Shown: piece after piece, positions 1 to 64,000 of the stretch
Numbering within the stretch: position 1 is the first letter of the stretch
Layout of the letters: every line of letters begins with the position of its first letter
Program-made: the position numbers and the translations under genes
NCBI GenBank assembly: GCA_039714595.1
Contig: JBDLJA010000001.1
Location: 20,459 to 84,458, forward strand
Direction: 5' to 3'
DNA: 64,000 nt
From: Thermodesulfobacteriota bacterium
Lineage (GTDB): Bacteria > Desulfobacterota > Desulfobulbia > Desulfobulbales > SURF-16
Notes under the pieces: generated by a model
Seen by the model: the letters and a program-made list of their open reading frames with translations, nothing else
Database searches by the model: none
What the model was told of the DNA's origin: nothing

Positions 1-693
1 ATAGCAGTTGCCGGGCAAAAGCTTATCACCGTCAGCTGCCGGCCGCACCCTAAAGGCCGAGTAACCATCCAGGTAATGGGCCAGGGCCTCCACATGGCCA
101 GCCGGCTCATGGAGCACCGCCACCACAGCCGCGGGCAGCTGCCGCGCCAGGCTGGGGATCACCTTCAACATCACCCCGCAGCCCCCCTCGGCCCCACCCA
201 TGACGATCACCTTCTCCAAGGGGCTGGCGCTGACGCTCTCCCCCCCCTGCTGGCGAACCGCCTTGATATAACGGATACGCCCCAACTCCACCCGGGCGGC
301 GGCCTTCACCTTGGCCACGATCTGTTCGGCCTGCTCCTCCAGGCTGGCAGCAGCCAGACCGGATGGCTTGGCAATATAATCCACCGCCCCGAAACGCAGG
401 GAGTCAAAAGCGGCCACTGAGCCATCCTGGGTCATGGCGCTGAGCATAACCACCGGCAGGGGGGTGGAGATCATGATATGCTTCAGGGCGGTGAGACCTC
501 CCATCACCGGCATATTGACATCCAGCAACACCAGATCAGGGGCCAATTGGCCAATCATCTCCAGGGCCTGGGCCCCGTTTTCCGCCGCGCCAACCACCCG
601 CAGGGAGGAATAGGGCTCCAGCATTGCGGTTACGGCCCGGCGCATCATGGCCGAGTCATCCACCAGCAGTATGTCTATACCATCTTGCGCCAT
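1..693 (-). CDS. CheB-like response regulator / methylesterase-domain protein, first 231 codons only (3' end lies beyond window start)
   Basis: My translation of the minus strand from ATG comp(691-693): MAQDGIDILLVDDSAMMRRAV...DLVLLDVNMPVMGG...GAVDYIAKP (receiver), then EKVIVMGGAEGGCGVMLKVIPSLARQLPAAVVAVLHEP (CheB catalytic fold, Ser box GASTGG reads GGAEGG). Absent from the ORF track because there is no stop inside the window. Confidence 0.75.
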   Translation of the reverse strand, partial: MAQDGIDILLVDDSAMMRRAVTAMLEPYSSLRVVGAAENGAQALEMIGQLAPDLVLLDVNMPVMGGLTALKHIMISTPLPVVMLSAMTQDGSVAAFDSLRFGAVDYIAKPSGLAAASLEEQAEQIVAKVKAAARVELGRIRYIKAVRQQGGESVSASPLEKVIVMGGAEGGCGVMLKVIPSLARQLPAAVVAVLHEPAGHVEALAHYLDGYSAFRVRPAADGDKLLPGNCY

Positions 694-697
694 ACCG

Positions 698-2566
698 CTA
701 TGGCAGAAGGTACTTTTCGACCTTGGCCAACAGGGCCGGGGCCTTAAACGGCTTGGTCAGATACTCATCCGTGGCTGACATCTTGCCCTTGAGCTTGTCG
801 AGCAGGGAGTCACGGGCCGTGAGCATAATCACCGGAATTTCTTGCAGGGCGGGATCTTTTTTCAGGGCGGACAGCACCTGATAGCCGTCCATAACAGGCA
901 TAATCAGGTCAAGGAGGATGAGATTGGGCGACTTCTCCTTACACACGGAAAGGGCGGTCATGCCATCGCTGGCCTCCAGCACGCCGTAACCGGCCCGCTC
1001 CAGCATGAGGCAGATCCCCTTACGGGTGGTGTTGCTGTCTTCCACCACCAGAACGGTATAAAAACTGGAGGCAGCGGCCCTACCGTCCAGGCCCTGCTTC
1101 TTTTCTTTGATCAGCCTCTGCAGTTCCTTGAACTGGCGGCGCAGATAAATATTTTGCGTGTCACATTTGACCGCCTCCTGCATGGTGGCCAGGGCCTCAT
1201 CCGGCCGCCCCATGTTCAGATGGACCAGGGCCAGGTTGAAACGGGGCCGGCACTTCTTGCTCTCCCCGGCAACCACCCCCTCATAGCGGGCCTGGGCCTG
1301 GACCATGAGCCCCTCGTTGGCGGAACCAGCCTGACCCAGCACCCCCTGGTAGACAAGCTGGCTGGCCTTACAGTTGGCGCAGACGCGGGTCTCCATGGTC
1401 ACCGGCGCCCAGCAGAAAGGACAATGCCACACCTCTCCGCCGTTAGGGCAGCCGGCCTGCAGGGCCAGGCTAATCTTTTTACCTTCGGCCCGCACCTCGC
1501 CATCGCCGGGCAGGATCCAGGCCGCGTTTTTCTGGGCCTTAATCACCACCGCCATATCATTGGCCACCCGACTGAACCAGAGCCAATATTGGCCATTTTT
1601 CGGATTACTCTTGAGCAGGGCGGTAAATAAGGCGCGAGCCTTTTCCTCCTCATTGGCCATGGCATGTTGTTTGGCGGCGGCAAAGCTCAAGTCAGCGGCA
1701 GAGGGAGCCCCTTGCGCTGCTTGGGCCACGGGCGATGGAGTTTTCTTGGCGGGCTGCTTCTTGGCTTGCGGCGGTTTGCTTGGCGGTGGTGGCTTAACTG
1801 AAGAGACGGGACTCTTCTGGGAGGATGCCGGGACGGTACTCTTCCGGGCTTGGGGCGAAGGGGGGGCGGAATCTTGCTCGGCTGTTTTTTTGGGGGGGGC
1901 AGGGGTCGTTGCCCGCAGGCTGCTTACGGAACGGTTTATGGCCCGTTCAACTCCCTCCGGCGCCAGATTGTGGAGGCTAAGGGAGACGTCGGGCCAGGCC
2001 AAGATTGCGGCCAAGGCATCCTCTCCTGCTTGCGAACCATGACTCGCCTGATACACCTGGCCATCAACCAGAAAAATTGTCCCCACCTTATCGCCGGAGG
2101 CCTGGACAACCAGCCGGCAGTGGATATCTTTCTCCGCCATGACCTGCAGGTCTTCAACCAGGCCAGAGCCGGCATAGGGCAAGCCCTCACCTGACTTGTA
2201 ATGAAGCAAAGACTTCTCCGCACTACCAAGGAGTTCACCCTCCTTGGCAGGCTCGGGAAGGTAGATATAGACATTAAGGCAGTCAGCCAGCAGCTCCTGG
2301 GCCTCACTGATATCGCGGGCGGTGGTGGCAATAACCGGAGTGGCGGGTTGATGCTGATTCATATAGGCGACAAGATCAGCAGCACGCATATTGGCCATAT
2401 CAAGATTGATCAACAGGGTGGCAATGGGGTTTGCCTTGATGATATCCAAGGCCTCTTCCCTGGTTGCGGCAAAGAGCACCTCAGCTGTGACCTTTTTAAC
2501 TGCCAACCCCACACTCAAAATTTGCTTGTATGGCTGGTGGTCATTGACCACTAGTACAATTGACAT
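698..2566 (-). CDS. Multidomain response regulator: receiver-like N-terminus, DUF4388/PATAN-like segment, Pro/Lys-rich linker, TPR-like repeats around a Cys4 zinc ribbon, C-terminal canonical receiver
   Basis: 622-aa ORF. Motifs: GTIFLVDGQVYQASHG (DUF4388-like), a PPPSKPPQAKKQPAKK linker, WHCPFCWAP...CANCKA, and C-terminal VLVVEDS...LDLIMPVMDG...LTKPF. Its stop lies 5 nt upstream of the cheB-like ATG (operon). Confidence 0.7.
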   Translation of the reverse strand: MSIVLVVNDHQPYKQILSVGLAVKKVTAEVLFAATREEALDIIKANPIATLLINLDMANMRAADLVAYMNQHQPATPVIATTARDISEAQELLADCLNVYIYLPEPAKEGELLGSAEKSLLHYKSGEGLPYAGSGLVEDLQVMAEKDIHCRLVVQASGDKVGTIFLVDGQVYQASHGSQAGEDALAAILAWPDVSLSLHNLAPEGVERAINRSVSSLRATTPAPPKKTAEQDSAPPSPQARKSTVPASSQKSPVSSVKPPPPSKPPQAKKQPAKKTPSPVAQAAQGAPSAADLSFAAAKQHAMANEEEKARALFTALLKSNPKNGQYWLWFSRVANDMAVVIKAQKNAAWILPGDGEVRAEGKKISLALQAGCPNGGEVWHCPFCWAPVTMETRVCANCKASQLVYQGVLGQAGSANEGLMVQAQARYEGVVAGESKKCRPRFNLALVHLNMGRPDEALATMQEAVKCDTQNIYLRRQFKELQRLIKEKKQGLDGRAAASSFYTVLVVEDSNTTRKGICLMLERAGYGVLEASDGMTALSVCKEKSPNLILLDLIMPVMDGYQVLSALKKDPALQEIPVIMLTARDSLLDKLKGKMSATDEYLTKPFKAPALLAKVEKYLLP

Positions 2567-3256
2567 GAAAGCCTACCCTCTCTCTCTCGTAATGTTATCA
2601 GACCTCGACTCCTGTGGCGTGTTGTGGGAACAAACAGGAAACGACAAAGACTAAAAGCAACACAGATCAGAAATACCCCCAATGATGACGAATGAAAATA
2701 TCAGCAATCCCGCAATAAACTGATTTTTATGTCTTAATGCCCATGGGCAAATCCCAAGATTATTTTGCCGGATGAAGAAACTTTTACCCTCCACCCCTTT
2801 CGCCCAAAAGGTTTTATAAAATAATTTGACCTAATATATCCACTAAGAAATATACAACTTACTGAAATCTGGAGCAATTAGATTCTTCTGAGCCAGGCGG
2901 CAATGATAATCACTACGAGGAAAGGCCGGTAATAAGGCCCTTGTTGCCCATCCCGCTCCCGCCACCTGACGAGCAACGGGTGTTAAAGGCAGATCAGCTA
3001 TAACAATTTGTTTTTACATTGATTTTTTCACAGTAATGAAAAAAATAATCCGGCAAAGGGCCTTTATTCAATAAGGCTTCCAGCCCGGCTCACCATTTTT
3101 AGGAGCAGTCAGGCCATCGCCAAATTTCTCCTAAAAAAAATACCCCTGCCACGCCCCACCCCCCAGCTCCTATCTGGCAAATGCACCATATAAGCCTATT
3201 AGCCAACCAGCAGAACACGCCTCTCCTGCCCTGTGCTTGCAGGCAGTGAGAGGTTG

Positions 3257-3294
3257 CCTCTGCGGCAGCAATCTTCTGACTTCTGCCGCAGAGG
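3257..3294. repeat. 12-bp perfect inverted repeat (CCTCTGCGGCAG / CTGCCGCAGAGG) with a 14-nt loop in an ORF-free spacer
   Basis: Read directly: arms at 3257-3268 and 3283-3294. A second nested hairpin (CTCTC..CTGC / GCAG..GAGAG) sits just upstream at about 3221-3253. No flanking U-run on either strand. Confidence 0.6.
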
Positions 3295-3489
3295 GAACCG
3301 CTGACCAACGGGACACCTTCTCTATATAGCTATGTGAATGACTTATACGTGGGGAAAAATTCAAGAAATTATTTGCTGATGGAAGATGCTCTTTTTGCTA
3401 AACGGCCGGGTTTGATCTAACTGTTTACCCCGTTTAAGATAGCGGCCTTGTTCTGTGGGCCATTCACTCCCAGCACGAGCCATGACTGG

Positions 3490-4668
3490 CTAAAATTCGC
3501 CGATACGAACCGCGATGCAGGTAAAATCATCCGCGAAATCTGCCAGACCGCTGAAAGCGGTCACCTCGGCCCTGATGGTGGCGAGGAGATCAGGAAGATC
3601 TAAATGATGGCGTTTTTCCACCAGTTCCAGCAACCTCTCCTCGCCAAAGATCTCACCGTCACCACCGGCTGCCTCGGTGACGCCATCGGTATAAAACAAC
3701 AAGGTATCACCGGGACTCAAGGTTGCCTCGACGATTCGATACTCCTGTTCACTGGCCATTCCGAGAGCAAGATCATTGCCCTTGAGCAGGACTCCGCTGC
3801 CCTTCTCTCCCTGGAAATGAATCACCGGCATATGACCGCAATCCACCAGGCCAAGCCGTCCGCCGACCAGATCCAAGCGGGCGTAGCTTAGGGTGACAAA
3901 CATCTCCAGATCCTGCAGGTTGTCAATACAGTCACCATGGACAGATGCCATTACCTCTGAAGTTGCGGCCAGATCAAAGGCGTTGCCGCCCCCCTCACTT
4001 ACCCCTACCTGTTGCCGCCTGGCCCCGCACTCGGCCAGTGATTTCGCAAATTTTTGCCGCAACCCGGCCGCAACTAAGGCGGACATGACACCCTTGCCCA
4101 TCACATCACCCACGAGGATATCCACCTGCCCGTCAGCAAAGACAAAATAATCCGCGAAATCACCATTTAACTGGCCGGCCGGCAACATGGAGGCGGCCAG
4201 TTGGGCCCCTTCCAGGTGGAGGGGCGGCGGCACCTGCAACATCTGGCGCTGAATTTCAGCCATCATCGCCTGGCGCTCGCTCACCAGCAGATGATAGTCC
4301 ACCACCTCCAGCAGGATGCGCCGAAATGGCTCAGGATCGATGGGCTTGGCAAAGAAACGATACACCTCACCCTTATTGATCGCCTCTATGGCCTCCAGCA
4401 CATCCTGGGTCGCGGAGAGAATCAGGCGCAACACCTGCGGGTAGCGCTCCTTAACCCAGGCCAACAGAGCCATGCCATCCATTTCCGGCATGCGCAGATC
4501 AGTGACGATGATATCAATGGCCTCTTTGCCAAACAGGGCCAGGGCCTCCTGACCACCTTGGGCAAAGAGGATTCGGTATGGCTCTTTGCGTAAAAAGCGC
4601 TGCAGGGAACTGAGCTGCTCAGGTTCATCATCAACAAAGAGAATGGTGACATCACGAACGGATTTCAT
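3490..4668 (-). CDS. Response regulator with PP2C/SpoIIE-type serine phosphatase output (RsbU-like)
   Basis: 392-aa ORF. Receiver motifs ILFVDDE...VTDLRMPEMDG...FAKP, then PP2C motifs GDFADYF, GDVMGKG, LLFYTDGVTEA, DDFTCIAV. Confidence 0.85.
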   Translation of the reverse strand: MKSVRDVTILFVDDEPEQLSSLQRFLRKEPYRILFAQGGQEALALFGKEAIDIIVTDLRMPEMDGMALLAWVKERYPQVLRLILSATQDVLEAIEAINKGEVYRFFAKPIDPEPFRRILLEVVDYHLLVSERQAMMAEIQRQMLQVPPPLHLEGAQLAASMLPAGQLNGDFADYFVFADGQVDILVGDVMGKGVMSALVAAGLRQKFAKSLAECGARRQQVGVSEGGGNAFDLAATSEVMASVHGDCIDNLQDLEMFVTLSYARLDLVGGRLGLVDCGHMPVIHFQGEKGSGVLLKGNDLALGMASEQEYRIVEATLSPGDTLLFYTDGVTEAAGGDGEIFGEERLLELVEKRHHLDLPDLLATIRAEVTAFSGLADFADDFTCIAVRIGEF

Positions 4669-4752
4669 CTTCTTCCTCGGCCCTTGGCAGCTCTTTTCCC
4701 AGCAGAGCGATTATTACCTGCCACCCGGTCAGTTCTCCCTGTCCAGAGAGGT

Positions 4753-6066
4753 TCAGTCATCTACTGGAATCTCCTGGCCAACCTCAGCCTTGCCAAGATC
4801 CTTGGGAATTCGCAGGGTGAACACCGTGCCACCAGCCTTGGGGCAATGGGCCGTGAGCTGACCATCATGCTTATGAACTATAATATCGTAGGAGATGCTC
4901 AACCCCAGGCCAGTCCCCTTTCCCGGCTCCTTGGTGGAGAAAAAAGGTTCAAAGATCCTATCCAGGTGATCAGGCTCTATACCGGAACCGTTGTCGCTGA
5001 TCTCACAACAGACAAATTGGGCCTCTTCCCAGGTCCTGATCACTATCAGCCCGCCCTTCTTACCGGTCTCCGGACTGATGGATTGAGCGGCGTTGACGAT
5101 TAGGTTCAAAAATACCTGATTCAACTGATCCGGCAGACAGGGAATCTGCGGCAACTTGGCCAGTTGTTTTTCTATCACCGCGTGATGCTTATATGTATTT
5201 CTGGCGATGACTAAGGTGTCTTCAATACCTTTATTAATATTAAAGAGGCGGTAATCACCGCTGTGACTAACCTGACCAAAATTACGCATACTCTCGATAA
5301 TACTGACCACCCGCTTTAAACCTGTACGTGATTCCGTGAAGATGACCGGAATGTCTTCGAGAAGAAAATCGATCTCGAGAAATTCCTCCTGGGCCGTTAT
5401 GGCCTGGCGCACGGGCCCTGGCAATTTAGCCATGGCAGCCCGATAGGCCTGAACCATCTCCTGTAAATCTTGGAAGTTATTAGCCAGGGTTGAAAAATTG
5501 GTAAAGACGAAATTTATGGGATTGTGCAACTCATGGGCCAGCCCCTCGGCCAACTGGCCAATGGAGGCCATCTTCTCCTGCATCACAAGCTGTGACTGGA
5601 GAGAGCGCAACTCACTGGTCCTGGCAAACACCTTTTGCTCCAGGCCTTCGTTGGCCTCCTGCAATTTCTGGTAACTGGCCCGCAACTCTTCCTTTATCGC
5701 CAGGCGTTGACTCACGGCGTTTACCCGGGCCAGCACCTCCTCCACCAGGAAGGGCTTGGTGATATAATCTTCCCCGCCCACCTTGAAACCGCGCAGCTTC
5801 TCATCCTTCTCGGTTAGGGCGGTGATGAACAGCACCGGGATATGGCGGCTCTTCTTCTCCGCCTTGAGACGCCGGCACACCTCAAAGCCATCCATGGTGG
5901 GCATCATGACATCCAGCAGGATAATATCAGGGGAGTGGCCCGCCACATAGCTCAAGGCCTGCCTGCCATCTTCCGCCAAGGCAACCTCATAACCATTTTT
6001 GCTGAGCAGGTTACTTAGGATCTGCAGGTTAATGAAGGTATCGTCTACGATAAGGATTTCATGCAT
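4753..6066 (-). CDS. Hybrid receiver-histidine kinase (N-terminal REC, HisKA, HATPase_c)
   Basis: 437-aa ORF. ILIVDD...LLDVMMPTMDG...ITKPF, H-box LAHELHNPINF, N/G boxes NLIVNAAQS and GTGLGLSISYDI. Confidence 0.85.
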   Translation of the reverse strand: MHEILIVDDTFINLQILSNLLSKNGYEVALAEDGRQALSYVAGHSPDIILLDVMMPTMDGFEVCRRLKAEKKSRHIPVLFITALTEKDEKLRGFKVGGEDYITKPFLVEEVLARVNAVSQRLAIKEELRASYQKLQEANEGLEQKVFARTSELRSLQSQLVMQEKMASIGQLAEGLAHELHNPINFVFTNFSTLANNFQDLQEMVQAYRAAMAKLPGPVRQAITAQEEFLEIDFLLEDIPVIFTESRTGLKRVVSIIESMRNFGQVSHSGDYRLFNINKGIEDTLVIARNTYKHHAVIEKQLAKLPQIPCLPDQLNQVFLNLIVNAAQSISPETGKKGGLIVIRTWEEAQFVCCEISDNGSGIEPDHLDRIFEPFFSTKEPGKGTGLGLSISYDIIVHKHDGQLTAHCPKAGGTVFTLRIPKDLGKAEVGQEIPVDD

Positions 6067-6286
6067 CGTGATTAATACCCTTCCTCTCTCCTGGCCGTTA
6101 CCTGGCTGAATCTCTAATTAAAGGTAAACAGCGGGAGATGATTGCAGTGGTGGCTAGCGCCAAAACAACATTTCAAGACCATCGGTTTTGTTTGATATCA
6201 ACAATTTACAACCAAGCTACCTGGCAGACTATGCCACTGGCAAAAAAATGAGTCAGCCAAGCAAAGAGACAGTGCCAACAGCTAAG

Positions 6287-7444
6287 CTATGGGCTGGACC
6301 AGTCAGGATTACGCCGCACCTGAAACTCTTCATTAAGGACAAAGGCCTCTGACTGGAGAAAATGAAGGTCCTCCATCCTTTTTACCGGCGCGAACCTGCT
6401 GCGCGGCACCTCCAGCAGGGCAGGCCGGGCAAAACATTGCAGGGCCGCACCCATGGCCGTCTCTATCTGGATCACCTCTGTGTCGCAGATCCTCTTGCGA
6501 TTCTGGATAACAGGCAGGCGCAACTCATTATTAACCAGCAGGGTGTCCAGGGCGCGGAGATCCACCCAGAGGTTGTTGGTATTGAAATAGCTGAACCGGT
6601 CGATATCCTGAAACTCACCCAGGTAAGAGTCGGGCACCTGAGCTATCTCCAGCATGGTAAGATTATCCCGGTAAATTACCGGAGAGCCGCCCTTTAGATC
6701 GGCATCCGTCTTTCTGGTTACCTCCATGACAAAGTCATGATTGCCGGCCACCATATTGCCTAAGATCAGGGGGGACACCTCGGCCGAAAGGTTATCAATG
6801 TTTGAGATAAAGACATAGCGAAAACCAAGCTCCAAAAGATCAGCGAGAAGTCCTGAACCATAGAGGCTGGCGAAAAAATCACCATGGCCGCCAGGACACC
6901 AGTCCTCCTCGCTGCCGGTCTCCAAGGGGTGGAGATTATCCACCCGGGTCCGGGGATATTCATTCTGGATAAAGTCCATTATGATAAGGGGAGTGCGGCC
7001 AACAATCTCCGAGCTCTTCTGGCCGGTGAAGAAGCTGTTCATCAAGATAAGGGGCATCTCGATACCCAGACTATCGTTCACCGACATCACCTGGCCCAGG
7101 ACAATTTCCAGGAAGCTCTTGCCGTCCTTGGCCGGGAGGGTACACTTGGGCACCTTGCCGCCCATGGTGGTCGATCTGCCGCCATTTAATTTGACAATGG
7201 CGCATCTGGCCATATTTTCCAGGCCAACCCGCAACAACCGTCTCTCCGCCTCACTGCCCACGGCTGGCAGTTGCCCGACATCGTCAGCCGCAGCCGGCTG
7301 CACATCCTGCCAGGCCAACTGCTCATCACTATTTTCAAGATTTCGCCACGCCTCAAGGAAAAACTTTATATCACGCCCCCCCACCCCGCGCTGGGCCATC
7401 CGGAGCCGAATCAGCTCTTCGATATCTTTCTTCTCAATACTCAT
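6287..7444 (-). CDS. UDP-sugar pyrophosphorylase of the UDPGP (eukaryotic-type UGPase) family
   Basis: 385-aa ORF with VKLNGGRSTTMGG and GHGDFF motifs typical of UTP--hexose-1-phosphate uridylyltransferases. Overlaps the upstream GT gene by 11 nt. Confidence 0.65.
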   Translation of the reverse strand: MSIEKKDIEELIRLRMAQRGVGGRDIKFFLEAWRNLENSDEQLAWQDVQPAAADDVGQLPAVGSEAERRLLRVGLENMARCAIVKLNGGRSTTMGGKVPKCTLPAKDGKSFLEIVLGQVMSVNDSLGIEMPLILMNSFFTGQKSSEIVGRTPLIIMDFIQNEYPRTRVDNLHPLETGSEEDWCPGGHGDFFASLYGSGLLADLLELGFRYVFISNIDNLSAEVSPLILGNMVAGNHDFVMEVTRKTDADLKGGSPVIYRDNLTMLEIAQVPDSYLGEFQDIDRFSYFNTNNLWVDLRALDTLLVNNELRLPVIQNRKRICDTEVIQIETAMGAALQCFARPALLEVPRSRFAPVKRMEDLHFLQSEAFVLNEEFQVRRNPDWSSP

Positions 7445-8564
7445 TCATGCCCTCTCCGGCGAAAGGAATCTGGCCCTGCCTGACCAAACCATGGGAAGAC
7501 ACCCTGTCGCGGCTTAAAATCATCCGGTACCTGTTCTCCAGGTCAGCAATGATCCTTTGCCAGTCCAGGGGCAGGACCTTAAGACGGGTCCGCACCGGCT
7601 GGGCCCACGCCATGGACTTCACCGCCGCCACTATCTCAGCTGTTGTGTCACGATAGAGCAAGCCCCCACCTTCCATAAAAAGCCGGGGCAGAGCGCCAAA
7701 ATGCGTCGAAACAACTGGTAAATTACAGGCCATGGCCTCAAGGATTGACAGCGGCATGTCAATTGCCTCGCCCCGGCCATTATTTTTCCGACCACCATCA
7801 ATGTCGCCAGACTCCTCCACCGGAAAGACAAAAAGGTCTGCCGCCTTGTACAGCTCGGAGATATCCTCCAGGTATTCCTCAATAATTATTACCCCAGCCG
7901 CGCTCAACTGGTCATGGAGCTCTTTATCCATCGGTTCATCCGAACTGCCCACCAGCACAACCTGCGCCTGGGGGTCACGTTGAATCTCAGCAAAGATATC
8001 AATTTTTCGACTTGAACTCAGATGGCCCACATAGAGGATCATCTTTTTATCCCGTGGTATGTTATAGCGCCAGCGAAGTTCCTCTTTCTTCTCCTGGTCC
8101 ACCGCCATAAACCGGTGGCAGTCAACGCCATTTGGCAACAGGGCGATATCGCAACCATGATCCCGGAAGAAGCGCTCAAAATGGTGTGACTGGGTTAAAA
8201 CAAGGTCTGGCCGGAGGAGAAAGACAAACTTGCGGGCCCAGCGCCCCAGAGATGGGCGTAAGGCAGAGACCACAGATTTGCTACCTCTTCCGGCCAGGAG
8301 GCTGAGAAACTTGAGCATAATCAGCCCGGGCAATGAGGCGCCATGGAGATAATGAATTACCTGGGGCCGAAAACTAAGGAAACGGCGCAGTACTGAAGGG
8401 CGAAGAAGAATACTGCCGGTGAGGACCTGAACCTCCTGATTAGCGGCCAGGTGCTCGCAGGTTATGCGGCTAACATTCTTCAGCCCCCCATCTGGGGCCC
8501 CGGAAAACTCACCAATTAGACAAATTCGCATATTGTTAGCCATAAACAGTACCCCCGGAGCCAT
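7434..8564 (-). CDS. Glycosyltransferase, GT1/GT4 (GT-B) family
   Basis: 376-aa ORF. C-terminal EAIDMPLSILEAMACNLPVVST matches the E-x7-E/EAMA signature of group-1 glycosyltransferases. Start is uncertain (three ATGs within the first 12 codons). Confidence 0.7.
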   Translation of the reverse strand: MAPGVLFMANNMRICLIGEFSGAPDGGLKNVSRITCEHLAANQEVQVLTGSILLRPSVLRRFLSFRPQVIHYLHGASLPGLIMLKFLSLLAGRGSKSVVSALRPSLGRWARKFVFLLRPDLVLTQSHHFERFFRDHGCDIALLPNGVDCHRFMAVDQEKKEELRWRYNIPRDKKMILYVGHLSSSRKIDIFAEIQRDPQAQVVLVGSSDEPMDKELHDQLSAAGVIIIEEYLEDISELYKAADLFVFPVEESGDIDGGRKNNGRGEAIDMPLSILEAMACNLPVVSTHFGALPRLFMEGGGLLYRDTTAEIVAAVKSMAWAQPVRTRLKVLPLDWQRIIADLENRYRMILSRDRVSSHGLVRQGQIPFAGEGMNEY

Positions 8565-8649
8565 GACGCCCAGAAAAATTTAAATTACTTGCAAAACCCT
8601 CTAAACAGCCGCCAAATCGTGCCTTAAACAGGTCAAAACTTACCACCAC

Positions 8650-9090
8650 TTACTGTCCGCAAAAACTTAACTTCTTACTTAGACTCACCACGTTCCAGCC
8701 CTGCTGCCGCTCATATGAGACATGATCCATAACTTGCTGAATCAGGAAAAGCCCATAACCGCCATCACCATGACTACTGAAATCAGGGGCTGGAACTGCC
8801 GCAAGGTTAAAGGAGTTGTTTTGATCCTTGATGGTGACTCCCAAACCGCAACCTTGGAATTCAAACTCTATCTTGACCCGAAGATCTGGCGGGGCACCAT
8901 CATCTTGATGCTGAACCGCATTGGTGAACGCCTCACTTAGGGCCAGCTCAAAGGCGTGGCTGTAGGCCTGGCCAGTCACCCGGTTCACCTGTCTGGGGAT
9001 GACACAGCTGGCCGCCTGGCCTGCCATCTGCGCGGCCAGAGCCAGGTAGGTGAGATTGGCCGGCAGTTCCAGAGAGAGGCGCTGGTTCAC
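8650..9090 (-). CDS. Anti-sigma-factor-type serine kinase (RsbW/SpoIIAB-like HATPase)
   Basis: 146-aa ORF. ALSEAFTNAVQH N-box-like motif and a GGYGLFLIQQVMD G-box. ATGA overlap with the upstream STAS gene. Confidence 0.75.
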   Translation of the reverse strand: MNQRLSLELPANLTYLALAAQMAGQAASCVIPRQVNRVTGQAYSHAFELALSEAFTNAVQHQDDGAPPDLRVKIEFEFQGCGLGVTIKDQNNSFNLAAVPAPDFSSHGDGGYGLFLIQQVMDHVSYERQQGWNVVSLSKKLSFCGQ

Positions 9091-9434
9091 TCCCCCCTCT
9101 CCCTGATGAAACTATCCAGGGCGCTCTGCCGTTGGGCAAAGATCTCAAAGAGACGGTTGGCCGAAGTCAGATCAAATACCCGCTGCACGTTATCATTGGG
9201 GCAGGCGATCTTCAGATCCCGCCCCCCCTTCCGCAACCGGCGCACCGCCGCAATCAACGCGCCTAGACCAGAGCTGTCCATAAAATCCACCGCTGAAAAG
9301 TCCACCACCCCCCCCCTCTCGACACAGTCAGCGGCCATCAGTTGTTGCCGCAGGGCAGGGGCAGTGTTGGCGTCCAACCGGCCGTAGGGGGTAAAGATAC
9401 AGACATCCTGGACGACACATTGGGAAAAACGCAT
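9087..9434 (-). CDS. STAS-domain anti-anti-sigma factor (RsbV/SpoIIAA-like)
   Basis: 115-aa ORF. FMDSSGLGALIAAVRRLRKGGRDLKIACPNDNVQRVFDLT is a typical STAS segment with the phosphorylatable Ser in DSSG. Confidence 0.8.
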   Translation of the reverse strand: MRFSQCVVQDVCIFTPYGRLDANTAPALRQQLMAADCVERGGVVDFSAVDFMDSSGLGALIAAVRRLRKGGRDLKIACPNDNVQRVFDLTSANRLFEIFAQRQSALDSFIRERGE

Positions 9435-9805
9435 CAGCGCACCTCATAAATATCTAAATGACAAAAAGGGCAAAGGCCATGGCACCCGGGCCTTAACGCC
9501 CTTAAATTGGCAAGCCGGTTTGCATATTGCAACAGTCTAACCGGCAGGATCGTTTCACAAATCGAGTGGCAGGGATGAAATTATTCTAGCACAAAAAGGC
9601 AGTCAAAAAAAAAGGGATTTCCTTAGATTTTTTTGGCCCGCCTCTCTTGGCAGACAAAAGATCTTTGCCAATTACTGCTGAGGAAATATAATCTAGAGTG
9701 ATCCCCCTTGGTCTGGTAAGTTGACCAAATAACAATGAAAATTAACCGCCCAGCCGCGCAACCCAGCCAAGTGCTGGGCGGCAAATCCCCTCAGGATAAA
9801 AAACG

Positions 9806-10867
9806 ATGGATCTCTCCCCTATCTACGCCCTTATTCCAGCAATTGCCGATAACCTCTGGGCCCAGTTCCTGGTCACCATTTTTTTCTACGGCCTGCTGGC
9901 CGCCATGGCAGATATTATCGTTAAACGTGTCTTGAAGCGCTTAAGCGCCAAGGCTGACAATGATCTCTATGACGCCATAATAGATTTCATTCACGCCCCC
10001 CTCTACCTCACCATCCTGATCCTCGGCTTTCTCCACGGTTTTTCCCTCTTCACCAATAACGAGCTGTGGCCTCATTTTGTTAGGCTGGGCAAGTCACTGA
10101 TACTCCTCATCTGGTTCTTCACCCTGGTCAAGATATTATCCTTTCTCGCCAGGCACCCGATCAGCACCCTGCGGGGAAAGGTGGGGCAGGACATGGTCAA
10201 CCTGGGCCAGAAGCTGGGTGTGGTCTTTTTCTCCATGCTGACGGCCTACTGGCTCCTGGGCATCTGGCAGATTGACCTGACTCCGCTCCTCGCCTCAGCC
10301 GGTATCGCCGGTATTGCCATTGCCCTGGCCGCAAAAGACACCCTGGCCAACTTTTTTGGCGGTATAAGCCTCTTTGCCGATGGCGCCTTTAAGGTGGGAG
10401 ATTACATAATAATCGACAACAACGAGCGGGGTGAGGTAATTGAACTGGGAATCAGGTCCACCAAGGTCCTCACCCGTGATGATGTCCTTGTTAATATTCC
10501 CAACTCCATCCTGGCCAACTCGAAGATCATCAATGAAAGCGCCCCCAACCCCCTCTACCGCATTAAAATCCCGGTATCTGTGGCCTATGGCTCTGATCTC
10601 GGCCAGGTTGAAGATATCCTCCAGGGAATCGGCCAGAACCACCATGGGATCGTAAGCTCCCCCGCCCCCCGGGTGCGGCTCCGCCTGTTGGCAGACTCTG
10701 GCCTTAACTATGAACTGTTGGTCTGGGTGAAAGACCCCCGCGAACGCGGCATGCAGACCCACCTGCTGTTACGCGAAATCTATGAACAACTGAATAAGGC
10801 CGGTATCAGCATCCCCTTCCCGCAACAGGAAATCCACCTGCACCGCCTCCCCACCGCCAGTAGTTAA
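9806..10867 (+). CDS. Small-conductance mechanosensitive channel (MscS family)
   Basis: 353-aa ORF. Has N-terminal TM helices and the conserved pore/beta-domain stretch ALAAKDTLANFFGGISLFADGAFKVGDYI. Confidence 0.85.
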   Translation: MDLSPIYALIPAIADNLWAQFLVTIFFYGLLAAMADIIVKRVLKRLSAKADNDLYDAIIDFIHAPLYLTILILGFLHGFSLFTNNELWPHFVRLGKSLILLIWFFTLVKILSFLARHPISTLRGKVGQDMVNLGQKLGVVFFSMLTAYWLLGIWQIDLTPLLASAGIAGIAIALAAKDTLANFFGGISLFADGAFKVGDYIIIDNNERGEVIELGIRSTKVLTRDDVLVNIPNSILANSKIINESAPNPLYRIKIPVSVAYGSDLGQVEDILQGIGQNHHGIVSSPAPRVRLRLLADSGLNYELLVWVKDPRERGMQTHLLLREIYEQLNKAGISIPFPQQEIHLHRLPTASS

Positions 10868-11109
10868 GAGCCGTAAGCCAACCAGGACAGTGAAAGGCTA
10901 AGGCGTTGCGCCAGATAAATAATTTCCCAATAGAACGTCATTTTCCCCTAAGGCAGAGCAGCCCCTGGGGAAAAAACTCCTTGTCTGCCAGGGGGAAATA
11001 TGGACATAATAAAGGATAGGCAAGCAACAAGAGTCAATATTATTAACTACTTACGCCGAGAACCAGACTTTCCTAAAGTGGAATAGTCACCACCCCAGCC
11101 ATTGCCAAC

Positions 11110-11496
11110 ATGCCCCGGCCCTTACTATCCATAATCTTCTGCCTGCTTCTGGCCCTGGCCCTGCCCCTCTTCAGCCCGGCCAGCGAAAATGGTCCTGCCC
11201 TACTGCTCCGGCCGATCATTAATCTGGAGAAGAACAAGAGAGGGGACGATGGCAGGCCACAGCTGGTCTTGCCTGAGCAAATGGGTCCGGCAGAGCTGGC
11301 AGCAACGTCTCCCCTCTTTTCCGGCCCTGGCGGGCTGGGCGACCTTGACATTTTTGCCCTCAGCGTAGGGGCCTCATTCTCATTTAGTGACTGGCTGGGA
11401 TTTGACGCCACCTATGCCGTACCCCTGAGGGAGGAGGAGTTAAGTCGCCAGGACGACAACTACACCCTTGAGGCCATGGTAACCATGCAGTTTTAG
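11110..11496 (+). CDS. Small secreted protein, possibly outer-membrane associated
   Basis: 128-aa ORF. Has a signal peptide ([24 protein letters not shown]) and alternating C-terminal strands ending in a terminal Phe (EAMVTMQF). No recognisable family. Confidence 0.45.
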   Translation: MPRPLLSIIFCLLLALALPLFSPASENGPALLLRPIINLEKNKRGDDGRPQLVLPEQMGPAELAATSPLFSGPGGLGDLDIFALSVGASFSFSDWLGFDATYAVPLREEELSRQDDNYTLEAMVTMQF

Positions 11497-11548
11497 CCAA
11501 ACCCTTATTCCCTTCTGCCCCAAACAGAGCTCACTCTCCCACCGCCCC

Positions 11549-12829
11549 ATGAATCTTGCGTCACTAAAAAAGGCCCCTACCATTTTCAGCGCGTCGTTGA
11601 AGAAAACAGCGCCCCTACTGCGCGCCGTCCAGTCGTCGGCCCACAGCCGGGAAATCTTCTTGCAGGCCGGCTCCCTTTCCTTCAAGCTCCTGCAATCCTT
11701 AATCCCCATGCTTGCCCTGATCTTCGCCGTGGGCAAGGGTTTTGGCATCCAGGACACCCTGGAGCCCATCATCATGGAGCATCTGATGGGCAAGGGCATT
11801 GCCGATGACCTGATACCCAAGGTCCTGCAATATGTGGACAATACCAATGTCAAGGCCCTGGGGGTCATCGGTCTCATCTTCATCCTCTCCACGGCGCTTT
11901 CCATGATCAGCGGGGTGGAGGACTCCTTCAACCGGATCTGGGGGGTAAGCAACGCCCGCCCCTTCTTCCGCCGTTTCACCACCTATCTGACCATGCTCAT
12001 GATCAGCCCTCTGCTGCTCATGATTACCATCAGCCTCTCAGCCATGTTAAGCAGCAACACCATCACCCAGCGGCTGATGGAAATCGGCGTTATGGCCGGC
12101 GTCATGCGTTTCTGGGTAAGCAGCCTGCCGTGGCTGGCCAGCATCATCATCCTCACCCTGGTGTATAAGATCATCCCCAACACCAATGTCAAGATCCGTC
12201 CCGCCCTGATCGCCGGGGTCATCGCCGGCGTCTGCTGGCAATGCAATCAGTTCATCTTCATCAAGTTCCAGATCGGCGTGGCCCGCTTCAACGCCATTTA
12301 CGGCACCTTTGCCAGCGTGCCCATCTTCATGCTCTGGGTATTTTCAAGCTGGCTCATTGTCCTTTACGGCGCCCGGCTGGGCCACTGCTGCCAACATAAG
12401 GTGGGCATCTTCACCGATGACAGTGAGGCCATAAGTTTTGCCAACCAGGAAAACATCCTCCTCCTCCTGCTGAAGAGATTATGTCAGGAGTTTGATGGAG
12501 GGAGGCGGGGGGCCTATGCCACTACCCTGAGCGACGAGTTTGAGCTCCCCTTGCCCTATATCACCCGCGGTTTAAACGCCCTTATCAAAATGGGCTATGT
12601 CACCGAGGTTGCGGGGGACGAAGACCCTTTTTTCATGCCATCGAAACCAAGCGAGGCCATTCTTCTGGCTGATTTTTTTATTGCCCACCGCCAGTTAGGC
12701 CGCGACCCTGATCGCCTGCGCCAAAATGCCAAGATCAACAGTCTCACATCTCTGCAGGCTGAACGCCAGGGGGCCGTCCAGAACCTCTTTCAGGACAAAA
12801 CCATAACCAGCCTGTACCAGAAGGAGTAG
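11549..12829 (+). CDS. YihY/BrkB-family membrane protein with a C-terminal soluble (winged-helix-like) extension
   Basis: 426-aa ORF. Polytopic, with the family-typical LSFKLLQSLIPMLALIF...YGTFASVPIFMLWVFSSWLIVLYGA. Confidence 0.7.
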   Translation: MNLASLKKAPTIFSASLKKTAPLLRAVQSSAHSREIFLQAGSLSFKLLQSLIPMLALIFAVGKGFGIQDTLEPIIMEHLMGKGIADDLIPKVLQYVDNTNVKALGVIGLIFILSTALSMISGVEDSFNRIWGVSNARPFFRRFTTYLTMLMISPLLLMITISLSAMLSSNTITQRLMEIGVMAGVMRFWVSSLPWLASIIILTLVYKIIPNTNVKIRPALIAGVIAGVCWQCNQFIFIKFQIGVARFNAIYGTFASVPIFMLWVFSSWLIVLYGARLGHCCQHKVGIFTDDSEAISFANQENILLLLLKRLCQEFDGGRRGAYATTLSDEFELPLPYITRGLNALIKMGYVTEVAGDEDPFFMPSKPSEAILLADFFIAHRQLGRDPDRLRQNAKINSLTSLQAERQGAVQNLFQDKTITSLYQKE

Positions 12830-12867
12830 GTGAGAGGCGTCGTGGCAGCTGTAGGAGATCAGTCATT

Positions 12868-15792
12868 ATGACCATCCTGGCCGATATTCTCTCGCACCGC
12901 TTCTGGCGCCGGGCCATCATGGCCTCGCTCTTCCTCCTCCTCTTCTACACCATCCTCGGTTTCTGGCTCGTGCCAAAACTGATCCAGCAGAGGCTGCGCC
13001 AGGATCTCAACTTTCACCTGCAGCGCCCGGCTGAGGTGGGTCAGGTAAGCTTAAATCCCTTCAGCCTGCGCCTCACCATCTCCCAGGTCAAGGTCATGGA
13101 AGCAGATGGCCAGGGGGAGTGGCTCTCCTTCAGTGAGCTTTGGGCCGACATGGCCCTCTTTCCCTCCCTGGTCAACCGTATTGTCGTGCTGCAAGGCCTG
13201 AAGATCAGCGACCCGCACTTTCTTCTGGTCCTTGAAGATGATAACAGCCTTAACATCTCCGACCTCTCCAGGCTCCTCACCGATAGAGTTATCATGGAGA
13301 GGCTGGAACGACTCTCGGCCATGCGCCTCCACAACCTGCAGGTGACTGGCGGCGAATTCACCTTCGTTGACAAGGCGGTGGGCTCAACCAGTAAGGCCAG
13401 CAAAGTTGCCATCAGTCTGCCATTTCTCTCGGCCCAGCCAGACGATGCCGACATATCCATAACACCGCGCTTCTCTGCCATAATTAATGACGTTCCCCTG
13501 GTCATGGAGGCCAAGAGCAAGCCGTTCAGCCAGAGCCGGGAAACAGGCATCAGCCTCTCCTTCACCGACCTGGACCTAACCAGTTTCCAGCCCTATCTCG
13601 CGCTGTTCAGCGCCATCAACCTCAAACAGGGCCGCCTGGCCCTGGATCTCAATATCGCCTTTGCGGTGAAGGGTGAGCAGCCGGATCTAGTGATCAGCGG
13701 CAGGACCCGGCTGGATGAGATCAGCCTCAACGGTCCCGGCTCAGAGCAACTTCTCTCAGCGCAGGCCGTGGAGGTGGAAATAGCCCGCCTTGATCTCTTT
13801 GCCCGCCGTTGTCAGCTCAAGCAGATAACCCTTGACGCCCCCAACCTGCACCTGGTCCGCCAGGCTGACCGAACTTTCAACTTCAATGATCTCATAGCCC
13901 ACCCCCCGCCCCCCCAAAAAAGCAACCATGACCCAGCAGAGGCCAAGGCCAACAGCGGCAAGGAGTTACCGGAGAGCAGCTCCCCGCCGCAACTGTCCAT
14001 AGCAAAAATTAGCGTTAACCAGGGAAAGCTCACCCTTACCGACGAGACAAAAAAACCTGCGGCCGGCCAGGTGATAGAGGGACTGACAGTAAGGATCGAA
14101 AACTTCAATAGCGGCAGCAGCCCAAGCCGGGTTGATATTTCGGCCCAGATCAACAATGACGGCCACCTTGAACTATCCGGCACCCAAAGCAGCAAGCCCT
14201 TGGCCGCCGACCTTGAGCTTGCCCTCTCCCTGCCCCTGGGTCCCCTGCAGCCTTACCTCTTTCCCAGACGAAATATTGTTGCGGCCCGTGGCCAGGCCGG
14301 ACTTAGCGGCAAACTGGCCTTAAAACCTGGGGGAAAAAACAAAAATTTGCAGATAAGTTTTCAAGGCCAGGCGGATCTCAACGATCTCCGCCTGGACAAC
14401 AACAAGGGGGCCAAGATATTGAAGGTGGGCGGGGTGAAGGCCGAGCAGGTCTCAGCCTCTTATCCTGAGTTGGCCCTGGCCATGGGCCAGGTGGAGATCC
14501 AACGCCCCAGCCTCTACCTGACCATCGACAAAAGTGGTAAGACAAACCTGGCCGCCCTTGGGGAGGAGGGTCCTAAGAAGAAGAAGGAAAAGAAAAAAAA
14601 ATCTGGGCCAGAACCAGGGGCCAAGCTCACCGCCGGCGAGATAACAGTAGATAAGGGGCAGATCCACTTCCAGGACAACTCCCTGGTGATGCCCATGGAG
14701 ATGAAGTTTCACGACATAAACGGCCAGATATCGCAGTTAATGGCCGACAAGGCGAGCAAGTTCGCCTTAAAGGCGGTCCTGGACAACCATTCCACCTTTA
14801 CCAGCCAGGGCCGCCTTAACCCCTTCCCGGCCCAGCGCAGTTTTGATTTCAACCTCAAAATAAAGGATCTGGACCTGAGCCGTTTCAGCCCCTACAGCGC
14901 CACCTATGTGGGCCATAAGGTCCACACGGGCAAGCTGTTCCTTAATCAAAACAACAAGCTCCATAGGGGAAGGGTCAGGGTGGACAACGATATCTTTATT
15001 GATCAGTTGCGCCTGGGGGAGAGGGTGAAGAGCAAAAAGGCCAAAGAGCTGCCACTGCGCCTGGCCATTGGCCTGCTTAAAGACGTGCGGGGGGAGATCC
15101 ACCTCCATGTGCCGGTGGAAGGTTCCTTGGACGACCCGGAGTTCAGGGTGGACTACGCCATCCTCCAGGCCCTGGTCAACATAGTGATGAAGGCGTCCAC
15201 CACGCCTTTCAACCTCCTTGGCAGCCTTATTGCCTTAAGCGAGGAGGACCAGTATGTGACCTTCGCCCCGGCCAGCAGCGTTATCACCAGGAAGAAAGAG
15301 GCCCCTTTGAAAAAAATCGCCCATGTCCTGGAGAATCGGCCAATCCTGAAGCTGGAGATTATGGGCCAGGCCGATACCAGCTCTGACCGCCAGGCTATTG
15401 CCGACCAGCGTCTTTTGCGGCTGTTGGAGAAGGAAAAAAGAAAGGTCCTGGCCAGGGAGTCGGGCCGCGGCAAGGGGCCGGACAAGGTGACGATCAGTAA
15501 AAAGGAATTCAGCACCTATCTGGCCAGGGCCTATGGGGCGGCGAAGTTCAAACGGCCCCGCAACGCCCTGGGCGGTCTGGAGGAGCAAGATGAGAGGGAG
15601 ATGGAGAGGCTGCTGCGGGAAAACATTGAGGTGAGCGAGCTGGATCTCCAGCACCTGGCCCGGGCCCGGGCCCAGGCCGTGGCGGATCACCTGAAGGAGA
15701 ATATGGGGATAGACGCCCACCGTCTTATGGTCTTAGAGCCGGAAAAGAGTAAGCCCGGGCAGGCCCGCCGGGTGACCGTGACCCTGAGATAA
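12868..15792 (+). CDS. Large N-terminally anchored envelope protein, DUF748/AsmA-like, with an OmpA-C-like tail
   Basis: 974-aa ORF. Single N-terminal TM, long beta-rich repeats, a KKKKEKKKKS linker, and a C-terminal ARARAQAVADHLKENMGIDAHRLMV segment resembling OmpA-like peptidoglycan-binding ends. Family call is from memory of the architecture. Confidence 0.5.
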   Translation: MTILADILSHRFWRRAIMASLFLLLFYTILGFWLVPKLIQQRLRQDLNFHLQRPAEVGQVSLNPFSLRLTISQVKVMEADGQGEWLSFSELWADMALFPSLVNRIVVLQGLKISDPHFLLVLEDDNSLNISDLSRLLTDRVIMERLERLSAMRLHNLQVTGGEFTFVDKAVGSTSKASKVAISLPFLSAQPDDADISITPRFSAIINDVPLVMEAKSKPFSQSRETGISLSFTDLDLTSFQPYLALFSAINLKQGRLALDLNIAFAVKGEQPDLVISGRTRLDEISLNGPGSEQLLSAQAVEVEIARLDLFARRCQLKQITLDAPNLHLVRQADRTFNFNDLIAHPPPPQKSNHDPAEAKANSGKELPESSSPPQLSIAKISVNQGKLTLTDETKKPAAGQVIEGLTVRIENFNSGSSPSRVDISAQINNDGHLELSGTQSSKPLAADLELALSLPLGPLQPYLFPRRNIVAARGQAGLSGKLALKPGGKNKNLQISFQGQADLNDLRLDNNKGAKILKVGGVKAEQVSASYPELALAMGQVEIQRPSLYLTIDKSGKTNLAALGEEGPKKKKEKKKKSGPEPGAKLTAGEITVDKGQIHFQDNSLVMPMEMKFHDINGQISQLMADKASKFALKAVLDNHSTFTSQGRLNPFPAQRSFDFNLKIKDLDLSRFSPYSATYVGHKVHTGKLFLNQNNKLHRGRVRVDNDIFIDQLRLGERVKSKKAKELPLRLAIGLLKDVRGEIHLHVPVEGSLDDPEFRVDYAILQALVNIVMKASTTPFNLLGSLIALSEEDQYVTFAPASSVITRKKEAPLKKIAHVLENRPILKLEIMGQADTSSDRQAIADQRLLRLLEKEKRKVLARESGRGKGPDKVTISKKEFSTYLARAYGAAKFKRPRNALGGLEEQDEREMERLLRENIEVSELDLQHLARARAQAVADHLKENMGIDAHRLMVLEPEKSKPGQARRVTVTLR

Positions 15793-15816
15793 CAATTTTG
15801 CTTTAGTGTTCACGCC

Positions 15817-17607
15817 TTACGGCTTCCAGCGCCCTGCCCCCTGTTTACGTAGCCGGATATGGCTCGGGGTGATCTCCACCAGTTCATCATCGTTGATGTA
15901 GGCGATACAATCCTCCAGGCTCATATCCAGATGGGGGGTGAGGACCACCGCGTCATCGGAGCCAGAGGCGCGGACGTTGGAGAGCTTCTTGCCCTTGGCC
16001 GGGTTAACCACCATATCGGCCGGCCGGCTGTTTTCGCCGATGATCTGGCCGCCATACACCTCTTCCCCGGGGCCGATGAAGAGCTTACCCCGCTCCTGGA
16101 GGTTGGCCAGGGCGTAGGCCACGGTGACTGCCGTCTCCTTGACGATCAAGACCCCATTGATCCGGTTGATAATATCGCCGGCATGGGGGCCATACTCGCT
16201 GAAGATATAGTTCATGATGCCCATGCCTTTGGTGTCGGTCATGAACTCGGAGCGGAAGCCAAGCAGGCCCCGGGTGGGGATCTTGTAGACCAGGCGGGCC
16301 ATGCCGTTCTCGTTGTGCATCTCCTGCATCTGGCCCTTGAGGCGCCCCAGTTTTTCGATGACCGGGCCCTGATACTGCTCATCCACACTGACCGTTAACT
16401 CCTCGTACGGCTCCAGCTGCTGGCCGCCCTCCTCCTTAAAGATAACCTGGGGCCGGGTCACCTGAAACTCATAGCCCTCGCGGCGCATCTTCTCGATGAG
16501 GATGGAGAGATGGAGCTCACCCCGGCCCGAGACCTTAAAGCCCACCCCCTGGGTGAGCGGCTCCACCACCAGGGCCACATCGGAGAGGGTCTCCCGCCGC
16601 AGCCTGTCTTCAATGTGACGCGAGGTGACATACTTACCCTCCTTGCCGGCAAAGGGTGAGTCGTTGGGAATGAAGTTCATGGAAAGGGTGGGAGGATCGA
16701 TCTCGATTAAGGGCAGGGGTTGCGGGTCCTGGGAATCGACAAAGGTCACCCCCACCGTCACGTCCTCCATGCCGGCTATGGCGACGATCTCGCCCACCAC
16801 GGCCTCATCCACCGCTACCTTCTCATTACCCTCGAAGCGAAAGAGCTTGGAGATCCTGATGGGCGAGATGGAGCCGTCCCGGCGGGCCACACTGATGTCC
16901 TTATTTACCTGCAGGGCGCCATTAACCACCTTACCGACACCAAGGCGGCCCATATAGGGCGAGTAATCGATGGTGTTGATCTGCATCTGCAGGGGCGCGG
17001 CGCTGCTGCCCTTGGGGGCGGGAATGTGGCGGACGATCATCTGGGATATCGGCTCCATGGTCATGTTGCCATCACCCTCCTCAAAGCGGGCGTAACCCTC
17101 CTTGGCCGAACAGTAGACAACCGGAAAGTCGAGGAGCTCATCAGGGGCGTCCAGCTTGACAAAGAGATCAAATACCTGGTCCAGGACCCAGTCGCAGCGG
17201 GCCGCGGGCTTGTCTATCTTGTTGATCACCACCACCACCGGCAGGTTATGGGCCAGGGCTTTTTTCAGAACAAAGAAGGTCTGGGGCATGGGCCCCTCCT
17301 GGGCATCCACCAGGAGCAGGCAGCCGTCACTCATGCGCAGGATCCGCTCCACCTGGCCACCGAAGTCGGCATGACCCGGGGTGTCGATGATATTGATCCA
17401 GTGGTCCTCATACTGATAAGAGCCATTCTTGGAGGTGATGGTTATCCCCCGCTCCCGCTCCAGATCCATGGAGTCCATGAGACGATTGGCCACCTGTTGA
17501 TTGTCGCGGAACATGCCCGACTGCTTGAAGAGCTGATCCACTAGCGATGTTTTGCCATGATCAACATGGGCGACAATGGCGACGTTACGAATCTTCTGGG
17601 GGTCCAT
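15817..17607 (-). CDS. typA: Translational GTPase TypA/BipA
   Basis: 596-aa ORF. IRNVAIVAHVDHGKTSLVD, DTPGHADFGGQVER and NKIDKP GTPase boxes, with the BipA-type C-terminus. Confidence 0.95.
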   Translation of the reverse strand: MDPQKIRNVAIVAHVDHGKTSLVDQLFKQSGMFRDNQQVANRLMDSMDLERERGITITSKNGSYQYEDHWINIIDTPGHADFGGQVERILRMSDGCLLLVDAQEGPMPQTFFVLKKALAHNLPVVVVINKIDKPAARCDWVLDQVFDLFVKLDAPDELLDFPVVYCSAKEGYARFEEGDGNMTMEPISQMIVRHIPAPKGSSAAPLQMQINTIDYSPYMGRLGVGKVVNGALQVNKDISVARRDGSISPIRISKLFRFEGNEKVAVDEAVVGEIVAIAGMEDVTVGVTFVDSQDPQPLPLIEIDPPTLSMNFIPNDSPFAGKEGKYVTSRHIEDRLRRETLSDVALVVEPLTQGVGFKVSGRGELHLSILIEKMRREGYEFQVTRPQVIFKEEGGQQLEPYEELTVSVDEQYQGPVIEKLGRLKGQMQEMHNENGMARLVYKIPTRGLLGFRSEFMTDTKGMGIMNYIFSEYGPHAGDIINRINGVLIVKETAVTVAYALANLQERGKLFIGPGEEVYGGQIIGENSRPADMVVNPAKGKKLSNVRASGSDDAVVLTPHLDMSLEDCIAYINDDELVEITPSHIRLRKQGAGRWKP

Positions 17608-17838
17608 AGATCTATCCTGGCAGCCAAGGGCCGCATATTTTTTTTCTAATCACCACTTAAGTTTCAGCCACTATTGCTGCTAAACTGGCTGAAAGTCGAT
17701 GGTAATCAGATATTTTATAACCACAGGGGTTAAAGAAATTATAACTATCTCGCGGCATCTAGGCGGCAAGAAAAAAATTACGCTAAAAGATAGCGTTTTG
17801 AGAAAGGCCCTTGCTTTTACCGTAAAGGGGGGAAACCG

Positions 17839-18396
17839 TCAAGAAAGACGATTGTTAAGATCAACGAGAAGCTCATCTGGCGAGGCGCAGGTGGGGACGA
17901 CCAGAAGGTGGGACTTGCTTAACTCATGGGGATACTCAAACTGCTGTTGCTGCTTGACAAAGATGTCCCAGGTACCGTCTGAGACCGCCTCTGGGTCTTC
18001 GGCCCGGCGCAGGAGGCGCTCCCGGGTCTCGGCCGGGGGGCAGGTACAGAGAATGAAGGTGTAATCATAGCTGGTCCCGCACGCCTCAACAAGGCGCCAG
18101 CGCTCGCTCTTCTTGTGATAGGAGCCGTCCAGCACCACGCTTTTGCCGCCTGAAAGCTCGGCCAGGGCCCGGCTCCAGAGCTCGTAATAGGTGCGGCGGG
18201 AGAACTCCGGCGTATAGATACCAGCGCCAAAGGCGGCAGCCGCCCCGCCCTTTAAACCAGCCAGCTCCTTGCGCACCACGTCGGAGTTATAGTAGGGCAG
18301 ATCGTTACGCTGGGCGAAAAGCTGGGCCAGGGTGGATTTACCGCTGGCGATGAGCCCCATGAAGATGAAGAGCTGCGGCCCCTTAAGACTTGGCAT
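17839..18396 (-). CDS. P-loop kinase-like ATPase (AAA_33/zeta-toxin-like fold)
   Basis: Walker A FIFMGLIASGKSTLA. I prefer ATG comp(18394-18396) over the ORF-track start at 18459, because the upstream 21 codons overlap the preceding gene. Overlaps that gene's stop by 14 nt. Confidence 0.65.
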   Translation of the reverse strand: MPSLKGPQLFIFMGLIASGKSTLAQLFAQRNDLPYYNSDVVRKELAGLKGGAAAAFGAGIYTPEFSRRTYYELWSRALAELSGGKSVVLDGSYHKKSERWRLVEACGTSYDYTFILCTCPPAETRERLLRRAEDPEAVSDGTWDIFVKQQQQFEYPHELSKSHLLVVPTCASPDELLVDLNNRLS

Positions 18397-19396
18397 AGGA
18401 GTGGGCCAGGCCAAAGTATTTGGCCGCTGCGTCCAGGGCCGCGGCCTGGGTCGCCCCATCCACCTCCGGGGCGTGGGCGGTGAAGAGGCCTATCTTACCG
18501 CGCACGTAAGCCCGGTAACATTTATAAAAATTCAAAACCTCGCGCAACCCCTCATCCCCGGAGCGGGCCACGAAGCTTTCAATAAAATAGGAGGAGAGAT
18601 CAGTTAAGCCGCGGAAATCAAGGTCCATGGCCAGAAAGGCCACGTCGCTGGCCACATCGTGGTAGCGGAAACGCTCATTAAACTCGATACAGTCGAATAT
18701 ATAGACCTGATCCGGGGCCAGGCAGATATTGGCCGAGTAGAGGTCGCCATGGCAGTCGCGCACCTGGGCCAGCCGGCTGGTAAATATTTCCTCCCGGGCC
18801 AGGAACCCCTTGGCGTAGCTTGAAATCTCAGCAAACTGCTCCTGACTTAAGGGGCCGTCATCACTAATAAAGCCTTCAGTCTGCTCAAAGTTCTCCAGGA
18901 CATTTACCGCCACGCTCTCAGCCTTGCCAAAACCCTGGATCTCAGGACCTACGGCGGCCGCAGCGTAAAAGGGCACCAGCCGCTGGACGATGGCGTCGAT
19001 GCTATCTTCGGTCAACTCGCCCCGGCCAATGACCTCAGCCATCATGCCCTCCTCTGGCATGCGTTTCATCTTGAGACCATACTCCTCCACCTCGCCAGAG
19101 CCGGCCAGGGCAAAGCCATTCCCCTCCCTGGTAACGGCCAGGGTGGTGAGATAAATATCGGGGCAGAGACGGCGGTTGAGGCGCAGCTCCTCCTCGACGA
19201 AGTGCTGGCGCTTGGCAAGAGAGGTGAAGTCGAGGAAACCAAAGTCCACCGGTTTTTTGAACTTGTAGACAAAGTCACCGGCCAGGAGGACGTAAGAGAT
19301 GTGGGTCTGGACCAGATCCACCTTATCCACCGGATGGTCATAGTGGCTGGGATCAAGAAAATAGTTGATATAGGCGGGCAGGGCGGGATCAGACAT
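18383..19396 (-). CDS. Aminoglycoside-phosphotransferase-like (protein-kinase-fold) phosphotransferase
   Basis: Kinase-fold motifs VRDCHGDLYSANICL and IFDCIEFNERFRYHDV. Start moved to MSDPALP (ATG comp 19394-19396), because the 44-codon extension in the track contains the ahcY terminator hairpin. Confidence 0.65.
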   Translation of the reverse strand: MSDPALPAYINYFLDPSHYDHPVDKVDLVQTHISYVLLAGDFVYKFKKPVDFGFLDFTSLAKRQHFVEEELRLNRRLCPDIYLTTLAVTREGNGFALAGSGEVEEYGLKMKRMPEEGMMAEVIGRGELTEDSIDAIVQRLVPFYAAAAVGPEIQGFGKAESVAVNVLENFEQTEGFISDDGPLSQEQFAEISSYAKGFLAREEIFTSRLAQVRDCHGDLYSANICLAPDQVYIFDCIEFNERFRYHDVASDVAFLAMDLDFRGLTDLSSYFIESFVARSGDEGLREVLNFYKCYRAYVRGKIGLFTAHAPEVDGATQAAALDAAAKYFGLAHSYAKS

Positions 19397-19470
19397 TTTT
19401 TTATTTTTTCTAGGGTGGGAGAGAAAAAAATACTCCCGGCAGGTAATGGGGGGCAGGCTTAGCTTAGACC

Positions 19471-19521
19471 AAAACAGCGAAAGAGCAGAGGGAAGCCCCC
19501 CTGCCCTTTCGCTGTTTTTTT
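19471..19521 (-). terminator. Rho-independent terminator downstream of ahcY (bidirectional shape)
   Basis: Perfect 11-bp stem AACAGCGAAAG (19473-19483) / CTTTCGCTGTT (19506-19516), with an A-run before and a T-run after. Confidence 0.7.
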
Positions 19522-19550
19522 GCTCCAAGGGTTACAGAGCAATAAAAAAA

Positions 19551-20858
19551 CTAATAGCGGTAATATTCCGGCTTATAGGGGCCGTCCACTGCTACGCCGA
19601 TGTAATCGGCCTGCTCTTTGGTCAGGGTGGTGAGGTTGGCGCCAATCTTCTGTAGATGGAGGCGGGCCACCTTCTCGTCCAGGTGCTTGGGCAGGAAGTA
19701 CACCTTGTTCTCCAGCTTGTCGCCGTTATGCCACAGCTCGATCTGGGCCATCACCTGGTTGGTAAACGAGTTACTCATGACAAAGCTGGGATGACCGGTG
19801 GCGCAGCCCAGGTTGACCAGGCGGCCCTCGGCCAGAATAATCAGCCGCTTACCGTCCGGGAAGATCACATGGTCCACCTGGGGCTTGATGTTCTCCCAGG
19901 TAAGCTCGCGGACGCTGGCGATGTCGATCTCTGAATCAAAGTGACCGATATTGCAGACAATGGCCTGATCCGGCATGGCGTCCATATGGTCCCTGGTTAT
20001 GACGCGGAGGTTACCGGTACAGGTGACGAACACCTCGCCGCGCGGCGCGGCCTCCTCCATGGTCACCACCCTATAACCCTCCATGGCGGCCTGCAGGGCG
20101 CAGATGGGGTCGATCTCGGTGACCAGCACCGTGGCCCCCATGCCGCGCAGGGCCTGGGCGCAGCCCTTGCCCACATCGCCGTAACCCACCACCACGCAGG
20201 TCTTGCCGGCGATCATCACATCGGTGGCCCGTTTGATCCCGTCAATGAGGGACTCACGGCAGCCGTACAGGTTATCAAACTTTGATTTGGTCACTGAATC
20301 ATTGACGTTAAAGGCGGGGGCCATGAGCTTGTTGTCCCGGGCCATCTCGTTTAAGCGCAAAACGCCGGTGGTGGTCTCCTCGCTGATCCCTTTGATATCC
20401 TTCATCAACTCCGGGTACTTTTCATGCATCACCAGGGTGAGATCGCCGCCATCGTCTAAGATCATGTTGGGTCGCCAGCCGTCCGGGCCAAAGATGGTCT
20501 GCTCGATACACCACCAGAACTCCTCCTCGCTCTCGCCCTTCCAGGCAAAGGTGGGGATACCGGCCGCCACCATGGCAGCAGCGGCGTGGTCCTGGGTGGA
20601 GAAGATGTTGCACGACGACCAGCGCACCTCGGCGCCAAGATCCACCAGGGTCTCCATGAGGACCGCGGTCTGAATGGTCATGTGCAGGCAGCCGGCAATG
20701 CGGGCCCCGGCCAGGGGCTTTTCGGCCCGGGCCTCCTCACGTACCGTCATCAGCCCCGGCATCTCGGTCTCGGCGATGGCCACCTCTTGCCGACCCCACT
20801 GGGCCAGTTCCATATCAGCGACCTTAAAGTCGCCAGATTCCATTACAGGATTAGACAT
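19551..20858 (-). CDS. ahcY: Adenosylhomocysteinase
   Basis: 435-aa ORF. Typical SAHH sequence ([27 protein letters not shown] site, C-terminal YRY). Confidence 0.95.
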
Positions 20859-21044
20859 TTTTCACTCCAAATATTTTTTAAATCTTTTATTTCGTTCTTA
20901 AGTAAGCAACCGCAGAGAACCAAGGAGCCAAGGAGCCCTAAAAAAGTTCCGCAGTGGTGCAGATTTGGTCATTTAGGCCAGCGCAGCATACCAAAGGTAT
21001 GTGAGCTGGCAAAAATGGCCAAAGATGCGCTGCTGCTGGACTTT

Positions 21045-22211
21045 TTACTTCAGGCCCGCGGCGGCTCGCAGCTCGTCGGCCTTATCGGTTTTCTCCCAGG
21101 TGAACTCGTCATACTCGCGGCCAAAATGACCGTAGGCCGCGGTCTTCTTATAGATGGGCCGTAAGAGGTCCAGCTGCTGGATGATCGCCTTGGGCCGCAG
21201 GTCAAAATGACTCAAGACCAGCTCCCTGATCTTGTCATCACTCACCTTGCCAGTGCCGAAACTCATGACGTTCACCGATACCGGCTGGGAGATACCGATG
21301 GCATAGGCAATCTGGACCTCCACCTGCTCGGCCAGGCCGGCGGCGACGATATTCTTGGCCACGTAACGGCCCATGTAGGCCGAAGAGCGATCCACCTTGG
21401 ACGGGTCCTTGCCGGAGAAGGCGCCGCCGCCGTGGGAGCCCACCCCGCCGTAGGTGTCGACGATGATCTTACGGCCGGTAACGCCGCAGTCACCCACCGG
21501 GCCACCGATGACAAAACGGCCGGTGGGGTTGATGAAGTATTTGGTATTCTTGTCCAGCATCTCCACCGGCAGGACCGGCTTGATGATCTCCTCCATCACC
21601 CCTTCCTTCAGGTCACCATAGATCACATCAGGCGAGTGCTGGGTGGAGAGGACCACCGCCTCAATGCGGCTGGGCTTGCCATCGACGTATTCAATGGTTA
21701 CCTGGCTCTTGGCGTCAGGCCGCAGCCAGGGCAGGCGCCCCGCCTTGCGCACCTCGGACTGGCGCTTCACCAGCCGATGGGCGTAGGTGATGGGCATGGG
21801 CATAAGGACCCGGGTCTCATTGCAGGCGTAACCGAACATCAAACCCTGGTCACCGGCCCCCTGGTCCAGGTCCACGCCGCTGCCCTCATCCACGCCCTGG
21901 GCGATATCCACCGACTGCTTGTCGATGCTGGTGAGGATGGCGCAGGACTGGGAATCAAACCCCATGTCTGAGGAGTTGTAGCCGATCTCTTTGACCGTAT
22001 CACGGATGATCTGGGGCATATCCACCCAGGCCGAGGTGGTGATCTCACCGGAGATGATGACCATGCCGGTGTTGACCATGGTCTCACACGCCACCCGGGC
22101 CTGCTTATCATGGACCAGGATGGAGTCGAGGATGGCATCGGAGATCTGGTCGGCCACCTTATCGGGGTGGCCTTCGGAGACGGACTCGGAGGTAAACAGA
22201 AAGTTGGACAT
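21045..22211 (-). CDS. metK: S-adenosylmethionine synthetase
   Basis: 388-aa [28 protein letters not shown] and GGGAFSGKD signatures. Confidence 0.97.
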
Positions 22212-22340
22212 TGATGTTACCTATTTATTTGTAATTATAAAAAAGAGAAGATCTAAATATTCTTATCTCAAAAAGCAGAGAACTTTTCTTTCTAACGAGG
22301 GTACGGAGAAAATGCAAGGGGCCAGGCGACATTTATCATT

Positions 22341-22578
22341 ATGACTCTTAACAATTCTCAGCTGAGCCATTAACCCGGCAGGAGATGCCCTTTTTCCGCT
22401 TTTGCCTTGAAATTTCTTGATCTCCTAGATTCCCTGCGCCAAACACGTAATCGCGCGACTTCGCTGCTAAAATTAGGTATGTGTTTGGCTACGTTCATCA
22501 AGGAAATAGTACGAAATTTTCTGGACTACGCTCCCAAAAGAGCATCTCCAGCCCCTACTGAGAATTGTTAAGAGTCAT
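22341..22578. mobile_element. MITE-like 238-bp palindromic element with 21-bp perfect terminal inverted repeats
   Basis: ATGACTCTTAACAATTCTCAG at 22341-22361 is the exact reverse complement of 22558-22578. Internal arms are also complementary (GGCAGGAGATGCCCTTTT vs AAAAGAGCATCTCCAGCC; GCCAAACAC vs GTGTTTGGC). Flanking 10-mers ATTTATCATT (22331-22340) and ATTTAGCATT (22579-22588) form a 9/10 direct repeat. Confidence 0.55.
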
Positions 22579-22626
22579 ATTTAGCATTAAACAAAGGCGA
22601 CCCCGCCCCAGGAGGGACGGTAATTG

Positions 22627-23214
22627 CTACTTATAGGCGCGGTGACAGTCACTCTTTAAATCCTTTACCCTGGCCACCCCCTGCCGGGCCCTGGCGAAAT
22701 CACCCCGGCCGGCCGCGGCGAGAAGATCCTCAATCTCCGCCACACATTGCTGCCACAGTCTTGCCCAGCTTTCCGGCGCTTCCGCGCCATAAAGAGCCGC
22801 CGTGGCCAACAGCTCTTCGCTTACCGCCGGGGCGGGAAGCCTACCAGCCGCCACATCGGCCATCACCTGTTTCCAGAGAGCGCTCACCTTCTTCTTCTGG
22901 GCCTTGGCGCCATGGGGCCTGCTCTTACCCCTGTGGCGGTGGTGACCGCCGCCCTTTTTCCCTGCTCCTTTGCCATCCTTTTGCCGCGCCCCCTTGGCCG
23001 GGGGGGGACAATCGCAGTGCGCGCCGGGGAGAGCGGCAACCAGGCTTATATCAAGCTTTACCTGGCCACCGCTGAGCTTCTGCTTCATCTTCCACTTCAG
23101 GGGCTGGCCCACGGCAAGATTCACTCCGCCCACCTCAACCTGGCCATCTGCCAAGAGATCGGCGAACCCCTTTAACTGTTCGGCAATCTCTACCAGAGTA
23201 ATTTTTTCAGCCAT
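22627..23214 (-). CDS. Amphi-Trp-like domain plus XXXCH-domain protein (GAK-system-type accessory protein, orphan here)
   Basis: Start taken at MAEKITLVEIAEQLKGFADLLADG (ATG comp 23212-23214). Has a K-x-K-x-K strand segment, a basic Gly/His/Lys linker, and a C-terminus ending VKDLKSDCHRAYK (CH motif). Family call is from memory of the TIGRFAM descriptions. Confidence 0.5.
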   Translation of the reverse strand: MAEKITLVEIAEQLKGFADLLADGQVEVGGVNLAVGQPLKWKMKQKLSGGQVKLDISLVAALPGAHCDCPPPAKGARQKDGKGAGKKGGGHHRHRGKSRPHGAKAQKKKVSALWKQVMADVAAGRLPAPAVSEELLATAALYGAEAPESWARLWQQCVAEIEDLLAAAGRGDFARARQGVARVKDLKSDCHRAYK

Positions 23215-23549
23215 AATCTTTCCCTTCTTTTTGCGATGACAGGCCACCTGAAAAAGGCTCTCCACCTCATAATTTAAACCAGAAAAACCCAAAAAAATAA
23301 AACCGCTAAATTCACGGCGACAAGTTTCCCACAAAATGACCAGCCACCACCACCTTTTTAATAATAATTACTATAAAGCAGCTGGTCTAAGCTGGCATCA
23401 TATTATTGTTAAGAAGTTTTTGAACCGGGCCCAATATTGGCCAGCCACCCCCATCCATATTGCTTTTTTTGCCATTTCCAGGTAAAGAAGCGTGTTTTTT
23501 GCAAGTTTTTAACAGCACTACTCTTCCCTCCAGCAAGAGAGATAAAATC

Positions 23550-24632
23550 TTGGAGATAATCCGTAAAAAAACCAGGCAGATCAAGGTAGGACCGGTACCA
23601 ATCGGCGGCGATGCCCCCATTGCTGTCCAGTCCATGACCAACACCGACAGCCGGGACGTTGCTGCCACGGTGGCCCAGATCAAGGAGCTGGAAGATGTGG
23701 GCTGCGAGATTATCCGGATCGCTGTCCTGGATCTTGAGGCAGCCGCGGCCATCAGCAAGATCAGAAGCCAGATCGCCATTCCCCTCATCGCCGACATCCA
23801 CTTTGACCATCGCCTGGCCGTGGCCGCCATGGAGCATGGGGCCCAGGGCATCCGGATCAACCCGGGCAACATCGGCGGGCCAGAGAAGCTCTCTAAGGTG
23901 GTGGACGCGGCCAAGGCCCATGGGGTCTCCATCCGGGTGGGGGTGAACTCCGGCTCGGTGGAAAAGGATATCCTGCGTAAATATGGCCACCCCACCCCCC
24001 AAGCCTTGGTTGAAAGCGGTCTGCGCAACGTGGCCCTGCTGGAGGGCCAGGGATTTCACGAGATAAAAATCTCGCTGAAGTCCTCCGACGTCCTCACCAC
24101 CATCGCCGCCTACCGGCAACTCTCCGAGGCCAGCGACTACCCCCTTCACCTGGGGGTTACCGAGGCGGGGGGGCTCATCGGCGGCACGGTAAAATCATCG
24201 GTGGCCCTGGGCATCCTGCTCTCCGAGGGCATTGGCGACACCTTCCGCATCTCCCTGACCCGTGACCCGGTGGAGGAGATCAGGGTCTGTTATGAGCTGT
24301 TGCGTTCTTTAGGCCTACGCCAGCGGGGGCCGGAGCTGATCAGCTGCCCCACCTGCGGCCGCTGCCAGATAAATTTATTTGATCTGGCCGAGAAGGTGGA
24401 GCGTCACCTGCAGACCATGAAAACACCACTGAAGGTGGCGGTGATGGGCTGCGTGGTCAACGGACCGGGCGAGGCCAGGGAGGCGGACATCGGCCTGGCC
24501 GGCGGCAACGGCCTGGGCATTATCTTTAAGCATGGCAAGCTGTTCAAGAAGGTAGCCGAAGAGGAGCTCTTTGCGGTCTTTGTGGCCGAGCTGGATAAGA
24601 TGGCTGAAGAGAAAGGCAGCCGGAAACCCTGA
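23550..24632 (+). CDS. ispG: 4-hydroxy-3-methylbut-2-en-1-yl diphosphate synthase (flavodoxin)
   Basis: RKKTRQIKVGPVPIGGDAPIAVQSMTNT, ADIHFDHRLA and INPGNIG; C-terminal CPTCGRC cluster ligands. The maximal ORF starts at TTG 23460. I prefer TTG 23550, which gives a normal-length N-terminus, but the start is uncertain. Confidence 0.9.
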   Translation: MEIIRKKTRQIKVGPVPIGGDAPIAVQSMTNTDSRDVAATVAQIKELEDVGCEIIRIAVLDLEAAAAISKIRSQIAIPLIADIHFDHRLAVAAMEHGAQGIRINPGNIGGPEKLSKVVDAAKAHGVSIRVGVNSGSVEKDILRKYGHPTPQALVESGLRNVALLEGQGFHEIKISLKSSDVLTTIAAYRQLSEASDYPLHLGVTEAGGLIGGTVKSSVALGILLSEGIGDTFRISLTRDPVEEIRVCYELLRSLGLRQRGPELISCPTCGRCQINLFDLAEKVERHLQTMKTPLKVAVMGCVVNGPGEAREADIGLAGGNGLGIIFKHGKLFKKVAEEELFAVFVAELDKMAEEKGSRKP

Positions 24633-24817
24633 AGCAGATCAATAAACTTTTTTTCACCGCAGATAAGCGCAGACTTCGAAGACGCAAAGTTTAAAAAATA
24701 GAAGATGTTAACTTTGCGCCTTTGCGGTTAGCGGTTTTGTTAATTTTCAAGATAGCCTTAATTAAAAATATCTCACAGAAATCCCCATTCATAATTACCA
24801 ATAGAGACTCACAAAAA

Positions 24818-26554
24818 ATGCGCTACTCCAACCTGCTCATCCCCACCCTGAAGGAAGATCCCCATGAGGCTGAGGTGATCAGCCACAAGCTACTGCTGCG
24901 GGCCGGTTATATCAGGAAACTCACCAGCGGCACGTACAACTATCTGCCCCTGGGGCTAGCCGCCATCCGCAAGGTGGAAAATATCGTCCGGGAGGAGATG
25001 AACCGGGCCGGGGCCCAGGAGATCCTCATGCCCATGGTCCAGCCGGCCGACCTGTGGCAGGAGTCGGGGCGCTGGCAGAAGTATGGGGCGGAACTGCTGC
25101 GCATGCAGGACCGCCACCAGCGCGACTGCTGCTTAGGGCCCACCCATGAAGAGGTGATCACCGATCTGGTCCGGCGTAACATCCAGTCCTACCGGCAGCT
25201 GCCGGTGAACCTCTACCAGATCCAGACCAAGTTCCGCGACGAGATCAGGCCCCGTTTCGGCCTCATGCGGGGCCGGGAGTTCCTGATGAAGGACGCCTAC
25301 TCCTTTTCCGCCGACAATAAGGGGGCCCAGCAGAGCTATAAAGAGATGAGCGCCTGCTACCACCGCATCTTCCAACGCTGCGGCCTGAAATTCCGAGCCG
25401 TTTCGGCCGATTCGGGTGCCATTGGCGGCAGCTTCTCCCACGAGTTCATGGTCCTGGCCGACACTGGCGAGGACACCGTGGTCATCTGTAATAAGTGCGA
25501 CTATGCCGCCAATATGGAGAAGGCAACCTGCCAGCCTGCCAGCCTTGCCCAGGACGAGGCGGCGGAACTGGTCCGGGTTGAGACCCCGGGCAAACGCAAG
25601 GTGGCCGCCGTCTGTGACTTTCTGGCCATCAAGCCTTCCCAGCTGGTCAAGACCCTGGTCTACATGGTGGAGGGTGAACCGGTGGCGGTACTCCTGCGCG
25701 GCGACCACGTGGTGGAGGAGGTGAAGCTTGCCAACCTCCTGGGGGTGAGCGACGAAGAGATCCGCCTGGCCGACGACAAGGAGGTGTATGACGCCACCGG
25801 CACCCCCACCGGCTACCTGGGCCCCATTAACCTAAAGATCAAGATAGTGGCCGACCTGGAGCTTGAACAGCTGCGCAACTTCACGGTGGGGGCCAACGAG
25901 AAAAACTATCACGTCCAGAACTGCAATCTGAACCGTGATTTCTCCGCCACCCTGGTAGGCGACATCCGCCAGGTTACGGCAGAAGACCATTGCCCTGAGT
26001 GCGGCGGCGCACTTAAGCTCACCCGCGGCATTGAGGTGGGCCACATATTCAAGCTGGGCACCACCTACTCCGAGAAGATGAACGCCACCTTCCTGGACAA
26101 TAAAGGCCAGGAAAAACCTTTTATCATGGGCTGTTATGGCATCGGCGTCAGCCGGGTGGTGGCGGCGGCCATTGAACAGAACCATGACAAGGACGGCATG
26201 GTTCTCCCCCTGCCTTTAGCCCCGTTCCAGGTGACCATCTTAAACCTCTCCCCCCAGGATGAGGAGATAACGAAGGGGGCGGAGCAGCTCTACCAGGAGC
26301 TGACCGAGGCGGGCATCGAGGTGCTCCTGGACGATCGCGACGAGCGGCCGGGCACCAAGTTCAAGGACGCCGACCTTCTGGGCATCCCCCTGCGCCTCAC
26401 CGTGGGCAAGACATTTGCCAAGGAGGGGATGATCGAGGTGCGGGAGCGGGCCAGCGGCGCCACCAGCAAGGAGCCCCTCAAGCAGTGCAGCGCCAAGGTG
26501 AGTCAGTTCATCGCCGCGGAATTGGCGCGGCTGGCAGGTGACTCTCCCGCCTGA
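24818..26554 (+). CDS. proS: Proline--tRNA ligase (bacterial type with INS editing domain)
   Basis: Start at MRYSNLLIPTLKEDP (ATG 24818). Class II motifs FRDEIRPRFGLMRGREFLMKD and GCYGIGVSR. Confidence 0.95.
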   Translation: MRYSNLLIPTLKEDPHEAEVISHKLLLRAGYIRKLTSGTYNYLPLGLAAIRKVENIVREEMNRAGAQEILMPMVQPADLWQESGRWQKYGAELLRMQDRHQRDCCLGPTHEEVITDLVRRNIQSYRQLPVNLYQIQTKFRDEIRPRFGLMRGREFLMKDAYSFSADNKGAQQSYKEMSACYHRIFQRCGLKFRAVSADSGAIGGSFSHEFMVLADTGEDTVVICNKCDYAANMEKATCQPASLAQDEAAELVRVETPGKRKVAAVCDFLAIKPSQLVKTLVYMVEGEPVAVLLRGDHVVEEVKLANLLGVSDEEIRLADDKEVYDATGTPTGYLGPINLKIKIVADLELEQLRNFTVGANEKNYHVQNCNLNRDFSATLVGDIRQVTAEDHCPECGGALKLTRGIEVGHIFKLGTTYSEKMNATFLDNKGQEKPFIMGCYGIGVSRVVAAAIEQNHDKDGMVLPLPLAPFQVTILNLSPQDEEITKGAEQLYQELTEAGIEVLLDDRDERPGTKFKDADLLGIPLRLTVGKTFAKEGMIEVRERASGATSKEPLKQCSAKVSQFIAAELARLAGDSPA

Positions 26555-26709
26555 TTCATCTTACCACCTCCCACTTTGCCGGGTTGTCTAACCACAACCC
26601 GGCAAGTCGCGAAACCCAGGCAAAGTTGCTAGAGCCCCTTTGTAAGTTCAACCAATAATATGTTATAATCAGATGTTATTTTCATTTTCACCTGACACAC
26701 TATAACCCC

Positions 26710-28887
26710 ATGACCAACTCCCGAGAACCGAGCATCACCATAGACGACCTGCTCAACCGGACCCAAGGCTACCTGCCAGCGGACCAGGTCCCCCTTCTTG
26801 AGGAGGCGTACGGGGTCGCCAAGGCTGCCCACCTTAACCATCTCCGGCCCAGCGGCGAGCCATACATCAACCACGTCCTCTCGGTGGCCCAGATCCTGGC
26901 CGCCATGCGCCTTGACCGGGACACCCTGATCTCCGGGCTCTTGCACGGCACCCTCAAGTACCCGGACACAGGCATTGACGAAAAATTTCTCACCGACAAA
27001 TTCGGGGCTGACGTGGCCCGCATTGTCCGCGGCACCACCCGCATCGATAAGGTCCGCTTCAACTCCCAGATCGACTACCAGGCGGAGAACATCCGCAAGA
27101 TGCTCCTGGCCATGTCCTCTGATATCCGCGTCCTCTTGGTTAAACTGGCCGACCGCTTAAACGACATGCAGCTCCAGGACTTCCCGGAGGATAAGGCCAA
27201 GGAGTACGCCCGGGAGACCATGGATCTCTACGCCCCCCTGGCCAGCCGCTTAGGCATCGACTGGCTGAAACGGGAACTGGAGGACCGCGCCTTTGGCATC
27301 CTCCACCCAGAGGAGCACCACGACCTGGAAGAGCGGATCAGCTCCTCGCTCCATGACCGGGAGCGCTACGTCAAGGAGGTCAAGAAGCTGCTCTCGGAGA
27401 AGTTGCACGAGTATGGCATCTTTGATTTTTCCATCCTGGGCCGGCCCAAACATCTCTACTCCATCTATAAAAAACTGCTCAAGCAGCAGATCCCGTTGGA
27501 AAAGGTGTATGACAAGGTGGCCTTCCGGATCATCCTGAAGACGGTGCGGGAGTGTTACCAGGCCTTAGGCATGGTCCACGCCATCTGGCCCCCCATCGAG
27601 GGGCGGATCAAGGACTACATCTCCCAGCCCAAGACCAATATGTACCAGTCGCTCCACACCTCGGTGATCGGCCCATCCGGCGAGTTCATGGAGATCCAGA
27701 TCCGCACCGATGAGATGGACAAGATCGCCAAGGAGGGTATTGCCGCCCACTGGGCCTACAAGGAAGGGGCCACCATAACCGAACAGGACGCCTCCTCCTT
27801 CCAGTGGCTCAAACAGCTGGTCAACTGGCTCCAGGAGCTCAAAGACCCCCAGGAGTTTCTCGAGACGGTGAAGGACGAGCTGCACCGCGACGCCAAGACC
27901 TACGTCCTTACCCCCACCGGTGAGGTCAAAGAGCTGCCAGGCGGCGCCACCCCTTTGGACTTTGCCTACTCCATCCATACGGAGGTGGGCAACCACTGCG
28001 TGGGGGCCAAGATCAACGGCACCATCGCCCCCTTGAAGACTCCCCTGCGCAACGGCAACGTGGTGGAGATCATGACCAGCCCCCGCCAGCAACCCAACCA
28101 GGGCTGGCTCAAACTGGCCAAGACCAGCCGGGCCAAGAGCCGCATCCGCCACTGGCTGCGCCAGGACGAGTTGCAAAAATTCAGCAAGCTGGGCGAGGAG
28201 TTATGTGAACGGGAGCTGAAAAAGCAGCATATCAGCCTGAAAAAGCTGATCAAGACCGGGCACCTGAAAACCATCCTCCAGAAACTGCACTGCAACAGCC
28301 TAAGCAACCTGTTTGTCAAGGTGGGCGAGGGCACTATCAGCACCAGCCAGATCAGCGAGATCTTGCTGCCACCGGAGCTGGTAACTGAACCAGAACCAGA
28401 ACTGGCCCCAAGCCCTGAAACAAAGGGCAAACGACCAGAGCAACGGCCCACCAGTGACGAGGTAATAACCATCGATGGCGTGGACGGGGTGCTGATGCGC
28501 ATCAGCCAGTGCTGCCTGCCCATGCCCGGTGACGAGGTTATGGGCTTTATCACCAATGGCCGTGGCATCTCGGTCCACAAACGGCTCTGCCCCAACCTGC
28601 TGGCCACCGACCCGGCCCGCTGGATCAGGGTGAAGTGGAATGAGGTCAAGGTCAACCACCGGGCCCAGATATCGATCATCGCCCATGATCACAAGGGTGT
28701 TTTGGGGGAACTGTGTAACACCATCTCCGAGGCGGACGCCAACATCGCCAATATCGACGCCAACATCAGCCACGACAACCTGGCCAGCCTGACCATTATC
28801 GTTGAGGTATCAGGCCTGGACCATCTCCAGCGCATCCTCCAGCGCCTCCACTCCCTGGACTATGTCCTGGAGGCCAAAAGGGTTTGA
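26710..28887 (+). CDS. rel: Bifunctional (p)ppGpp synthetase/hydrolase (RelA/SpoT homologue)
   Basis: 725-aa ORF. HD domain (HLRPSGEPYINHVLSVA), synthetase domain (YQSLHTSVIGPSGEFMEIQIRT), and TGS and ACT regions. Confidence 0.95.
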   Translation: MTNSREPSITIDDLLNRTQGYLPADQVPLLEEAYGVAKAAHLNHLRPSGEPYINHVLSVAQILAAMRLDRDTLISGLLHGTLKYPDTGIDEKFLTDKFGADVARIVRGTTRIDKVRFNSQIDYQAENIRKMLLAMSSDIRVLLVKLADRLNDMQLQDFPEDKAKEYARETMDLYAPLASRLGIDWLKRELEDRAFGILHPEEHHDLEERISSSLHDRERYVKEVKKLLSEKLHEYGIFDFSILGRPKHLYSIYKKLLKQQIPLEKVYDKVAFRIILKTVRECYQALGMVHAIWPPIEGRIKDYISQPKTNMYQSLHTSVIGPSGEFMEIQIRTDEMDKIAKEGIAAHWAYKEGATITEQDASSFQWLKQLVNWLQELKDPQEFLETVKDELHRDAKTYVLTPTGEVKELPGGATPLDFAYSIHTEVGNHCVGAKINGTIAPLKTPLRNGNVVEIMTSPRQQPNQGWLKLAKTSRAKSRIRHWLRQDELQKFSKLGEELCERELKKQHISLKKLIKTGHLKTILQKLHCNSLSNLFVKVGEGTISTSQISEILLPPELVTEPEPELAPSPETKGKRPEQRPTSDEVITIDGVDGVLMRISQCCLPMPGDEVMGFITNGRGISVHKRLCPNLLATDPARWIRVKWNEVKVNHRAQISIIAHDHKGVLGELCNTISEADANIANIDANISHDNLASLTIIVEVSGLDHLQRILQRLHSLDYVLEAKRV

Positions 28888-29101
28888 CCTTCCCCTGAGG
28901 CCCCTTGGCCAACAGAGGCAAGAGAATGGCCCAGGAGAAAACAGCTCGCGGCGCTACTCTTTTTCTTCACTGAAATTTACGCCACAAAAGAACCACCAGC
29001 AGAAAGCTTGGTGGCTTACCCATTTCGGAACCATAAACGCTCTTCTAGCCGGGCCAGCGAAGATAGACTTGCTGGTGGGGGCTAGAGCGGACAGGCAGCG
29101 G

Positions 29102-30250
29102 TTATTCTGGTTTCGGCGAGATCTCGGCCGGTTGCCGGTCGAAGGAGGCGGGCGAGATATCCGCCCCGAGATTAATGCCAATCTCCACCGCGGTCCCCAC
29201 CCGGTCACCGTCCACCGGCACCATCTTGCGCTTGCGGACCGCCTCGGCCAGACGCACGGCAACCATATCATCACCCTCCAGGGCCACCATATGGTCAAAT
29301 CTCTCGGCCTCGGCCAGACGCACCGCCGTGGCCCCAAAACGCAAGGCCAGCACCCGGTCAAAGGTGGTTGGCGACCCACCCCGCTGGAGATGCCCCAGCA
29401 CTAAAGAGCGGGTATCCTTGCCCGTCCGCTTATTTATCTCCTTGGCCACCCACTCGCCAATGCCGCCGAGAAGCACCTCCCCCCGGCCAGTCTCGGCATT
29501 TTCCTTATGAATTACCCCCTGGTGATCCATGGCCCTGGCCCCCTCGGCCACCACAACAATGGCGTAATTCTTATCATGGAGCTCATTTTCATCGATCTTG
29601 GCGCAGACAAGGTCCATATCAAAGGGGATCTCCGGAATAAGGATCACATCGGCATCACCGGCGATGCCGGAATTCACGGCAATCCAACCAGAATCGCGCC
29701 CCATTACCTCCACCACCATCACCCGGTCATGGGACTTGGCCGTGGAATGGAGGCGATCCAGGGCGTCGGTGGCGGTGGAGACCGCGGTATCAAAGCCGAA
29801 GGTAAGCTGGGTGGACTCCAGGTCATTATCGATGGTCTTGGGCACACCGATGACCGGCATCCCCTTTTCCACGGCAAAACGATGGGCAATCTCCAGGCTG
29901 CCATCGCCCCCCACGGCGATATGGCAGAAAAAACCCATCCGGCGAAAGTTCTTCATAACCCGGTCAGAGACATCCTTGATATCAACCTCACCAGCGAGAT
30001 TATCAATGGGCATGGCAAAGGGATTGCCCTTATTGGTGGAGCCGATGATGGTCCCGCCCAGGGGTGTGATGCCGGCCACTACCTCCGGGGTCAGGCGGAC
30101 CAGCTCATCCAAGTCCAGCAGGCCCAGATAACCGCTGCGGCTGCCGTACACCTCCCAACCGCGGTTATGGCAGGCCTGGACCACGGCAAAGATAACAGCA
30201 TTGAGACCAGGGGCATCACCACCGCCTGTTGAGATAACTATTTTCTTCAT
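29102..30250 (-). CDS. pfk: 6-phosphofructokinase (PfkA superfamily; ATP- or PPi-dependent not resolvable)
   Basis: Start at MKKIVISTGGGDAPGLNAVI (ATG comp 30248-30250, GGAGAA SD). Motifs GGDGS, PKTIDND, MGRDSGW. Confidence 0.9.
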   Translation of the reverse strand: MKKIVISTGGGDAPGLNAVIFAVVQACHNRGWEVYGSRSGYLGLLDLDELVRLTPEVVAGITPLGGTIIGSTNKGNPFAMPIDNLAGEVDIKDVSDRVMKNFRRMGFFCHIAVGGDGSLEIAHRFAVEKGMPVIGVPKTIDNDLESTQLTFGFDTAVSTATDALDRLHSTAKSHDRVMVVEVMGRDSGWIAVNSGIAGDADVILIPEIPFDMDLVCAKIDENELHDKNYAIVVVAEGARAMDHQGVIHKENAETGRGEVLLGGIGEWVAKEINKRTGKDTRSLVLGHLQRGGSPTTFDRVLALRFGATAVRLAEAERFDHMVALEGDDMVAVRLAEAVRKRKMVPVDGDRVGTAVEIGINLGADISPASFDRQPAEISPKPE

Positions 30251-30481
30251 GGATTCTCCAAGATTAGCTAAAAAGACCCTAGGCACCGCTCTAAGATTAT
30301 AATCAGACTGTGGCTAACTATTATAGATGACCTAAATAAAGCGTGCATTAAAATTTCAAGGGGGAGTTAATATTGACTTATTAATAAATTATGCTTAACT
30401 TTAGAGATTCATAAAATTGAAAACCCAATTTACCGGTCCAGCACTGCGACCAGTAACCGTACAATAACAGGAGGATTTTTC

Positions 30482-30811
30482 ATGTTAGAAGTTACATCTC
30501 TCGCAATCGAGAACCTTAAAAGCTATCTGGAGCAGAATAATATCAATTCTGCCATCCGCATCGCTCTGATGCAGGGCGGCTGAGCTGGCCCCTCCCTGGG
30601 CTTGGCTCTGGATGAGTCAAAAGATAATGATGAGATAGCAGAACACGATGACCTTACCTTTCTGGTTGAGAAAAGTCTCATGACCAGCTGTGGTGACATA
30701 AAGGTCGATTTCATGGATGCCGGGCCGCGCTCAGGCTTTGCCATCTCGTCCACAAATCCGTTAGGCGGTGGTGCATCTGGCTGTGGCAGCTGTGGCAGCT
30801 CCTGCGGCTAA
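30482..30811 (+). CDS. HesB/IscA-like selenoprotein (in-frame UGA at 30581-30583 read as Sec)
   Basis: AGGAGG (30469-30474) sits 7 nt before ATG 30482. 33 codons (MLEVTSLAIENLKSYLEQNNINSAIRIALMQGG) run into TGA, and the same frame continues as AGPSLGLALDE...IKVDFMDAGPRSGFAISS...GCGSCGSSCG. GG-U-AG aligns with the conserved GGC(A/S)G Cys of HesB/IscA. A stable hairpin begins at the UGA. Confidence 0.8.
30582..30608 (+). promoter_or_regulatory. SECIS-like stem-loop for the HesB-like gene
   Basis: GAGCUGGCCC-CUCCCU-GGGCU(U)GGCUC: a 10-bp stem with one bulged U, starting at the GA of the UGA codon. Confidence 0.55.
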
Positions 30812-30830
30812 CCCCCCTTAACTCGCGATA

Positions 30831-30875
30831 AAAAAATCCCGTTTCAGCCTGGCCTGAAACGGGATTTTTTATTTT
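30831..30875. terminator. Bidirectional rho-independent terminator shared by the convergent genes on either side
   Basis: Perfect 13-bp stem AATCCCGTTTCAG (30835-30847) / CTGAAACGGGATT (30854-30866), with an A-run upstream and a T-run downstream. Confidence 0.85.
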
Positions 30876-31086
30876 AAGATCCGCAGCTGGCCATAACCTC
30901 TTCCTGCCACTGCTCAATCTGCTCCTCATAGAACCTGGCGTCACTTTCCATCCCGCACTCCAGGCAGGACACGCGGGCGAAAGCTCAACGCCCCTTAAGG
31001 ACAGCCCTGCCCCGGCAATAGATACAACGCAAGACCAACTCCAACTCCGCCCAACCCGCCGCCTCTCTGGTGCAATCCTGTGCCAT
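30874..31086 (-). CDS. Candidate small Zn-ribbon (CxxC...CxxC) protein with an in-frame UGA (possible novel selenoprotein)
   Basis: My translation from ATG comp(31084-31086), preceded by AAGGGGTGG: MAQDCTREAAGWAELELVLRCIYCRGRAVLKGR-UGA-AFARVSCLECGMESDARFYEEQIEQWQEEVMASCGS-TAA. The stop abuts the bidirectional terminator, and a 40-nt hairpin follows the UGA. Not in the ORF track. Confidence 0.35.
30944..30983 (-). promoter_or_regulatory. 40-nt stem-loop immediately 3' of the UGA in the Zn-ribbon ORF (SECIS-like)
   Basis: CUUUC-G-CCCGC-[GU(G)UCC-UGCCU-GGAGU]-GCGGG-AUG-GAAAG, starting 1 nt after the UGA. Confidence 0.4.
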
Positions 31087-31610
31087 TATTACCACCCCTT
31101 ATTTTAAACGAGACAACTTCCCCGGCCCTCCCTCACCCCTTGCCCATCTCTTTTGCTAACACAGACCGGAATTTCTGGCAGCAGAGAAGAGAGTAAATCA
31201 AGAAAAAGTTAGACAAAAGCCACCTTGTCTGGTGATTAAAATGAATAGCCATTCACAAAGACAAAATAGACTTGACAGCGACCTAATAGTATGATTTTCT
31301 GCTGCACGCAAGAGGTCCATAAGCGTTCATTAAATTGTTGAAATTGTAATTTTGCCAAAAGCTTACAAACTACACTTCAACAGAGTATTGGACCCCTTAA
31401 CTTTTGACTTATATGTAAAGCGGGCAACGAGACAGAGCGTAGCCTCCCCCCTAAACCAGGGGAGATATATCTGTCCAGTCCTTACATAACTTATTGCAGT
31501 TGTTAATTATTATTGCCATCGTGGCAGGCTGCCTTAATAAAGACCATGCACCAAAGGCAACACCAAGGTCTAACGGCTGGCTACCTGGCACCACTGAAGG
31601 GAGAGATATA

Positions 31611-32369
31611 ATGAAAGTTGATGATCTGGAAAAGCTCAAGAACGAAGGTGTAGAGAATCTTCCTTCTGAGGAACGGCGCCGCTTCCTGCAATTTGGCCTA
31701 ACCGTAACCGGCGTCTTCCTGGGCGGTTCCGTCCTGTCGCTGACCTCCGCAGGCAATGTTCAAGGCGCTGTGGGCGGCATGAAACCGGCCAGCAAGTTTC
31801 CTTACAACCCGCATTACACCATGGTTATCCGCCAGAACCACTGTGTGGATTGTGAGCTCTGCAAAGACGCCTGTGTCGCCACCAATCATGTTCCTTCCTA
31901 CGGCTACCGGACCACCATCCTGGAGCGGGAGCGGGCCATCGGCCCCGACGCTACCGAGCGCATCTTCATGCCAGTCCTCTGCAATCACTGTAACCGTCCT
32001 CCCTGTGTTCGGGTCTGCCCCACCACGGCGACCTTTAAGGACAAGAAGACCGGCATCGTTATGATGAACACCAAGCGCTGCATCGGTTGCAAAACCTGTA
32101 TGGCAGCCTGCCCTTACAATGCCCGTTATTTTGATGAAGACAAGCGGACCATCGACAAGTGTAACTTCTGCGTCGACACCAAATTAAAAGAGAGCGGCGG
32201 CAAGATCACCGCCTGTGCTGAGGCGTGCCCGGCCAATGTCCGTATCTTTGGCGACCTTGCCGATCCCAGCAGCGAGGCCTATAAACTGATCCATTCACCC
32301 GAGAAGGTGGTATGGGTACTGCGTCCGGAGACAGGCGCCCTGCCCAACGTCTTCTACATGAATGACTAA
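31611..32369 (+). CDS. Tat-exported 4x[4Fe-4S] ferredoxin-type subunit (NrfC/PsrB/DsrO/HybA family)
   Basis: Start at MKVDDLE (ATG 31611, GAAGGGAGAG SD). Twin-arginine signal SEERRRFLQFGL. Four Cys clusters (CVDCELCKDAC, CNHCNRPPC, CIGCKTCMAACP, CNFC...CAEACP). Confidence 0.85.
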   Translation: MKVDDLEKLKNEGVENLPSEERRRFLQFGLTVTGVFLGGSVLSLTSAGNVQGAVGGMKPASKFPYNPHYTMVIRQNHCVDCELCKDACVATNHVPSYGYRTTILERERAIGPDATERIFMPVLCNHCNRPPCVRVCPTTATFKDKKTGIVMMNTKRCIGCKTCMAACPYNARYFDEDKRTIDKCNFCVDTKLKESGGKITACAEACPANVRIFGDLADPSSEAYKLIHSPEKVVWVLRPETGALPNVFYMND

Positions 32370-32485
32370 GGATAGATTTCTACCTCGCCCGCAGTTAAGG
32401 GAAAGAAAAAATATTGTCTGGATATCTCCCCTGCCCTACCAGGGTCAGGGGAGATAACAGAACAGTAGGTTTGGAGAGAAAAACA

Positions 32486-33178
32486 ATGAAAGATAAGAAG
32501 ATGAAAAACATTCTGCTTGGCGCCCTTGGCACCATATTCTGCCTGGGTTGCGTCACCGCCAGCCTTGCTTCAGCTCCTAAGAAGGGTGGGGAGACGGTAA
32601 TCCATAGCCATGGCGACACCCAGATCATCGCCGAAAAGCCCACTCGCGAGATGTTCAGCCACGCCCTCCACTTTGGCCAACTGGATTTAAGCTGTGACTC
32701 CTGTCACCCCGACACCTTCCAAAAGAAGCGTGGCGCGGCTAAGGCCAAGGGCGACTACACCATGAAGGCGTTTGCCGAGGGTAAGTATTGCGGGACCTGC
32801 CACGATGGCGACACCGCCTTCAGCGCCAACTCCCAGTGCTCCAGCTGTCATATCGCCCCCGAAAAAGAGAACATGTACTTCAACAAACCGGCCAAGACGG
32901 TTGAGTTTGGCCACAAGGCCCATATTGACATGGGCCTGGAGTGCGAACAGTGTCACAACGAAAAGGGTTTTGAGATGCGTTCCGGCGCAGCCGAAGAGCA
33001 TCCTGAATCCTTCACCATGCAGGCCCTCTATGACGGCAAATATTGCGGCTCCTGCCACAATGGCGATGACGCCTTTGCCTCCAACACCCGCTGTACCGTC
33101 TGTCACATCGGGGTTAAGGGCTTTGACCGCCTGAACGGTGGCGACTCTGGCGCTGCCGGCCACGGTGGTGGCCACTAA
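32486..33178 (+). CDS. Periplasmic hexahaem c-type cytochrome built from two c7-type trihaem modules
   Basis: Start at MKDKKMKNILL (ATG 32486, GGAGAG SD) with a signal peptide. Six CxxCH motifs: CDSCH, CGTCH, CSSCH, CEQCH, CGSCH, CTVCH. The pattern GKYCG(T/S)CH(D/N)GD.AF..N..C..CHI occurs twice. Confidence 0.85.
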   Translation: MKDKKMKNILLGALGTIFCLGCVTASLASAPKKGGETVIHSHGDTQIIAEKPTREMFSHALHFGQLDLSCDSCHPDTFQKKRGAAKAKGDYTMKAFAEGKYCGTCHDGDTAFSANSQCSSCHIAPEKENMYFNKPAKTVEFGHKAHIDMGLECEQCHNEKGFEMRSGAAEEHPESFTMQALYDGKYCGSCHNGDDAFASNTRCTVCHIGVKGFDRLNGGDSGAAGHGGGH

Positions 33179-33229
33179 GATAAAGTCAACTTAAGGGGCA
33201 GATCAGCCCCACTAGCCAAGACTTTTATG

Positions 33230-33288
33230 AAAAAGACCGTCTCCCCCGCCTTTAAGGCGATCAAGGGGTAGGCGGTCTTTTTATTTTC
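33230..33288 (+). terminator. Rho-independent terminator after the cytochrome gene
   Basis: AAAAAGACCGTCTCCCC (33230-33246) pairs with GGGGTAGGCGGTCTTTTT (33265-33282) with two mismatches, followed by TTTTTATTTT. Confidence 0.65.
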
Positions 33289-33592
33289 AGCCCCCACACT
33301 TGCAAATCATCCCTTCATATCTTCTGCCCCCCAACCGCCCCTGGCCCCTCTGGCCCGCAATCACCCCTTTTAGCCAATAACCGCCGCAATCTCCACCTGC
33401 TCCATCAATATCCAGTCTACGCTGTTCGGCCACTTTTGCGCCCGCCTGCCGCAGCCAAAGACGCAAAACACTCCCAGCCCCTGCAAATTACCTGCCCCCC
33501 GCCACTGTCAAACAACTGTGGCAAAGACAATGAACAACGTATTCCGGGCCAGTTAGCCCACAAGTATATTTTTTCAACCGACCTCCTTCTTG

Positions 33593-33609
33593 TGGCACAC
33601 CAGTTGCAT
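33593..33609 (+). promoter_or_regulatory. Sigma-54 (-24/-12) promoter for the nrfD-like gene
   Basis: TGGCAC-ACCAG-TTGCAT matches the TGGCAC-N5-TTGCW consensus exactly, with correct GG-N10-GC spacing. It lies about 110 nt upstream of ATG 33719. Confidence 0.7.
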
Positions 33610-33718
33610 TGCTAGCTGGCATTAATTGCTAACCCAAGTAATTGTCACTGGTCCCAGGGCGACAACTCCCCTTTTGCCGGTGACCACTTTAATTCCCTTA
33701 TTTGAGGAGGAGTAGAAA

Positions 33719-34906
33719 ATGGCTGATGGATTCTCTTTGGCTGCCACAGCGGAACCAACAGTGGCAACCCCAAAGCTCAACACCTACACGGGCGTCTTTG
33801 CCCTGATCGCCCTGATCGGCGTCACTGCCGGTCTCTATGGCTTTTTCGCCGGGCATCATCATATCTATAACAACACTCGGGAGATGCCCTGGGGTATTCT
33901 CATCTCAACCTACGCCTTCCTGGCCATTACCTCCACCGGCCTCTGTGTCCTGGCTGCCATCAGTCACATCTATGGCGGCACCAAGCTGGCGCCTCTGGCC
34001 AATCGCATGGTATGGCTGTCGCTGATCACCATTATCGGCGGTTTTACCCTCATCGGCCTGGAGCTTGAAAACCCCTGGCGCATGGCGATCTACAACATCC
34101 TCACCCCCAACCTTACCTCCAACATCTGGTGGATGGGTACCCTGTACGGCCTGGCCGTGGGTATGATGTTTGTCGAGTTCTACCTGATCCTGACCAAGCA
34201 GTATAAATGGGCCGTGGTCCTGGGTGTCATCGGCGCCCTGGCCGAGATGGCAGCCAATACCAACCTGGGTTCCGTATTCGCCTCCCTGGCTGGCCATCCC
34301 TTCTGGTTCGGCGCTCAAATCCCCATCTACTTCCTCGGTTGCGCCTTCCTCTCTGGCGCTGCTGCCACCATCCTCTTCACCTTCCTGGCCATGAAAATGC
34401 GGGATAGGGAGATCGATAGTGACACCATGGCCGCCTTCCAGACCGGTGGCAAGGTAATGGCCCTGGCCCTGCTCCTCATCGGCATCTCCACTGCCTGGCG
34501 CTACATCAACCTGATGAGTGGCGGCGCGGAACAGGCCCGTCTTGGTGCCCTGGCCATCCTGAACGGTCCCCTCTCCTTCAACTTCTGGGTATTTGAGATT
34601 GCCATCGGCATGATCTTCCCCTTAGGCCTGCTGGTTGTGACCAAGTTCAAGAGCGCTCCGGCCCTGGCCTTCTCCGCCTTTATGATCCTGGTGGGAATGT
34701 TTATCTCCCGCTACGACATGGTTGTAGCCGGGCAACTGCCGCCGGTCTATGGCGGCCTGGACAGCCACCTGCCCGCCCTCTTCACCTACGTCCCTTCTCT
34801 CTTTGAGATCCTGGTAACCGCAGGCGGATTCGGCATAATTGGTGCCGCCTTCCTGCTGGGTGAGCGTCTGTTTGGTCGCGCCTTTGACGACCACGGAGCC
34901 CACTGA
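33719..34906 (+). CDS. NrfD/PsrC-family integral membrane quinone-interacting subunit
   Basis: 395-aa polytopic ORF. The N-terminal REMPWGILISTYAFLAITSTG motif is typical of NrfD-like proteins. GAGGAGGAG SD. Confidence 0.8.
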   Translation: MADGFSLAATAEPTVATPKLNTYTGVFALIALIGVTAGLYGFFAGHHHIYNNTREMPWGILISTYAFLAITSTGLCVLAAISHIYGGTKLAPLANRMVWLSLITIIGGFTLIGLELENPWRMAIYNILTPNLTSNIWWMGTLYGLAVGMMFVEFYLILTKQYKWAVVLGVIGALAEMAANTNLGSVFASLAGHPFWFGAQIPIYFLGCAFLSGAAATILFTFLAMKMRDREIDSDTMAAFQTGGKVMALALLLIGISTAWRYINLMSGGAEQARLGALAILNGPLSFNFWVFEIAIGMIFPLGLLVVTKFKSAPALAFSAFMILVGMFISRYDMVVAGQLPPVYGGLDSHLPALFTYVPSLFEILVTAGGFGIIGAAFLLGERLFGRAFDDHGAH

Positions 34907-34928
34907 GCCAAGTGCGCCTTAGGCCATG

Positions 34929-34994
34929 GTCCCGGGGATAAGCCCGGGACCCGAAGCGATCAGGCCCCGCCTCTTAGCGGGAACTGATCGCTTC
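34929..34994. repeat. Two adjacent perfect GC-rich hairpins between nrfD-like and merR-like genes
   Basis: GGTCCCGGG/CCCGGGACC (34929-34952, 9 bp) and GAAGCGATCAG/CTGATCGCTTC (34954-34994, 11 bp, with an inner CCCGC/GCGGG stem). No U-run follows. Confidence 0.6.
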
Positions 34995-35045
34995 TCCCCT
35001 GTCACCTGATATTTGCCCCGGCTTGGGGCAGAGGAATCAAGCAAG

Positions 35046-35414
35046 ATGCTGCCAGACGACAAACCGGTCTTCACCATAGGCGTTGCCGCCAAGATGCTCG
35101 AGGTTCATCCCCGCACCCTGCGGATCTATGAGAAAGAGGGGCTGATTAAGCCCTTCCGTAAGGGGAAATGGCGCTACTTCACCATGGATGACATCAAATG
35201 GGTGGAGTGCTTACGCTCCATGATCCACGACAAGGGCATCTCCATTGCCGCGATCAAAAAACTGCTGCAATATACGCCGTGCTGGAACATAACGGATTGC
35301 GCCTTTGATAAACGCAAGCAGTGTACGGCCTTCATGGCCAATGGCATGGTACCGCGCAAGATAGAGGTGAGCCAGCCGGACAAAAAGATCGCCAACCTCC
35401 ACGATCACCGCTAG
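35046..35414 (+). CDS. MerR-family transcriptional regulator with a C-terminal Cys cluster
   Basis: Start at MLPDDKPVFTIG (ATG 35046, GAGGAA SD). HTH FTIGVAAKMLEVHPRTLRIYEKEGLI. C-terminal CWNITDCAFDKRKQC. Confidence 0.8.
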   Translation: MLPDDKPVFTIGVAAKMLEVHPRTLRIYEKEGLIKPFRKGKWRYFTMDDIKWVECLRSMIHDKGISIAAIKKLLQYTPCWNITDCAFDKRKQCTAFMANGMVPRKIEVSQPDKKIANLHDHR

Positions 35415-35533
35415 AATCCTAACTGGAAAATCAGGGCTGTAGGGTTTAACGATCTAACCTTGCCCCTCTTGTTGCCAGGCCGTTAAAGATTTGACCCTAA
35501 GAGCAATAAAGAGCCAGGTCACAAAGAAAAAAA

Positions 35534-35848
35534 TCAATCCTTCTTATCTTCTTGCATGCGCGTCATATACTCCTCCCACTCATAGGGGAGAAGGTTCTTC
35601 TTCTTACTGTTACACTCCTTACAGGCACAGACTAGATTACCCTTACTGCTGGTTCCCCCCCGGGCCAGGGGCTGCAGGTGGTCCATGGTCAGCTGGGCCG
35701 GCTTGAAATGGCCCTGGCAGTAATAACAGGTACAGGCCGCAAGCTTATTCTGCCACCAGCGGCTCTTCCTGAGATCCCTCGCCTTTTGCCGCTCCCTCCG
35801 GATTACCGCCTCATCAACCCCATCAAAGAAATAGTCGTCTCTAGCCAT
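35534..35848 (-). CDS. Small HNH endonuclease-family protein
   Basis: 104-aa ORF. CYYCQGHFKPAQLTMDHLQPLARGGTSSKGNLVCACKECNSKK (HNH with two CxxC pairs). Confidence 0.8.
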   Translation of the reverse strand: MARDDYFFDGVDEAVIRRERQKARDLRKSRWWQNKLAACTCYYCQGHFKPAQLTMDHLQPLARGGTSSKGNLVCACKECNSKKKNLLPYEWEEYMTRMQEDKKD

Positions 35849-35853
35849 ACTCT

Positions 35854-37170
35854 TTAGCCCACCAGCTCGCCGCAGAGCTCAAGCCTTGCCGCGCCTACCA
35901 GATAGAGGGATCCTGCCACCAGGATAAGGTCATCTGGCCCGGCCAGTTCCCGGGCCTGGGCCAGGGCAGCAGGCACATCGCCCACCAGACGACTCCGACC
36001 CTTATAGTCAGGCGGCAGGGCCGCGGCTAGCTCACCAGGCGTGGCGGATCTCTCACTCTCCGGTCGGGTGAATATCATCTCAGCGCAGAAGGGGGCAATG
36101 GTCGCCAGGTTACTGGCAATATCCTTGTCCGCCATGGCCGCCCAGACACAGATCAGGCGCTGGTACGAAAAATCACTCGCCAGGGAGGCGACCAACGAGG
36201 CCATGCCGGCCGGGTTATGGGCCCCATCCAGGAGATACTGGTAACGGCTGCCCGCCCCAGTGGCACCAAGGAGACGCCCCGCCGCGTCTTGGCGCAGGTA
36301 CTCAAGCCGTCCCGGCCAGTTAACTTCAGCCAACCCCTGGCGGATCTGCTCATCGCTGACCGTGAGCCCGTGGGGCGCCAAACAGTCCAGGACGGCCAGG
36401 GCCAGGGAGCTGTTGTCCCGCTGATAGTTGCCGCGCATCCCGCAGTGAAGATCCCCAAGACTACGTCTACGTCCCTCATAGCGCCACCCGTCATCCTCTC
36501 CCTGCCAGGAGAAATCACGGCCCAAGAGGTAAAGGGGGGCGGCCAGCTCCTCACAGCGCTCCATCACCACCGGGCCACTATCGTCTTGCCGGCTCACGCC
36601 GCTCACCAGCGGCACCCCTGCCTTGATGATGCCCGCCTTCTCCCCGGCCACCTCGGCCAGGGTATCGCCCAGATACGCCTCATGGTCCATGGAGACATTG
36701 GTAATGACCCCCACCAGGGGGGTGACGACATTGGTGGCGTCCAGCCGCCCCCCCATGCCCACCTCGAGGATGACCAGATCCACTTTCTTAGCGGCAAACC
36801 AGAGCAGGCCTAAAGCGGTGGTGAACTCAAAATAGGTGATCTGCTCCTCGCCCAGGGCCGCGCAGATCTCAGCACCATGGCGGGCGAAATCCTCCTCAGA
36901 GATAAAGGTGTCGTTTACGCGGAAACGCTCCCGCACGCAGCTTAAGTGGGGCGAGGTAAAGAGACCCACCCGGTAACCGGCCCGGCCCAGGATGGTCAGC
37001 AGGTTCATGGCCACCGAGCCCTTACCGTTGGTGCCGGCCACATGGACAAAGGAGAGCTGCTCCTGGGGGTTGCCCACCTGATCGAGGAAGGCGGTCATGG
37101 AGTCCAGCCCCAGCTTGATCTTAAAGAACTGCAGATCGTCCAGGTATTGCCACACCTCTTGATAGTTCAT
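35854..37170 (-). CDS. folC: Bifunctional folylpolyglutamate synthase / dihydrofolate synthase
   Basis: 438-aa ORF. Mur-ligase P-loop VHVAGTNGKGS, followed by ILEVGMGGRLDATNV. Confidence 0.9.
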   Translation of the reverse strand: MNYQEVWQYLDDLQFFKIKLGLDSMTAFLDQVGNPQEQLSFVHVAGTNGKGSVAMNLLTILGRAGYRVGLFTSPHLSCVRERFRVNDTFISEEDFARHGAEICAALGEEQITYFEFTTALGLLWFAAKKVDLVILEVGMGGRLDATNVVTPLVGVITNVSMDHEAYLGDTLAEVAGEKAGIIKAGVPLVSGVSRQDDSGPVVMERCEELAAPLYLLGRDFSWQGEDDGWRYEGRRRSLGDLHCGMRGNYQRDNSSLALAVLDCLAPHGLTVSDEQIRQGLAEVNWPGRLEYLRQDAAGRLLGATGAGSRYQYLLDGAHNPAGMASLVASLASDFSYQRLICVWAAMADKDIASNLATIAPFCAEMIFTRPESERSATPGELAAALPPDYKGRSRLVGDVPAALAQARELAGPDDLILVAGSLYLVGAARLELCGELVG

Positions 37171-37391
37171 TTCTTTTTTACTTTAGATCTCGTCCGCCCT
37201 CCCCATCTGGGGAGATGGCAAACTTTAAATTTCTTTTTTTTAGGCGAAGACCTTCCGGCCGAAAGCAAGGCGAAGTCCGGTGAGACAAGCTTTTTCCGAC
37301 AACCGTTAAGGGAAAACTTTTAGCAGGGACATTGATGAGACCCGACCAAGACCGGACAACAGTGGCTGAAGCAAAGGATCAGCCAAAAAAA

Positions 37392-39578
37392 TCAAGGCCG
37401 GCTCAGCTTGGCATAGTCGAGATGGAGCTTCTTGAGGCCATGGCGGGGAAAGAGGATCTCAACGGTTTTCGGGGGCAGCAGACGCTGCACCTTACCCTGG
37501 CCAAAGAAGTTGTGGACAAGGGTATCTCCCGCCTTGAGAGCATTGATAGCAAGTGCCCCACCACTGGACTTGGCCACCTCTTCCACCCCCTGGACCCGTC
37601 TCCTGGGCGTCGGCGGGGCAAAGGTGGGGACCTGGGGCGCGCTGCTGGCCAGCACGCCTTGGGGCAGGGCCTCCAGGAAACCACTGAGCATGGCGGCCTG
37701 GGGCATCCGGTCATGACCCACCGTGCGCCGGGGCGCCACTAAGAAGAGATGCTCCATGGCCCGGGTGGCCGCCACGTAAAGGAGGCGGCGCTCCTCCTCC
37801 CGCTCCTGGGGGAGCTGGGCCTGGCCAGAGGGGAACTTGCCCTCCACCAGGTTGAGGACGAACACCTTCTGCCACTCCAGCCCCTTGGCCGAATGGACGG
37901 TGGAGAGGATCAGGCAGTCACCCTCGCCGCCGCCGCCGTTCTCCTCGGGGGGATCCAGGGCGGTGTCATCGAGGAACTCCTGGAGGGTCTCATAACCGCC
38001 AAGTAACTCGCGGAGCTGCTCCAGGTCACGCTGGCGGCTGGGGTAATCGTCCTGATAGAGGCGCTCAAAGATAGGCTGATAGTAATCCATCACCTGATCA
38101 AAGAGGGCAGTGGGGGCGGAAAGGTGGACCAGGGCGTCGAAGGCCTTGACCAGCTCGCCATACTCCTGGCGCCATGACTTGGCCGGTTTATAGGCGGCCA
38201 GCCCCGCTAAAGCGCTCTCATGGTCGGCGATGGCCGTGTAGATCTTGGCCGCCGTCTTGGGCCCCACCTTGGGGAGCTGGAGGAAGATGCGGTGCCAGGA
38301 GAGACGATCCTGGTTATTGGTCAGAACATGGAGGTAGGCGAGGAGATCCTTGATATGGGCCGATTCGGTGAGTTTCAGCCCGCCGCGTTTCTCAAAAGGG
38401 ATCTGCTGGTTCACCAGCTCCAGCTCCAGCTTGTAGGAGTGAAAGCCGGAGCGAAAGAGCACCGCCATATCCTTCAGGGCCACCCCTTCCGCCCGGAAGC
38501 TATTAATCTTCTCCACCACATAGCGGGCCTGCTCCCGCTCATCGATGGCCCGGTGGAGGATCGGCTTGTCCCGCCCTTCGATCTGGGAGAAGAGGGTCTT
38601 GGCAAACTTCTCCTCGGCCTGGGCTATGATGGCGTTGGTGGCCTCGAGGATGGGCTGGACCGAGCGGTAGTTCTCCTCTAAGCGCACCACCTGGCAACCG
38701 GCAAAGAGATCGGGGAACTCCATGATGTTGCGAAAATCCGCCCCGCGGAAGGAGTAGATGGACTGGGCATCGTCCCCCACCACCATGATATTTTTATGCT
38801 CCTCACAGATGAGCTTGACTATCTCGGCCTGGATGCGGTTGGTATCCTGGTACTCATCCACCATCACGTAGCGGAAGCGGGCCGCCACCTCTGCCCTGGC
38901 CTCCGGCTGGTCCCGCAGCACATCACGCAGGTTGACCAGAAGATCATCGTAATCCATCAGGCCATGCTCATGCTTGAAGGCGTGGTAATGATCGCGAATA
39001 TCGTGCAGTTTGCCGCTGAACTCCAGGAGGTGGGCAAAGCGGTCATGGAGATACTCGTCAAAGTCCATGGACTTGTTCACCGCCCCGCTGATCATGTTGA
39101 TGATCACCCTTTTCGAGGGGAAGCGGCGGCCGGCCCCGGTCAGATCCAGGGAGCCCTTGATCAGGTTGATGATCCCCTCGGCATCACCCCGGTCGAGGAT
39201 GGTAAAATTTGCCCCATAACCGAGGAAATGGCCATAACGGCGGAGAAGAAGGTTGGCAACCGAGTGAAAGGTGCCGCCCATGACCCGGGCGGCAGATTGA
39301 TCCATGAGCATGGCGGCCCGGCTGAGCATCTCCTGGGCGGCCTTGCGGGTAAAGGTGAGCAGCAGGATGGAGGAGGGATCAACCCCCTGCTCCACCAGAT
39401 AGGCGAGACGGTGAACCAGGGTCCGGGTCTTACCGGAGCCGGCCCCGGCAATGACCAGCACCGGCCCGTCCACCGTGGTAACGGCCTGGCGCTGGGACGG
39501 ATTTAGACTCTCCAGAAGGGAGGGGGGCGCCCCCCCCTCTCCTTTGTTATCACTGGCAAAAAGAGAAAGCTGTTCCAT
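37392..39578 (-). CDS. UvrD/PcrA/Rep-family ATP-dependent DNA helicase
   Basis: Start at MEQLSLF (ATG comp 39576-39578). LNPSQRQAV, AGAGSGKTRTLV, VMVDEYQDTN, TVHSAKGLEW motifs. Confidence 0.9.
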   Translation of the reverse strand: MEQLSLFASDNKGEGGAPPSLLESLNPSQRQAVTTVDGPVLVIAGAGSGKTRTLVHRLAYLVEQGVDPSSILLLTFTRKAAQEMLSRAAMLMDQSAARVMGGTFHSVANLLLRRYGHFLGYGANFTILDRGDAEGIINLIKGSLDLTGAGRRFPSKRVIINMISGAVNKSMDFDEYLHDRFAHLLEFSGKLHDIRDHYHAFKHEHGLMDYDDLLVNLRDVLRDQPEARAEVAARFRYVMVDEYQDTNRIQAEIVKLICEEHKNIMVVGDDAQSIYSFRGADFRNIMEFPDLFAGCQVVRLEENYRSVQPILEATNAIIAQAEEKFAKTLFSQIEGRDKPILHRAIDEREQARYVVEKINSFRAEGVALKDMAVLFRSGFHSYKLELELVNQQIPFEKRGGLKLTESAHIKDLLAYLHVLTNNQDRLSWHRIFLQLPKVGPKTAAKIYTAIADHESALAGLAAYKPAKSWRQEYGELVKAFDALVHLSAPTALFDQVMDYYQPIFERLYQDDYPSRQRDLEQLRELLGGYETLQEFLDDTALDPPEENGGGGEGDCLILSTVHSAKGLEWQKVFVLNLVEGKFPSGQAQLPQEREEERRLLYVAATRAMEHLFLVAPRRTVGHDRMPQAAMLSGFLEALPQGVLASSAPQVPTFAPPTPRRRVQGVEEVAKSSGGALAINALKAGDTLVHNFFGQGKVQRLLPPKTVEILFPRHGLKKLHLDYAKLSRP

Positions 39579-39766
39579 GGCCGCAACCTTAACACAGTGG
39601 AGGCAATTTTCAAGATGAAGCAGGGAGGCCCTGTAAAGATTGACCCTGCCAGGCAAAACGGGTATATTGCGCCCCGGTTTAGGCCAGATGACGAGCTGAA
39701 ATTCCCTTGGCCCTTCCCCATAAGCCGACCCACCCACCAAAAGAATCAAAGAAAGGAAGTAGACCC

Positions 39767-40159
39767 ATGCCTGATATGAACCAGCTATTTACCGATGATG
39801 TGTGCGACAACCTGTTTCCGGCCAACCGGGCCGATGATTTCTTCGAGGCCCTCTTTGGCGATGCCAGTGAAGGGTCCTACGACATTGCCCTGCGCTATGA
39901 CGGCTTTGACCAGGAGGCCAACACCCTCCATTTCCTCTTGAACCTGAGCCAGCGCCCCGGCTGCTGCCTGGCCTGCAACCTCACCTATGGCCTGCCCCAG
40001 GTCTTCTCCCGCCATCCGGTCATTAACCTCAACGGGGTGGAAAAGGAGATAAATAAGCTCTTGGGGCCAGACTATGAGACCAGCGGCTGGCAATTAAAGT
40101 CCACCCGCTCCACCTCCAGCGAACTGCACCAGATCCCCTACGTGGTCTCTTTAAGCTGA
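39767..40159 (+). CDS. Conserved hypothetical protein (CCxxC motif)
   Basis: Start at MPDMNQLFTDD (ATG 39767, AAGGAAG SD). 130 aa with no recognised domain. Its 3' end overlaps the convergent PHP gene by 22 nt. Confidence 0.5.
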   Translation: MPDMNQLFTDDVCDNLFPANRADDFFEALFGDASEGSYDIALRYDGFDQEANTLHFLLNLSQRPGCCLACNLTYGLPQVFSRHPVINLNGVEKEINKLLGPDYETSGWQLKSTRSTSSELHQIPYVVSLS

Positions 40160-40911
40160 TCACTGTTAAAATAACGGCCCACATCCTCGGGCCTGTGGGC
40201 ATCTGAGCCGTAAACAAAGTTCAGGCCAATGGCCCTGGCCTGATCCCTGATCCAGGCGGCCGGGAACGCGTCGCGGCCCAGGGCCAGGCCCGAGGTGTTC
40301 ACCTCCAGGGCCACCCCCCTCTCCGCCATGGCGTGAAGAATCGCCGTCACCAGTTGCCGATGCTCGTCTTGCCACTGAACATCAGCGCTGTGCCGCAGGA
40401 CCGCGTCCAGGTGACAGACCGCACTGACAGGCAACTCCCGCACCCCGCGCAAGAGCCCGGCCAGATAGAGCCGTAACACCTCATCGTGCCCCAGCCGGGC
40501 GAGACCGATGGTATTGCGCGCCTTGCGGCTCACCATATTAAGGTGCCCCCCCTGACCACAGGCCAGAAAGTGGTATGAGAGCCCCACCCGGGCCCAGGGG
40601 TAGGAGTCGATAAAGGCGCGGGTCTCGGCCAGCCCCTCAAGGTTCAGGCCAACCTCCACCCCTACCCCCACCTTGATCCGCCCCCCATAACGGGCGGACA
40701 ATCTCTCCCCCTCCTGCTGATAGCGGACAAAATCGGCTGGGAAAAGCCAGGTCCGCTCAAAATAATCAATCCCCCACTCAAAATGCTCCAGGAAGATGAT
40801 CTCGGCCAAGCCCTGGGCCAGGGCCGCCTGGACGTAATCCTCCATCTCACCTGTGGCGTGGCCGCAGAGGGAGGTATGGACATGGCCGTCGCAGCTTAAG
40901 GGATCAGTCAT
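40138..40911 (-). CDS. PHP-domain phosphoesterase (histidinol-phosphatase HisJ/K-like)
   Basis: MTDPLSCDGHVHTSLCGHATGEMEDYV...IFLEHF is a PHP metal-binding signature. The start ATG overlaps the cbiO stop (ATGACTGA). Confidence 0.7.
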   Translation of the reverse strand: MTDPLSCDGHVHTSLCGHATGEMEDYVQAALAQGLAEIIFLEHFEWGIDYFERTWLFPADFVRYQQEGERLSARYGGRIKVGVGVEVGLNLEGLAETRAFIDSYPWARVGLSYHFLACGQGGHLNMVSRKARNTIGLARLGHDEVLRLYLAGLLRGVRELPVSAVCHLDAVLRHSADVQWQDEHRQLVTAILHAMAERGVALEVNTSGLALGRDAFPAAWIRDQARAIGLNFVYGSDAHRPEDVGRYFNSDQLKETT

Positions 40912-41629
40912 GGCCATGGGCATGGGGCCGGTCGCCATGGAGATGGATATGGGCATGGCTGTGGAGCTGGGCGGTGGCGCCCTCTTCCAGCCCGCCTCCC
41001 GTAAGAGAGTAGATGATATCGCATGTCTCCTGGAGAAAATCAAAATCGTGGGATATGAGGAGATAGGGCAGCGGGATCACCTTAAGGATTGCCATGAGGC
41101 TCTCGCGGCTGGCGGGATCGAGATTATTGCTCGGCTCATCAAGCAGGAGCAGGCGCGGTTCCATCACCAGGATGGTGGCTAAAGAGACCAGCTTCTTTTC
41201 ACCACCTGAAAGATGATGGGTGACGCGGTGGGCCAGATGATCCAGCCCCAGGCCGCTTAAGGTGGTCATGGCCCGCTGGCGCGCCTCACCGGGCGTGGCG
41301 CCCAGGTTTAAAGGGCCAAAGGCCACATCCTCTATTACGGTGGGGGAAAAAAGCTGGTCATCGGCATCCTGGAACAGATAGCCCACATGGCGGCGCAACT
41401 GGCGCCACTGGTCGCGGCTCTCCACCCTGGCGCCGTCAAGGAGGAGAGCGCCACTGGCGGGTTGACTCAAGCCCATGACTATGTTGAACAGGGTTGTCTT
41501 GCCGGAACCATTGGCACCGACGAGCCCCACCCGCCCCTGGCCCAGCTGGAGATTCACCCCCTTAAGGAGCTCCTCGCCGCCAGGATGGTGGTAAGAGATA
41601 TCGCGCAACTCAATGATGGAATCCTTCAC
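40904..41629 (-). CDS. cbiO: ECF/Cbi-Nik transporter ATPase subunit with a His-rich C-terminal tail
   Basis: Walker A GANGSGKTT, signature LSGGEKK, Walker B LLLLDEP. Tail HSHAHIHLHGDRPHAHGHD. Confidence 0.85.
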   Translation of the reverse strand: MKDSIIELRDISYHHPGGEELLKGVNLQLGQGRVGLVGANGSGKTTLFNIVMGLSQPASGALLLDGARVESRDQWRQLRRHVGYLFQDADDQLFSPTVIEDVAFGPLNLGATPGEARQRAMTTLSGLGLDHLAHRVTHHLSGGEKKLVSLATILVMEPRLLLLDEPSNNLDPASRESLMAILKVIPLPYLLISHDFDFLQETCDIIYSLTGGGLEEGATAQLHSHAHIHLHGDRPHAHGHD

Positions 41630-42384
41630 CAGGTACCCCCCGCTCTCAGCTCAAGGCCAGTAATAAAAAAGAGGCCGGCCAGCCCCATGGTGAGGAGAAG
41701 CAGGTCAGCCCGCCCCAGGTCAGTTACCGTTAAGCCATGGTAACGGCCGGTAAAACCGCGCAGGACCATGGCCTGCTGGACCCGCTGGCCCCGGCGCCAG
41801 CCCCGGACCAGGGTCATACCGATCATATTGCCGTAGGTCCGGTAGGTGTGCAGCGAGGTGGTGGGTACGAAGCCGCGCAGGGTGGCCGCCCGCCTGAGAC
41901 GGTCAAATTCTTTAGTGAGGACAAAGATGTAACGATAGGTGTAGAGGAGAAGGAGGCAGAACTTCTCCGGCACCAGGAGCAGCTGCAGGGCCTGGCCCAG
42001 TACGGCCAGGGATGAGGTGGCGACCAGGGCCAGGAGAAGCAGGACGATGGCGTTGCTCTTCAGGGTAATAAGCAGGGCCATCTCAAGGCCACGCTGATTT
42101 ACGGCCAGCGGCCCCAGCTCAAGATCCGCCTCTCCCACCAGGGGCAGGGTGAGCCAGAGCAGGAGAATAAAAACATTGACCATGGCCAAGCGGGCCAGCA
42201 CCTGGCGTAGGGGAAGACGGGCAAGCAGAACTAACCCCAGAGCCAGCCCCAAGCCCAGCAGGGCCACGGGCCAGCTGGCCAGCAGGGAGAGCAGCAGGGA
42301 AAAGAGCAGAGCAAGGACCACCTTAACCCGGCCGTCCCTCTGATGAAGCCAGGAGGTGCCACTGCTGAAGGGTTCAAAAACCAT
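41626..42384 (-). CDS. cbiQ: ECF transporter transmembrane (T) component CbiQ/NikQ
   Basis: 252-aa polytopic ORF of CbiQ type (ARG-containing C-terminal coupling helices: AATLRGF...MVLRGF). ATGA overlap with cbiO. Confidence 0.8.
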   Translation of the reverse strand: MVFEPFSSGTSWLHQRDGRVKVVLALLFSLLLSLLASWPVALLGLGLALGLVLLARLPLRQVLARLAMVNVFILLLWLTLPLVGEADLELGPLAVNQRGLEMALLITLKSNAIVLLLLALVATSSLAVLGQALQLLLVPEKFCLLLLYTYRYIFVLTKEFDRLRRAATLRGFVPTTSLHTYRTYGNMIGMTLVRGWRRGQRVQQAMVLRGFTGRYHGLTVTDLGRADLLLLTMGLAGLFFITGLELRAGGTW

Positions 42385-42386
42385 TG

Positions 42387-42956
42387 CTAATCACCCTTCC
42401 TCCGGCCGCGCCACCAGGCAAAGAGACCGGCCAACCCCACGATGTAACCAACACCAGCCAGGGCGTCAGCCAGCCCAGGCTGGCGGATGCTCTGCGCCGC
42501 CAACTGTCGGCGCAGAGGGGCCAGTTGCCGCTCCACCTCCTGGGCCACGATAGGGCGCAGGTCCTCCCCGTTGGCGGAGAGTGGCGCAGAGAGGGCGGCC
42601 GGGGGAATTTCCGTCTCCCCCCCCTTCTCACCCGCCTCAAGGGGCCACTGGGCCTGGTGGCCCTGACCACAGTTAACCGTGACCAGCATATCCCCCGGGT
42701 AATCGGGCCAGGCCAGGGTGGCCTTACCGGCGCTGTCCGTCTCTCCCTGGCCCAGCTGCCTTGAATCGGCCCGGGCCAGGAGGGTAACAGCACAGCCCTG
42801 GGCCGGCCGCTGGCCGCCAAAGTACGATTCCACCTGCAGACGCCCCTGCTCCCTGTAGGCGAAGACCGACATCTGATGGGCCCCGGCCGTTGGCGGCAGG
42901 GCAAGGGACAAGACGGCGGCAGCAACCAGCAATAGCAAAGAATTAATATTGATCAT
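42387..42956 (-). CDS. Periplasm-facing accessory component of the Ni/Co uptake system (NikL/NikK-like, transthyretin-like beta domain, C-terminal TM anchor)
   Basis: 189-aa ORF. The signal peptide ends AGA|HQM, so the mature N-terminus is His. Has a beta-rich domain and a C-terminal TM helix (GVGYIVGLAGLFAWW). Sits between cbiM and cbiQ with an ATGA overlap. Confidence 0.5.
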   Translation of the reverse strand: MININSLLLLVAAAVLSLALPPTAGAHQMSVFAYREQGRLQVESYFGGQRPAQGCAVTLLARADSRQLGQGETDSAGKATLAWPDYPGDMLVTVNCGQGHQAQWPLEAGEKGGETEIPPAALSAPLSANGEDLRPIVAQEVERQLAPLRRQLAAQSIRQPGLADALAGVGYIVGLAGLFAWWRGRRKGD

Positions 42957-43552
42957 CTCTGCCCCAGCATCTCCGGCTCAACCCGGGCCAGGAAACGGAC
43001 CACAACCATGGTTATCAGACCCTCAATCAGCATGACAGGCAGATGGGCCAGCAGAACCAGACGGGCGGTGAGGAGAAACTGCTCATCGGTGGAGATCAAG
43101 ACCAGGGCCAGAAGGAGGCCGGAGAGGGCAATGGCCCCGGCCCCGGCCGCAAAGGCGGCAATTTCCATCCTCCGCCCCGGTCGAGCCAGGTGAGGCCGGG
43201 CCAGGAGGCCACAGAGCAGGGCGGGCCCGGCAATAATAACGATATTTGCCCCCAGGGCGGTGAAACCGCCAAACTGAAAGAAGATCGCCTGTAAGAGCAG
43301 GGCCACAGCAATGACCGGCACGCAACCCCACCCCAGCAGCAGCCCCATGAGCCCGTTTAACAGGAGGTGAACCGATCCCGGTCCAAGCGGCACATGGAGC
43401 AGGGAGGCGACAAAAAATGTTGCGGCCAACAGGGCGGGGGTCATGATCCGCTCCGGATCAATGGCCCGTAACCCGGCCACGGTCCCCACCGCGGCCAGGG
43501 CCGCCCCGCCAACGATGAGAGGGGCGTTTAATATTCCTTCAGATATATGCAT
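42953..43552 (-). CDS. cbiM: Ni/Co ECF transporter substrate-capture component CbiM/NikM
   Basis: 199-aa polytopic ORF beginning MHISEGIL, the conserved Met-His metal-binding N-terminus of CbiM/NikM. Confidence 0.85.
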   Translation of the reverse strand: MHISEGILNAPLIVGGAALAAVGTVAGLRAIDPERIMTPALLAATFFVASLLHVPLGPGSVHLLLNGLMGLLLGWGCVPVIAVALLLQAIFFQFGGFTALGANIVIIAGPALLCGLLARPHLARPGRRMEIAAFAAGAGAIALSGLLLALVLISTDEQFLLTARLVLLAHLPVMLIEGLITMVVVRFLARVEPEMLGQR

Positions 43553-43689
43553 TTTTATTACTTTATTATTGGCAGCTGCTTTTACCTGTTGTTAAAAACG
43601 CTGGTAAAGGCGGCAGATAGCTAACGGCTCATTGAAACCCACCACCTGCCGCCCACCTTTACTGCCCCAGGGTATCCCTGAAAGAAATA

Positions 43690-44100
43690 TCAATGGAGAT
43701 TCTGGCCGGTGGAGCTCATGGCCAGCTTGCCGTCGCGCACCCCGCGCAGGGAGATGAGGCGGTGGGCCAGACCCTGCACGTCTCGGGCCTTGCCCCGGAC
43801 GATAATCACCTCCAGGCAGTTATGGTGGTCCATATGGACATGGGTGGTGGAGACAATCAGATCATGCTGATCATGCTGCTGCTCGGTCACCTTTTCCTGC
43901 AGCTTATGCTGGTGATGGTCATAGACCAGGGAGATAACCCCCATGACATCCTTATCCGCCGCCCACTCATCCTTGACAAAGGCGTTTCGGATGAGATCGC
44001 GAATGGCCTCGGAACGATTCTCATAGCGCCGGCGGCGGCTGAAATCATCAAAATCCGCCAGCAGATCCTCATCAAGGGAGATGGAAAAACGCTTTAACAT
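43690..44100 (-). CDS. nikR: Nickel-responsive transcriptional regulator NikR
   Basis: 136-aa ORF. RHH domain RFSISLDEDLLADFDDFSRRRRYENRSEAIRDLIR, with high-affinity site residues (HVHMDHHNCLEV). Confidence 0.92.
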   Translation of the reverse strand: MLKRFSISLDEDLLADFDDFSRRRRYENRSEAIRDLIRNAFVKDEWAADKDVMGVISLVYDHHQHKLQEKVTEQQHDQHDLIVSTTHVHMDHHNCLEVIIVRGKARDVQGLAHRLISLRGVRDGKLAMSSTGQNLH

Positions 44101-44284
44101 TTTTACTCCTACCCACCGTGGGGGGGGAATTTAAGACAAAATCGCGGGACTTAAGGCAGCCACCAATCACACCAAAACAAATTTCGTGTTACTGTAGCCG
44201 ATAAGGTTACGATTAACCACAAAAAAAGGCTGCCCCCAAAGGGGCAGCCTTGAACATAAGCCTTATACAGCTTGAGGCCTGGGG

Positions 44285-45649
44285 CTATTCGGTGATGGAA
44301 CAGTCGTTACCGTCGCACTCCACCTCGGCCATGAGAAAATAGGCGTTGTAATCACGCTTCTTCAGCTCTTTATAGGCCATCTCGGCCCGGGCACCGGTGG
44401 TGCAGTGGATAAAGATCTTCTGACCCTTGTCCACATTTTTGATCCGGCAGATGAAGTTATCCATCTCCTTGCACAACTCATCCAGGGGGATATGCTGGGA
44501 GGTCTTGAACTTGCCTTCGGCAACCTCATCCCTGGTCCGGACGTCAAGGACAATCGCCTTGGAGGGATTTTTCAAGGCGGCCTCAAATTCAGCCACGGAG
44601 ACCTCGCCTTCACCCAGGATACGGACCCAGGTCACCTCGGTATTCACCGGTCCCTTCTTCAGGGTGCCACCCACCCTCTTCCAACCACGGAAACCGCCTT
44701 CCACCAGGGAGACCTTCCTATAACCCTCTTCGCGCAGCTTCTTCATGGCGGCCAGGGTATCTTTATCCTTGTCGCTGTAGAGGACCACCGGCGCCTTCGT
44801 GGGGATATCCTCCCAGAGGTCATCCGCCATAAAATCCTTGAAGGGCATGTTCACCGAACGGGGGATGCGGGACTCGGCATCGGCCTTGGCACTGCGGAGA
44901 TCGACAAGGACGATGTTTCCGCGGCAGACCCAGCCGTAGTTGGCGTAGGTGGGATAACCCGCCTTCTGCCAGGCCGGCTCACCTTCGAGCATTACTTTGA
45001 TATTTTTATAACCTGCTTTGACCGCCTGACCGGCGGACTTGGGGCTCATGCCTCAGGTGGGCCCTCCACAGTAAAAGACAAGCAGTTTATTCTTGTCCTT
45101 GGGCAGGTTCTGCAAAAGTTCCTGCATCTCACAGACCGGGATGGAGATCGAGCCAGGGAGATGGGAGGCGGCATAGCGCTTGCCAGGCCGGGAATCAACG
45201 AGGAGAAAATCCGCGTTCTTGTCCTGTAAGGCCTTGACATCCTTCGCACTTATTTTCTCCACGCCAGGCGGCAACTTGGCCAGCTTGGGCTTGATATTCG
45301 TGGCAAAGGGCTTGCCGTCCCGCATCTCATAGGCGATGATGGCGGCATGGCCCTTGGAGGCATGCTCCACGCCCGTGGTGGCCTCGTCAAAGGAGACCAT
45401 GACTGTCTTGGCCTTGGCCCCCTTGCCCACCTGAATGGAAATCTGCTTGGCCTTGTTGGACTTGCCAACGACCTTGCCCTTATACACCTTTTGCTGTTTT
45501 TTCTGCGTTGCAGCAGCAGCCGGAGCAGCGGGTGCGCTAGCGTCAGCAGCCTTGGTCCCACCACCGCCGCCAGTGGCGCAGCCGGTGAGGAGCAGAGCAG
45601 TAAGGGCCAGGGCTGGCCCTGTGCCTTTAAGAATTGACGTAAAGTTCAT
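44285..45649 (-). CDS. Triple-rhodanese lipoprotein, selenocysteine-containing (in-frame UGA at comp 45053-45055)
   Basis: Track ORFs 45053..45649 and 44285..45049 are in the same frame, separated by TGA plus one Gly codon: LLVFYCGGPT-U-GMSPKSAGQAVKAGYKNIKVMLEGEPAWQKAGYP. The junction lies inside a single rhodanese fold. AAGGAGG SD, signal peptide with LLTGC. Third domain has HCTTGARA. Confidence 0.75.
45022..45036 (-). promoter_or_regulatory. SECIS-like hairpin core for the rhodanese gene
   Basis: mRNA CCGCC-GGUCA-GGCGG starts 16 nt after the UGA. The GGU-containing apical loop resembles the E. coli fdhF SECIS loop (GGUC). Confidence 0.55.
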
Positions 45650-46058
45650 TCAAACCTCCTTAAACATAGGATTTCACGAAGGGCACCAGAGGCACCATTT
45701 AGCAAGCATAATATCGACCATTATCTATAGCAATATACATACCATGCAATTACCAAGCCCCATTTTAGCCGCATATCCCTGACTACCAAGCCTTCGCCTC
45801 ACTAGCCAACCCACTCTCCGGACAACAACCCCCTGCAAACAAACTTGACAAGCCGCCCCGCCGCAAATTCGGAACCAGAGACAACTCCCAAAAGTATGGG
45901 GCTTAGTGACCAATGGTCCCAGCGCAAAAAAACAATGCCCAGCAAAAAATTTTGCAGGACATTTGGCAACCGGCCAAAATTTCAGCGCCGGCTGGAGATT
46001 GGCAGGGCAGTAGCACCTTTAAAGGGTGCCCTTATCGTTTTCGGCAAAAGGAGGGATA

Positions 46059-46087
46059 GTAAAAAAAACAGCCCGGTACGGGCTGTT
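46059..46087 (-). terminator. Rho-independent terminator for the 46255-46950 gene
   Basis: Perfect 9-bp stem AACAGCCCG/CGGGCTGTT (46067-46087) with a GTA loop. The A8 run on the plus strand gives a U-run on the minus-strand transcript. Confidence 0.75.
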
Positions 46088-46254
46088 AATTACCTTGTGC
46101 CAACTTGAAACAGATTGAATCTGCGCTACTACCCTTAGACTGACAGAGGTTAAGCATGGGCCAGGCTGGCTACTAGCCTGGGCCTAGCCAAAACTCCCCC
46201 CTTCCCTATCCGCGTCATCGAGCAGAGGACCCAGAGGAGCGGCACCCCTTTACC

Positions 46255-46950
46255 TCAGGCGACCAGAACCGGCATCTGCCGCCGGCCGCCATTACTCCCC
46301 TCCCCCTTCTTGTCCTCCGGGCTACCCTTTTCCGCAACCTGCTGCTGTTGTTGCTGCTGCACACTTGGGGTTAGGGCGGAGAGATTAAACTCCACCTTAT
46401 AGAGAAGCTTGATGGAACTCACCTCACCCGCCTGGGCCTCAATATTCAGGTAATCATTAATATTAAGATCCAACCGCACCGCCGGATCGTTGGCATCAAA
46501 ACTCGTATCCCACTGAACCTTGTGGATGAACGGGATCAGAAACTTTTTTTCCTTATTCGTGGCGCTATTCGTGACGCTCTTTTTTTCATCTTTCCCGGGG
46601 GTTAGCCCGAACAGCCCGGAACCAGTTGTTTCAGGGCCAACTTGCCCATACTCACCCTTCAGGTGAAGATACCTGGCCGTATCTGAAACAACGTCCTCCA
46701 CATGCTCCACAAATTTCCGGGCCCCGGGCAGAAGATCCAGGTCAAAGAGGACAATCTGGGCGATAATCAAGGGATTGGCCTTGGTGGGCTCATCCTCCTG
46801 CAGGGATTGGCTCTCCCAGTTGCTGGGATCACCGCCATAGTCGAAATCTTCCTGGGCGTGGAGGGATGGCTGGGCTATCAGGCTGATTAAGAAAAATTGC
46901 ACCACAAACAGCGTGCTGATGGACATCCAGAAAGTTCCCATCTTCGACAT
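46255..46950 (-). CDS. Secreted hypothetical protein with a poly-Gln run
   Basis: Start at MSKMGTFWMSISTLFVVQFFLISLIAQPSLHA (ATG comp 46948-46950, GAGGTGGGAG SD). Has a signal peptide and a Q7 tract near the C-terminus. No recognised domain. Confidence 0.6.
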   Translation of the reverse strand: MSKMGTFWMSISTLFVVQFFLISLIAQPSLHAQEDFDYGGDPSNWESQSLQEDEPTKANPLIIAQIVLFDLDLLPGARKFVEHVEDVVSDTARYLHLKGEYGQVGPETTGSGLFGLTPGKDEKKSVTNSATNKEKKFLIPFIHKVQWDTSFDANDPAVRLDLNINDYLNIEAQAGEVSSIKLLYKVEFNLSALTPSVQQQQQQQVAEKGSPEDKKGEGSNGGRRQMPVLVA

Positions 46951-47865
46951 GGCTCCCACCTCTGTTAGTGGCTGGCAGTAGGTCGTCCGCAGGCGACCCT
47001 GAGCATGCATCCGGCCCTCTCAACCTATGGTTGAGGATGCGGAAGGGCTTTTTTTGCTGGCGGACCTGTTTCCGCCAGCCGATTTTCATCTAACTTCCAA
47101 GCAGGCCAGGTAACGAGACACACCAATTACTTAGGTCTTGACTGCTGGTGCGACCTCCCTGGCCTGTTACTAAAAATCTTTTTTCAAATACTTGAAGATG
47201 AAGTTGACCATCGGTAACGCCCTTTTGGCCGCCACCCTTCAAACTTTGTATTTTCGCGACCCCTCCTATCAGGTCCACAGGTTGTTTTTGTTGGCCTTGG
47301 GCAAACCCCGTTCTGCCAGAACCGGGGATAAACTGTTGGGAGTTTCCATGATCGCCTCTGATCATGGGAACCGTGAAGGTTATAAAAAAAGCTGGAGAGG
47401 AGATGGACCACCCTAAAACTTTTGTCCAGCAGCCGTTGCCCTTGTTAAAGATCAGCAACAGCCAAAGTCAAACTCCCTTCTCACCTTCTCAGACCACGGG
47501 CTTTACGCCCCTTGATTAATTTCTTGACCGGTTCTTTAAAGAGGAGTTGGCCCCCTTTGGTTGTTGCGGCCTTGGGAGACCCTTGTCCCCCGTTAGCATC
47601 TTTATTTGCAGGGTATGTGCCAGGGAAAAAACAATCTCGGAAAGACAACAAAATCAGGAAATTGGGCCGTGAAGCCGGGCCGGGCAACCGTCTCAGACCA
47701 CCCTATTGTTTACAGTTATCCGGAAATGAGAGGCAAATCGCAGAGAATTATCATATGAAACTCAATAGATAGACAGGAAGGGCGGGGGGGAGAATCCACT
47801 TCGGAAATCCGGAGAGAAACAGCCAAGCCCTGGGGCACCAAGGGAAAAGGCCATTGAAAGCATAG

Positions 47866-47895
47866 AAAAAAGGGCGAAAATCGGCCTTTTTTTTA
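47866..47895 (-). terminator. Probable terminator downstream of the CDF transporter gene
   Basis: Imperfect hairpin GGGCGA-AAA-TCGGCC flanked by A6 and T8 runs. One G-G mismatch. Confidence 0.4.
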
Positions 47896-47926
47896 CGCTT
47901 ATCAGGAAGGGCAACCTCAGCTACGG

Positions 47927-48835
47927 TTAATCGCGGAGAACAGGCTCAAAGAAGAGCCAGAGGATCTGGGGAAATTCGGCCTTTAAGGCGCTCTTGCACC
48001 GCTTAATATCAGCAATCATATCGGCGGAGCGCAAGGTGGGCCGCATCCTGGCCTTGACGGCCAGCAAGACATCTTCACCAAGCTGGATGGTAAGAAGGTT
48101 GTCTACGTGATCCACCTCCTTCATTGCTGTCAAAAAAGAGACCAGCCGTTCCCTGGTTTCAGGTTCAACCCCCTGGCCAATGAGCAGCGATTTAACCTCA
48201 ACACCGATCATTATCGCCATGAAGATAAGGAGAACACCAATGACAATGGCGCCAATGGCGTCATAGACGGGTGAACCGGTAATCAGGGAGGCAATGAGCG
48301 CCGCCAGGGCCAGAAAAAGAGCGACAATCCCAGTGGCATCCTCGCCAAAGACCAGCTGCAGGTCACTCTGGCGGGTCTCCCTGAGCCAGCAGAGGAGGCT
48401 GCGCCTGCCCCGCACCTTGTTTACCTCCCGCCGACAGCCCCATAAAGAGGTGAACTCAGCCACCAGGGCAAAGACCAGGACAACAAGGGCCACCAGGGGG
48501 TAAGTGAGCTCCTGGGGGTTATTTAACCTGCTCACCCCCTCATAGATCGCGTAAATCCCGGCCATGGAATAGAGGATGAGGGCCACGACAAATGACCAGA
48601 AATAAACGGCCTTGCCATAGCCCAGGGGATATTGATCCGTCGGCGGCCGCTTAGCGCTGCGCAATCCCAGCAGGAGCAAGAGCTGGCTTACGGTATCAAC
48701 CAGGGAGTGGCTGGCCTCGGCCAGCATCACCCCGGAACCGGTAAAGAGCGCGGCCAGCAATTTGCTAAGAGCAACGACAAGGCCCGCGGCCAGGGCAAAG
48801 AAGATGGATTTTAGAGAGTCGGCTCCGGTTGACAT
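47927..48835 (-). CDS. Cation diffusion facilitator (CDF) family divalent-metal efflux transporter
   Basis: 302-aa ORF. Six TM helices, metal-site motif HSLVDTVSQ, and a C-terminal cytoplasmic domain. Confidence 0.85.
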   Translation of the reverse strand: MSTGADSLKSIFFALAAGLVVALSKLLAALFTGSGVMLAEASHSLVDTVSQLLLLLGLRSAKRPPTDQYPLGYGKAVYFWSFVVALILYSMAGIYAIYEGVSRLNNPQELTYPLVALVVLVFALVAEFTSLWGCRREVNKVRGRRSLLCWLRETRQSDLQLVFGEDATGIVALFLALAALIASLITGSPVYDAIGAIVIGVLLIFMAIMIGVEVKSLLIGQGVEPETRERLVSFLTAMKEVDHVDNLLTIQLGEDVLLAVKARMRPTLRSADMIADIKRCKSALKAEFPQILWLFFEPVLRD

Positions 48836-49022
48836 GGCTGTGGCCAGTTAAAAGTTTTGGGCGATGGGGCCCCAAGGCTGACAGGGGCCCCACGGGGAGA
48901 AGCAAAAGATTATTGGTTCTTCTCTAGCAATGCAAGCTCAGGGACTAGGCTAGCACAGGGAGAAGAGTAAGATGAAGAGGAAAGGTAAAGAAGGGCTGCT
49001 CTCTCTCTCTTATGGCCTGCAG

Positions 49023-51158
49023 TTAAGCGTCATACTCCTGGCGCACCAGGATCTCCCTGGGCTTGGCGCCGTCGGCCGGGCCGATAATCCCCTCCCGTTC
49101 CATCATCTCAATGATCCGGGCCGCCCGATTGTAACCGATGCGCAGGCGGCGCTGGACCATGGAGATTGAGGCCTGGCCGCTCTCGCAGACAAGGGCCACG
49201 GCCTCGTCATACTTATCGTCATGCTCCCCATCTTCCATCTCAGCCGCGGCGGGTCCCTCCTCCACCGATTTAACCATCTCCTCATCATAGGTCGCCGAAC
49301 CCTGTTCCTTCAGGAAGGTGACAATGCGCTCGGTCTCGGCCTCGGAGATGTACGCCCCATGGATACGCTGGAGGCTGGCGGTACCAGGTGGCAGGAAGAG
49401 CATGTCACCGGCCCCCAGGAGATGCTCGGCCCCGGAGGTGTCGAGGATGGTGCGGGAATCAATCTTGGATGAGACCTTGAAGGACATCCGGGTGGGGAAG
49501 TTGGCCTTGATGAGACCGGTCAAGACATCCACCGACGGCCTCTGGGTGGCCAGGATCAGGTGCATCCCGGCCGCCCGGGCCATCTGGGCCAGGCGGGCCA
49601 CCGCCCCTTCCACCTCGTTGGAGGAGACCATCATCAGATCGGCCAGCTCATCAATGATAATAACGATGAGGGGCATCTTCTCCTCAGCCACCTCGTTATA
49701 GCTGGCAAAACTCTTGACCCGCTGCTCCTCCATCATGGTGTAGCGCCGTTCCATCTCCCGCACGGCCCAGTTCAGGGCGCGACTGGCCATCTTGGGATCC
49801 ACCACCACCGGGTGGAGGAGATGGGGGATGCCCTCATAGCCGGAGAGCTCGATGCGCTTGGGGTCCACCATGAGCAACCGCACCTCGTCCGGGGTGGCCT
49901 TGAGAAGGATGGAGCAGATAATGGTGTTAATGGCCACAGACTTGCCGGCCCCAGTGGCCCCGGCGATGAGAAGATGGGGCATGCGGGCCAGATCGGCGGT
50001 AACCGGAGCCCCCACCACGTCCATCCCCAGCCCCAGGGTGAGTTTGGAGTCGCCCTGGAGAAACTGGGGGTTGGAGAGGATATCGCGGACATAGACGATC
50101 TGGCGCAGCTTGTTGGGGATCTCAACCCCCATGGCCGCCTTGCCCGGAATGGAGCCAACGATGCGCACGGCCTGGACCTTGAGGCCCATGGCCAGGTCGT
50201 CGGTGAGGGAAACCACCTTCTGGATCTTCACCCCCGGGGCCGGCTCAAACTCATAGGTGGTGACCACCGGACCAGGTGAGATACCCACCACCGTACCCTT
50301 CACCCCGAAGTCGAGGAGTTTCTTCTCCAGCTCCTGACTCACCTGGTGGAAGAAATCACGGTCTATAGTGACCTCCTCCTGCTCAGGCCGGTCCAGAAGA
50401 TTTAAGGAGGGTAGTTGATACTCCCCTGGCGCCACCGCCAATGGTTCAAACTCCTTATCGTCATCAGGGGCGGGCAAGCGCACCGGCTCTTTAACCGCCG
50501 GCAGAAGAGCCAGCTCCCCCCCGGCCCCCTGGGGCTGCTTCGCCTTGGCGCTCCTGCCGGTAACCGTTGTCGCCGCCGAGGCCTGCTCGCCGGGCTCCCG
50601 GCGAAACAGGGCCATGAGCCGCGCCCCCCCCTGCCAGCAGAAGGCCAGGCAGCTTGTGGGGGTAAGGTGGAGGATCAGGAGGATGGAGAGGAGGCAGAGG
50701 GTGCCACTGATGAGCAAGAGGCCAGGCCCCCCCAGGTAGACAGATAGGCGCTGGTAGAGAAAATCACCCAGAAAGCCACCCAGGGGGTAGCTGCGCCCCC
50801 AGAGGGTAACGTAGTTGCCGCCCACCGCCCCCAGGAGGACGACACTGGAGAAGAAGAGGCCGGTGACGCCAAGGGAGAGGGAAGGCAGGCGGCCCATGAG
50901 ACTGGCAGAGCTGAAGAGAGAAAAACTGCAGAAAAAGCTGAAGAGGGGCAGCCAGAATGAGCTGAGCCCGGCGGAGCCCATCAGGGCCGTGGCAAAGAGC
51001 TGGCCCAGGGCCCCGCCCCAGTTGGCCTGGCCCGGAGCAGCGCCGGGTACTGAAAAGCTGATGAGGCATAGCAAGACAAAGATGCCGAAGACCAGACAGA
51101 TGGTGGCTGTAACTTCCCGGCCCAGGGCCGGCGGACTAACGCTCTGTTTTTTTGACAT
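49023..51158 (-). CDS. ftsK: DNA translocase FtsK/SpoIIIE
   Basis: 711-aa ORF. N-terminal TM helices, Walker A HLLIAGATGAGKSV, and a C-terminal gamma wHTH domain (SISMVQRRLRIGYNRAARIIEMME). Confidence 0.95.
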   Translation of the reverse strand: MSKKQSVSPPALGREVTATICLVFGIFVLLCLISFSVPGAAPGQANWGGALGQLFATALMGSAGLSSFWLPLFSFFCSFSLFSSASLMGRLPSLSLGVTGLFFSSVVLLGAVGGNYVTLWGRSYPLGGFLGDFLYQRLSVYLGGPGLLLISGTLCLLSILLILHLTPTSCLAFCWQGGARLMALFRREPGEQASAATTVTGRSAKAKQPQGAGGELALLPAVKEPVRLPAPDDDKEFEPLAVAPGEYQLPSLNLLDRPEQEEVTIDRDFFHQVSQELEKKLLDFGVKGTVVGISPGPVVTTYEFEPAPGVKIQKVVSLTDDLAMGLKVQAVRIVGSIPGKAAMGVEIPNKLRQIVYVRDILSNPQFLQGDSKLTLGLGMDVVGAPVTADLARMPHLLIAGATGAGKSVAINTIICSILLKATPDEVRLLMVDPKRIELSGYEGIPHLLHPVVVDPKMASRALNWAVREMERRYTMMEEQRVKSFASYNEVAEEKMPLIVIIIDELADLMMVSSNEVEGAVARLAQMARAAGMHLILATQRPSVDVLTGLIKANFPTRMSFKVSSKIDSRTILDTSGAEHLLGAGDMLFLPPGTASLQRIHGAYISEAETERIVTFLKEQGSATYDEEMVKSVEEGPAAAEMEDGEHDDKYDEAVALVCESGQASISMVQRRLRIGYNRAARIIEMMEREGIIGPADGAKPREILVRQEYDA

Positions 51159-51259
51159 AAATCTCCCACAGCAGTGGGTGTCGCGTCATTTCATCCTTGA
51201 CCCGACACTAACTTGTGCCCCAAAGGGGGATGCGGCCAGTGATACGCACCCCGGGGCAG

Positions 51260-51661
51260 CTAATCGGCCTTGGCGACGGCGTCAAGGATGCCGTTGATAA
51301 AGGCCAGCGCCTCACCGGCGGAAAAACGTTTGGCCAGCTCCATCGCCTCATTTATCGCGACCTGAGGGGGCACGTCATCGATGAAACGTATCTCATAGGT
51401 GGCAAGGCGGAGGATGTTACGGTCCACCGAATCCATCCTCTCTAAGCGCCACTGGTGGGAGTGCTCATTGAGGATCTCGTCGATCTCAACACGCCGCTCC
51501 CGGACCCCTGCCACCAACGCCTCGGCATAGGCCATCGCCTTCTTGGGCGCCTCGAAGTTCACCTTGATAGTGGTCACCCCCACCTCCCGGTCGGGGTTAA
51601 AGTCCCACTGGTAGAGACATTGCAGGGCCAGTTGTCTGGCCTTATGGCGGTTACCTTTCAT
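51260..51661 (-). CDS. nusB: Transcription antitermination factor NusB
   Basis: 133-aa ORF. RHKARQLALQCLYQWDF and ATYEIRF...VAINEAMELAK. Confidence 0.92.
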   Translation of the reverse strand: MKGNRHKARQLALQCLYQWDFNPDREVGVTTIKVNFEAPKKAMAYAEALVAGVRERRVEIDEILNEHSHQWRLERMDSVDRNILRLATYEIRFIDDVPPQVAINEAMELAKRFSAGEALAFINGILDAVAKAD

Positions 51662-51756
51662 TATTTTCTATTATGAAAGTTCTTTTTGCGGGACGAACAT
51701 CTCCGCTGGAGACGCGAAGGGGAGAATATCCGGCCCATAAGAAGTTTATCTGGCAG

Positions 51757-52221
51757 CTATACCAAGTCGAGGAGATTAACCATCTCAATGGCGGTGGCGG
51801 CGCAGTCAGCGCCTTTATTTCCCGCCTTGGTACCGGCCCGTTCAATGGCCTGCTCAATGGTGTCGGTGGTCAAGATGCCGAAGATGATGGGCAGATCCGC
51901 CTCCATGCTGGCCTGGGCAATACCCTTGGCCGCCTCATTGGCAACAAAATCAAAGTGGGGGGTGGCACCCCTGATCACGGCGCCCAGACAGATCACCGCG
52001 TCATAATTGCCGGAGTTAGCAAGACGCTGGGCCACCAGGGGAATCTCATAGGCGCCCGGCACCCGGACCACCACGACATCATCATCACTGGCCCCGGAAC
52101 GAACCAGGGTATCCATGGCCCCTTCCACCAGCCGTTCGCCGATGAACGAATTAAAACGGCCCACCACGATGGCGAACTTCTTACCCTCTGCCTGTAAACT
52201 TCCTTCCAGATACTTGGCCAT
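51757..52221 (-). CDS. ribH: 6,7-dimethyl-8-ribityllumazine synthase
   Basis: 154-aa [20 protein letters not shown] and GATPHFDFV motifs. Confidence 0.95.
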
Positions 52222-52424
52222 AACTCTTCTTCCTTATTGATTTCTCTGATATTTTTTTTGACTGACAGAAAGCGGTGCTGCCCCCAAAGACTATCGTGGA
52301 ACCCTCAGCATAAGTTACCTGATACCGGGGCAGGTCAGATTGCCAGAGAGCAGCAGCAAACCTTCCCTGCAAAGGCAGATTATAACCTTTTTCCCAGGCA
52401 ACTCAACCTTGGAACTTGCCGAAT

Positions 52425-53642
52425 TTACTTATCTTCCTCGGCAAGATCCAGGAGATGGCCCATCTTGTCGCGCTTGGTCTGCAGGTAACCTAAGTTTTCC
52501 GGCACCGGTTCACACTCAATGGCCACCCGGTCCACCACCTGCAGGCCGTAACCCTCCAGGCCAATGATCTTCTTGGGGTTATTGGTCATAAGGCGCATCT
52601 TCCGCACCCCCAGGTCACGCAAGATCTGGGCCCCGATGCCGTAGTCACGCAGGTCCGCCTTGAAGCCCAGCTTATGGTTGGCCTCCACCGTATCCAGCCC
52701 CTCATCCTGCAGGGCGTAGGCCTTGAGCTTGTTGACCAGACCAATGCCGCGCCCCTCCTGGTGCATGTAGAGGATGACGCCGCTGCCCTCGCGGTCCACC
52801 ATATTCATGGCCGAGTGGAGCTGGCCGCCACAGTCACAGCGCATGGAGCCGAAGACGTCCCCGGTGAGGCATTCGGAATGGACCCGGACCAGCACCGGCT
52901 TGTCCGGATCGATCTCGCCCTTGACCAGGGCCACATGCTCGTGGCTATCAACATCATTGGTGTAGGCCACCACCTTGAACTCGCCCCCGAAACGGGTGGG
53001 CATCTTCACCTCGGCCGCCCGCTGCACCAGGGTATCCTTCTGCATCCGGTAGGCCACCAGGTCGGCAATGGTGGCAATCTTCAGATCATGCTCCCGGGCA
53101 AAGACCTCCAGGTCGGGCATCCGGGCCATGGTGCCATCGTCCTTCATGATCTCACAGATAACGCCGGCGGGATTGAGACCGGCCAGCTTACAGAGATCCA
53201 CCGACCCCTCGGTCTGGCCGGTGCGAACCAGCACCCCGCCCCGTCTGGCCCGCAGGGGAAAGACATGGCCGGGTGAGACCAGATCGGCTGGTTTGGCGTC
53301 AAGGGCCGCTGCCACCTGGATGGTATGGGCCCGGTCAGCGGCCGAGATGCCGGTGGTCACCCCGGTCCTCGCCTCGATACTGACGGTGAAGCCGGTGCCA
53401 AAGGCGCAGGTATTGTTCTGGACCATCATGGGGATATCAATCTGATCAAGATGCTCCGGGGTCAGGGTGAGACAGATCAGGCCGCGGCCATGGGTGGCCA
53501 TGAAGTTAATGGCCTCTGGGGTGGCGTACTCGGCGGCCATGAAGAGGTCGCCCTCGTTTTCCCGGTCCTCGTCATCCACCAGGATGATCATCTTGCCGGC
53601 CTTGATCTCCGCCAGGACCTCTTCAATACTACTTATAGCCAT
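52425..53642 (-). CDS. ribBA: Bifunctional 3,4-dihydroxy-2-butanone-4-phosphate synthase / GTP cyclohydrolase II
   Basis: 405-aa [14 protein letters not shown] (RibB) and [21 protein letters not shown] (RibA Zn site). Confidence 0.95.
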
Positions 53643-53756
53643 ACAATTTACCTCGTTATTTCAAAAAGTTACTTTAGTTATCAACACGTTGCGAAGGACA
53701 AATCACCTCTTCGTAAAGAGAGCGCAATCGCAATAATCGGGCAAAAGCCTCAGGTT

Positions 53757-54413
53757 CTACTTCCAGAAACCATGCTCGGCTAGAAAGGAGGAACTCAGTT
53801 TAGAGGGAGCAGAGGCTGGATTGCCGCCAGCGCCCAGCAGTTTCTCCACATACTTGCCAATGAGGTCCACCTCAATATTCACCGCGTCCCCCTGGCGCAG
53901 CTTCCCCAGGCTGGTGATCTGCAGGGTGTGGGGGATGATGGCCACCGAGAAGCTCGTCTCGTCACACTGGTTCACCGTGAGGCTGATACCGTCAATGGTG
54001 ATGGAGCCCTTTTCAATGATGTAGCGGCTTATCTCCGCGGGGATGGCAAAGGCAAAACGGGTGAAATCACCCTCGGCTACCCGGCTTGCCACCGTTGCCA
54101 CCGCGTCCACATGGCCGCTGACCAGATGTCCCCCCAGCCGGTCGGCAAGGCGCAGGGCCCTCTCAAGGTTCAGCTTATCACCGGCCGCCTTATCGCCAAG
54201 GTTAGAGCGAGTCAAACTCTCAGGGGATACGTCCACCGTAAACCTGCGGCCGGCAAAGGAGGTGGCGGTGAGACAGACACCGTTACAGGCAATGGACTCA
54301 CCCTCCTCCGGCTCGCTAATCTCAAAATCGGCGTCGATGGTAAAGAGCATCCCGCCGCCGGCGGGGCGCTTGCTGACCAGGGTACCCATACCCTGAATTA
54401 GACCGGTAAACAT
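53757..54413 (-). CDS. ribE: Riboflavin synthase alpha chain
   Basis: Start at MFTGLIQGMG (ATG comp 54411-54413). Duplicated lumazine-binding repeats (GESIACNGVCLT / GSITIDGISLT). Confidence 0.93.
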   Translation of the reverse strand: MFTGLIQGMGTLVSKRPAGGGMLFTIDADFEISEPEEGESIACNGVCLTATSFAGRRFTVDVSPESLTRSNLGDKAAGDKLNLERALRLADRLGGHLVSGHVDAVATVASRVAEGDFTRFAFAIPAEISRYIIEKGSITIDGISLTVNQCDETSFSVAIIPHTLQITSLGKLRQGDAVNIEVDLIGKYVEKLLGAGGNPASAPSKLSSSFLAEHGFWK

Positions 54414-54417
54414 TTTT

Positions 54418-55566
54418 CTACCCTTCGCCTCGTTTTGGGCCGTTGGCCCCAATCCCCGTAAAAAGTCCCTCAAGCAACACGTCGCTGCCAAAACGTTTGA
54501 CCCGCTCAAGCTGCAGACGCCGGCCCTGGGCCACATCTTCGATGGCCAAGGCGCCAACCAGAGGGATCGACTCCTGACCTAAAAAAAGGGGGGCCAGAAA
54601 GAGGGATACCTGATCCACCAGACCCTGGCTCAGAAATGAGGTGTGCACCCCGCTTCCCCCCTCGACCAGGAGCGAATTAAGCTGATTTTCGCCCAGCCGG
54701 GCCAGGACCTGTTCCAGGTCAAGGCCGCCTCCAGGGCCGCGCTCCACCACAAGGACTTTAGCCCCGGCCGCCTCCAGGGCCTGGCGCCGCTGCCGAGGGG
54801 CATCAGGCCCGCAGAAGAGCCAGGTGGGGGCCGCTGAATCCTGGTTGAGCATCTGGGCGTTTTCTGGCAAGCGCAGCTGGCTGTCCAGGACCACCCGGAC
54901 GGGGTCACGCCCCTTGCCCCGCTTCAGCCGGGTGGTAAGGGAGGGGTCATCATTTATGGCCGTCTCCACCCCCACCAGGATGGCATCCAAACGGTCCCGC
55001 AGGCGGTGCACCTCCTGGCGCGACTCGGGGCCGGTGATAAAGGCGCAGCGGCCATCCGCCACGGCGATCTTACCGTCAAGACTGCAGCCGGCCTTCATAA
55101 CCACCCAGGGCAGACCGGTGGAGATATGTTTCAGAAAAGGGCGGTTAAGGGCCCGGCACTTGCTCGCCAGAACCTCTCCTGCCACCTCAACCCCCTGTGA
55201 CTCAAGATAACGGCAGCCGCTGCCAGCCACCAGCGGGTTGGGGTCAACCATTCCCACCACCACCCGCTTGATACCACTGGCAATAATGGCCTTAGTACAG
55301 GGCGGCGTCTTGCCGGTATGGTTACACGGCTCCAGGCTGACATAGATGGTGGCGCCAGCCGCCGCCTCCCCGGCCCGGCCCAGGGCGTGAACCTCGGCGT
55401 GGGGGGTACCGGCCTTTTTATGATAGCCCGTGGCGATAACCTGGCCATCCTTGACCACCACCGCGCCCACACAGGGGTTGGGGGAGGTGCGACCCAGCCC
55501 TTTCCGCGCCTCACGGAGGGCAAGGCGCATAAATGGCAGGTCAGAGTCTGCTGGCGCGCGCATCAA
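54418..55566 (-). CDS. ribD: Bifunctional diaminohydroxyphosphoribosylaminopyrimidine deaminase / 5-amino-6-(5-phosphoribosylamino)uracil reductase
   Basis: 382-aa ORF. Deaminase Zn motifs HAEVHAL and PCNHTGKTPPC, with a reductase C-terminal half. Confidence 0.93.
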   Translation of the reverse strand: MMRAPADSDLPFMRLALREARKGLGRTSPNPCVGAVVVKDGQVIATGYHKKAGTPHAEVHALGRAGEAAAGATIYVSLEPCNHTGKTPPCTKAIIASGIKRVVVGMVDPNPLVAGSGCRYLESQGVEVAGEVLASKCRALNRPFLKHISTGLPWVVMKAGCSLDGKIAVADGRCAFITGPESRQEVHRLRDRLDAILVGVETAINDDPSLTTRLKRGKGRDPVRVVLDSQLRLPENAQMLNQDSAAPTWLFCGPDAPRQRRQALEAAGAKVLVVERGPGGGLDLEQVLARLGENQLNSLLVEGGSGVHTSFLSQGLVDQVSLFLAPLFLGQESIPLVGALAIEDVAQGRRLQLERVKRFGSDVLLEGLFTGIGANGPKRGEG

Positions 55567-55575
55567 TGAGGTCCC

Positions 55576-56046
55576 CTAGACCAACTCCTCAGCATCAGCC
55601 CCCAGCAGGCCTTTCAGCTCATCCATGAACTCATTCAAGTCCTTAAACTGGCGATATACCGAGGCAAAGCGCACATAGGCCACCTCATCGAGGTTGCGCA
55701 GACCGTCCATGAGCCGCGCCCCCACCAGCTTCACCGGGATCTCCCGTTCCCCCATGTCCTGCAGGTCACGCTCCAGGCTATCGACAAAATCCTCGATCTC
55801 ACTCATGGAAACAGGCCGTTTTTCACACGCCTTCTTAAGGCCGTTAACCACCTTATTACGGTCCCAGGTCTCCCGCCGCCCATCCTTCTTGATCAGCATG
55901 GGCATGGTCACCTCCAACCGCTCATAGGTGGTAAAACGCCTTTCACACTCCTCACATTTCCGGCGGCGCCGGGTGATGGTGTAATCTTTGTTGAGACGGG
56001 AGTCAACGACCTTGTTTTCCAGGTGACCACAGTAGGGACATTTCAT
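55576..56046 (-). CDS. nrdR: Transcriptional repressor NrdR
   Basis: 156-aa ORF. MKCPYCG...[12 protein letters not shown] zinc ribbon plus an ATP-cone. Confidence 0.95.
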
Positions 56047-56218
56047 AACTTTTGCTTACCACTTTCTTTTTATGCCGGGAAGGGACTGGCCCCTTGCCGC
56101 GCAGCATTTACGGGAATAACAGCAGGGCCTTCCCCGGCAAACCGACAACGGCATGACCAGCAAAGAGAGGAGCGCCCCTTTTCCCAGAAAAACTTGAGAG
56201 CAGACAAGCCTGCCCCGT

Positions 56219-56671
56219 TTATAACTGAATCAACTCAATACCCGCCTCAGCCAGCATCTCCGCCCCCAGGGGGTCGGCGTAACCCTCACCGTAGTAGATC
56301 CGCCGCACCTGGGCGTTAATCAGCATCTTGGCGCAGATGGAGCAGGGGCTGTTGGTGCAGTAGAGATCGCAACCGCTTATACTCACCCCATGGGTGGCGG
56401 CCTGGATGATGGCGTTCTGCTCGGCGTGCAATCCCCGACACAGCTCATGGCGCTCGCCGGACGGCACCTTAAGTTGGGCCCGCAGGCAGCCAACCTCGGC
56501 GCAGTGACTGATCCCGGTGGGCACCCCGTTGTAACCGGTGGCCATCACCCGCTTGTCACGGACCAGCACCGCCCCCACCTTGCGCCGGGTGCAGGTGGAA
56601 CGCTGGGCCACAAGCTCAGCTATGTCGCGAAAATATTCGGGCCAGGAGGGCCGCTCGTCAACCGCCATCAT
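56219..56671 (-). CDS. dCMP deaminase-family zinc deaminase (ComEB-like)
   Basis: 150-aa ORF. HAEQNAI and [12 protein letters not shown] motifs. ATGA overlap with glyA. Confidence 0.88.
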
Positions 56672-57927
56672 TCGTCGTAATCACGTTCCAGCTCAGGATA
56701 GAGGGGAAACTCCTCACAGAGCATCCGCACCTCCACCCGAATCCGGCCCAGCTCTTCCTTATTATCGCGGCCCGCAACAGCCCGGTTGATCCAATCACCC
56801 ACCTGGACCATCTCCGCTTCTTTCAGACCACGGGTGGTCACCGCCGGGGTGCCGATGCGGATACCACCGGTGACAAAACGGCTCTGGGTGTCAAAGGGAA
56901 CGGCATTTTTGTTGACGGTGAGGCCGGCCATCTCCAGGGCCTCCTCCGCCTCCTTGCCGGTCACATCCTTATTACTTAAGTTTACCAGGACCAGATGGTT
57001 GTCGGTGCCGCCGGAGACCAGCTTAAAACCATGGCCCAGCAGCGTCTCCCCTAACTTTCGACTATTTTTAACCACCTGGGCCTGATAGTCGCGATACTCT
57101 TTGGTCATCGCCTCGCGGAAGGCCACCGCCTTGGCGGCGATGACATGAACCAGTGGTCCGCCCTGGATGCCGGGAAAGATCTTGGAGTTGAGCTTCTTGC
57201 CAAACTCCTCGTCGGCCAGGATCAAGCCGCCTCTGGGGCCGCGCATGGTCTTATGGGTGGTGGTGGTGACAAAATGGGCCTGGCCCACCGGGCTGGGATG
57301 GACGCCAGCGGCCACAAGGCCCGCGATGTGAGCCATATCCACCATGAGCAGGGCGCCCACCTTATCGGCAATGGCCCGGAAAGCGGCGAAATCTATGGTG
57401 CGGGGATAGGCGCTGGCCCCGGCCACAATGAGCTTGGGCCGCTCTTGCTCGGCAATGCGCTCCACCTCGGCCATGTCGATCTGTTCGCTCTGCCGGTTGA
57501 GGCCGTAGGAGACAAAGTCAAAGAGCTGGCCGGAAAAACTCACCGAGGCGCCATGGGTCAGGTGGCCGCCATGGGCCAGGTCCATCCCCAGAACCTTATC
57601 ACCCGGATTCAGGCAGGCAAAGTAGACCGCCATATTGGCCTGACTGCCGGAATGGGGCTGAACATTGGCGTATTCGGCCTTAAACAACTCCTTAGCCCGG
57701 CTGATGGCCAGGGACTCCACCTCGTCAGCATACTCGCAGCCGCCATAATAACGTTTGCGGGGGTAACCCTCGGCGTACTTATTGGTGAAGATGGAGCCCT
57801 GCGCCTCCAGCACCGCCATGGAGACAATATTCTCCGAGGCGATGAGCTCCAGCTGGTGGGCCTGGCGCTCAAGCTCAAAGCGGATGGAGCGGAATATCTC
57901 GGAATCTGTTTCTTTTAAATAGGACAT
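56668..57927 (-). CDS. glyA: Serine hydroxymethyltransferase
   Basis: 419-aa ORF. Typical SHMT sequence including the [17 protein letters not shown]-lysine motif. Confidence 0.97.
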
Positions 57928-57939
57928 TTTTTTACTTCA

Positions 57940-58386
57940 CTATTCTTGCAAGAACTCCCGGATCGAAAACATCTCAATGCGGGTGAGATGGCGACCGGCA
58001 GCGAAATTGGTGGTGAGCCAGGTGCGGACAATGTCCAGGGCCAGGCCAGGCCCCAGGACGCGGGCCCCCAGGCAGAGGACATTGGCGTCATTATGCTCCC
58101 GACTCATGCGGGCCGTGAAGGCTTCATTACAGAGGGCGGCACGAATCTCCGGGTGACGGTTGGCCGCCATGGACATGCCGATGCCGGTACCACAGATCAG
58201 GATACCCATGGTGCTGCTCCCCTCTTTGACCTGCTCACAGACCAACTGGGCAAAGTCAGGGTAATTGACCGAGGCCACCGAGTTGGTACCGCAATCCTCC
58301 ACCTCGTGCCCCAGATCGGCCAGCAGGGAGACCACATCCTGCTTCAGCTCATAACCACCGTGATCACAGCCTATTGCGATTTTCAC
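57940..58386 (-). CDS. rpiB: Ribose-5-phosphate isomerase B
   Basis: 148-aa ORF. MKIAIGCDHGGYELK...GILICGTGIGMSMAANR. Confidence 0.93.
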   Translation of the reverse strand: MKIAIGCDHGGYELKQDVVSLLADLGHEVEDCGTNSVASVNYPDFAQLVCEQVKEGSSTMGILICGTGIGMSMAANRHPEIRAALCNEAFTARMSREHNDANVLCLGARVLGPGLALDIVRTWLTTNFAAGRHLTRIEMFSIREFLQE

Positions 58387-58391
58387 CTTTT

Positions 58392-59633
58392 TTAACCCTC
58401 AAAACGTTTCATGATGATAACCCCATTGGTCCCGCCAAAACCAAAGGAGTTGGACATGGCGGCCCGCATGGCCATATCCCGGGCCACACCCGGCACATAG
58501 TCGAGATCACACTCAGGGCCGGGGTTCTCCAGGTTCATGGTGGGCGGGGCCACCTGATGGTGGAGGGAGAGGGCGGTGAACACCGCCTCGATACCACCGG
58601 CGCCACCCAGCATATGACCGGTCATGGACTTGGTGGAGGAGATGGCCAATTTTTCGGCATGGTCGCCGTACACCTTCTTAATGGCCCGGGTCTCCACCAC
58701 GTCGTTTAAGGGGGTGGAGGTGCCATGGGCGTTGATGTAATCGATATCTTCAGGGTTCATACCGGCATCATTTAAGGCCATCTCCATGCAGCGCACCGCG
58801 CCATCGCCATCCTCGGGCGGAGCGGCGATATGGTAGCCGTCACCGGAAAGACCATAACCCGCCATCTCGGCATAGATCTTGGCCCCCCGGGCCTTGGCAT
58901 GCTCCATCTCCTCCAGGATCAGGATACCGGCACCCTCGGAGATGATGAAGCCGTCCCGGTCCTTATCAAAGGGGCGGGAGGCGCGGGTGGGGTCGTCGTT
59001 GCGCTTGGAGAGCGCCTTCATGGAGTTGAAGCCGCCCACGGCCAAGGGGCAGACCACCGACTCGCTGCCGCCGGTAAAGGCCACGTCGCAGAAGCCGCCG
59101 GCAATGGAGCGAAACGCCTCGCCCACGGCGTGGGTGCCAGCGGCACAGGCGGTGGTGGTGGACATATTGGGGCCTTTGGTCTTATGGAAGATGGAGATCT
59201 GCCCGGCCCCCATATTGGGGATTACCATGGGGATGAAGAAGGGGGTGATCCGCCGGGGCCCGCGGTCCAGGGCAATCTTATGGTATTTCTCAATGGTGGG
59301 CAGACCACCGAGGCCGCAACCAACGATGGAACCAACCCGCGGGCCGTTTTCATCGCTGATAACAAAACCGGAGTCATCGATGGCCATCTGGGCCGCGCCC
59401 AGGGCGTACTGGACAAAGAGGTCCAGGTGCTTGGCCGCCTTGGCATCAACATAATCGGTAACCTGAAAGTCATCGACCTCGGCAGCGATCTTTACGGCAT
59501 GTTCGCTGGCGTCAAAACGGGTGATGGGGCCCACCCCGCTTTTACCTTTGCACAAACCATCCCAGGTCTTAGCAACTCCTGTTCCCACTGGCGTCACCAG
59601 ACCAAGGCCGGTGACCACTACTCGACGTCCCAT
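58392..59633 (-). CDS. fabF: 3-oxoacyl-ACP synthase II
   Basis: 413-aa ORF. Active-site ACAAG Cys, HGTSTPLND and GHMLGGAG His motifs. Confidence 0.96.
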   Translation of the reverse strand: MGRRVVVTGLGLVTPVGTGVAKTWDGLCKGKSGVGPITRFDASEHAVKIAAEVDDFQVTDYVDAKAAKHLDLFVQYALGAAQMAIDDSGFVISDENGPRVGSIVGCGLGGLPTIEKYHKIALDRGPRRITPFFIPMVIPNMGAGQISIFHKTKGPNMSTTTACAAGTHAVGEAFRSIAGGFCDVAFTGGSESVVCPLAVGGFNSMKALSKRNDDPTRASRPFDKDRDGFIISEGAGILILEEMEHAKARGAKIYAEMAGYGLSGDGYHIAAPPEDGDGAVRCMEMALNDAGMNPEDIDYINAHGTSTPLNDVVETRAIKKVYGDHAEKLAISSTKSMTGHMLGGAGGIEAVFTALSLHHQVAPPTMNLENPGPECDLDYVPGVARDMAMRAAMSNSFGFGGTNGVIIMKRFEG

Positions 59634-59825
59634 AACATCCTCATCCGTATATGATGACCCATCGGCAGCCCCTTTATGTTACACAAGGTTGACTGCCAAT
59701 GTTCAATGGCACAAACGCCTTGCCGCCGTTATCGTAATAACAGCGGCAAGGCGCAGGTAAAAAACAAACTATACCGTTCCCCCCTCAAGCCATAACATGC
59801 GGCCAGTGAGGGGCAAGGACAATTA

Positions 59826-60053
59826 CTACAGGCTGGAGATGTGATCCATGGCGTCCTTGACGGTGGTGATCTTCTCAGCCACCTCGTCGGCAATCTCGGT
59901 ATCAAAGGTCTCTTCCATGGCCATGATCAGCTCCACCAGGTCAAGGGAGTCGGCGCCAAGATCATCAACAAAAGAGGCAGAGGGCACAACCTTGGCCTTA
60001 TCAACACTGAGTTGCTCGGCAATGATATCGATCAATTGTTCTTCAACAGACAT
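59826..60053 (-). CDS. acpP: Acyl carrier protein
   Basis: 75-aa ORF with the [12 protein letters not shown] phosphopantetheine attachment motif. Confidence 0.96.
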
Positions 60054-60170
60054 AATATTCTCCTATAAATAGGTTCAAGAAGGTAAGAGTTACTATTTTG
60101 ATATTTGAGGGGAAGTCTTTGCCCGCCCCCCTGCTCAACTTTCTATATCCACACTGCAAATCCTAACAAA

Positions 60171-60917
60171 CTAGCCCATATACATACCGCCATTGACATG
60201 GATAAACTGGCCGGTAATATAGTTGGCGTCCTCGGAAACCAGAAAGGCCACGGCGCCGGCGATGTCATCGCCACTACCCATGGACTTCATGGGGATCTCA
60301 GAGAGGATGATCTCCTTGACGTCGTCAGAGAGATCCTTGGTCATATCGGTATCGATATAGCCAGGCGCCACCCCATTAACCGTGATCCCGCGACTGGCAA
60401 GTTCCTTGGCCGTGGAGCGGGTAAGCCCCACCAGGCCCGCCTTGGCCGCCGAGTAATTAACCTGACCGGCGTTGCCGGCAAAACCGATGACCGAGGTCAC
60501 GGAAACTATCCGGCCCCAGCGCTGCTTCATCATGGGGCGACTGGCCGCCTTGATACAGTTAAAGGCGCCCTTCAGGTTGGTATCCAGCACCGCGTCCCAG
60601 GCCGCCTCCTTCATCATGGCCAGAAGGCCATCCCGGGTGATGCCGGCATTATTTACCAGAATATCCACCCGGCCATGGTCGGCCATGATCTGTTTGAAGG
60701 CTGCCTGCACTTCACCATAATCAGCAACATTGAATTTGTAAACGGCTGGCGTGCCACCCGCCGCAGTAACCTGGGCCGCAACCTCATCGGCCGCTGAAGA
60801 GTTACTCACATAGTTGATAACCACTGTGGCGCCGGCCGCGGCCAGGCGCAGACAGATGGAACGGCCGATACCACGACTGCCGCCGGTAACCACGGCCACC
60901 TTACCCGTCAAATCCAT
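60171..60917 (-). CDS. fabG: 3-oxoacyl-ACP reductase
   Basis: Start at MDLTGKVAVVTGGSRGIG (ATG comp 60915-60917, AGGTGA SD; the track start is a GTG 3 codons upstream). SDR catalytic YSAAK. Confidence 0.94.
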   Translation of the reverse strand: MDLTGKVAVVTGGSRGIGRSICLRLAAAGATVVINYVSNSSAADEVAAQVTAAGGTPAVYKFNVADYGEVQAAFKQIMADHGRVDILVNNAGITRDGLLAMMKEAAWDAVLDTNLKGAFNCIKAASRPMMKQRWGRIVSVTSVIGFAGNAGQVNYSAAKAGLVGLTRSTAKELASRGITVNGVAPGYIDTDMTKDLSDDVKEIILSEIPMKSMGSGDDIAGAVAFLVSEDANYITGQFIHVNGGMYMG

Positions 60918-60996
60918 ACTTTTCACCTGATTTTTGCTATTTCTTCAGTTCAGTTTGAGAATCAAAAAATTACCGACAATCGCCGGCAAAAGAGCC

Positions 60997-62184
60997 CTAC
61001 TTGCCACTGCGCTCCTTCAGTTTTTCTAAGAGCGGCGGGAGCAGGTCAAAGACATCTCCCACCACCCCGTAGTCGGCCACATCGAAGATGGGGGCGTTCT
61101 TATCACGGTTGATGGCGACAATGGTTTCCGACGACTTCATGCCGATTACGTGCTGGATGGCACCGGAGATACCGCAGGCCACATAGAGCTTGGAGGCCAC
61201 CGTCTTGCCGGTCTGGCCCACCTGATGGGGATAACCGACCCAACCGCTGTCCACTGCCGCCCGCGACGCGCCCACGGCCGCGCCCATGGTATCGGCCAGC
61301 TCTTTAATCAGGTCAAAGCCCTGATCGGTCTCCAGACCCCGGCCGCCGGCCACCACCACCTCGGCCTCGGCCAGGTTAACCTCTTCACCAGCGCTTATCA
61401 CCGTCTCCACCACCCTGGTCCGCGACTTTAAGCGCTTAGCGCTCACGGACTCTGTGATAACCTCGCCGCTGCGGCTCTGGTCCGGGGCGGAGGCGGGGAA
61501 GACCATGGGGCGTACCGTGGCCATCTGGGGCCGATGGTTGGGGCACATGATGGTGGCCATGATGTTGCCGCCAAAGGCGGGCCGGGTCTGGTGGAGATGG
61601 CCGTCATCGCCCATGGCCAGCTGGGTACAGTCGGCGGTGAGACCGGTGTTGAGTGAGGTGGCCACCCGGGGAATAAACGAACGGCCAATGGCGGTGGCGC
61701 CGGCTAAGATCACCTCGGGCCTATGCTTTCTGGCCAGATCTTCCAGGGCGGCGCCATAGCTCTCATCGTTAAAATGGCTCAGGGCATCATCTTCAACCAC
61801 GTAGACCTGGTCGGCGCCGGCGGCGATGAGCTCCTGAGGCACATCACCGGAATCAGCGCAGAGGAGTACGGCGGACAGGGGCACCCCCCGCTTGTCGGCC
61901 AGATCGCGGCCAATCCCGAGGAGTTCCTGGGAAACCTGGGCCAGCTTACCCTGGCGATACTCGGCGTAGACCCAGATCCCGGCCCACTGGGAGAGATCGA
62001 TACCCGCCCCCTCCTCCCGGGGGATGGAGAGCGCCTCCACCTCGCACACATCCACGCAGGTGCCGCACAGGGTACAGTTATCATTGACCTGGGCCTTGCC
62101 ATCCTCCACGCTAATGGCGTCGAAGGGACAGTTCTCCTCGCAGAGGCCGCAGCCGATACAGGCATCTTTATCTATCTGTAACAT
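60997..62184 (-). CDS. etfA: Electron transfer flavoprotein alpha subunit with an N-terminal 2x[4Fe-4S] ferredoxin domain
   Basis: 395-aa [15 protein letters not shown] and [12 protein letters not shown] at the N-terminus, then an EtfA fold with FAD-binding [12 protein letters not shown]. Confidence 0.88.
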
Positions 62185-62275
62185 ATCTTACACCTTCTCC
62201 CCCTGCCCCTAACGGCCAGACCAGAGCCTGAAAACCGGGGGACTAAGAGAATCTTTTTTACTGGAGTAGAAAAAA

Positions 62276-63064
62276 TTAAGAACCCAGGGCCGCCTCAAAG
62301 ATGATCTCGGCCAGCTTATCCACCTGCTCCGTGACACTGCCTTCAATCATGGTGCGCTCACCCTTCTTCTCCGGCGGGAACACCTTGACCACCTGGGTGG
62401 GGGAGCCGCCCAGCCCCAGCTGACTCTCATCCGCCTCAATATCGGCGGCAGTGAGGCTTGCGACCTGATAATCTTTGGCCCGCTTCAGGCCGCGCAGGGA
62501 GGGGAAGCGGGGGGTGTTAATCTCCTTGACCACGGTGAGCAGGGCCGGCAGATCCACCTCCAGCACGTCGTAGCCGTCATCCATCATCCTCTCCAGGGTG
62601 AGCACCCCGTCAGAGACAGTGTGCACCTTCTTGACACAGGTGACAAAGGGCATATCGAGGCGCACGGCCAGCCCCGGGCCAACCTGGGCCGTATCACCGT
62701 CGGTGGCCTGCTTACCGCAGAGAACCAGATCAGGGTTGGCCACCTTGGCCACGGCCTGGGCCAGGGTATAGGTGGTGGCCAGGGTGTCGGCCCCGGCAAA
62801 GGCGCGGTCGCTGACGAGGTAGGCCTCATCGGCCCCGCAGGAGATCGCCTCACTCAGGATGGCCGCGGCCTGGGGCGGACCCATGGAGAGCACGGTAAGG
62901 CTGCCGCCATACTCCTCCTTGAGGCGCACCCCCTCTTCTAAGGCATGCCGGTCATAGGGATTAATCACCGACTTCACCCCCTCGCGCGACAGGGTGTTGG
63001 TCTCAGGGTCCAGCCGGACATCCTTGGCATCCGGCACCTGTTTTATACAGACGACGATATTCAT
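62276..63064 (-). CDS. etfB: Electron transfer flavoprotein beta subunit
   Basis: 262-aa ORF. MNIVVCIKQVPD...LVLCGKQATDGDTAQVG is typical EtfB. Confidence 0.92.
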   Translation of the reverse strand: MNIVVCIKQVPDAKDVRLDPETNTLSREGVKSVINPYDRHALEEGVRLKEEYGGSLTVLSMGPPQAAAILSEAISCGADEAYLVSDRAFAGADTLATTYTLAQAVAKVANPDLVLCGKQATDGDTAQVGPGLAVRLDMPFVTCVKKVHTVSDGVLTLERMMDDGYDVLEVDLPALLTVVKEINTPRFPSLRGLKRAKDYQVASLTAADIEADESQLGLGGSPTQVVKVFPPEKKGERTMIEGSVTEQVDKLAEIIFEAALGS

Positions 63065-63159
63065 ATCTTTTTCTTATCCTCGTGCACTGATTGGGGCAGC
63101 CGGCCATCAACAACAGTGGCCGCCCTCCCAGTTTTTGTGGCTAAACAAGTACAAAAAAA

Positions 63160-64000
63160 CTAGTTGTACTCTTTATTCAGTTCCTGGCCGATGACGTTAC
63201 GCTGAATCTGGTTGGTGCCCTCATAGATCTGGAGGATCTTGGCGTCACGCATCATCTTCTCCACCGGATACTCCCGCATGTAACCATAACCACCCATGAC
63301 CTGGACCGCGTCGGTGGCCACCTTCATGGCCGTATCGGTGGCCATCACCTTACACATGGCCGAGGCCTTGGACATATCCTTGGGGTGGGCGTCGATATGT
63401 TTGGCCGCCACATAGACCAAAGCGCGGGAGGCCTCGGTCTGGATGGCCATGTCGGCCAGCATGTGCTGCACCGCCTGAAAGGAGATGATGGGCTTGCCGA
63501 ACTGGACCCGCTGCTTGGCATAGACCGTGGCCTCGTCCAGGGCGCCCTGGGATAGGCCCACACCCAAGGAGGCGATGCCGGGCCGCGACTTGTCCAGGGT
63601 CTTCATGACGGTGATAAAACCCGCCCCCCGCCGGCCGATCATCCGGCTCTTGGGGATGCGGCAGTCCTTGAAGATCAGTTCGGTGGTGGCCGAGGTGCGG
63701 ATACCCAGCTTCTTCTCCTTGGGGCCGGCGGAAAAGCCGGGGTCATCACTCTCCACCACAAACATGGTGGCGCCCCGTGGCCCCTTATGGGGATCGGTCA
63801 TGGCGATAACCGTATAGATATGGGCCTGACCGCCGTTGGTGATCCACTGTTTGGTGCCGTTTAAGACCCAGTGATCGCCATCCTCCACCGCCGTGGTCTG
63901 GATGCCGCTGGCGTCCGAGCCGGCATTGGCCTCGGTGAGGGCAAAGGCCGCCCTCTTCTCGCCCGTGGCGATCAGCGGCAGATAATGTTCTTTCAGCTCC
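63160..64000 (-). CDS. Acyl-CoA dehydrogenase, C-terminal ~280 codons (5' end beyond window)
   Basis: The reading frame stays open upstream of the track's GTG at 63888 to the window edge (..FALTEANAGSDASGIQTTAVEDGDHWVLNGTKQWITNG). The C-terminus has YEGTNQIQRNVI. Confidence 0.9.
   Translation of the reverse strand, partial: ELKEHYLPLIATGEKRAAFALTEANAGSDASGIQTTAVEDGDHWVLNGTKQWITNGGQAHIYTVIAMTDPHKGPRGATMFVVESDDPGFSAGPKEKKLGIRTSATTELIFKDCRIPKSRMIGRRGAGFITVMKTLDKSRPGIASLGVGLSQGALDEATVYAKQRVQFGKPIISFQAVQHMLADMAIQTEASRALVYVAAKHIDAHPKDMSKASAMCKVMATDTAMKVATDAVQVMGGYGYMREYPVEKMMRDAKILQIYEGTNQIQRNVIGQELNKEYN

Follow-up and report, generated by a model that had tools for sequence, protein, structure and literature searches.

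Modules that combine a cytochrome, an iron-sulphur (FeS) protein and an NrfD-type membrane subunit are already known from alternative complex III, DsrJOP, Nrf, Qrc and, as outlined in the available excerpt of PMC13047784, the DsrOhPh-tetrahaem locus of cable bacteria. The window analysed here, a 64-kb stretch of DNA, carries such a module next to two small genes with an in-frame UGA codon. The six genes listed in the initial annotation, namely a HesB-like selenoprotein gene, a convergent "Zn-ribbon" UGA gene, and the genes of an FeS protein, a hexahaem cytochrome, an NrfD-like subunit and a MerR regulator, were all found where it had placed them or close by. It had also stated that no described system had this composition, which holds for the accidental set of six genes only, both selenoprotein families being curated and this kind of module being known. 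We conclude that the two small selenoprotein genes stand beside the quinone-cytochrome membrane module by chance, and that the module is a variant of known NrfD-type modules, not described before in this form, for whose link to a regulator we found no earlier account. As an explanation of the whole region, two convergent selenoprotein genes plus a separate respiratory module of the Desulfobulbales seems to us reasonably probable.

The first gene (30482-30811, forward strand; 109 codons) encodes a HesB/IscA-like protein (MLEV...MQGG-U-AGPSLG...), with the selenocysteine (Sec) codon UGA at 30581-30583. It matched the NCBIfam model NF038090 (IscA_HesB_Se) with 141.5 bits, above the cut-off of 85, and is, by its score and the position of its Sec/Cys residue, a full member of the HesB-like selenoproteins (Zhang et al. 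2006, PMC1794560). Among 26 metagenomic relatives, the codon was TGA in 13 and TGC or TGT in 13. A SECIS-like hairpin (UUGGCUC-UGGAU-GAGUCAA; 30602-30620, forward strand) was observed 3' of the UGA, and its pairing was kept in the Sec forms. Indeed, the 5-bp core of the hairpin GGCUC-UGGAU-GAGYC, located 23 nt past the UGA, was fully paired (5/5) in 14/14 Sec forms, one of which (locus L098) carries a compensatory U-A pair, but in only 1/13 Cys forms. No Rfam SECIS model matched at the gathering threshold. The TGA/Cys pairs and the distribution of the hairpin confirm Sec in this protein.

The second gene (31086-30874, reverse strand; 70 codons, UGA = Sec at 30987-30985) encodes a dual-CXXC small selenoprotein, hereafter CxxC-Sec, with the layout CIYC-x9-U-x6-CLEC. 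This is the CXXC-U-CXXC layout given in the name of the NF041197 family of small (seleno)proteins (CxxC_Se_CxxC); however, the score was below the cut-off (32.1 bits versus 40, E 9.7e-8), the protein is longer at its N-terminus by about 20 residues, and a single orthologue was found. In that orthologue, on contig L082, the TGA and the reading frame flanking it on both sides are retained, and among 105 loci the CxxC-Sec pattern was present in the window and L082 only. A word-indexed search gave no protein homologues, and no recognisable shared SECIS was seen. Between the two convergent genes lies an inverted repeat (17 bp, perfect, with A and T runs on its flanks; 30831-30870), a predicted bidirectional terminator common to both. 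As the initial annotation had proposed, both small UGA genes are real selenoprotein genes; their families are already catalogued. This reading rests on the TGA/Cys pairs of the HesB-like gene and on the TGA retained in the CxxC-Sec orthologue.

A third UGA gene (44285-45649, reverse strand; UGA at 45055-45053) encodes a triple-rhodanese, lipoprotein-like selenoprotein with the motif FYCGGPT-U, which matched NF041203 with 77.5 bits, below the cut-off of 115. This gene is unrelated to the module. The count of three UGA genes in 64 kb was correct, and two of the genes are adjacent; since deltaproteobacterial selenoproteomes are large (PMC1976440), the very high density claimed for them is not demonstrably exceptional.

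Among the proteins of the module, the FeS protein (31611-32369, forward strand; 252 aa) is PsrB/NrfC/DsrO-like, with four Cys clusters and a twin-arginine motif (RRRFLQF) for Tat export. Its profile scores were 174 bits for TtrB, 172 for NrfC and 166 for DsrO, every one below cut-off; its best solved relative was PsrB (2vpw_B, E 1.6e-40), and ActB also matched. The periplasmic hexahaem cytochrome c (32486-33178, forward strand) contains six CxxCH motifs in two c7-type trihaem domains, both of the GSU1996 type (3ov0, E 2.4e-49); it matched TIGR04257 with 125 bits and, weakly, ActA (8k9e_A). The NrfD-family integral membrane subunit (33719-34906, forward strand; PF03916, 85 bits) scored 27 bits on the DsrP model, whose cut-off is 350, and a PDB sequence search gave no match. 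Its AF2 model (pLDDT 79.6) superposed best on the ten-helix ActC (8k9e_C, 6btm_C and 6f0k_C; TM 0.80-0.84). Every subunit of the module scored too low to pass the curated Nrf, Dsr, Qrc, Hmc and Ttr cut-offs, and no solved or characterised close relative was found.

The last gene (35046-35414, forward strand) encodes a short, HspR/GlnR-like regulator of the MerR family with four conserved cysteines (WVEC...PCWNITDC-x7-C). It matched the HspR model with 66 bits (cut-off 105), and its best solved relatives in the PDB were GlnR and TnrA. The four cysteines were invariant across 51 close homologues and were also kept in the copies shown of a paralogous (type B) NrfD-MerR pair; of the 150 top-ranking cluster representatives, 85 matched the strict pattern PCW-x4-C-x6-8-C and 108 either this or a looser version of it. 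This tail lies outside the stretch matched by the HspR model and was modelled with low confidence. No long helix followed the DNA-binding domain in the model, which showed only short helices at 67-74 and 87-98.

Across the Desulfobulbales, the module is conserved in the order FeS-cytochrome c7, long spacer, NrfD-MerR. As in the earlier view, FeS, cytochrome and NrfD look like a periplasm-facing, quinone-interacting module. The FeS and cytochrome genes were upstream of NrfD in 57/63 loci. The MerR gene, rightly grouped with the module, followed NrfD directly in 71/75 loci, and did so in every copy of the type B pair (38/38). Four loci carry FeS, cytochrome and NrfD genes with neither the long spacer nor MerR, which supports a three-protein complex; the placement of NrfD in another transcription unit than FeS-cytochrome speaks against one. 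Immediately upstream of the type B pair there is no FeS or cytochrome gene belonging to it, suggesting that NrfD may have another role than that of a simple anchor. In many relatives, the module comes with a small single-TM ORF.

The 31100-31600 spacer, one of two in which a search for a MerR palindrome had been proposed initially, contains the palindrome TGAATAGCCATTCA at 31242-31255 (forward strand), the single copy of this type in 64 kb. Together with a sigma-70-like site (TAGACT-N17-TATGAT, 31267-31295), it is a candidate for the promoter-operator region of the FeS-cytochrome operon (31242-31295), about 310 nt before the ATG. The motif, with at most one mismatch, was found upstream of FeS in 25/61 loci versus a background of 3.6%, and was not enriched upstream of either NrfD type, so that its assignment to the MerR protein is weak. 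The unit ends at an intrinsic-terminator-like hairpin with a T run (33230-33290, forward strand). A degenerate palindrome copy, GGCCACTTTTGCGCC, lies at the alignment position 33428-33442 (forward strand), with only its right half intact in the window; in related loci, paired palindromes (GGCGCA-N3-TGCGCC) upstream of the sigma-54 promoter are candidate sites for an enhancer-binding protein.

The only perfect sigma-54 (-24/-12) match in the 64 kb, TGGCACACCAGTTGCA (33593-33608, forward strand), was located 110 nt 5' of the NrfD start. An equivalent site preceded this NrfD type within 450 nt in 49/80 copies (background 6%) and in 67/80 when 1.3 kb was searched, and was found upstream of FeS in 1/61 loci. 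Given the terminator and the sigma-54 promoter in the spacer between the cytochrome and NrfD genes, we predict that FeS-cytochrome is transcribed separately from NrfD-MerR; the initial annotation had overlooked both elements. The gene of a PAS-domain sigma-54 activator was adjacent in 47 loci, and no enhancer-binding protein was encoded in the window. The spacer between NrfD and MerR (34907-35045, forward strand) is highly structured, with GC-rich hairpins and no T run. A strong hairpin of non-conserved sequence was predicted at the same position in the type A and B spacers listed, and folding energies were strongly negative in most other loci.

In the mechanism that we propose, the FeS protein and the c7-type cytochrome would both dock on the ActC-like NrfD subunit, and the assembled module would act as a quinol:cytochrome c oxidoreductase, or in reverse, and so connect periplasmic cytochromes with the menaquinone pool. 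FeS-cytochrome would be expressed from the sigma-70-like promoter with its conserved palindrome and end at the terminator, and NrfD-MerR would be driven by the sigma-54 promoter. The activator is presumably the PAS-domain enhancer-binding protein encoded next door in most relatives; in this genome it would have to be encoded elsewhere, which, like the degenerate upstream palindrome, is a point against the mechanism. The co-transcribed MerR protein, with its four-Cys C-terminal motif, probably responds to redox state, a metal or Fe-S and would tune expression of the module, the palindrome upstream of FeS being a candidate target. The analysis thus establishes what the genes are, the Sec/Cys pairing, the synteny counts, the motifs of promoters and terminators and the likeness in fold, whereas the assembly of a complex, the direction in which electrons flow, the ligand of the Cys motif and the targets of the regulator are inferred.

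The initial annotation had instead taken the six genes as one selenium-dependent redox unit under MerR control, in which the HesB-like protein and CxxC-Sec would assemble or sense FeS and haem cofactors. In this genome the genes do lie side by side, the family annotation of HesB/IscA proteins describes them as Fe-S carriers, and the FeS protein needs four clusters. However, within ±10 kb of the module each selenoprotein gene was absent from 79/79 Desulfobulbales loci, so that the proposed link to FeS/Se-dependent assembly or sensing failed, and of the functional unit only the joint conservation of FeS, cytochrome, NrfD and MerR held. The closest relatives separate the two groups of genes: CxxC-Sec was beside the HesB-like gene only in L082, a contig on which the FeS, cytochrome, NrfD and MerR genes were not detected, and in L001, which of the module-bearing relatives is the closest (NrfD 86% identical), a PilZ gene takes the place upstream of FeS instead. 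Six-gene synteny was therefore not kept beyond this genome, the outcome that the initial annotation had said would refute its proposal. The HesB-like gene is not part of the respiratory module; it is tied to a divergently transcribed pfk gene, which adjoins it in 9/11 of the closest loci. Moreover, the selenoprotein genes are set apart by the bidirectional terminator and by a gap of about 520 bp from CxxC-Sec to the FeS start, and neither selenoprotein carries an export signal, in contrast to the exported FeS protein and cytochrome. A single selenium-dependent unit is thus extremely improbable.

We consider it unlikely, though less so, that NrfD and MerR form primarily a signalling pair, in which NrfD would report quinone-pool redox state or membrane stress to the C-terminal tail of MerR, with FeS-cytochrome as a regulated target, not a partner. 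The NrfD-MerR linkage is tighter than that of NrfD with FeS (109/113 versus 57/63), the type B pair has no such genes immediately upstream, both gene sets appear in separate transcription units, and the palindrome lies upstream of FeS. GlnR and TnrA are the best solved relatives of the regulator, and the reading of its tail would be analogous to their tails reading glutamine synthetase. However, the NrfD model fits the quinol-oxidising ActC fold, four loci keep FeS-cytochrome-NrfD without MerR, the protein-protein contact is putative, and the Cys tail is unmodelled. An ordinary HspR-type heat-shock repressor, parked 3' of NrfD with no role in the module, is very unlikely. HspR is the best NCBIfam match of the regulator, and source annotations name homologues "HspR", but the score is below cut-off, no chaperone gene is nearby, the conserved four-Cys tail is outside the HspR-model stretch, and two paralogous pairs retain this arrangement in about 80 genomes.

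Returning to the separate respiratory module, its likeness to alternative complex III (ActABCDEF) lies in the NrfD fold, best matched by ActC (TM 0.80-0.84), in a periplasmic FeS module with a c7-like multihaem cytochrome, and in the presumed quinol:cytochrome c function. It differs by a single adjacent NrfD-like subunit instead of ActC plus ActF, by an FeS protein of 252 aa without a molybdopterin-like domain, by a sequence identity of just 14-17%, and in that neither ActD nor ActE was found. With the quinone modules PsrBC, NrfCD and TtrBC it shares PsrB as best solved relative, scores of 172-174 bits on the NrfC and TtrB models and the NrfD Pfam domain; however, no catalytic PsrA, NrfA or TtrA is nearby, every score is below the equivalog cut-offs, and the NrfD model matches the larger ActC, PsrC being absent among the listed fold matches.

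DsrJOP (of DsrMKJOP) and the DsrOhPh-tetrahaem locus, a "candidate ACIII" in the available excerpts of PMC13047784 and PMC10926707, have the same composition of Tat-FeS protein, NrfD and small multihaem cytochrome. As described in those excerpts, the latter locus likewise lies away from dsrMK, in Desulfobulbales, and a small single-TM ORF occurs there as it does with many relatives of the module. In contrast to DsrJOP, NrfD reached 27 bits on DsrP (cut-off 350) and the FeS protein was below the DsrO cut-off (166 bits). Compared with the DsrOhPh-tetrahaem locus as those excerpts describe it, the cytochrome belongs to the c7 type and has three or six haems instead of four, the genes stand in another order, and neither a MerR gene nor a sigma-54 promoter is mentioned there.

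The regulator resembles HspR and TnrA/GlnR in its winged-helix N-terminal domain (HspR 66 bits; GlnR/TnrA best PDB matches) and in having no long helix after it, with a C-terminal tail that is likely the sensory element. It differs in carrying PCW-x4-C-x7-C plus a fourth Cys outside the matching stretch, and in being paired in the genome with an NrfD membrane protein, not with chaperone genes or glutamine synthetase.

ORF listing and translation showed that every gene named in the initial annotation is present. At the left end of the region, a HesB-like ORF (30482..30811, + strand) with an in-frame UGA at 30581, referred to here as HesB-Sec, is convergent with an ORF of 70 codons (31086..30874, - strand) that carries a UGA at 30987 and is referred to as CxxC-Sec. 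These are followed by the three genes of what we call the module, which encode an FeS protein with a Tat signal and four clusters (31611..32369), a hexahaem cytochrome (32486..33178), and an NrfD-family protein (33719..34906), and then by the gene of a MerR-family protein (35046..35414; the regulator), whose C-terminal end reads PCWNITDC-x7-C. The third UGA gene, a triple-rhodanese ORF (44285-45649, - strand; UGA at 45055), is located ten kb from the others. The count of three UGA genes per 64 kb, which had been taken as a very high density, was correct; two of the three are neighbours, and deltaproteobacterial selenoproteomes are large (PMC1976440). A scan of the window for further in-frame UGA genes was noisy and added no candidates, and no tRNA or selC gene was found in the window scan.

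For the synteny survey, GTDB was scanned at one genome per species with an alignment of NrfD homologues, which yielded 531 confirmed relatives. The best 79 of these loci, all from Desulfobulbales, were taken with flanks of up to 10 kb. When the proteins of the neighbourhood were searched by tblastn, NrfD was found in 79 loci, MerR in 73, the cytochrome in 63, and the FeS protein in 62; neither HesB-Sec nor CxxC-Sec was detected in any of the 79, and a scan for the CXXC-U-CXXC pattern likewise gave no match. The module was never present at the 11 closest HesB-Sec loci, nine of which carried a divergent pfk gene. CxxC-Sec was found beside HesB-Sec in a single relative (locus L082), in the order UvrD-FolC-HNH-pfk-HesB-CxxC, and no module gene was detected on the 7.6-kb contig concerned. 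In the closest module-bearing relative (locus L001), whose NrfD is 86% identical, a PilZ gene lies upstream of the FeS gene, and HNH-FolC-UvrD lie downstream, as in the window. Because the relatives' loci keep the two groups apart, the juxtaposition of selenoprotein genes and module is specific to the genome of the window. The initial annotation had proposed a single selenium/redox functional unit made of all six genes. Neighbourhood conservation bears this out for the FeS, cytochrome, NrfD, and MerR genes, which co-occur in Desulfobulbales, but not for the two selenoprotein genes; the unit is thereby dissolved, by the very result that the initial annotation had named as refuting it, and a tempting but false lead is removed.

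The HNH endonuclease gene on the right flank is free-standing (104 aa; 35534-35848, - strand), lies directly upstream of folC, and matches PF14279/PF01844, with further matches of the IscB/Cas9-HNH-like kind. The HNH-FolC-UvrD arrangement is kept in both L001 and L082.

Both small UGA genes are real and come from families already catalogued, the genes being ordinary members or near-members of curated families. HesB-Sec scored 141.5 bits on NF038090 (IscA_HesB_Se; cut-off, 85) over residues 1-102 of 109 and belongs to this family; selenoproteins of the HesB-like type have been known since 2006 (PMC1794560). Among 26 HesB-Sec relatives obtained from a metagenome scan, the codon aligned with the UGA, in a GG-[U/C]-xGP site, was TGA in 13 and TGC/TGT in 13. 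A hairpin, GGCUC-UGGAU-GAGYC (30602-30620), lies 23 nt 3' of the UGA. Its five core pairs were intact in 14/14 Sec forms versus 1/13 Cys forms, and one relative (L098) exhibited one compensatory pair. Judged by this pattern in the aligned sequences, the hairpin behaves like a bacterial SECIS; at the Rfam gathering threshold, no SECIS or other RNA family was detected in the whole window.

CxxC-Sec, formerly described as a Zn-ribbon ORF, is a real UGA gene, but its family resemblance is to the dual CXXC small (seleno)proteins of NF041197. It scored 32.1 bits on this model (E = 9.7e-8; profile positions 1-47 of 53), short of the cut-off of 40, and is a probable divergent member of the family. A protein search with U replaced by C returned no homologue, and a CXXC-U-CXXC regular expression applied to six-frame translations of 105 loci matched in the window and L082 only. 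The gene in L082, the sole orthologue found, keeps the TGA and the conserved residues on both sides (CIYC-x9-U-x6-CLEC in the window, CLFC-x9-U-x6-CRSC in L082). A hairpin was also predicted for CxxC-Sec in the window, with no evident counterpart in L082. HesB-Sec and CxxC-Sec are both closed by a bidirectional terminator with a perfect 17-bp stem (30831-30870). The product of the triple-rhodanese ORF, Sec-rhodanese, scored 77.5 bits on NF041203 (rhodanese-related (seleno)protein), under the cut-off of 115. This protein of 454 aa is lipoprotein-like and has three rhodanese domains, with Sec in the first active-site loop (FYCGGPT-U-GMS); it is similar to TsoB and to the LYCAU family of rhodanese selenoproteins, missing the cut-offs of both.

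The layout of the conserved locus was established by clustering every ORF in the loci, with the aid of one annotated locus (L080). The canonical locus opens with FtsH, on the minus strand, and a type B NrfD, a paralogue with about 42% identity, which has a MerR gene behind it. Next come a sigma-54 activator (about 800 aa, several PAS domains), on the minus strand; in some cases a PilZ gene; the FeS protein; and a c7 cytochrome, which has three or six haems. An ORF-poor spacer, roughly 0.5-1.3 kb in length, then leads to a single-TM ORF of 75 aa and to a type A NrfD, the kind found in the window, followed by its own MerR gene. When only copies with enough flanking DNA were counted, MerR lay directly 3' of NrfD in 71/75 type A and 38/38 type B copies, and the FeS and cytochrome genes lay upstream of type A NrfD in 57/63. 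The window contains a reduced version of this locus (FeS, six-haem cytochrome, NrfD, and MerR), and no activator/enhancer-binding protein, small TM ORF, PilZ gene, or second (type B) NrfD-MerR pair was found within it.

Several features of the relatives' loci were also recorded. The sigma-54 activator (cluster c2; 4787-7246, - strand, in L080) adjoins the module in 47/79 loci and has three to four PAS domains, the last three of which each contain a conserved C-x8-10-C-x3-C (e.g., SCNIIFKSNICGADC), suggesting that these domains may sense metal or Fe-S. The small ORF ("sm5"; 9575-9802 in L080), conserved in 37 loci, encodes a protein of about 75-80 aa that has one TM helix, gave no family match, and in many relatives separates type A NrfD from the sigma-54 promoter. 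Neither the window nor L001 has this ORF, and in these two the promoter is 110-175 nt from NrfD. One relative (L020) carries two tandem small-ORF-NrfD-MerR units with one sigma-54 site each, and another (L059) a tandem pair of type A NrfD copies, which suggests recent duplication of the unit. Loci L001 and L002 belong to one MAG, GMC6.metabat2.200, in which type A NrfD-MerR copies occur on two contigs: one with FeS-cytochrome and no small ORF, like the window, and the other with the small ORF, with PrmA/DUF748 as neighbours, and with a sigma-54 activator located 7.5 kb downstream. The genome of the window probably carries a second NrfD-MerR copy and its activator elsewhere. Finally, a sub-clade of four loci (L031, L050, L069, and L078) has the FeS gene, a 326-aa cytochrome, and NrfD without the long spacer, the sigma-54 site, or MerR; the conserved genes that follow (clusters c17, c16, and c15) form another set than in the other loci.

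Within the module of the window, a terminator-like hairpin with a T run (33230-33290) lies 3' of the cytochrome gene, and a sigma-54 site, TGGCACACCAGTTGCA (33593-33608), lies 110 nt upstream of the NrfD start. This site is the sole perfect match to TGGCAC-N5-TTGCW in the 64 kb. With up to two mismatches and within 450 nt upstream, a sigma-54 site was found for 49 of the 80 type A NrfD copies, versus 6% of random windows, and for 1 of the 38 type B copies; a 1.3-kb search brought the type A count to 67/80. Alignment of the loci on the promoter revealed a shared pair of palindromes, GGCGCA-N3-TGCGCC, at about 150-210 nt upstream. Paired upstream palindromes are the classical site layout of enhancer-binding proteins. 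The copy in the window (33428-33442) is degenerate, with one good half-site. Upstream of the FeS gene, the sigma-54 site or GGCGCA-N3-TGCGCC was absent apart from 1 of the 61 loci. From these motifs, NrfD-MerR is predicted to be a sigma-54-dependent operon, and the genes of the module apparently belong to two transcription units.

Upstream of the FeS gene, a sigma-70-like site, TAGACT-N17-TATGAT (31267-31295), is common to the window and L001. It is preceded by TGAATAGCCATTCA (31242-31255), the sole TGAAT-N4-ATTCA in the window. With up to one mismatch, this palindrome was present upstream of the FeS gene in 25/61 loci versus a background of 3.6%. Upstream of NrfD, the motif occurred in 3/73 type A and 3/38 type B copies, without enrichment over a background of 3%. 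Since it is enriched upstream of FeS only, one regulon-wide MerR box is not supported, and the motif was discarded as an operator shared by the three units.

If TAGACT-N17-TATGAT is the promoter, the candidate FeS leader (31296-31610) would span about 310 nt; an imperfect inverted repeat (31325-31342 / 31376-31393) lies within this stretch, which matched no Rfam family. In five related loci (L003, L005, L007, L009, and L010), a perfect palindrome, AACTACAC-N2-GTGTAGTT, lies about 205-370 nt upstream of the FeS gene and downstream of its promoter-like site. It was found nowhere else in 1.33 Mb, is represented in the window by one half-site only (~31368-31377), and looks like a clade-specific operator.

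The spacer between NrfD and MerR (34907-35045 in the window) measures 50-200 nt in the window and in loci L001-L079. All of the spacer folds shown, for types A and B, exhibited a strong GC hairpin that was not conserved in sequence and had no T run; in the window, the fold reached -73.7 kcal/mol over 142 nt. These hairpins suggest that NrfD and MerR form one operon with an intercistronic structure, a conserved RNA element that would set the NrfD:MerR ratio.

The regulator has an HspR/GlnR/TnrA-like winged helix, followed in its model by short helices only, without a long helix. Assignment to HspR (NF047375) was rejected, with a score of 66.2 bits against a cut-off of 105 and with NrfD, HNH, and FolC rather than chaperones as neighbours. 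The MerR/CueR/ZntR/SoxR sensors were rejected as well, with 21-31 bits, far under the cut-offs, and no long dimerisation helix. The Cys pattern of SoxR is CIGCGC, unlike the PCW-x4-C-x7-C of the regulator. The four Cys were invariant among 51 close homologues and were also present in the type B paralogues shown; in the AF2 model, the pLDDT of the Cys tail was below about 55. When 1.84 billion cluster representatives were searched with a profile, 313 clusters were identified at E ≤ 1e-10, and among the top 150 of these, PCW-x4-C-x6-8-C or a looser form was found in 108 and the strict pattern in 85. The family is broad, with at least 100 clusters at 50% identity, and its source annotations read only MerR/HspR. 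Full-text literature searches returned no description of this regulator family or of a link between NrfD and MerR. The C-terminal Cys motif is common to many MerR-type regulators, none of which has apparently been studied.

As the most likely mechanism, we propose that the c7 cytochrome and the FeS protein, once exported, would dock on the periplasmic face of an ActC-like NrfD, and that together the three would form a minimal quinol:cytochrome c oxidoreductase, or the reverse, similar to alternative complex III (ACIII) or DsrJOP. The supply of the membrane subunit would be gated by the sigma-54 promoter and the PAS-domain activator, and the co-transcribed, Cys-rich regulator would probably sense redox state, metal, or Fe-S status and tune the module, with the palindrome upstream of the FeS gene as a weak candidate target. 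A serious rival explanation is that NrfD and MerR themselves constitute a sensing pair. NrfD and MerR are more tightly paired than NrfD and the FeS gene: they stay together in 109/113 copies and, across Desulfobulbales, exist in two paralogous versions per genome. In addition, the type B pair lacks an FeS/cytochrome gene of its own immediately upstream. In its most developed form, this explanation would have NrfD act with the Cys-rich, HspR/GlnR-like regulator as a membrane-to-DNA device for redox sensing, of a kind not yet described, in which the state of the quinone pool or the electron flux through the ActC-like subunit would be read by the four-Cys tail, as an Fe-S cluster or thiol switch, and would control the FeS-cytochrome operon. 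We consider such a device rather unlikely; were it real, the broad, unannotated PCW-x4-C-x6-8-C MerR family would gain its first characterised member in the regulator. The regulatory wiring offers testable handles, namely two apparent units, one of them predicted to be sigma-54-dependent and to include a Cys-rich, HspR-like regulator.

Regarding the oxidoreductase that we propose, modules of cytochrome, FeS protein, and NrfD are of a known kind, represented by ACIII, DsrJOP, Nrf, Qrc, and Hmc. The FeS protein (252 aa, with ferredoxin domains only) has PsrB as its best solved relative (2vpw_B, E = 1.6e-40) and scored 166-174 bits on the TtrB, NrfC, and DsrO models, each time under the cut-off. 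Two GSU1996-type c7 trihaem domains (3ov0, E = 2.4e-49) make up the cytochrome, whose sequence has six CxxCH motifs and which belongs to the c7 type (TIGR04257, 125 bits in two stretches, cut-off of 40; PF14522, 100 bits). NrfD is a member of PF03916 (85.1 bits versus a gathering score of 25.8). A sequence search of the PDB returned no match for it; a fold search with its AF2 model (pLDDT 79.6, pTM 0.84) gave ActC of ACIII as the best match (TM 0.80-0.84, E ~1e-10), followed by ActF.

None of the curated membership thresholds of the named complexes was passed by the module. ACIII has two NrfD-like subunits, ActC and ActF, whereas the window locus has one NrfD gene; ActB combines molybdopterin-like and FeS domains, the former of which are missing from the FeS protein of the window; and the ActA/ActE cytochromes of ACIII, like the other Act genes, are absent at the window locus. 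The module was rejected as ACIII on these grounds: a single NrfD, a ferredoxin-only FeS protein, and no further Act genes. DsrMKJOP was rejected with 165.7 bits for DsrO (cut-off, 200) and 26.8 for DsrP (cut-off, 350), with no dsrMK genes nearby; NrfABCD with 171.8 bits for NrfC (cut-off, 377.6) and 35.1 for NrfD (cut-off, 347.6), NrfA and NrfB being absent; and QrcABCD with 97 bits for QrcC (cut-off, 400) and 28 for QrcA (cut-off, 180), QrcB being absent. A "DsrOhPh-tetrahaem" locus with a small TM protein, present in cable bacteria and some Desulfobulbales, has recently been put forward as a candidate ACIII (PMC13047784, PMC10926707). Compared by that description, its cytochrome is of a different type from that of the module, and the DsrP model gave 27 bits for our NrfD. 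Desulfobulbales include sulfur disproportionators and relatives of cable bacteria, where how the quinone pool is connected to periplasmic cytochromes is an open question (PMC13047784). What remains of the region is a compact respiratory module of the quinone-cytochrome type, ACIII/DsrJOP-like and conserved among Desulfobulbales.

Follow-up and report, generated by a model that had tools for sequence, protein, structure and literature searches.

Results

A small minus-strand frame with an in-frame TGA

Within a 64,000-nucleotide stretch of DNA (the window), a short minus-strand frame is interrupted by a TGA codon. A preliminary description, made from the letters alone, had proposed this frame as a candidate selenoprotein gene of no recognised family and had likened a 40-nt hairpin behind the TGA, in size and position, to a bacterial SECIS. 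The locus therefore raises the questions of whether the TGA is decoded as selenocysteine (Sec), to which family the product would belong, and which RNA structure would direct the decoding. The 70-codon frame itself was recovered as described, with its ATG, Shine-Dalgarno-like motif and translation (Table 1). The TGA (comp 30987-30985), which had been placed between two CxxC knuckles, indeed lies at codon 34 between CIYC and CLEC, and the motifs of the window protein can be written as C21-x2-C24 ... G32-R33-U34 ... C41-x2-C44. When the whole window was searched with Rfam at gathering thresholds there was no match, and a consensus promoter scan gave no usable minus-strand promoter for the small ORF.

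Table 1. Positions in the window of the features discussed in the text
Feature	Position	Strand	Remarks
Predicted selenoprotein CDS	30874..31086	minus	70 codons + TAA; MAQDCTREAAGWAELELVLRCIYCRGRAVLKGR-U-AFARVSCLECGMESDARFYEEQIEQWQEEVMASCGS; frame shared by 30 homologous loci
Start codon ATG	comp 31086-31084	minus	read from sequence
Shine-Dalgarno-like AAGGGGTGG	31092..31100	minus	5 nt 5' of ATG; read from sequence
Putative Sec codon UGA (codon 34)	30985..30987	minus	TGA in 30/30 loci
Stop codon TAA	30876-30874	minus	read from sequence
Family-conserved, SECIS-type apex CCUGCC-UGGAG-UGCGGG	30952..30968	minus	97.1% pairing across 29 sequences
40-nt hairpin of the preliminary description (CUUUC/GAAAG, CCCGCG/UGCGGG, UCC/GGA, loop UGCCU)	30944..30983	minus	MFE structure, window-specific
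Bidirectional intrinsic terminator	30826..30872	both	17-bp stem, -24.4 kcal/mol, z = -5.54, A/U runs on each side

The frame is under coding-type selection on both sides of the TGA

Using the adjacent pfk-like gene as an anchor, we fetched 80 related loci from Desulfurivibrionaceae/Desulfobulbaceae MAGs; in the six closest, tblastn detected a syntenic counterpart of the small ORF. Each of these six relatives is interrupted in frame by a stop at one and the same position of the pattern C[IL][YF]C...GR-stop-A.A.V[TS]C..CGMES...EQIE.WQ. Scanning metagenome contigs with the alignment added 23 loci, every one with GR-stop, and the motif GR-stop-[A/H] is present in all syntenic MAG relatives and all metagenomic ones. 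All 30 homologous loci have TGA as the internal stop, whereas TAA, TAG and TGA all occur as terminal stops. The search in relatives that had been suggested as a check thus returned a conserved frame and UGA in 30 loci, together with homologues carrying Cys (see below).

To quantify selection, dN/dS was calculated by the Nei-Gojobori method (NG86) over an ungapped 47-codon core in 29 distinct sequences. Values of 0.28 and 0.24 were obtained 5' and 3' of the TGA, respectively. Of five control frames, four exceeded 1.2; the fifth, reverse-complement frame +1, which has its wobble positions in common with frame 0, gave 0.35. Entropy at codon positions 1, 2 and 3 was 0.67, 0.66 and 1.25, and the positions C21/C24, G32-R33-U34 and C41/C44 are invariant in the 29 sequences, except for one R33-to-C change. 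The synonymous/non-synonymous pattern, also named beforehand as a check, is therefore coding-like on both sides (dN/dS about 0.25), and it is the comparison, with the TGA kept in 30/30 loci and purifying selection across it, that raises the observation above chance.

These data bear directly on whether the locus could be a pseudogene with a nonsense mutation, a pair of unrelated mini-ORFs or conserved non-coding DNA belonging to the HesB terminator region. Such a reading would fit the ORF list, which gives separate 36-aa and 32-aa pieces, and the fact that the 40-nt hairpin alone lacks significance. However, the TGA occupies the same column in 30 loci of differing genomic contexts, substitutions across it are of the coding type in one and the same frame, and the gene also occurs apart from the HesB-like gene. 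The conserved TGA and the coding-type substitution on both sides exclude all three variants for practical purposes, and we give them next to no probability.

Selenocysteine as the probable residue encoded by the TGA

A word-seeded search of a 5.8-billion-protein index with the single sequence (U as C) returned nothing, and a 7-sequence profile on the same index retrieved two members, each wrongly translated with W. When 1.84 billion representative proteins were searched exhaustively with a profile, 35 matched. For homologues with W in the column of interest, the DNA carries TGA and the proteins are not reproduced under the standard bacterial code, indicating that these entries are gene-caller artefacts. 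Homologues with C in this column, in contrast, translate exactly from their DNA, which confirmed five genuine Cys-codon forms. Cys codons are thus found at the UGA column, giving the classical Sec/Cys pair. Further TGA forms were found beyond the 30 loci, and the comparative set came to about 35 Sec forms and at least five Cys forms, plus distant Lar relatives.

The neighbouring gene provided evidence on the decoding capacity of the lineage. The preliminary description had noted a terminator that abuts the TAA, has U-runs on both strands and is shared with a convergent HesB-like selenoprotein gene. Folding confirmed this terminator, which the consensus promoter/terminator scan had missed: a 17-bp hairpin (z = -5.5, with 0/200 shuffles folding equally well) begins 3 nt past the TAA and is common to the small ORF and the HesB-like gene at 30482-30811. 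The latter scores 141.5 bits on NF038090 (IscA_HesB_Se; cut-off 85), and 81 related copies carry TGA in 78 cases and TGC in 3. Its SECIS combines a conserved 7-bp stem with a 5-nt loop that begins 25 nt downstream of the UGA. Of 72 distinct TGA forms, 71 have UGGAU in the loop and one has UGGAC, and the stem is absent from all three Cys forms. An adjacent IscA/HesB selenoprotein of the NF038090 family with conserved UGA and SECIS points to the Sec-decoding trait in this lineage. Neither tRNA-Sec nor sel genes were found within the 64-kb window, which holds no tRNA at all.

We also considered a conserved operon or functional link between the small ORF and the HesB-like gene, and rejected it, as this neighbourhood is common only to the 8 loci of the clade with Ala after Sec (U-Ala clade). 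At other loci the neighbours are a sigma-54 regulator, two-component genes, ABC transporters or SAM-cycle genes. With neighbourhoods varying between clades, genomic context yields no functional clue.

An alternative explanation for the conserved TGA is that it is read through or reassigned without Sec, by near-cognate decoding as Trp or Cys or by programmed read-through. The W that public gene callers put at this codon in several members would agree with it, but those calls do not translate from the DNA under the standard bacterial code and TGA is an ordinary terminal stop in members of the same family. Moreover, homologues have Cys, the classical partner of Sec, at the aligned position, a SECIS-type hairpin is present, and a selenoprotein of a validated family adjoins. 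Decoding without Sec is consequently hard to sustain, and we judge it highly unlikely. The conserved TGA with coding sequence on both sides, the Cys homologues, the hairpin and the signs of Sec decoding in the lineage all agree with the proposal of a selenoprotein gene; on these comparative grounds, window positions 31086..30874 (minus) very probably represent a genuine, free-standing gene for a 70-residue selenoprotein of the "dual CXXC motif small (seleno)protein" family.

The gene belongs to a described dual-CxxC family

The preliminary description had recognised no described selenoprotein family in the sequence, a view that did not survive comparison with profile models. The NCBIfam equivalog NF041197.2 (CxxC_Se_CxxC, "dual CXXC motif small (seleno)protein") matches 29/29 distinct members, with matches spanning model positions 1 to about 47 of 53. 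The window protein (U as C) obtains 32.1 bits (E = 9.7e-8), which is under the 40-bit cut-off. When ten members were scored individually against this cut-off, two passed, namely the closest relative L001 (41.4) and L097 (40.6), while L085 reached 39.9 and the others 24-37. The Cys forms P0007 and P0011 lie above the cut-off, at 45 bits. As the window protein and most of its clade fall below it, the NCBI pipeline would not name them.

NF041197 lists OS_HP3, WP_425411677.1, and a 2026 review of the prokaryotic selenoproteome assigns OS_HP3 and "Hypothetical protein DW" (GxU motif) to the model; the dual-CxxC family is tabulated in both 2022 and 2026 reviews. Two published DW sequences are directly comparable with the window protein, that of Desulfosarcina sp. 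BuS5 (MDELKCIFCGKVAEIRGRUSNARVVCRSCGMETTLNDYRDQIEAWIDQVWKMLA) and that of D. widdelii PP31 (...CIFCGGRAKLRGRUANAKVACRDCGMETGPDEYRQQIEDWKETVC...), both from the deep-Sep study (mSystems 2025, PMC12013277 Table S2). The supplement of that study also prints "OS_HP3 2" of D. ovata, and the D. widdelii DW is listed as OS_HP3 as well. Over 46 ungapped residues, with U aligned on U, the window protein is 57% identical to the DW of D. widdelii (pairwise E = 2e-19) and 48% identical to that of Desulfosarcina sp. BuS5. DW and "OS_HP3 2" have the same architecture as the window protein, CxxC-x8-GR-U-x6-CxxCG-x8-Y-x2-QIExW-x3/4-C. They differ in that Sec is followed by Ala-Phe in the window clade, whose N-terminus is longer and unconserved, and in that the C-terminal Cys of the window protein is displaced by 3 residues. 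In addition, the window clade is found in Desulfurivibrionaceae/Desulfobulbaceae and not in Desulfosarcina, and its gene is convergent to the HesB-like gene, in contrast to DW.

The relationship to OS_HP3 sensu stricto is more distant. This protein was first described in the 2007 study of Olavius symbionts, which reported two Sec forms and a predicted SECIS but no Cys homologue (Zhang & Gladyshev, PMC1976440). Like the window family, the OS_HP3 of the Olavius algarvensis delta-symbionts is small, has two CxxC knuckles with Sec between them and comes with a predicted SECIS, and the Sec columns of the two align by profile (hhalign probability 86%). In contrast, identity is 26%, its motif is KRT-U instead of GR-U, and it has a different C-terminus without the QIExWQ helix motif.

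An undescribed family would account for the empty single-sequence search of 5.8 billion proteins, for the fact that no Pfam model scores above threshold, and for public records that say only "hypothetical protein" for the homologues. Against this stand the NF041197 match of all 29 members, two of the ten scored individually passing the cut-off, the common CxxC-GRU-CxxCG-QIExW architecture of DW and "OS_HP3 2", which are 48-57% identical to the window protein, and the listing in the 2022 and 2026 reviews. Novelty at the family level is thus very improbable. Judged from sequence similarity, the window gene is a member of the described dual-CxxC family (NF041197; OS_HP3/"hypothetical protein DW").

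Membership of this family would add a currently unannotatable selenoprotein gene to a Desulfurivibrionaceae/Desulfobulbaceae genome. More generally, most members of this known family escape annotation, being under the NCBIfam cut-off, and in public metagenome protein sets they end at the UGA or carry a mis-translated Trp.

A conserved SECIS-type apex within the coding sequence of the second knuckle

The preliminary description had put forward the 40-nt hairpin as resembling a bacterial SECIS. When RNAalifold was run on the relatives, it recovered a shorter apex instead, with a 6-bp stem NCUGCA/UGCGGN and a 5-nt loop N-G-[G/U]-N-N starting about 22 nt after the UGA; the first and last bases of the loop often pair. 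In the window, the stem is formed by Ser40(UCC)-Cys41(UGC)-Leu42 with Cys44(UGC)-Gly45(GGG). The partners in the closing pair are the second base of codon +6, where changes are non-synonymous, and the wobble position of Gly +11; across the 29 sequences the pair is CG in 12, UA in 11, AU in 1, UG in 1 and a mismatch in 4; in the more distant member L114 it is G-C. The covariation score of the apex was reached by 0/500 shuffles, and sliding the register lowered pairing to 27-63%. The number of independent covariation events is small, since they reflect mostly one split, between the U-Ala and U-His clades, at one stem pair only. Covariation analysis, which had been suggested for the 40-nt hairpin, thus supported the shorter family apex; the longer structure was not recovered from the relatives, and its 5' arms are unconserved.

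Synonymous sites provided a second line of evidence. Position 3 of codon +6 is an invariant C although the encoded residue may be A, F, L, S, T, V or Y, and position 3 of codon +8 is an invariant G. Likewise, Cys +7 and Cys +10 are encoded by UGC in 28/29 sequences, compared with 18/29 and 21/29 for the cysteines of the first CxxC. At the level of sequence comparison, these frozen sites argue for the hairpin independently of covariation.

According to PMC13188914 (Fig. [quoted passage not shown] On the loop, stem and spacing values given there, the family apex agrees with the model in 29/29 sequences, having a 5-nt N1-G-[G/U]-N-N2 loop, a 6-bp upper stem and a 22-nt gap between UGA and loop. 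In energy, the 17-nt apex alone averages -5.8 kcal/mol, weaker than the -7.5 criterion, which applies to the whole element. In the window, the apex has an MFE of -6.5 kcal/mol alone and of -9.0 with its lower stem, so that it reaches -7.5 only with that stem; the alternative fold has -22.3. Its UGGAG loop is of the same type as the UGGAU loop of the HesB-like SECIS. A distant Sec form, L112, has another hairpin, GGUAAG-GUGU-CUUACC, about 17 nt after its UGA.

As a control, we examined the Cys forms. The hairpin is lost in three of five (ΔG -0.4, +2.5 and +10.6, compared with a Sec-form mean of -5.8), whereas L109 and L115, the two closest to the Sec forms, retain it (about -6.8). This control is only partly clean, because with the hairpin kept in L109 and L115, part of it might follow from the CxxCG codons themselves. 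SECIS remnants in Cys revertants have been documented earlier (PMC1794560, Fig. 4 legend).

The 40-nt hairpin and the family apex are mutually exclusive, having only the 3' arm in common. The longer structure is the MFE fold (-22.3 kcal/mol), but it is not exceptionally stable for its composition (z = -1.09, with 26/200 shuffles as stable), and its CUUUC/GAAAG and CCCGC arms are specific to the window, with the 5' arms conserved in no relative. As a conserved SECIS it was therefore rejected. It could still be the working SECIS of the window gene itself, replacing the family apex after an A-to-C change in codon 42. This codon is CUG in the window instead of ANG, which places a C.U mismatch at the innermost pair, atop the family stem, and the upstream CCCGCG is a better partner for the common 3' arm GCGGG; the window is the only member with both features. 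Comparing the apexes in isolation, the longer fold reaches -14.6 kcal/mol versus -6.5 for the family apex and takes essentially the whole ensemble (base-pair probability about 1.0). It also agrees with the minimal bSECIS rules (PMC13188914), having a G among the first two loop nucleotides and its UGCCU loop 18 nt after the UGA.

Several observations weigh against such a replacement. The specific arms are unconserved even in the closest relative, L001, the loop has G-C and not the usual G-[G/U], and the HesB-like SECIS of the same genome has a UGGAU loop that resembles the UGGAG of the family apex. Furthermore, the ribosome covers roughly 11-12 nt of mRNA downstream of the A site, and the 5' arms, which begin 2-8 nt past the UGA, would be enclosed by it during UGA decoding. 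We consequently favour the family apex, which is conserved, has a loop like that of the HesB-like SECIS and would avoid this clash, and regard the longer hairpin as an unlikely, if serious, candidate for the working SECIS of this gene. The hairpin of the preliminary description is thus a fold allowed by the minimal rules, but only its 3' arm is common with the family element; overall, the reading of the raw sequence was right on the selenoprotein gene and wrong on the new family, and the hairpin it singled out is not the conserved one.

Predicted fold, relation to Lar and possible function

For structural information we used an AF2 model of a relative, P0001, in which W stands at the Sec site. 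The alignment behind it was shallow, and pLDDT averages 70.7, with 80-90 in the core. In order, the model shows β20-22, knuckle 1, β29-33, the turn that holds the Sec position (residue 36), β40-43 with knuckle 2 at its end, β49-51 and a helix (52-72). The fold predicted in this way resembles a Lar-like zinc ribbon with a C-terminal helix, in which Sec would be located in the turn of a β-hairpin. Searches of the PDB by sequence profile and with Foldseek matched nothing beyond generic zinc ribbons (Elf1, ribosomal and RNA-polymerase ribbons), with E >= 0.03.

Pfam PF14354 (Lar_restr_allev) is matched by 26/29 members, in all cases sub-threshold: the window protein scores 16.1 bits (E = 0.014), compared with a gathering threshold of 28.6, and the best member has E = 7.2e-5. 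In the reverse direction, the family profile retrieved four true Lar proteins from 1.84 billion proteins (E 5e-6 to 1.5e-4), which themselves score 56-88 bits on PF14354. The CPFCGG...C..CG...AIeaWN of Lar (PF14354/TIGR03655) parallels the C[IL]FCGG...C..CG...QIE.WQ of the family, but Lar proteins have neither Sec nor Cys at the hairpin-turn position. The small selenoprotein family therefore appears to be a distant, fold-level relative of Lar and not a member of it. This link is a further by-product of the comparison.

A possible sequence of events would start with SelB, carrying Sec-tRNA(Sec), binding the apex hairpin and inserting Sec at the UGA. The protein would fold into a Lar-like zinc ribbon of the C4 type (CxxC...CxxCG) with a long helix (QIExWQ) behind it. 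The four Cys residues would presumably bind a structural metal, and Sec would be placed at the far end of the central β-hairpin, remote from the metal knuckles. In such a model, Sec probably acts as an exposed residue that is redox-active or binds a chalcogen or metal. A Cys of the helix, present at WQ[DE]xxC in 26/29 members and displaced by 3 residues in the window, may be its partner. This would suggest a redox or chalcogen-transfer role for the family.

A bolder proposal is that the apex is itself the coding sequence of the second knuckle and represents a proto-SECIS, and that the family is a Lar-related ribbon turned redox module with an exposed Sec at the tip of its β-hairpin. We consider this proposal speculative and, as a whole, rather improbable. 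If it were true, the Cys and Gly codons of CxxCG (xxC-UGC-ANG-NNN-UGC-GGN) would pair mutually to give a UGCA-NG[G/U]NN-UGC hairpin, so that the CxxCG knuckle would already provide a proto-SECIS, about 20 nt past a Cys in the hairpin turn, and one TGC-to-TGA change could make a selenoprotein. The hairpin-bearing Cys forms L109 and L115 would then be precursors or recent revertants, and the exposed Sec and the helix Cys would form a selenylsulfide in a redox cycle. To our knowledge, no zinc-ribbon redox chemistry of this Sec/helix-Cys kind has been described.

Apart from this proposal, the comparison gives the family a fold hypothesis, a candidate SECIS that overlaps the codons of the zinc knuckle, and two candidate functional residues, Sec and the Cys of the helix. 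At 60-70 residues, the family is also a tractable target for biochemistry.

A convergent selenoprotein gene and signals around the small gene

The small dual-CxxC gene converges on a gene for an IscA/HesB-family selenoprotein. Its UGA is present in 78 of the 81 related copies, the other three carrying TGC. The hairpin loop, which begins 25 nt past the UGA, reads UGGAU in 71 of the 72 distinct TGA forms and UGGAC in the remaining one. In the three Cys forms, the loop letters are retained and the stem is gone. The region's strongest terminator-like hairpin lies between the two genes (30826–30872); a consensus terminator scan missed it, but it is plain once the sequence is folded.

On its other side, the small gene is preceded by an AT-rich spacer, in which we found no convincing sigma-70 promoter for it. 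The same spacer must also house the promoter of the divergent 4Fe-4S/multihaem cytochrome genes.

Features of the window and of related loci (locus-internal positions for L109, L112 and L115)
Feature	Position	Strand	Remark
IscA/HesB-family selenoprotein gene	30482–30811	+	NF038090, 141.5 bits; convergent with small gene
Its UGA	30581–30583	+	kept in most related copies (78 of 81)
Its hairpin	30602–30620	+	7-bp stem
AT-rich spacer 5′ of small gene	31087–31493		roughly 400 bp
Terminator-like hairpin in spacer	31220–31235	-	TCACCAGACAAGGTGG then CTTTTGTCT
4Fe-4S/multihaem cytochrome genes	31494–33178	+	divergent from small gene
L109, Cys-codon homologue	447–662		full SECIS-type hairpin kept
L115, Cys-codon homologue	180–344		full SECIS-type hairpin kept
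L112, distant TGA form	166–366		motif GT-U-ANAKVRC; family hairpin absent

Cysteine and divergent members of the dual-CxxC family

The hairpins of the Cys-codon homologues L109 and L115 (UGU and UGC) fold at about -6.8 kcal/mol. These two loci may have switched from Sec to Cys recently, or they may represent precursors; a sequencing error is also possible in the case of L115 (587-bp contig, 2x coverage). The distant form L112 carries another hairpin, GGUAAG-GUGU-CUUACC, with the loop beginning ~17 nt past the UGA. P0012, an 80-aa representative protein close to the products of loci L085 and L094, shows a five-residue gap in which Sec is lost (…ALRGR-VACRDCG…), and this could reflect either a natural deletion or an artefact of gene calling or assembly.

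One related locus, L043 (JALPYG010000021.1), is a single-cell assembly record titled "Dehalococcoidia bacterium". Because its pfk is nevertheless 77% identical to the Desulfobulbales-type gene of the window, the data suggest that the contig is a contamination or mis-assigned.

Family members in public protein sets

Gene calls from public metagenomes (JGI, ENA, Logan) show Trp at the family's TGA codon, presumably because the gene caller applied an alternative genetic code. This applies to representatives P0001–P0006, P0009, P0015, P0019 and P0021 (loci L104, L105 and L112–L114). Selenoproteins are therefore concealed as "W" proteins in big protein collections.

Follow-up and report, generated by a model that had tools for sequence, protein, structure and literature searches.

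The FeS protein, multihaem cytochrome and NrfD-family membrane protein encoded by three neighbouring genes on this contig are reasonably likely to form a minimal menaquinone-pool:periplasmic-cytochrome oxidoreductase with a separately regulated membrane anchor. The complex is akin to a pared-down version of alternative complex III, Qrc or Cbc, and modules combining NrfD, FeS and multihaem subunits are an accepted precedent as menaquinone:cytochrome c oxidoreductases. While the type of complex is already known, neither this Desulfobulbales family nor the split in its control has been described before. The analysis covers a 64-kb stretch of the contig (the window), compared with 79 related Desulfobulbales loci; the features identified are listed in Table 1. 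From the sequence we infer two transcription units, FeS-cytochrome and NrfD-MerR.

Table 1. Features of the FeS/cytochrome and NrfD-MerR locus, with positions in the window.
Feature	Position	Strand	Remarks
Candidate sigma-70-type promoter of the FeS/cytochrome operon	31267-31295	+	Consensus scan
FeS subunit gene	31611-32369	+	Periplasmic, Tat-exported; NrfC/PsrB/DsrO/TtrB type
Six-haem cytochrome c gene	32486-33178	+	Secreted; two tandem c7-type trihaem domains
Intrinsic (rho-independent) terminator	33230-33288	+	Ends FeS/cytochrome operon; hairpin and U-tract
C-rich, G-poor tract	~33289-33520	+	Between terminator and sigma-54 promoter
Two degenerate activator-palindrome matches	33428-33474		Comparison with family consensus
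Sigma-54 (-24/-12) promoter TGGCACACCAGTTGCA	33593-33608	+	Serves NrfD-MerR unit; predicted
NrfD-family integral membrane subunit gene	33719-34906	+	Ten TM helices, ActC-like; presumed quinone/quinol site
Two GC-rich hairpins without U-tract	34925-34995	+	NrfD-MerR intergenic; read from sequence
MerR-family regulator gene, HspR-like helix-turn-helix	35046-35414	+	Pfam MerR_1; four invariant cysteines
Flanking genes (housekeeping)			proS, relA/spoT, pfk, IscA-like, HNH, folC, uvrD-like, PHP, ABC transporter

The FeS protein matches Pfam Fer4_11 in profile searches (E 1.4e-23), and the NCBIfam TtrB, NrfC and DsrO models cover nearly its full length (E 1e-48 to 1e-51) with scores that all fall under the equivalog cut-offs. 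Its translation contains a twin-arginine signal (EERRRFLQFG) and four [4Fe-4S]-type cysteine motifs comprising 16 cluster cysteines, and PsrB (2vpw_B, E 1.6e-40) is the closest solved structure by sequence search. The cytochrome carries six CxxCH motifs, two matches to the c7 trihaem model TIGR04257 (125 bits; cut-off 40) and a profile match to Pfam Cytochrome_C7; its closest solved relative is the Geobacter c7 polymer GSU1996 (3ov0, E 2.4e-49). The initial annotation described this protein as an internal c7 duplication and was correct: the motif it gave occurs twice in the translation, and the two halves share 39% identity with each other (E 7e-20). Among orthologues the number of haems is 3, 6 or 9. 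The membrane subunit matches Pfam NrfD (85 bits) and has more than 1300 homologues, with top matches in Desulfobulbales. No match to a solved structure is detectable by sequence, and the protein scores far under every NCBIfam equivalog cut-off, so that the quinone/quinol binding presumed for it is deduced from the fold alone. In its AlphaFold model (pLDDT 85.6, ten helices), the best structural match is ActC of alternative complex III (TM 0.77-0.81). These domain matches agree with the identities first proposed for all three subunits.

No catalytic subunit gene lies adjacent to the module, whether in the window or at any of the 79 related loci, where the neighbours are S20, the trp operon, PrmA and DUF748. 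The lack of a catalytic subunit, as claimed in the initial annotation, is therefore a property of the orthologous clusters as well. The description as an orphan module stands in this respect, but not as a novelty, as modules without a catalytic subunit are on record in the Geobacter Cbc complexes, the menaquinone:cytochrome c oxidoreductases of Methanoperedenaceae and the DsrOhPh-tetrahaem locus of cable bacteria.

The likeness to alternative complex III (ActABCDEF; core ActA/ActB2/ActC) extends beyond the ten-helix subunit. The ActB FeS domain matches the FeS protein of the window (E ~1e-17) and the c7-like ActA (8k9e_A) weakly matches the cytochrome (E 3.8e-4), and by this likeness a quinol site would be expected at the periplasmic face, beside the FeS subunit. 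However, the window operon lacks the molybdopterin-like ActB1 domain, ActD, ActE and the second NrfD-like subunit ActF, NrfD and ActC share only 15-18% identity, a soluble c7 dimer takes the place of the membrane-anchored pentahaem cytochrome, and the anchor is served by a sigma-54 promoter of its own. The menaquinone reductase QrcABCD of sulfate reducers, whose substrate and quinone sites both lie on the periplasmic side, likewise combines a hexahaem cytochrome, an FeS subunit and a ten-helix NrfD-like subunit. The window proteins match QrcA (E 1.2e-6, 28 bits against a cut-off of 180) and QrcC (E 1.2e-27, 97 against 400) weakly, with scores far under the equivalog cut-offs, the molybdopterin-like QrcB is lacking, and the window operon is non-contiguous.

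By composition, the module is similar to Cbc4 (CbcSTU) of G. sulfurreducens, a proposed quinol:cytochrome c oxidoreductase without an assigned role, which likewise has no catalytic subunit and joins a multihaem cytochrome and a four-[4Fe-4S] protein to an integral membrane subunit. CbcS, however, is a membrane-anchored NapC/NirT-type tetrahaem cytochrome, whereas the window encodes a c7 polymer. Regulatory logic is shared with Geobacter cbcBA, which is induced at low redox potential and has a sigma-54 promoter, the divergent activator BccR, hypothetical proteins at the operon head and a terminator at the end; in CbcBA, however, a dihaem cytochrome b stands in place of an NrfD-type protein, the activator BccR carries a receiver domain where the Desulfobulbales activator has four PAS domains, and a MerR gene is not reported for Cbc4 or cbcBA. 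The TMH1-DsrOh-DsrPh-tetrahaem locus of cable bacteria and other Desulfobulbales, termed a 'candidate alternative complex III' and proposed to pass electrons from quinol to periplasmic cytochromes, comes from the same bacterial order and pairs a DsrO-like FeS protein and a ten-helix NrfD-family protein with a periplasmic multihaem cytochrome; a catalytic subunit is lacking there too, and one further gene encodes a small single-pass membrane protein without an assigned function. Its NrfD protein clusters beside canonical DsrP, whereas that of the window reaches just 27 bits against the DsrP cut-off of 350, and its cytochrome is a His/His tetrahaem protein rather than c7 type. A split operon, sigma-54 promoter and MerR gene are not reported for that locus.

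In the complex we favour, the ten-helix ActC-like NrfD protein would bind quinone or quinol on its periplasmic side and exchange electrons through the four [4Fe-4S] clusters of the FeS protein with the soluble six-haem c7-type cytochrome, the flow running towards either quinol oxidation or quinone reduction. The cytochrome would end the chain in place of a separate catalytic subunit and connect it with other periplasmic redox proteins.

The two periplasmic subunits and the anchor are separated by a 540-bp spacer (33179-33718). The terminator proposed within it is supported by a hairpin of -32.5 kcal/mol (z -5.4), matched in folding energy by none of 200 shuffles and directly followed by UUUUUAUUUU, and by its counterparts, since 49 of 57 relatives with a long spacer have a hairpin and T-tract 3′ of the cytochrome gene. 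Beyond it, positions 33301-33500 contain 45% C and 14% G, the strongest C-over-G skew of the window. Nucleotide similarity was not found in this tract even against the closest relative; a C-over-G stretch directly past the cytochrome stop codon recurs in many loci. The tract had been taken as part of a 430-nt leader of the NrfD transcript, but it lies upstream of the sigma-54 promoter, so the leader is only ~100 nt long and the tract belongs to the upstream promoter region or the terminator zone, where it may load Rho, bind the activator or do both.

The sigma-54 site itself (TGGCAC-N5-TTGCA), located 126 nt upstream of the NrfD start codon, is the window's sole perfect match, both strands considered; 0.08 matches are expected and at least one occurs in 8 of 100 shuffles. 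An equivalent site precedes the orthologous NrfD gene in 66 of 77 loci and is absent upstream of the FeS gene in all 62 loci, and because of this conservation a chance origin is very unlikely. The FeS/cytochrome operon is instead preceded by a candidate sigma-70-type promoter with -35 TAGACT, a 17-bp spacer and -10 TATGAT. The -35 element overlaps TTGACA at 31272-31277, many related loci repeat an 'aaaat..CTTGACA' element 5′ of the FeS gene, and over 130 nt the stretch shares 80% identity with the closest relative, suggesting that it drives this operon. Expression of the periplasmic pair and NrfD from different promoters, as first proposed, is supported by this comparison of loci. The split had also been described as unusual, but it is not a peculiarity of this genome: a terminator, long gap and sigma-54 promoter before NrfD form the usual, conserved layout of the family.

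Most related loci additionally contain a divergent gene for an activator with four PAS domains, Sigma54_activat and HTH_8 (PASx4), a gene for a 75-77-aa membrane protein and a second NrfD copy. In these relatives the promoter usually has paired palindromes (GGCGCA-N3-TGCGCC) at the fixed positions -182 and -148, the best match having at most two mismatches in 41 of 62 loci against ~0.6 of 62 in shuffles. None of the three genes is present in the 64-kb window, and the corresponding palindromes, GGCCACTTTTGCGCC at 33428-33442 (-165) and GACGCAAAACACTCC at 33460-33474 (-133), differ from the consensus at 3 and 4 arm positions, which by itself is just marginally better than shuffled sequence. The window carries a trimmed form of the family layout, and regulation in it may differ or be decaying. 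Its spacer, short against the usual 1.0-1.3 kb, could be read as a deletion scar where most of the leader was lost together with the gene for the small membrane protein, with a sigma-54 unit poorly expressed or non-functional in this genome; the absence of that gene and of the activator gene from the window fits such decay, as do the activator sites, degenerate and shifted ~16 bp relative to the family positions. We consider this very unlikely, however, because the NrfD and MerR frames are intact with every family-invariant residue and the sigma-54 promoter is a perfect consensus. The closest relative, L003, has the gene content of the window and equally lacks the small gene, while L004, a second copy in the same assembly, has it, so that the small gene may be provided from another place; in other lineages it has been relocated 3′ of MerR and leaders are correspondingly short.

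Control of the oxidoreductase would accordingly be divided. The FeS/cytochrome transcript would start at the sigma-70-type promoter and stop at the strong intrinsic terminator, and the anchor would be transcribed together with a four-cysteine MerR-type regulator from the sigma-54 promoter, which in relatives has the two fixed palindromes upstream and would be partnered with the divergent four-PAS activator. A cytoplasmic signal, probably a redox one, would then set the amount of anchor and in this way gate formation of the quinone-coupled complex.

The sigma-54 unit reaches past 34906 to the MerR-type gene and in relatives includes the small membrane protein and the activator. The MerR-type gene was overlooked in the initial annotation. 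It comes after NrfD in nearly all related loci and is probably co-transcribed with it; no terminator was called in a scan of the intergenic region. The HspR model matches the protein with 66 bits, short of the cut-off of 105. Its four cysteines C66, C90, C96 and C104 (counting from 35013) do not vary among 73 main copies, and in 45 paralogue copies their conservation is ~96-98%.

Several NrfD-MerR pairs occur without a nearby FeS/cytochrome pair (L004, L055, L056, L060 and the second copy in L022), suggesting that the anchor may have an independent role. NrfD-MerR could be functionally apart from the periplasmic subunits, for example as a membrane sensor or transporter with its regulator, the adjacency being historical; NrfD has its own promoter, an upstream terminator and its own regulator, and ActF in alternative complex III is NrfD-like yet not quinone-binding. 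This is improbable given that the three genes are neighbours in ~57 of ~63 loci with enough upstream sequence, an adjacency retained across the families of the order at NrfD identities down to 56%. In eight loci (L029, L031, L032, L036, L038, L050, L070 and L079) the genes are contiguous, ~60-115 bp apart, forming tight three-gene operons in which MerR is missing or gaps are short, and these argue for one complex. Other NrfD-family proteins are moreover known solely as partners of such FeS subunits.

The single oxidoreductase could be extended, without contradiction, to one FeS/cytochrome module that docks on either of two ActC-like paralogues, each co-transcribed with its own four-cysteine MerR sensor. 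If so, the cell could retune its quinone coupling, in direction or energetics, as redox conditions change. In most loci a second NrfD, ~40% identical and with its own MerR, lies upstream of the activator gene, but there is just one FeS/cytochrome pair; extra NrfD-MerR copies are present in the genomes of L004, L022 and L060. We regard such interchangeable anchors as unlikely, as the second paralogue is absent from the window, FeS binding by either anchor is hypothetical, and the paralogues could serve unrelated partners. A strict sigma-54 site is missing at the second paralogue in all three testable loci, suggesting different control, and Geobacter offers a parallel in that its inner-membrane quinone oxidoreductases vary by redox-potential window.

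Three structural genes, followed by a gene for a MerR-type regulator, are encoded on the forward strand of the window (see table). The initial annotation had described the former as an orphan module of an iron-sulfur protein, a six-haem cytochrome and an NrfD-family membrane protein, and profile searches agree with these subunit types. As a whole that interpretation was largely right; it erred in the anatomy of the leader, in the extent of the unit, from which the MerR gene was missing, and in treating the split between the periplasmic genes and the membrane-subunit gene as an oddity. Sequence and comparison with related loci establish the subunit types, the presence of export signals on both periplasmic proteins and the lack of a catalytic partner.

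Features of the redox module and its control regions in the window
Feature	Position	Strand	Details
Candidate sigma-70-like promoter of the iron-sulfur gene	31267-31295		TAGACT-17-TATGAT; window counterpart of the element conserved in relatives
Iron-sulfur protein	31611-32369	+	252 aa; twin-arginine signal EERRRFLQFG (RRRF)
c7 cytochrome	32486-33178	+	230 aa; signal peptide; six CxxCH motifs
Spacer, cytochrome to NrfD	33179-33718		540 bp; four parts
Terminator hairpin	33230-33288	+	-32.5 kcal/mol; z -5.4; 0 of 200 shuffles as stable; followed by UUUUUAUUUU
Sigma-54 element	33593-33608	+	TGGCACACCAGTTGCA; only perfect TGGCAC-N5-TTGCW in 64 kb, both strands; 0.08 expected
NrfD-family protein	33719-34906	+	395 aa; Pfam NrfD 85 bits, cut-off 25.8
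MerR-family gene	35046-35414	+	probable ATG at 35046, preceded by AGAGGAA; 139 nt after NrfD

The translation of the iron-sulfur gene contains four [4Fe-4S]-type cysteine motifs with 16 cluster cysteines, and the product is matched by the Pfam profile Fer4_11. TtrB, NrfC and DsrO align with it over nearly the full length (E 1e-48 to 1e-51), it scores below every curated equivalog cut-off in profile searches, and its best solved relative is PsrB of the Thermus polysulfide reductase. The cytochrome has two c7 trihaem domains (TIGR04257, 125 bits against a cut-off of 40), and its halves are 39% identical to each other (E 7e-20), bearing out the internal duplication noticed at the outset. With the Geobacter GSU1996 chain of c7 domains as its best solved relative (3ov0, E 2.4e-49), it is a predicted member of the c7-type trihaem-domain polymer cytochromes (GSU1996 family, TIGR04257). 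Orthologous cytochromes carry three haems in 38 loci, six in 23 and nine in 3, and the number of c7 units therefore varies from one to three within the family. All three loci with a nine-haem cytochrome of three c7 units (L031, L036 and L050) have a contiguous three-gene operon.

Scores of the NrfD-family protein against named subfamilies are negligible (NrfD 35.1 bits, HmcC 29, DsrP 26.8). Its sequence matched no solved structure in the PDB at E values up to 1, and a fold search was therefore used instead. The AlphaFold model, built on 48 homologues, has a mean pLDDT of 85.6, a pTM of 0.89 and ten transmembrane helices, as for an integral protein of the NrfD family. Foldseek searches of the PDB matched it to ActC of alternative complex III in four structures (6btm_C, 6lod_C, 8k9e_C and 6f0k_C; query-normalised TM 0.77-0.81, E 1e-9 to 1e-11), to ActF (query-normalised TM about 0.6, E 1e-5 to 1e-6) and to the eight-helix PsrC (query-normalised TM 0.42, E 3.9e-5). 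The likeness to ActC is one of fold only, at 15-18% identity. A published survey of the family lists ActC, ActF, QrcD, DsrP, HybB and NhcC as ten-helix members; the protein encoded here is far from DsrP by score and nearest ActC by fold. Many polar or charged residues within the helices are invariant across the 48 homologues (e.g., E115, R121, E153, E176, N180, K245 and E293), a pattern compatible with a proton path. Exact look-ups of this protein and its two closest database proteins returned no record.

A protein search with the NrfD-family sequence returned more than 1300 relatives (protein clusters), the top 120 of which are at least 59% identical and, where the organism is named, come almost all from Desulfobulbales. 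Scanning of genomes identified 510 encoding loci, and 79 were fetched for comparison, including those of the cultured Desulfobulbus rhabdoformis, D. elongatus, Desulfogranum japonicum and D. mediterraneum. Adjacency of the iron-sulfur and membrane-subunit genes holds in most of the 79. In the window the flanking genes are housekeeping ones (proS, relA/spoT, pfk, an IscA-like gene, HNH, folC, a uvrD-like helicase, PHP and an ABC ATPase), in line with the claim that no catalytic subunit is adjacent, and none of the 79 loci has a catalytic gene beside the orthologous cluster. Annotated conserved neighbour clusters in these loci are the sigma-54 activator described below, S20, trp genes and a pentapeptide protein. 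Downstream genes in the relatives encode ribosomal protein S20, the trp operon and the pentapeptide protein, as well as PrmA and DUF748 (both from precomputed Pfam marks) and an acyltransferase, none of them catalytic for respiration.

An NrfD-family membrane protein with a putatively Tat-exported four-cluster partner places the locus, as judged from sequence, among NrfCD-type redox modules in the broad sense, and the known complexes with such subunits were considered in turn. NrfABCD is rejected by the lack of an NrfA or NrfB gene in the window or the related loci and by low scores (NrfC 171.8 against a cut-off of 377.6, NrfD 35.1 against 347.6). The DsrJOP part of DsrMKJOP does not fit either: the scores for DsrO and DsrP are 165.7 and 26.8 (cut-offs 200 and 350), the cytochrome is c7-type, and no dsrMK genes are nearby. 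For the molybdopterin (CISM) reductases Psr, Phs, Ttr and Arr, no large conserved neighbour of that kind occurs in any of the 79 loci, and for QrcABCD the scores are low (QrcC 97 against a cut-off of 400, QrcA 28 against 180), with no QrcD match and no QrcB-like gene. Alternative complex III has the ActC-like ten-helix subunit in common with this module at fold level, but the full complex combines in one operon an ActB with a molybdopterin-like domain, ActD, ActE and a second NrfD-like subunit, ActF, whereas only three structural genes are conserved here; ActB has 930-1040 aa, compared to 252 aa for the iron-sulfur protein. The 'nrfC/nrfD-like' genes in published Desulfurivibrio transcriptomes are part of a Psr-type cluster that includes a molybdopterin subunit, a different locus.

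Modules without a catalytic subunit, in which an NrfD-like protein is combined with an iron-sulfur protein and a multihaem cytochrome, are already an accepted type. One is Geobacter Cbc4 (CbcSTU), which has yet to be assigned a role; others are the menaquinone:cytochrome c oxidoreductase clusters of groups 4 and 5 in Methanoperedenaceae, and a TMH1-DsrOh-DsrPh-tetrahaem locus of cable bacteria and some Desulfobulbales was described in 2026 as a candidate alternative complex III. Cbc4 itself does not match, since CbcS is described as a membrane-anchored NapC/NirT-type tetrahaem cytochrome and the cytochrome here is a secreted two-domain c7 hexahaem protein. In the present family this subunit is a soluble c7 chain, unlike the NapC-type or His/His tetrahaem cytochromes of other modules.

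The spacer between the cytochrome and NrfD genes begins with the terminator that had been annotated there. It is followed by a C-rich, G-poor tract (45% C and 14% G at 33301-33500) that is the strongest such skew in the window, and then by the annotated sigma-54 promoter, a perfect match to the consensus. The tract had been taken for a 430-nt C-rich leader of NrfD, however it lies upstream of the promoter and is thus not a leader. The NrfD reading frame opens 126 nt after the first base of the sigma-54 element, so the leader measures about 100 nt, and it folds no better than shuffled sequences (z -1.7). No known RNA was recognised in the spacer by Rfam, searched over the whole window at gathering thresholds and over 30700-35100 at E values up to 1, where only terminator-like fragments matched; a tRNA search found none. 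A conserved non-coding RNA or leader was likewise rejected, since at the nucleotide level the spacer resembles none of the related loci, not even the closest relative, L003, whose proteins are 86-88% identical to those of the window. A perfect 17-bp-stem bidirectional terminator at 30831-30870 ends the IscA-like gene and is followed by a second C-rich, G-poor tract at 30900-31150 (42% C, 17% G), such that a terminator followed by a C-rich tract occurs in the intergenic regions on both sides of the iron-sulfur/cytochrome operon. The tracts at 30900-31150 and 33290-33520 showed no significant similarity to each other that would indicate a common repeat. A role in Rho loading is possible for both.

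Mapping of the four window proteins onto the related loci and clustering of all reading frames there gave a canonical layout. It starts with an NrfD paralogue (about 40% identical) with its own MerR gene, followed by a divergent gene for a protein of about 820 aa, the iron-sulfur gene and then the c7 cytochrome gene, a spacer of 1.0-1.3 kb, a gene for a 75-77-aa membrane protein, the main NrfD gene and then its MerR gene, and finally housekeeping genes. The divergent gene product has four PAS domains, a sigma-54 interaction AAA+ domain and a Fis-type helix-turn-helix (HTH_8), the predicted architecture of a bacterial enhancer-binding protein, i.e., a sigma-54 activator. The small membrane protein has the motif SEAFWFxxSLxLFxxxGPFSxxAVxxGL and no Pfam match, and its gene lies between the sigma-54 promoter and NrfD in most relatives (e.g., L001 7575-7802, L044 6726-6959 and L004 6630-6851); in some lineages it is instead 3′ of MerR, and the leader is then shorter. 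Its position resembles that of 'TMH1' in the DsrOhPh locus of cable bacteria, and the protein may be a fourth subunit.

The separation of the two putative transcription units is a feature of this layout. A stable hairpin and T-tract within 250 nt of the cytochrome stop codon occurs in 49 of the 57 long-spacer loci, and a sigma-54 element with at most one mismatch precedes the orthologous NrfD in 66 of 77, so what the initial annotation saw as an oddity is a conserved arrangement. No sigma-54 promoter precedes the iron-sulfur gene in any of 62 loci, nor was the element found upstream of the NrfD paralogue in the three testable loci. The palindrome GGCGCA-N3-TGCGCC is paired at fixed positions -182 and -148 from the sigma-54 element, 34 bp apart (e.g., L005, L009, L060 and L062), often with a third copy near -310 to -320, and the best match has at most two arm mismatches in 41 of 62 loci, compared to about 0.6 of 62 in shuffled sequence. 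Such pairing is the signature expected of tandem activator-binding sites, which very probably bind the divergent four-PAS protein. Strong precedent for the proposed sigma-54 control comes from the Geobacter cbcBA operon. This has a sigma-54 promoter and a divergent activator, BccR; it opens with genes for hypothetical proteins and closes with a terminator, and its induction requires a low redox potential. Comparison and sequence together show that the terminator, the sigma-54 promoter, the putative activator sites, the activator gene and the four-cysteine MerR gene are conserved.

Whether the membrane subunit works with the periplasmic pair can be judged from loci that depart from this layout. 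NrfD-MerR units are found without a nearby iron-sulfur/cytochrome pair in L004, L055, L056, L060 and, as a second copy, L022, as would be expected if NrfD-MerR were a unit independent of that pair. Such independence is unlikely given the contiguous three-gene operons: the iron-sulfur, cytochrome and NrfD genes adjoin one another with gaps of 60-115 bp and no sigma-54 site in eight loci (L029, L031, L032, L036, L038, L050, L070 and L079), five of which also lack MerR. Among the genomic evidence, these eight loci make the strongest case for joint action of the three proteins.

Compared to the norm, the locus in the window is reduced, with a spacer of 540 bp instead of 1.0-1.3 kb. Nowhere in the 64 kb is there a gene for the small membrane protein; no credible tblastn match that could represent a hidden copy in the spacer was obtained anywhere in the window, the best (E 0.007) falling inside a riboflavin synthase gene on the opposite strand. 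The activator gene was not found within the 64-kb window either. The sigma-54 element is perfect and conserved in relatives, but the activator sites are only degenerate, with the best palindrome matches at 33428-33442 and 33460-33474 (three and four mismatches; -165 and -133 from the promoter). The short spacer, missing genes and degenerate sites could signify that this copy of the locus is decaying, however its intact, fully conserved reading frames and perfect promoter make decay very unlikely. L003 has the same reduced gene set, and its assembly also holds L004, a unit of small-protein, NrfD and MerR genes with a sigma-54 element identical to that of the window; it is therefore plausible that a second copy exists elsewhere in the window's genome.

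The MerR gene lies 3′ of NrfD in nearly every related locus, and no terminator was called between the two genes in the window. Two GC-rich hairpins without a U-tract, GGTCCCGGG...CCCGGGACC and GAAGCGATCAG...CTGATCGCTTC, occupy 34925-34995 (+) between them, and transcript processing, stabilisation or partial attenuation are possible roles. The protein has a helix-turn-helix domain (MerR_1, 60.6 bits against a cut-off of 21.6) and resembles HspR in the DNA-binding domain only (66 bits against a cut-off of 105). In the 73 copies adjoining the main NrfD, cysteines C66, C90, C96 and C104 (numbered from 35013) never vary, and they are about 96-98% conserved in 45 copies adjoining the paralogue, with a spacing of C-X23-C-X5-C-X7-C and a conserved TPCWN motif. 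This four-cysteine motif is not described for HspR. The subfamily, which always adjoins an NrfD-family gene in the related loci, is annotated only as 'MerR/HspR'. The AlphaFold model is confident for the helix-turn-helix part only, with pLDDT below 50 at residues 92-96 and 112-133. The four cysteines are suspected to bind an iron-sulfur cluster or a metal.

Together the three proteins would make up a quinone:cytochrome c oxidoreductase that is related to alternative complex III and to the Qrc and Cbc complexes but simpler in composition. The iron-sulfur protein and cytochrome would be expressed from a sigma-70 promoter, and the NrfD-family anchor and MerR protein would be made only after the PAS-domain activator has responded to a signal, probably a cytoplasmic one related to redox state; how much quinone-coupled complex forms would consequently be set by the supply of the anchor. 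An extension of this oxidoreductase reading, possible though doubtful, is that the anchors are interchangeable, one periplasmic module being served by at least two NrfD paralogues that are each accompanied by a MerR of their own; the evidence for this is gene content. Taken further, the locus could be a hitherto undescribed respiratory switch present across the order Desulfobulbales, in which a constitutive periplasmic iron-sulfur/c7 'plug' is linked to the quinone pool by alternative ActC-like anchors, one induced by the four-PAS activator and each co-transcribed with a cluster- or metal-carrying MerR, such that redox state picks the anchor and hence the coupling mode or electron direction. 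We regard this as rather unlikely; if true, it would parallel the potential-dependent choice of Geobacter among ImcH, CbcL and CbcBA, but by the swap of a single subunit.

How the menaquinone pool is linked to periplasmic cytochromes is still unsettled in Desulfobulbales, which include sulfate reducers, sulfur disproportionators, sulfide oxidisers and cable bacteria, and the 2026 cable-bacteria study offered only speculation on the related DsrOhPh-tetrahaem locus. The family described here is widespread in this order, highly conserved and uncharacterised, and a literature search found no paper on this locus or on a layout that combines two promoters with a four-PAS activator, palindromes in pairs and a MerR with four cysteines. 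The complex type itself is familiar, and its proposed function and expression are deductions from sequence. The circuit is readable, with the periplasmic pair in a sigma-70 unit, then a terminator and a sigma-54 unit that has defined activator sites, along with the four-PAS activator and the four-cysteine MerR. Its anchor-specific sigma-54 control and dedicated cysteine-rich MerR are noteworthy for specialists in anaerobic respiration, and it may provide a natural example of a respiratory complex with assembly gated by the supply of one subunit.

The upstream region of the iron-sulfur gene contains in relatives a conserved element, aaaat-(T)TGACTTGACA, with a -10-like hexamer after it. In one sub-clade (L005, L007, L009, L011 and L012) an almost perfect 20-bp palindrome, AAACTACACATGTGTAGTTT, follows the CTTGACA element at about 40 nt, just beyond the putative promoter, and in another (L061, L072, L077 and L080) an inverted repeat, TTGACA-N8/9-TGTCAA, covers the -35 element and spacer. 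Each is a possible operator and might be bound by the MerR protein; the window has neither the AAACTACACATGTGTAGTTT-type palindrome nor the TTGACA-N8/9-TGTCAA repeat.

Further observations concern other parts of the window. The IscA/HesB-type iron-sulfur assembly gene at 30482-30811 (+) has an in-frame TGA at 30581-30583 (codon 34), and when Cys is placed at this codon, NCBIfam NF038090 'IscA_HesB_Se' (cut-off 85) matches its product with 141.5 bits, which makes it very probable that the gene encodes a selenocysteine-containing protein. Two more sigma-54-like elements, with one mismatch each, are located at 47622 (-), TGGCACATACCCTGCA, and 5540 (-), TGGCCCATGAGTTGCA. A stand-alone HNH endonuclease gene (104 aa, 35534-35848, - strand) lies between the MerR gene and folC.
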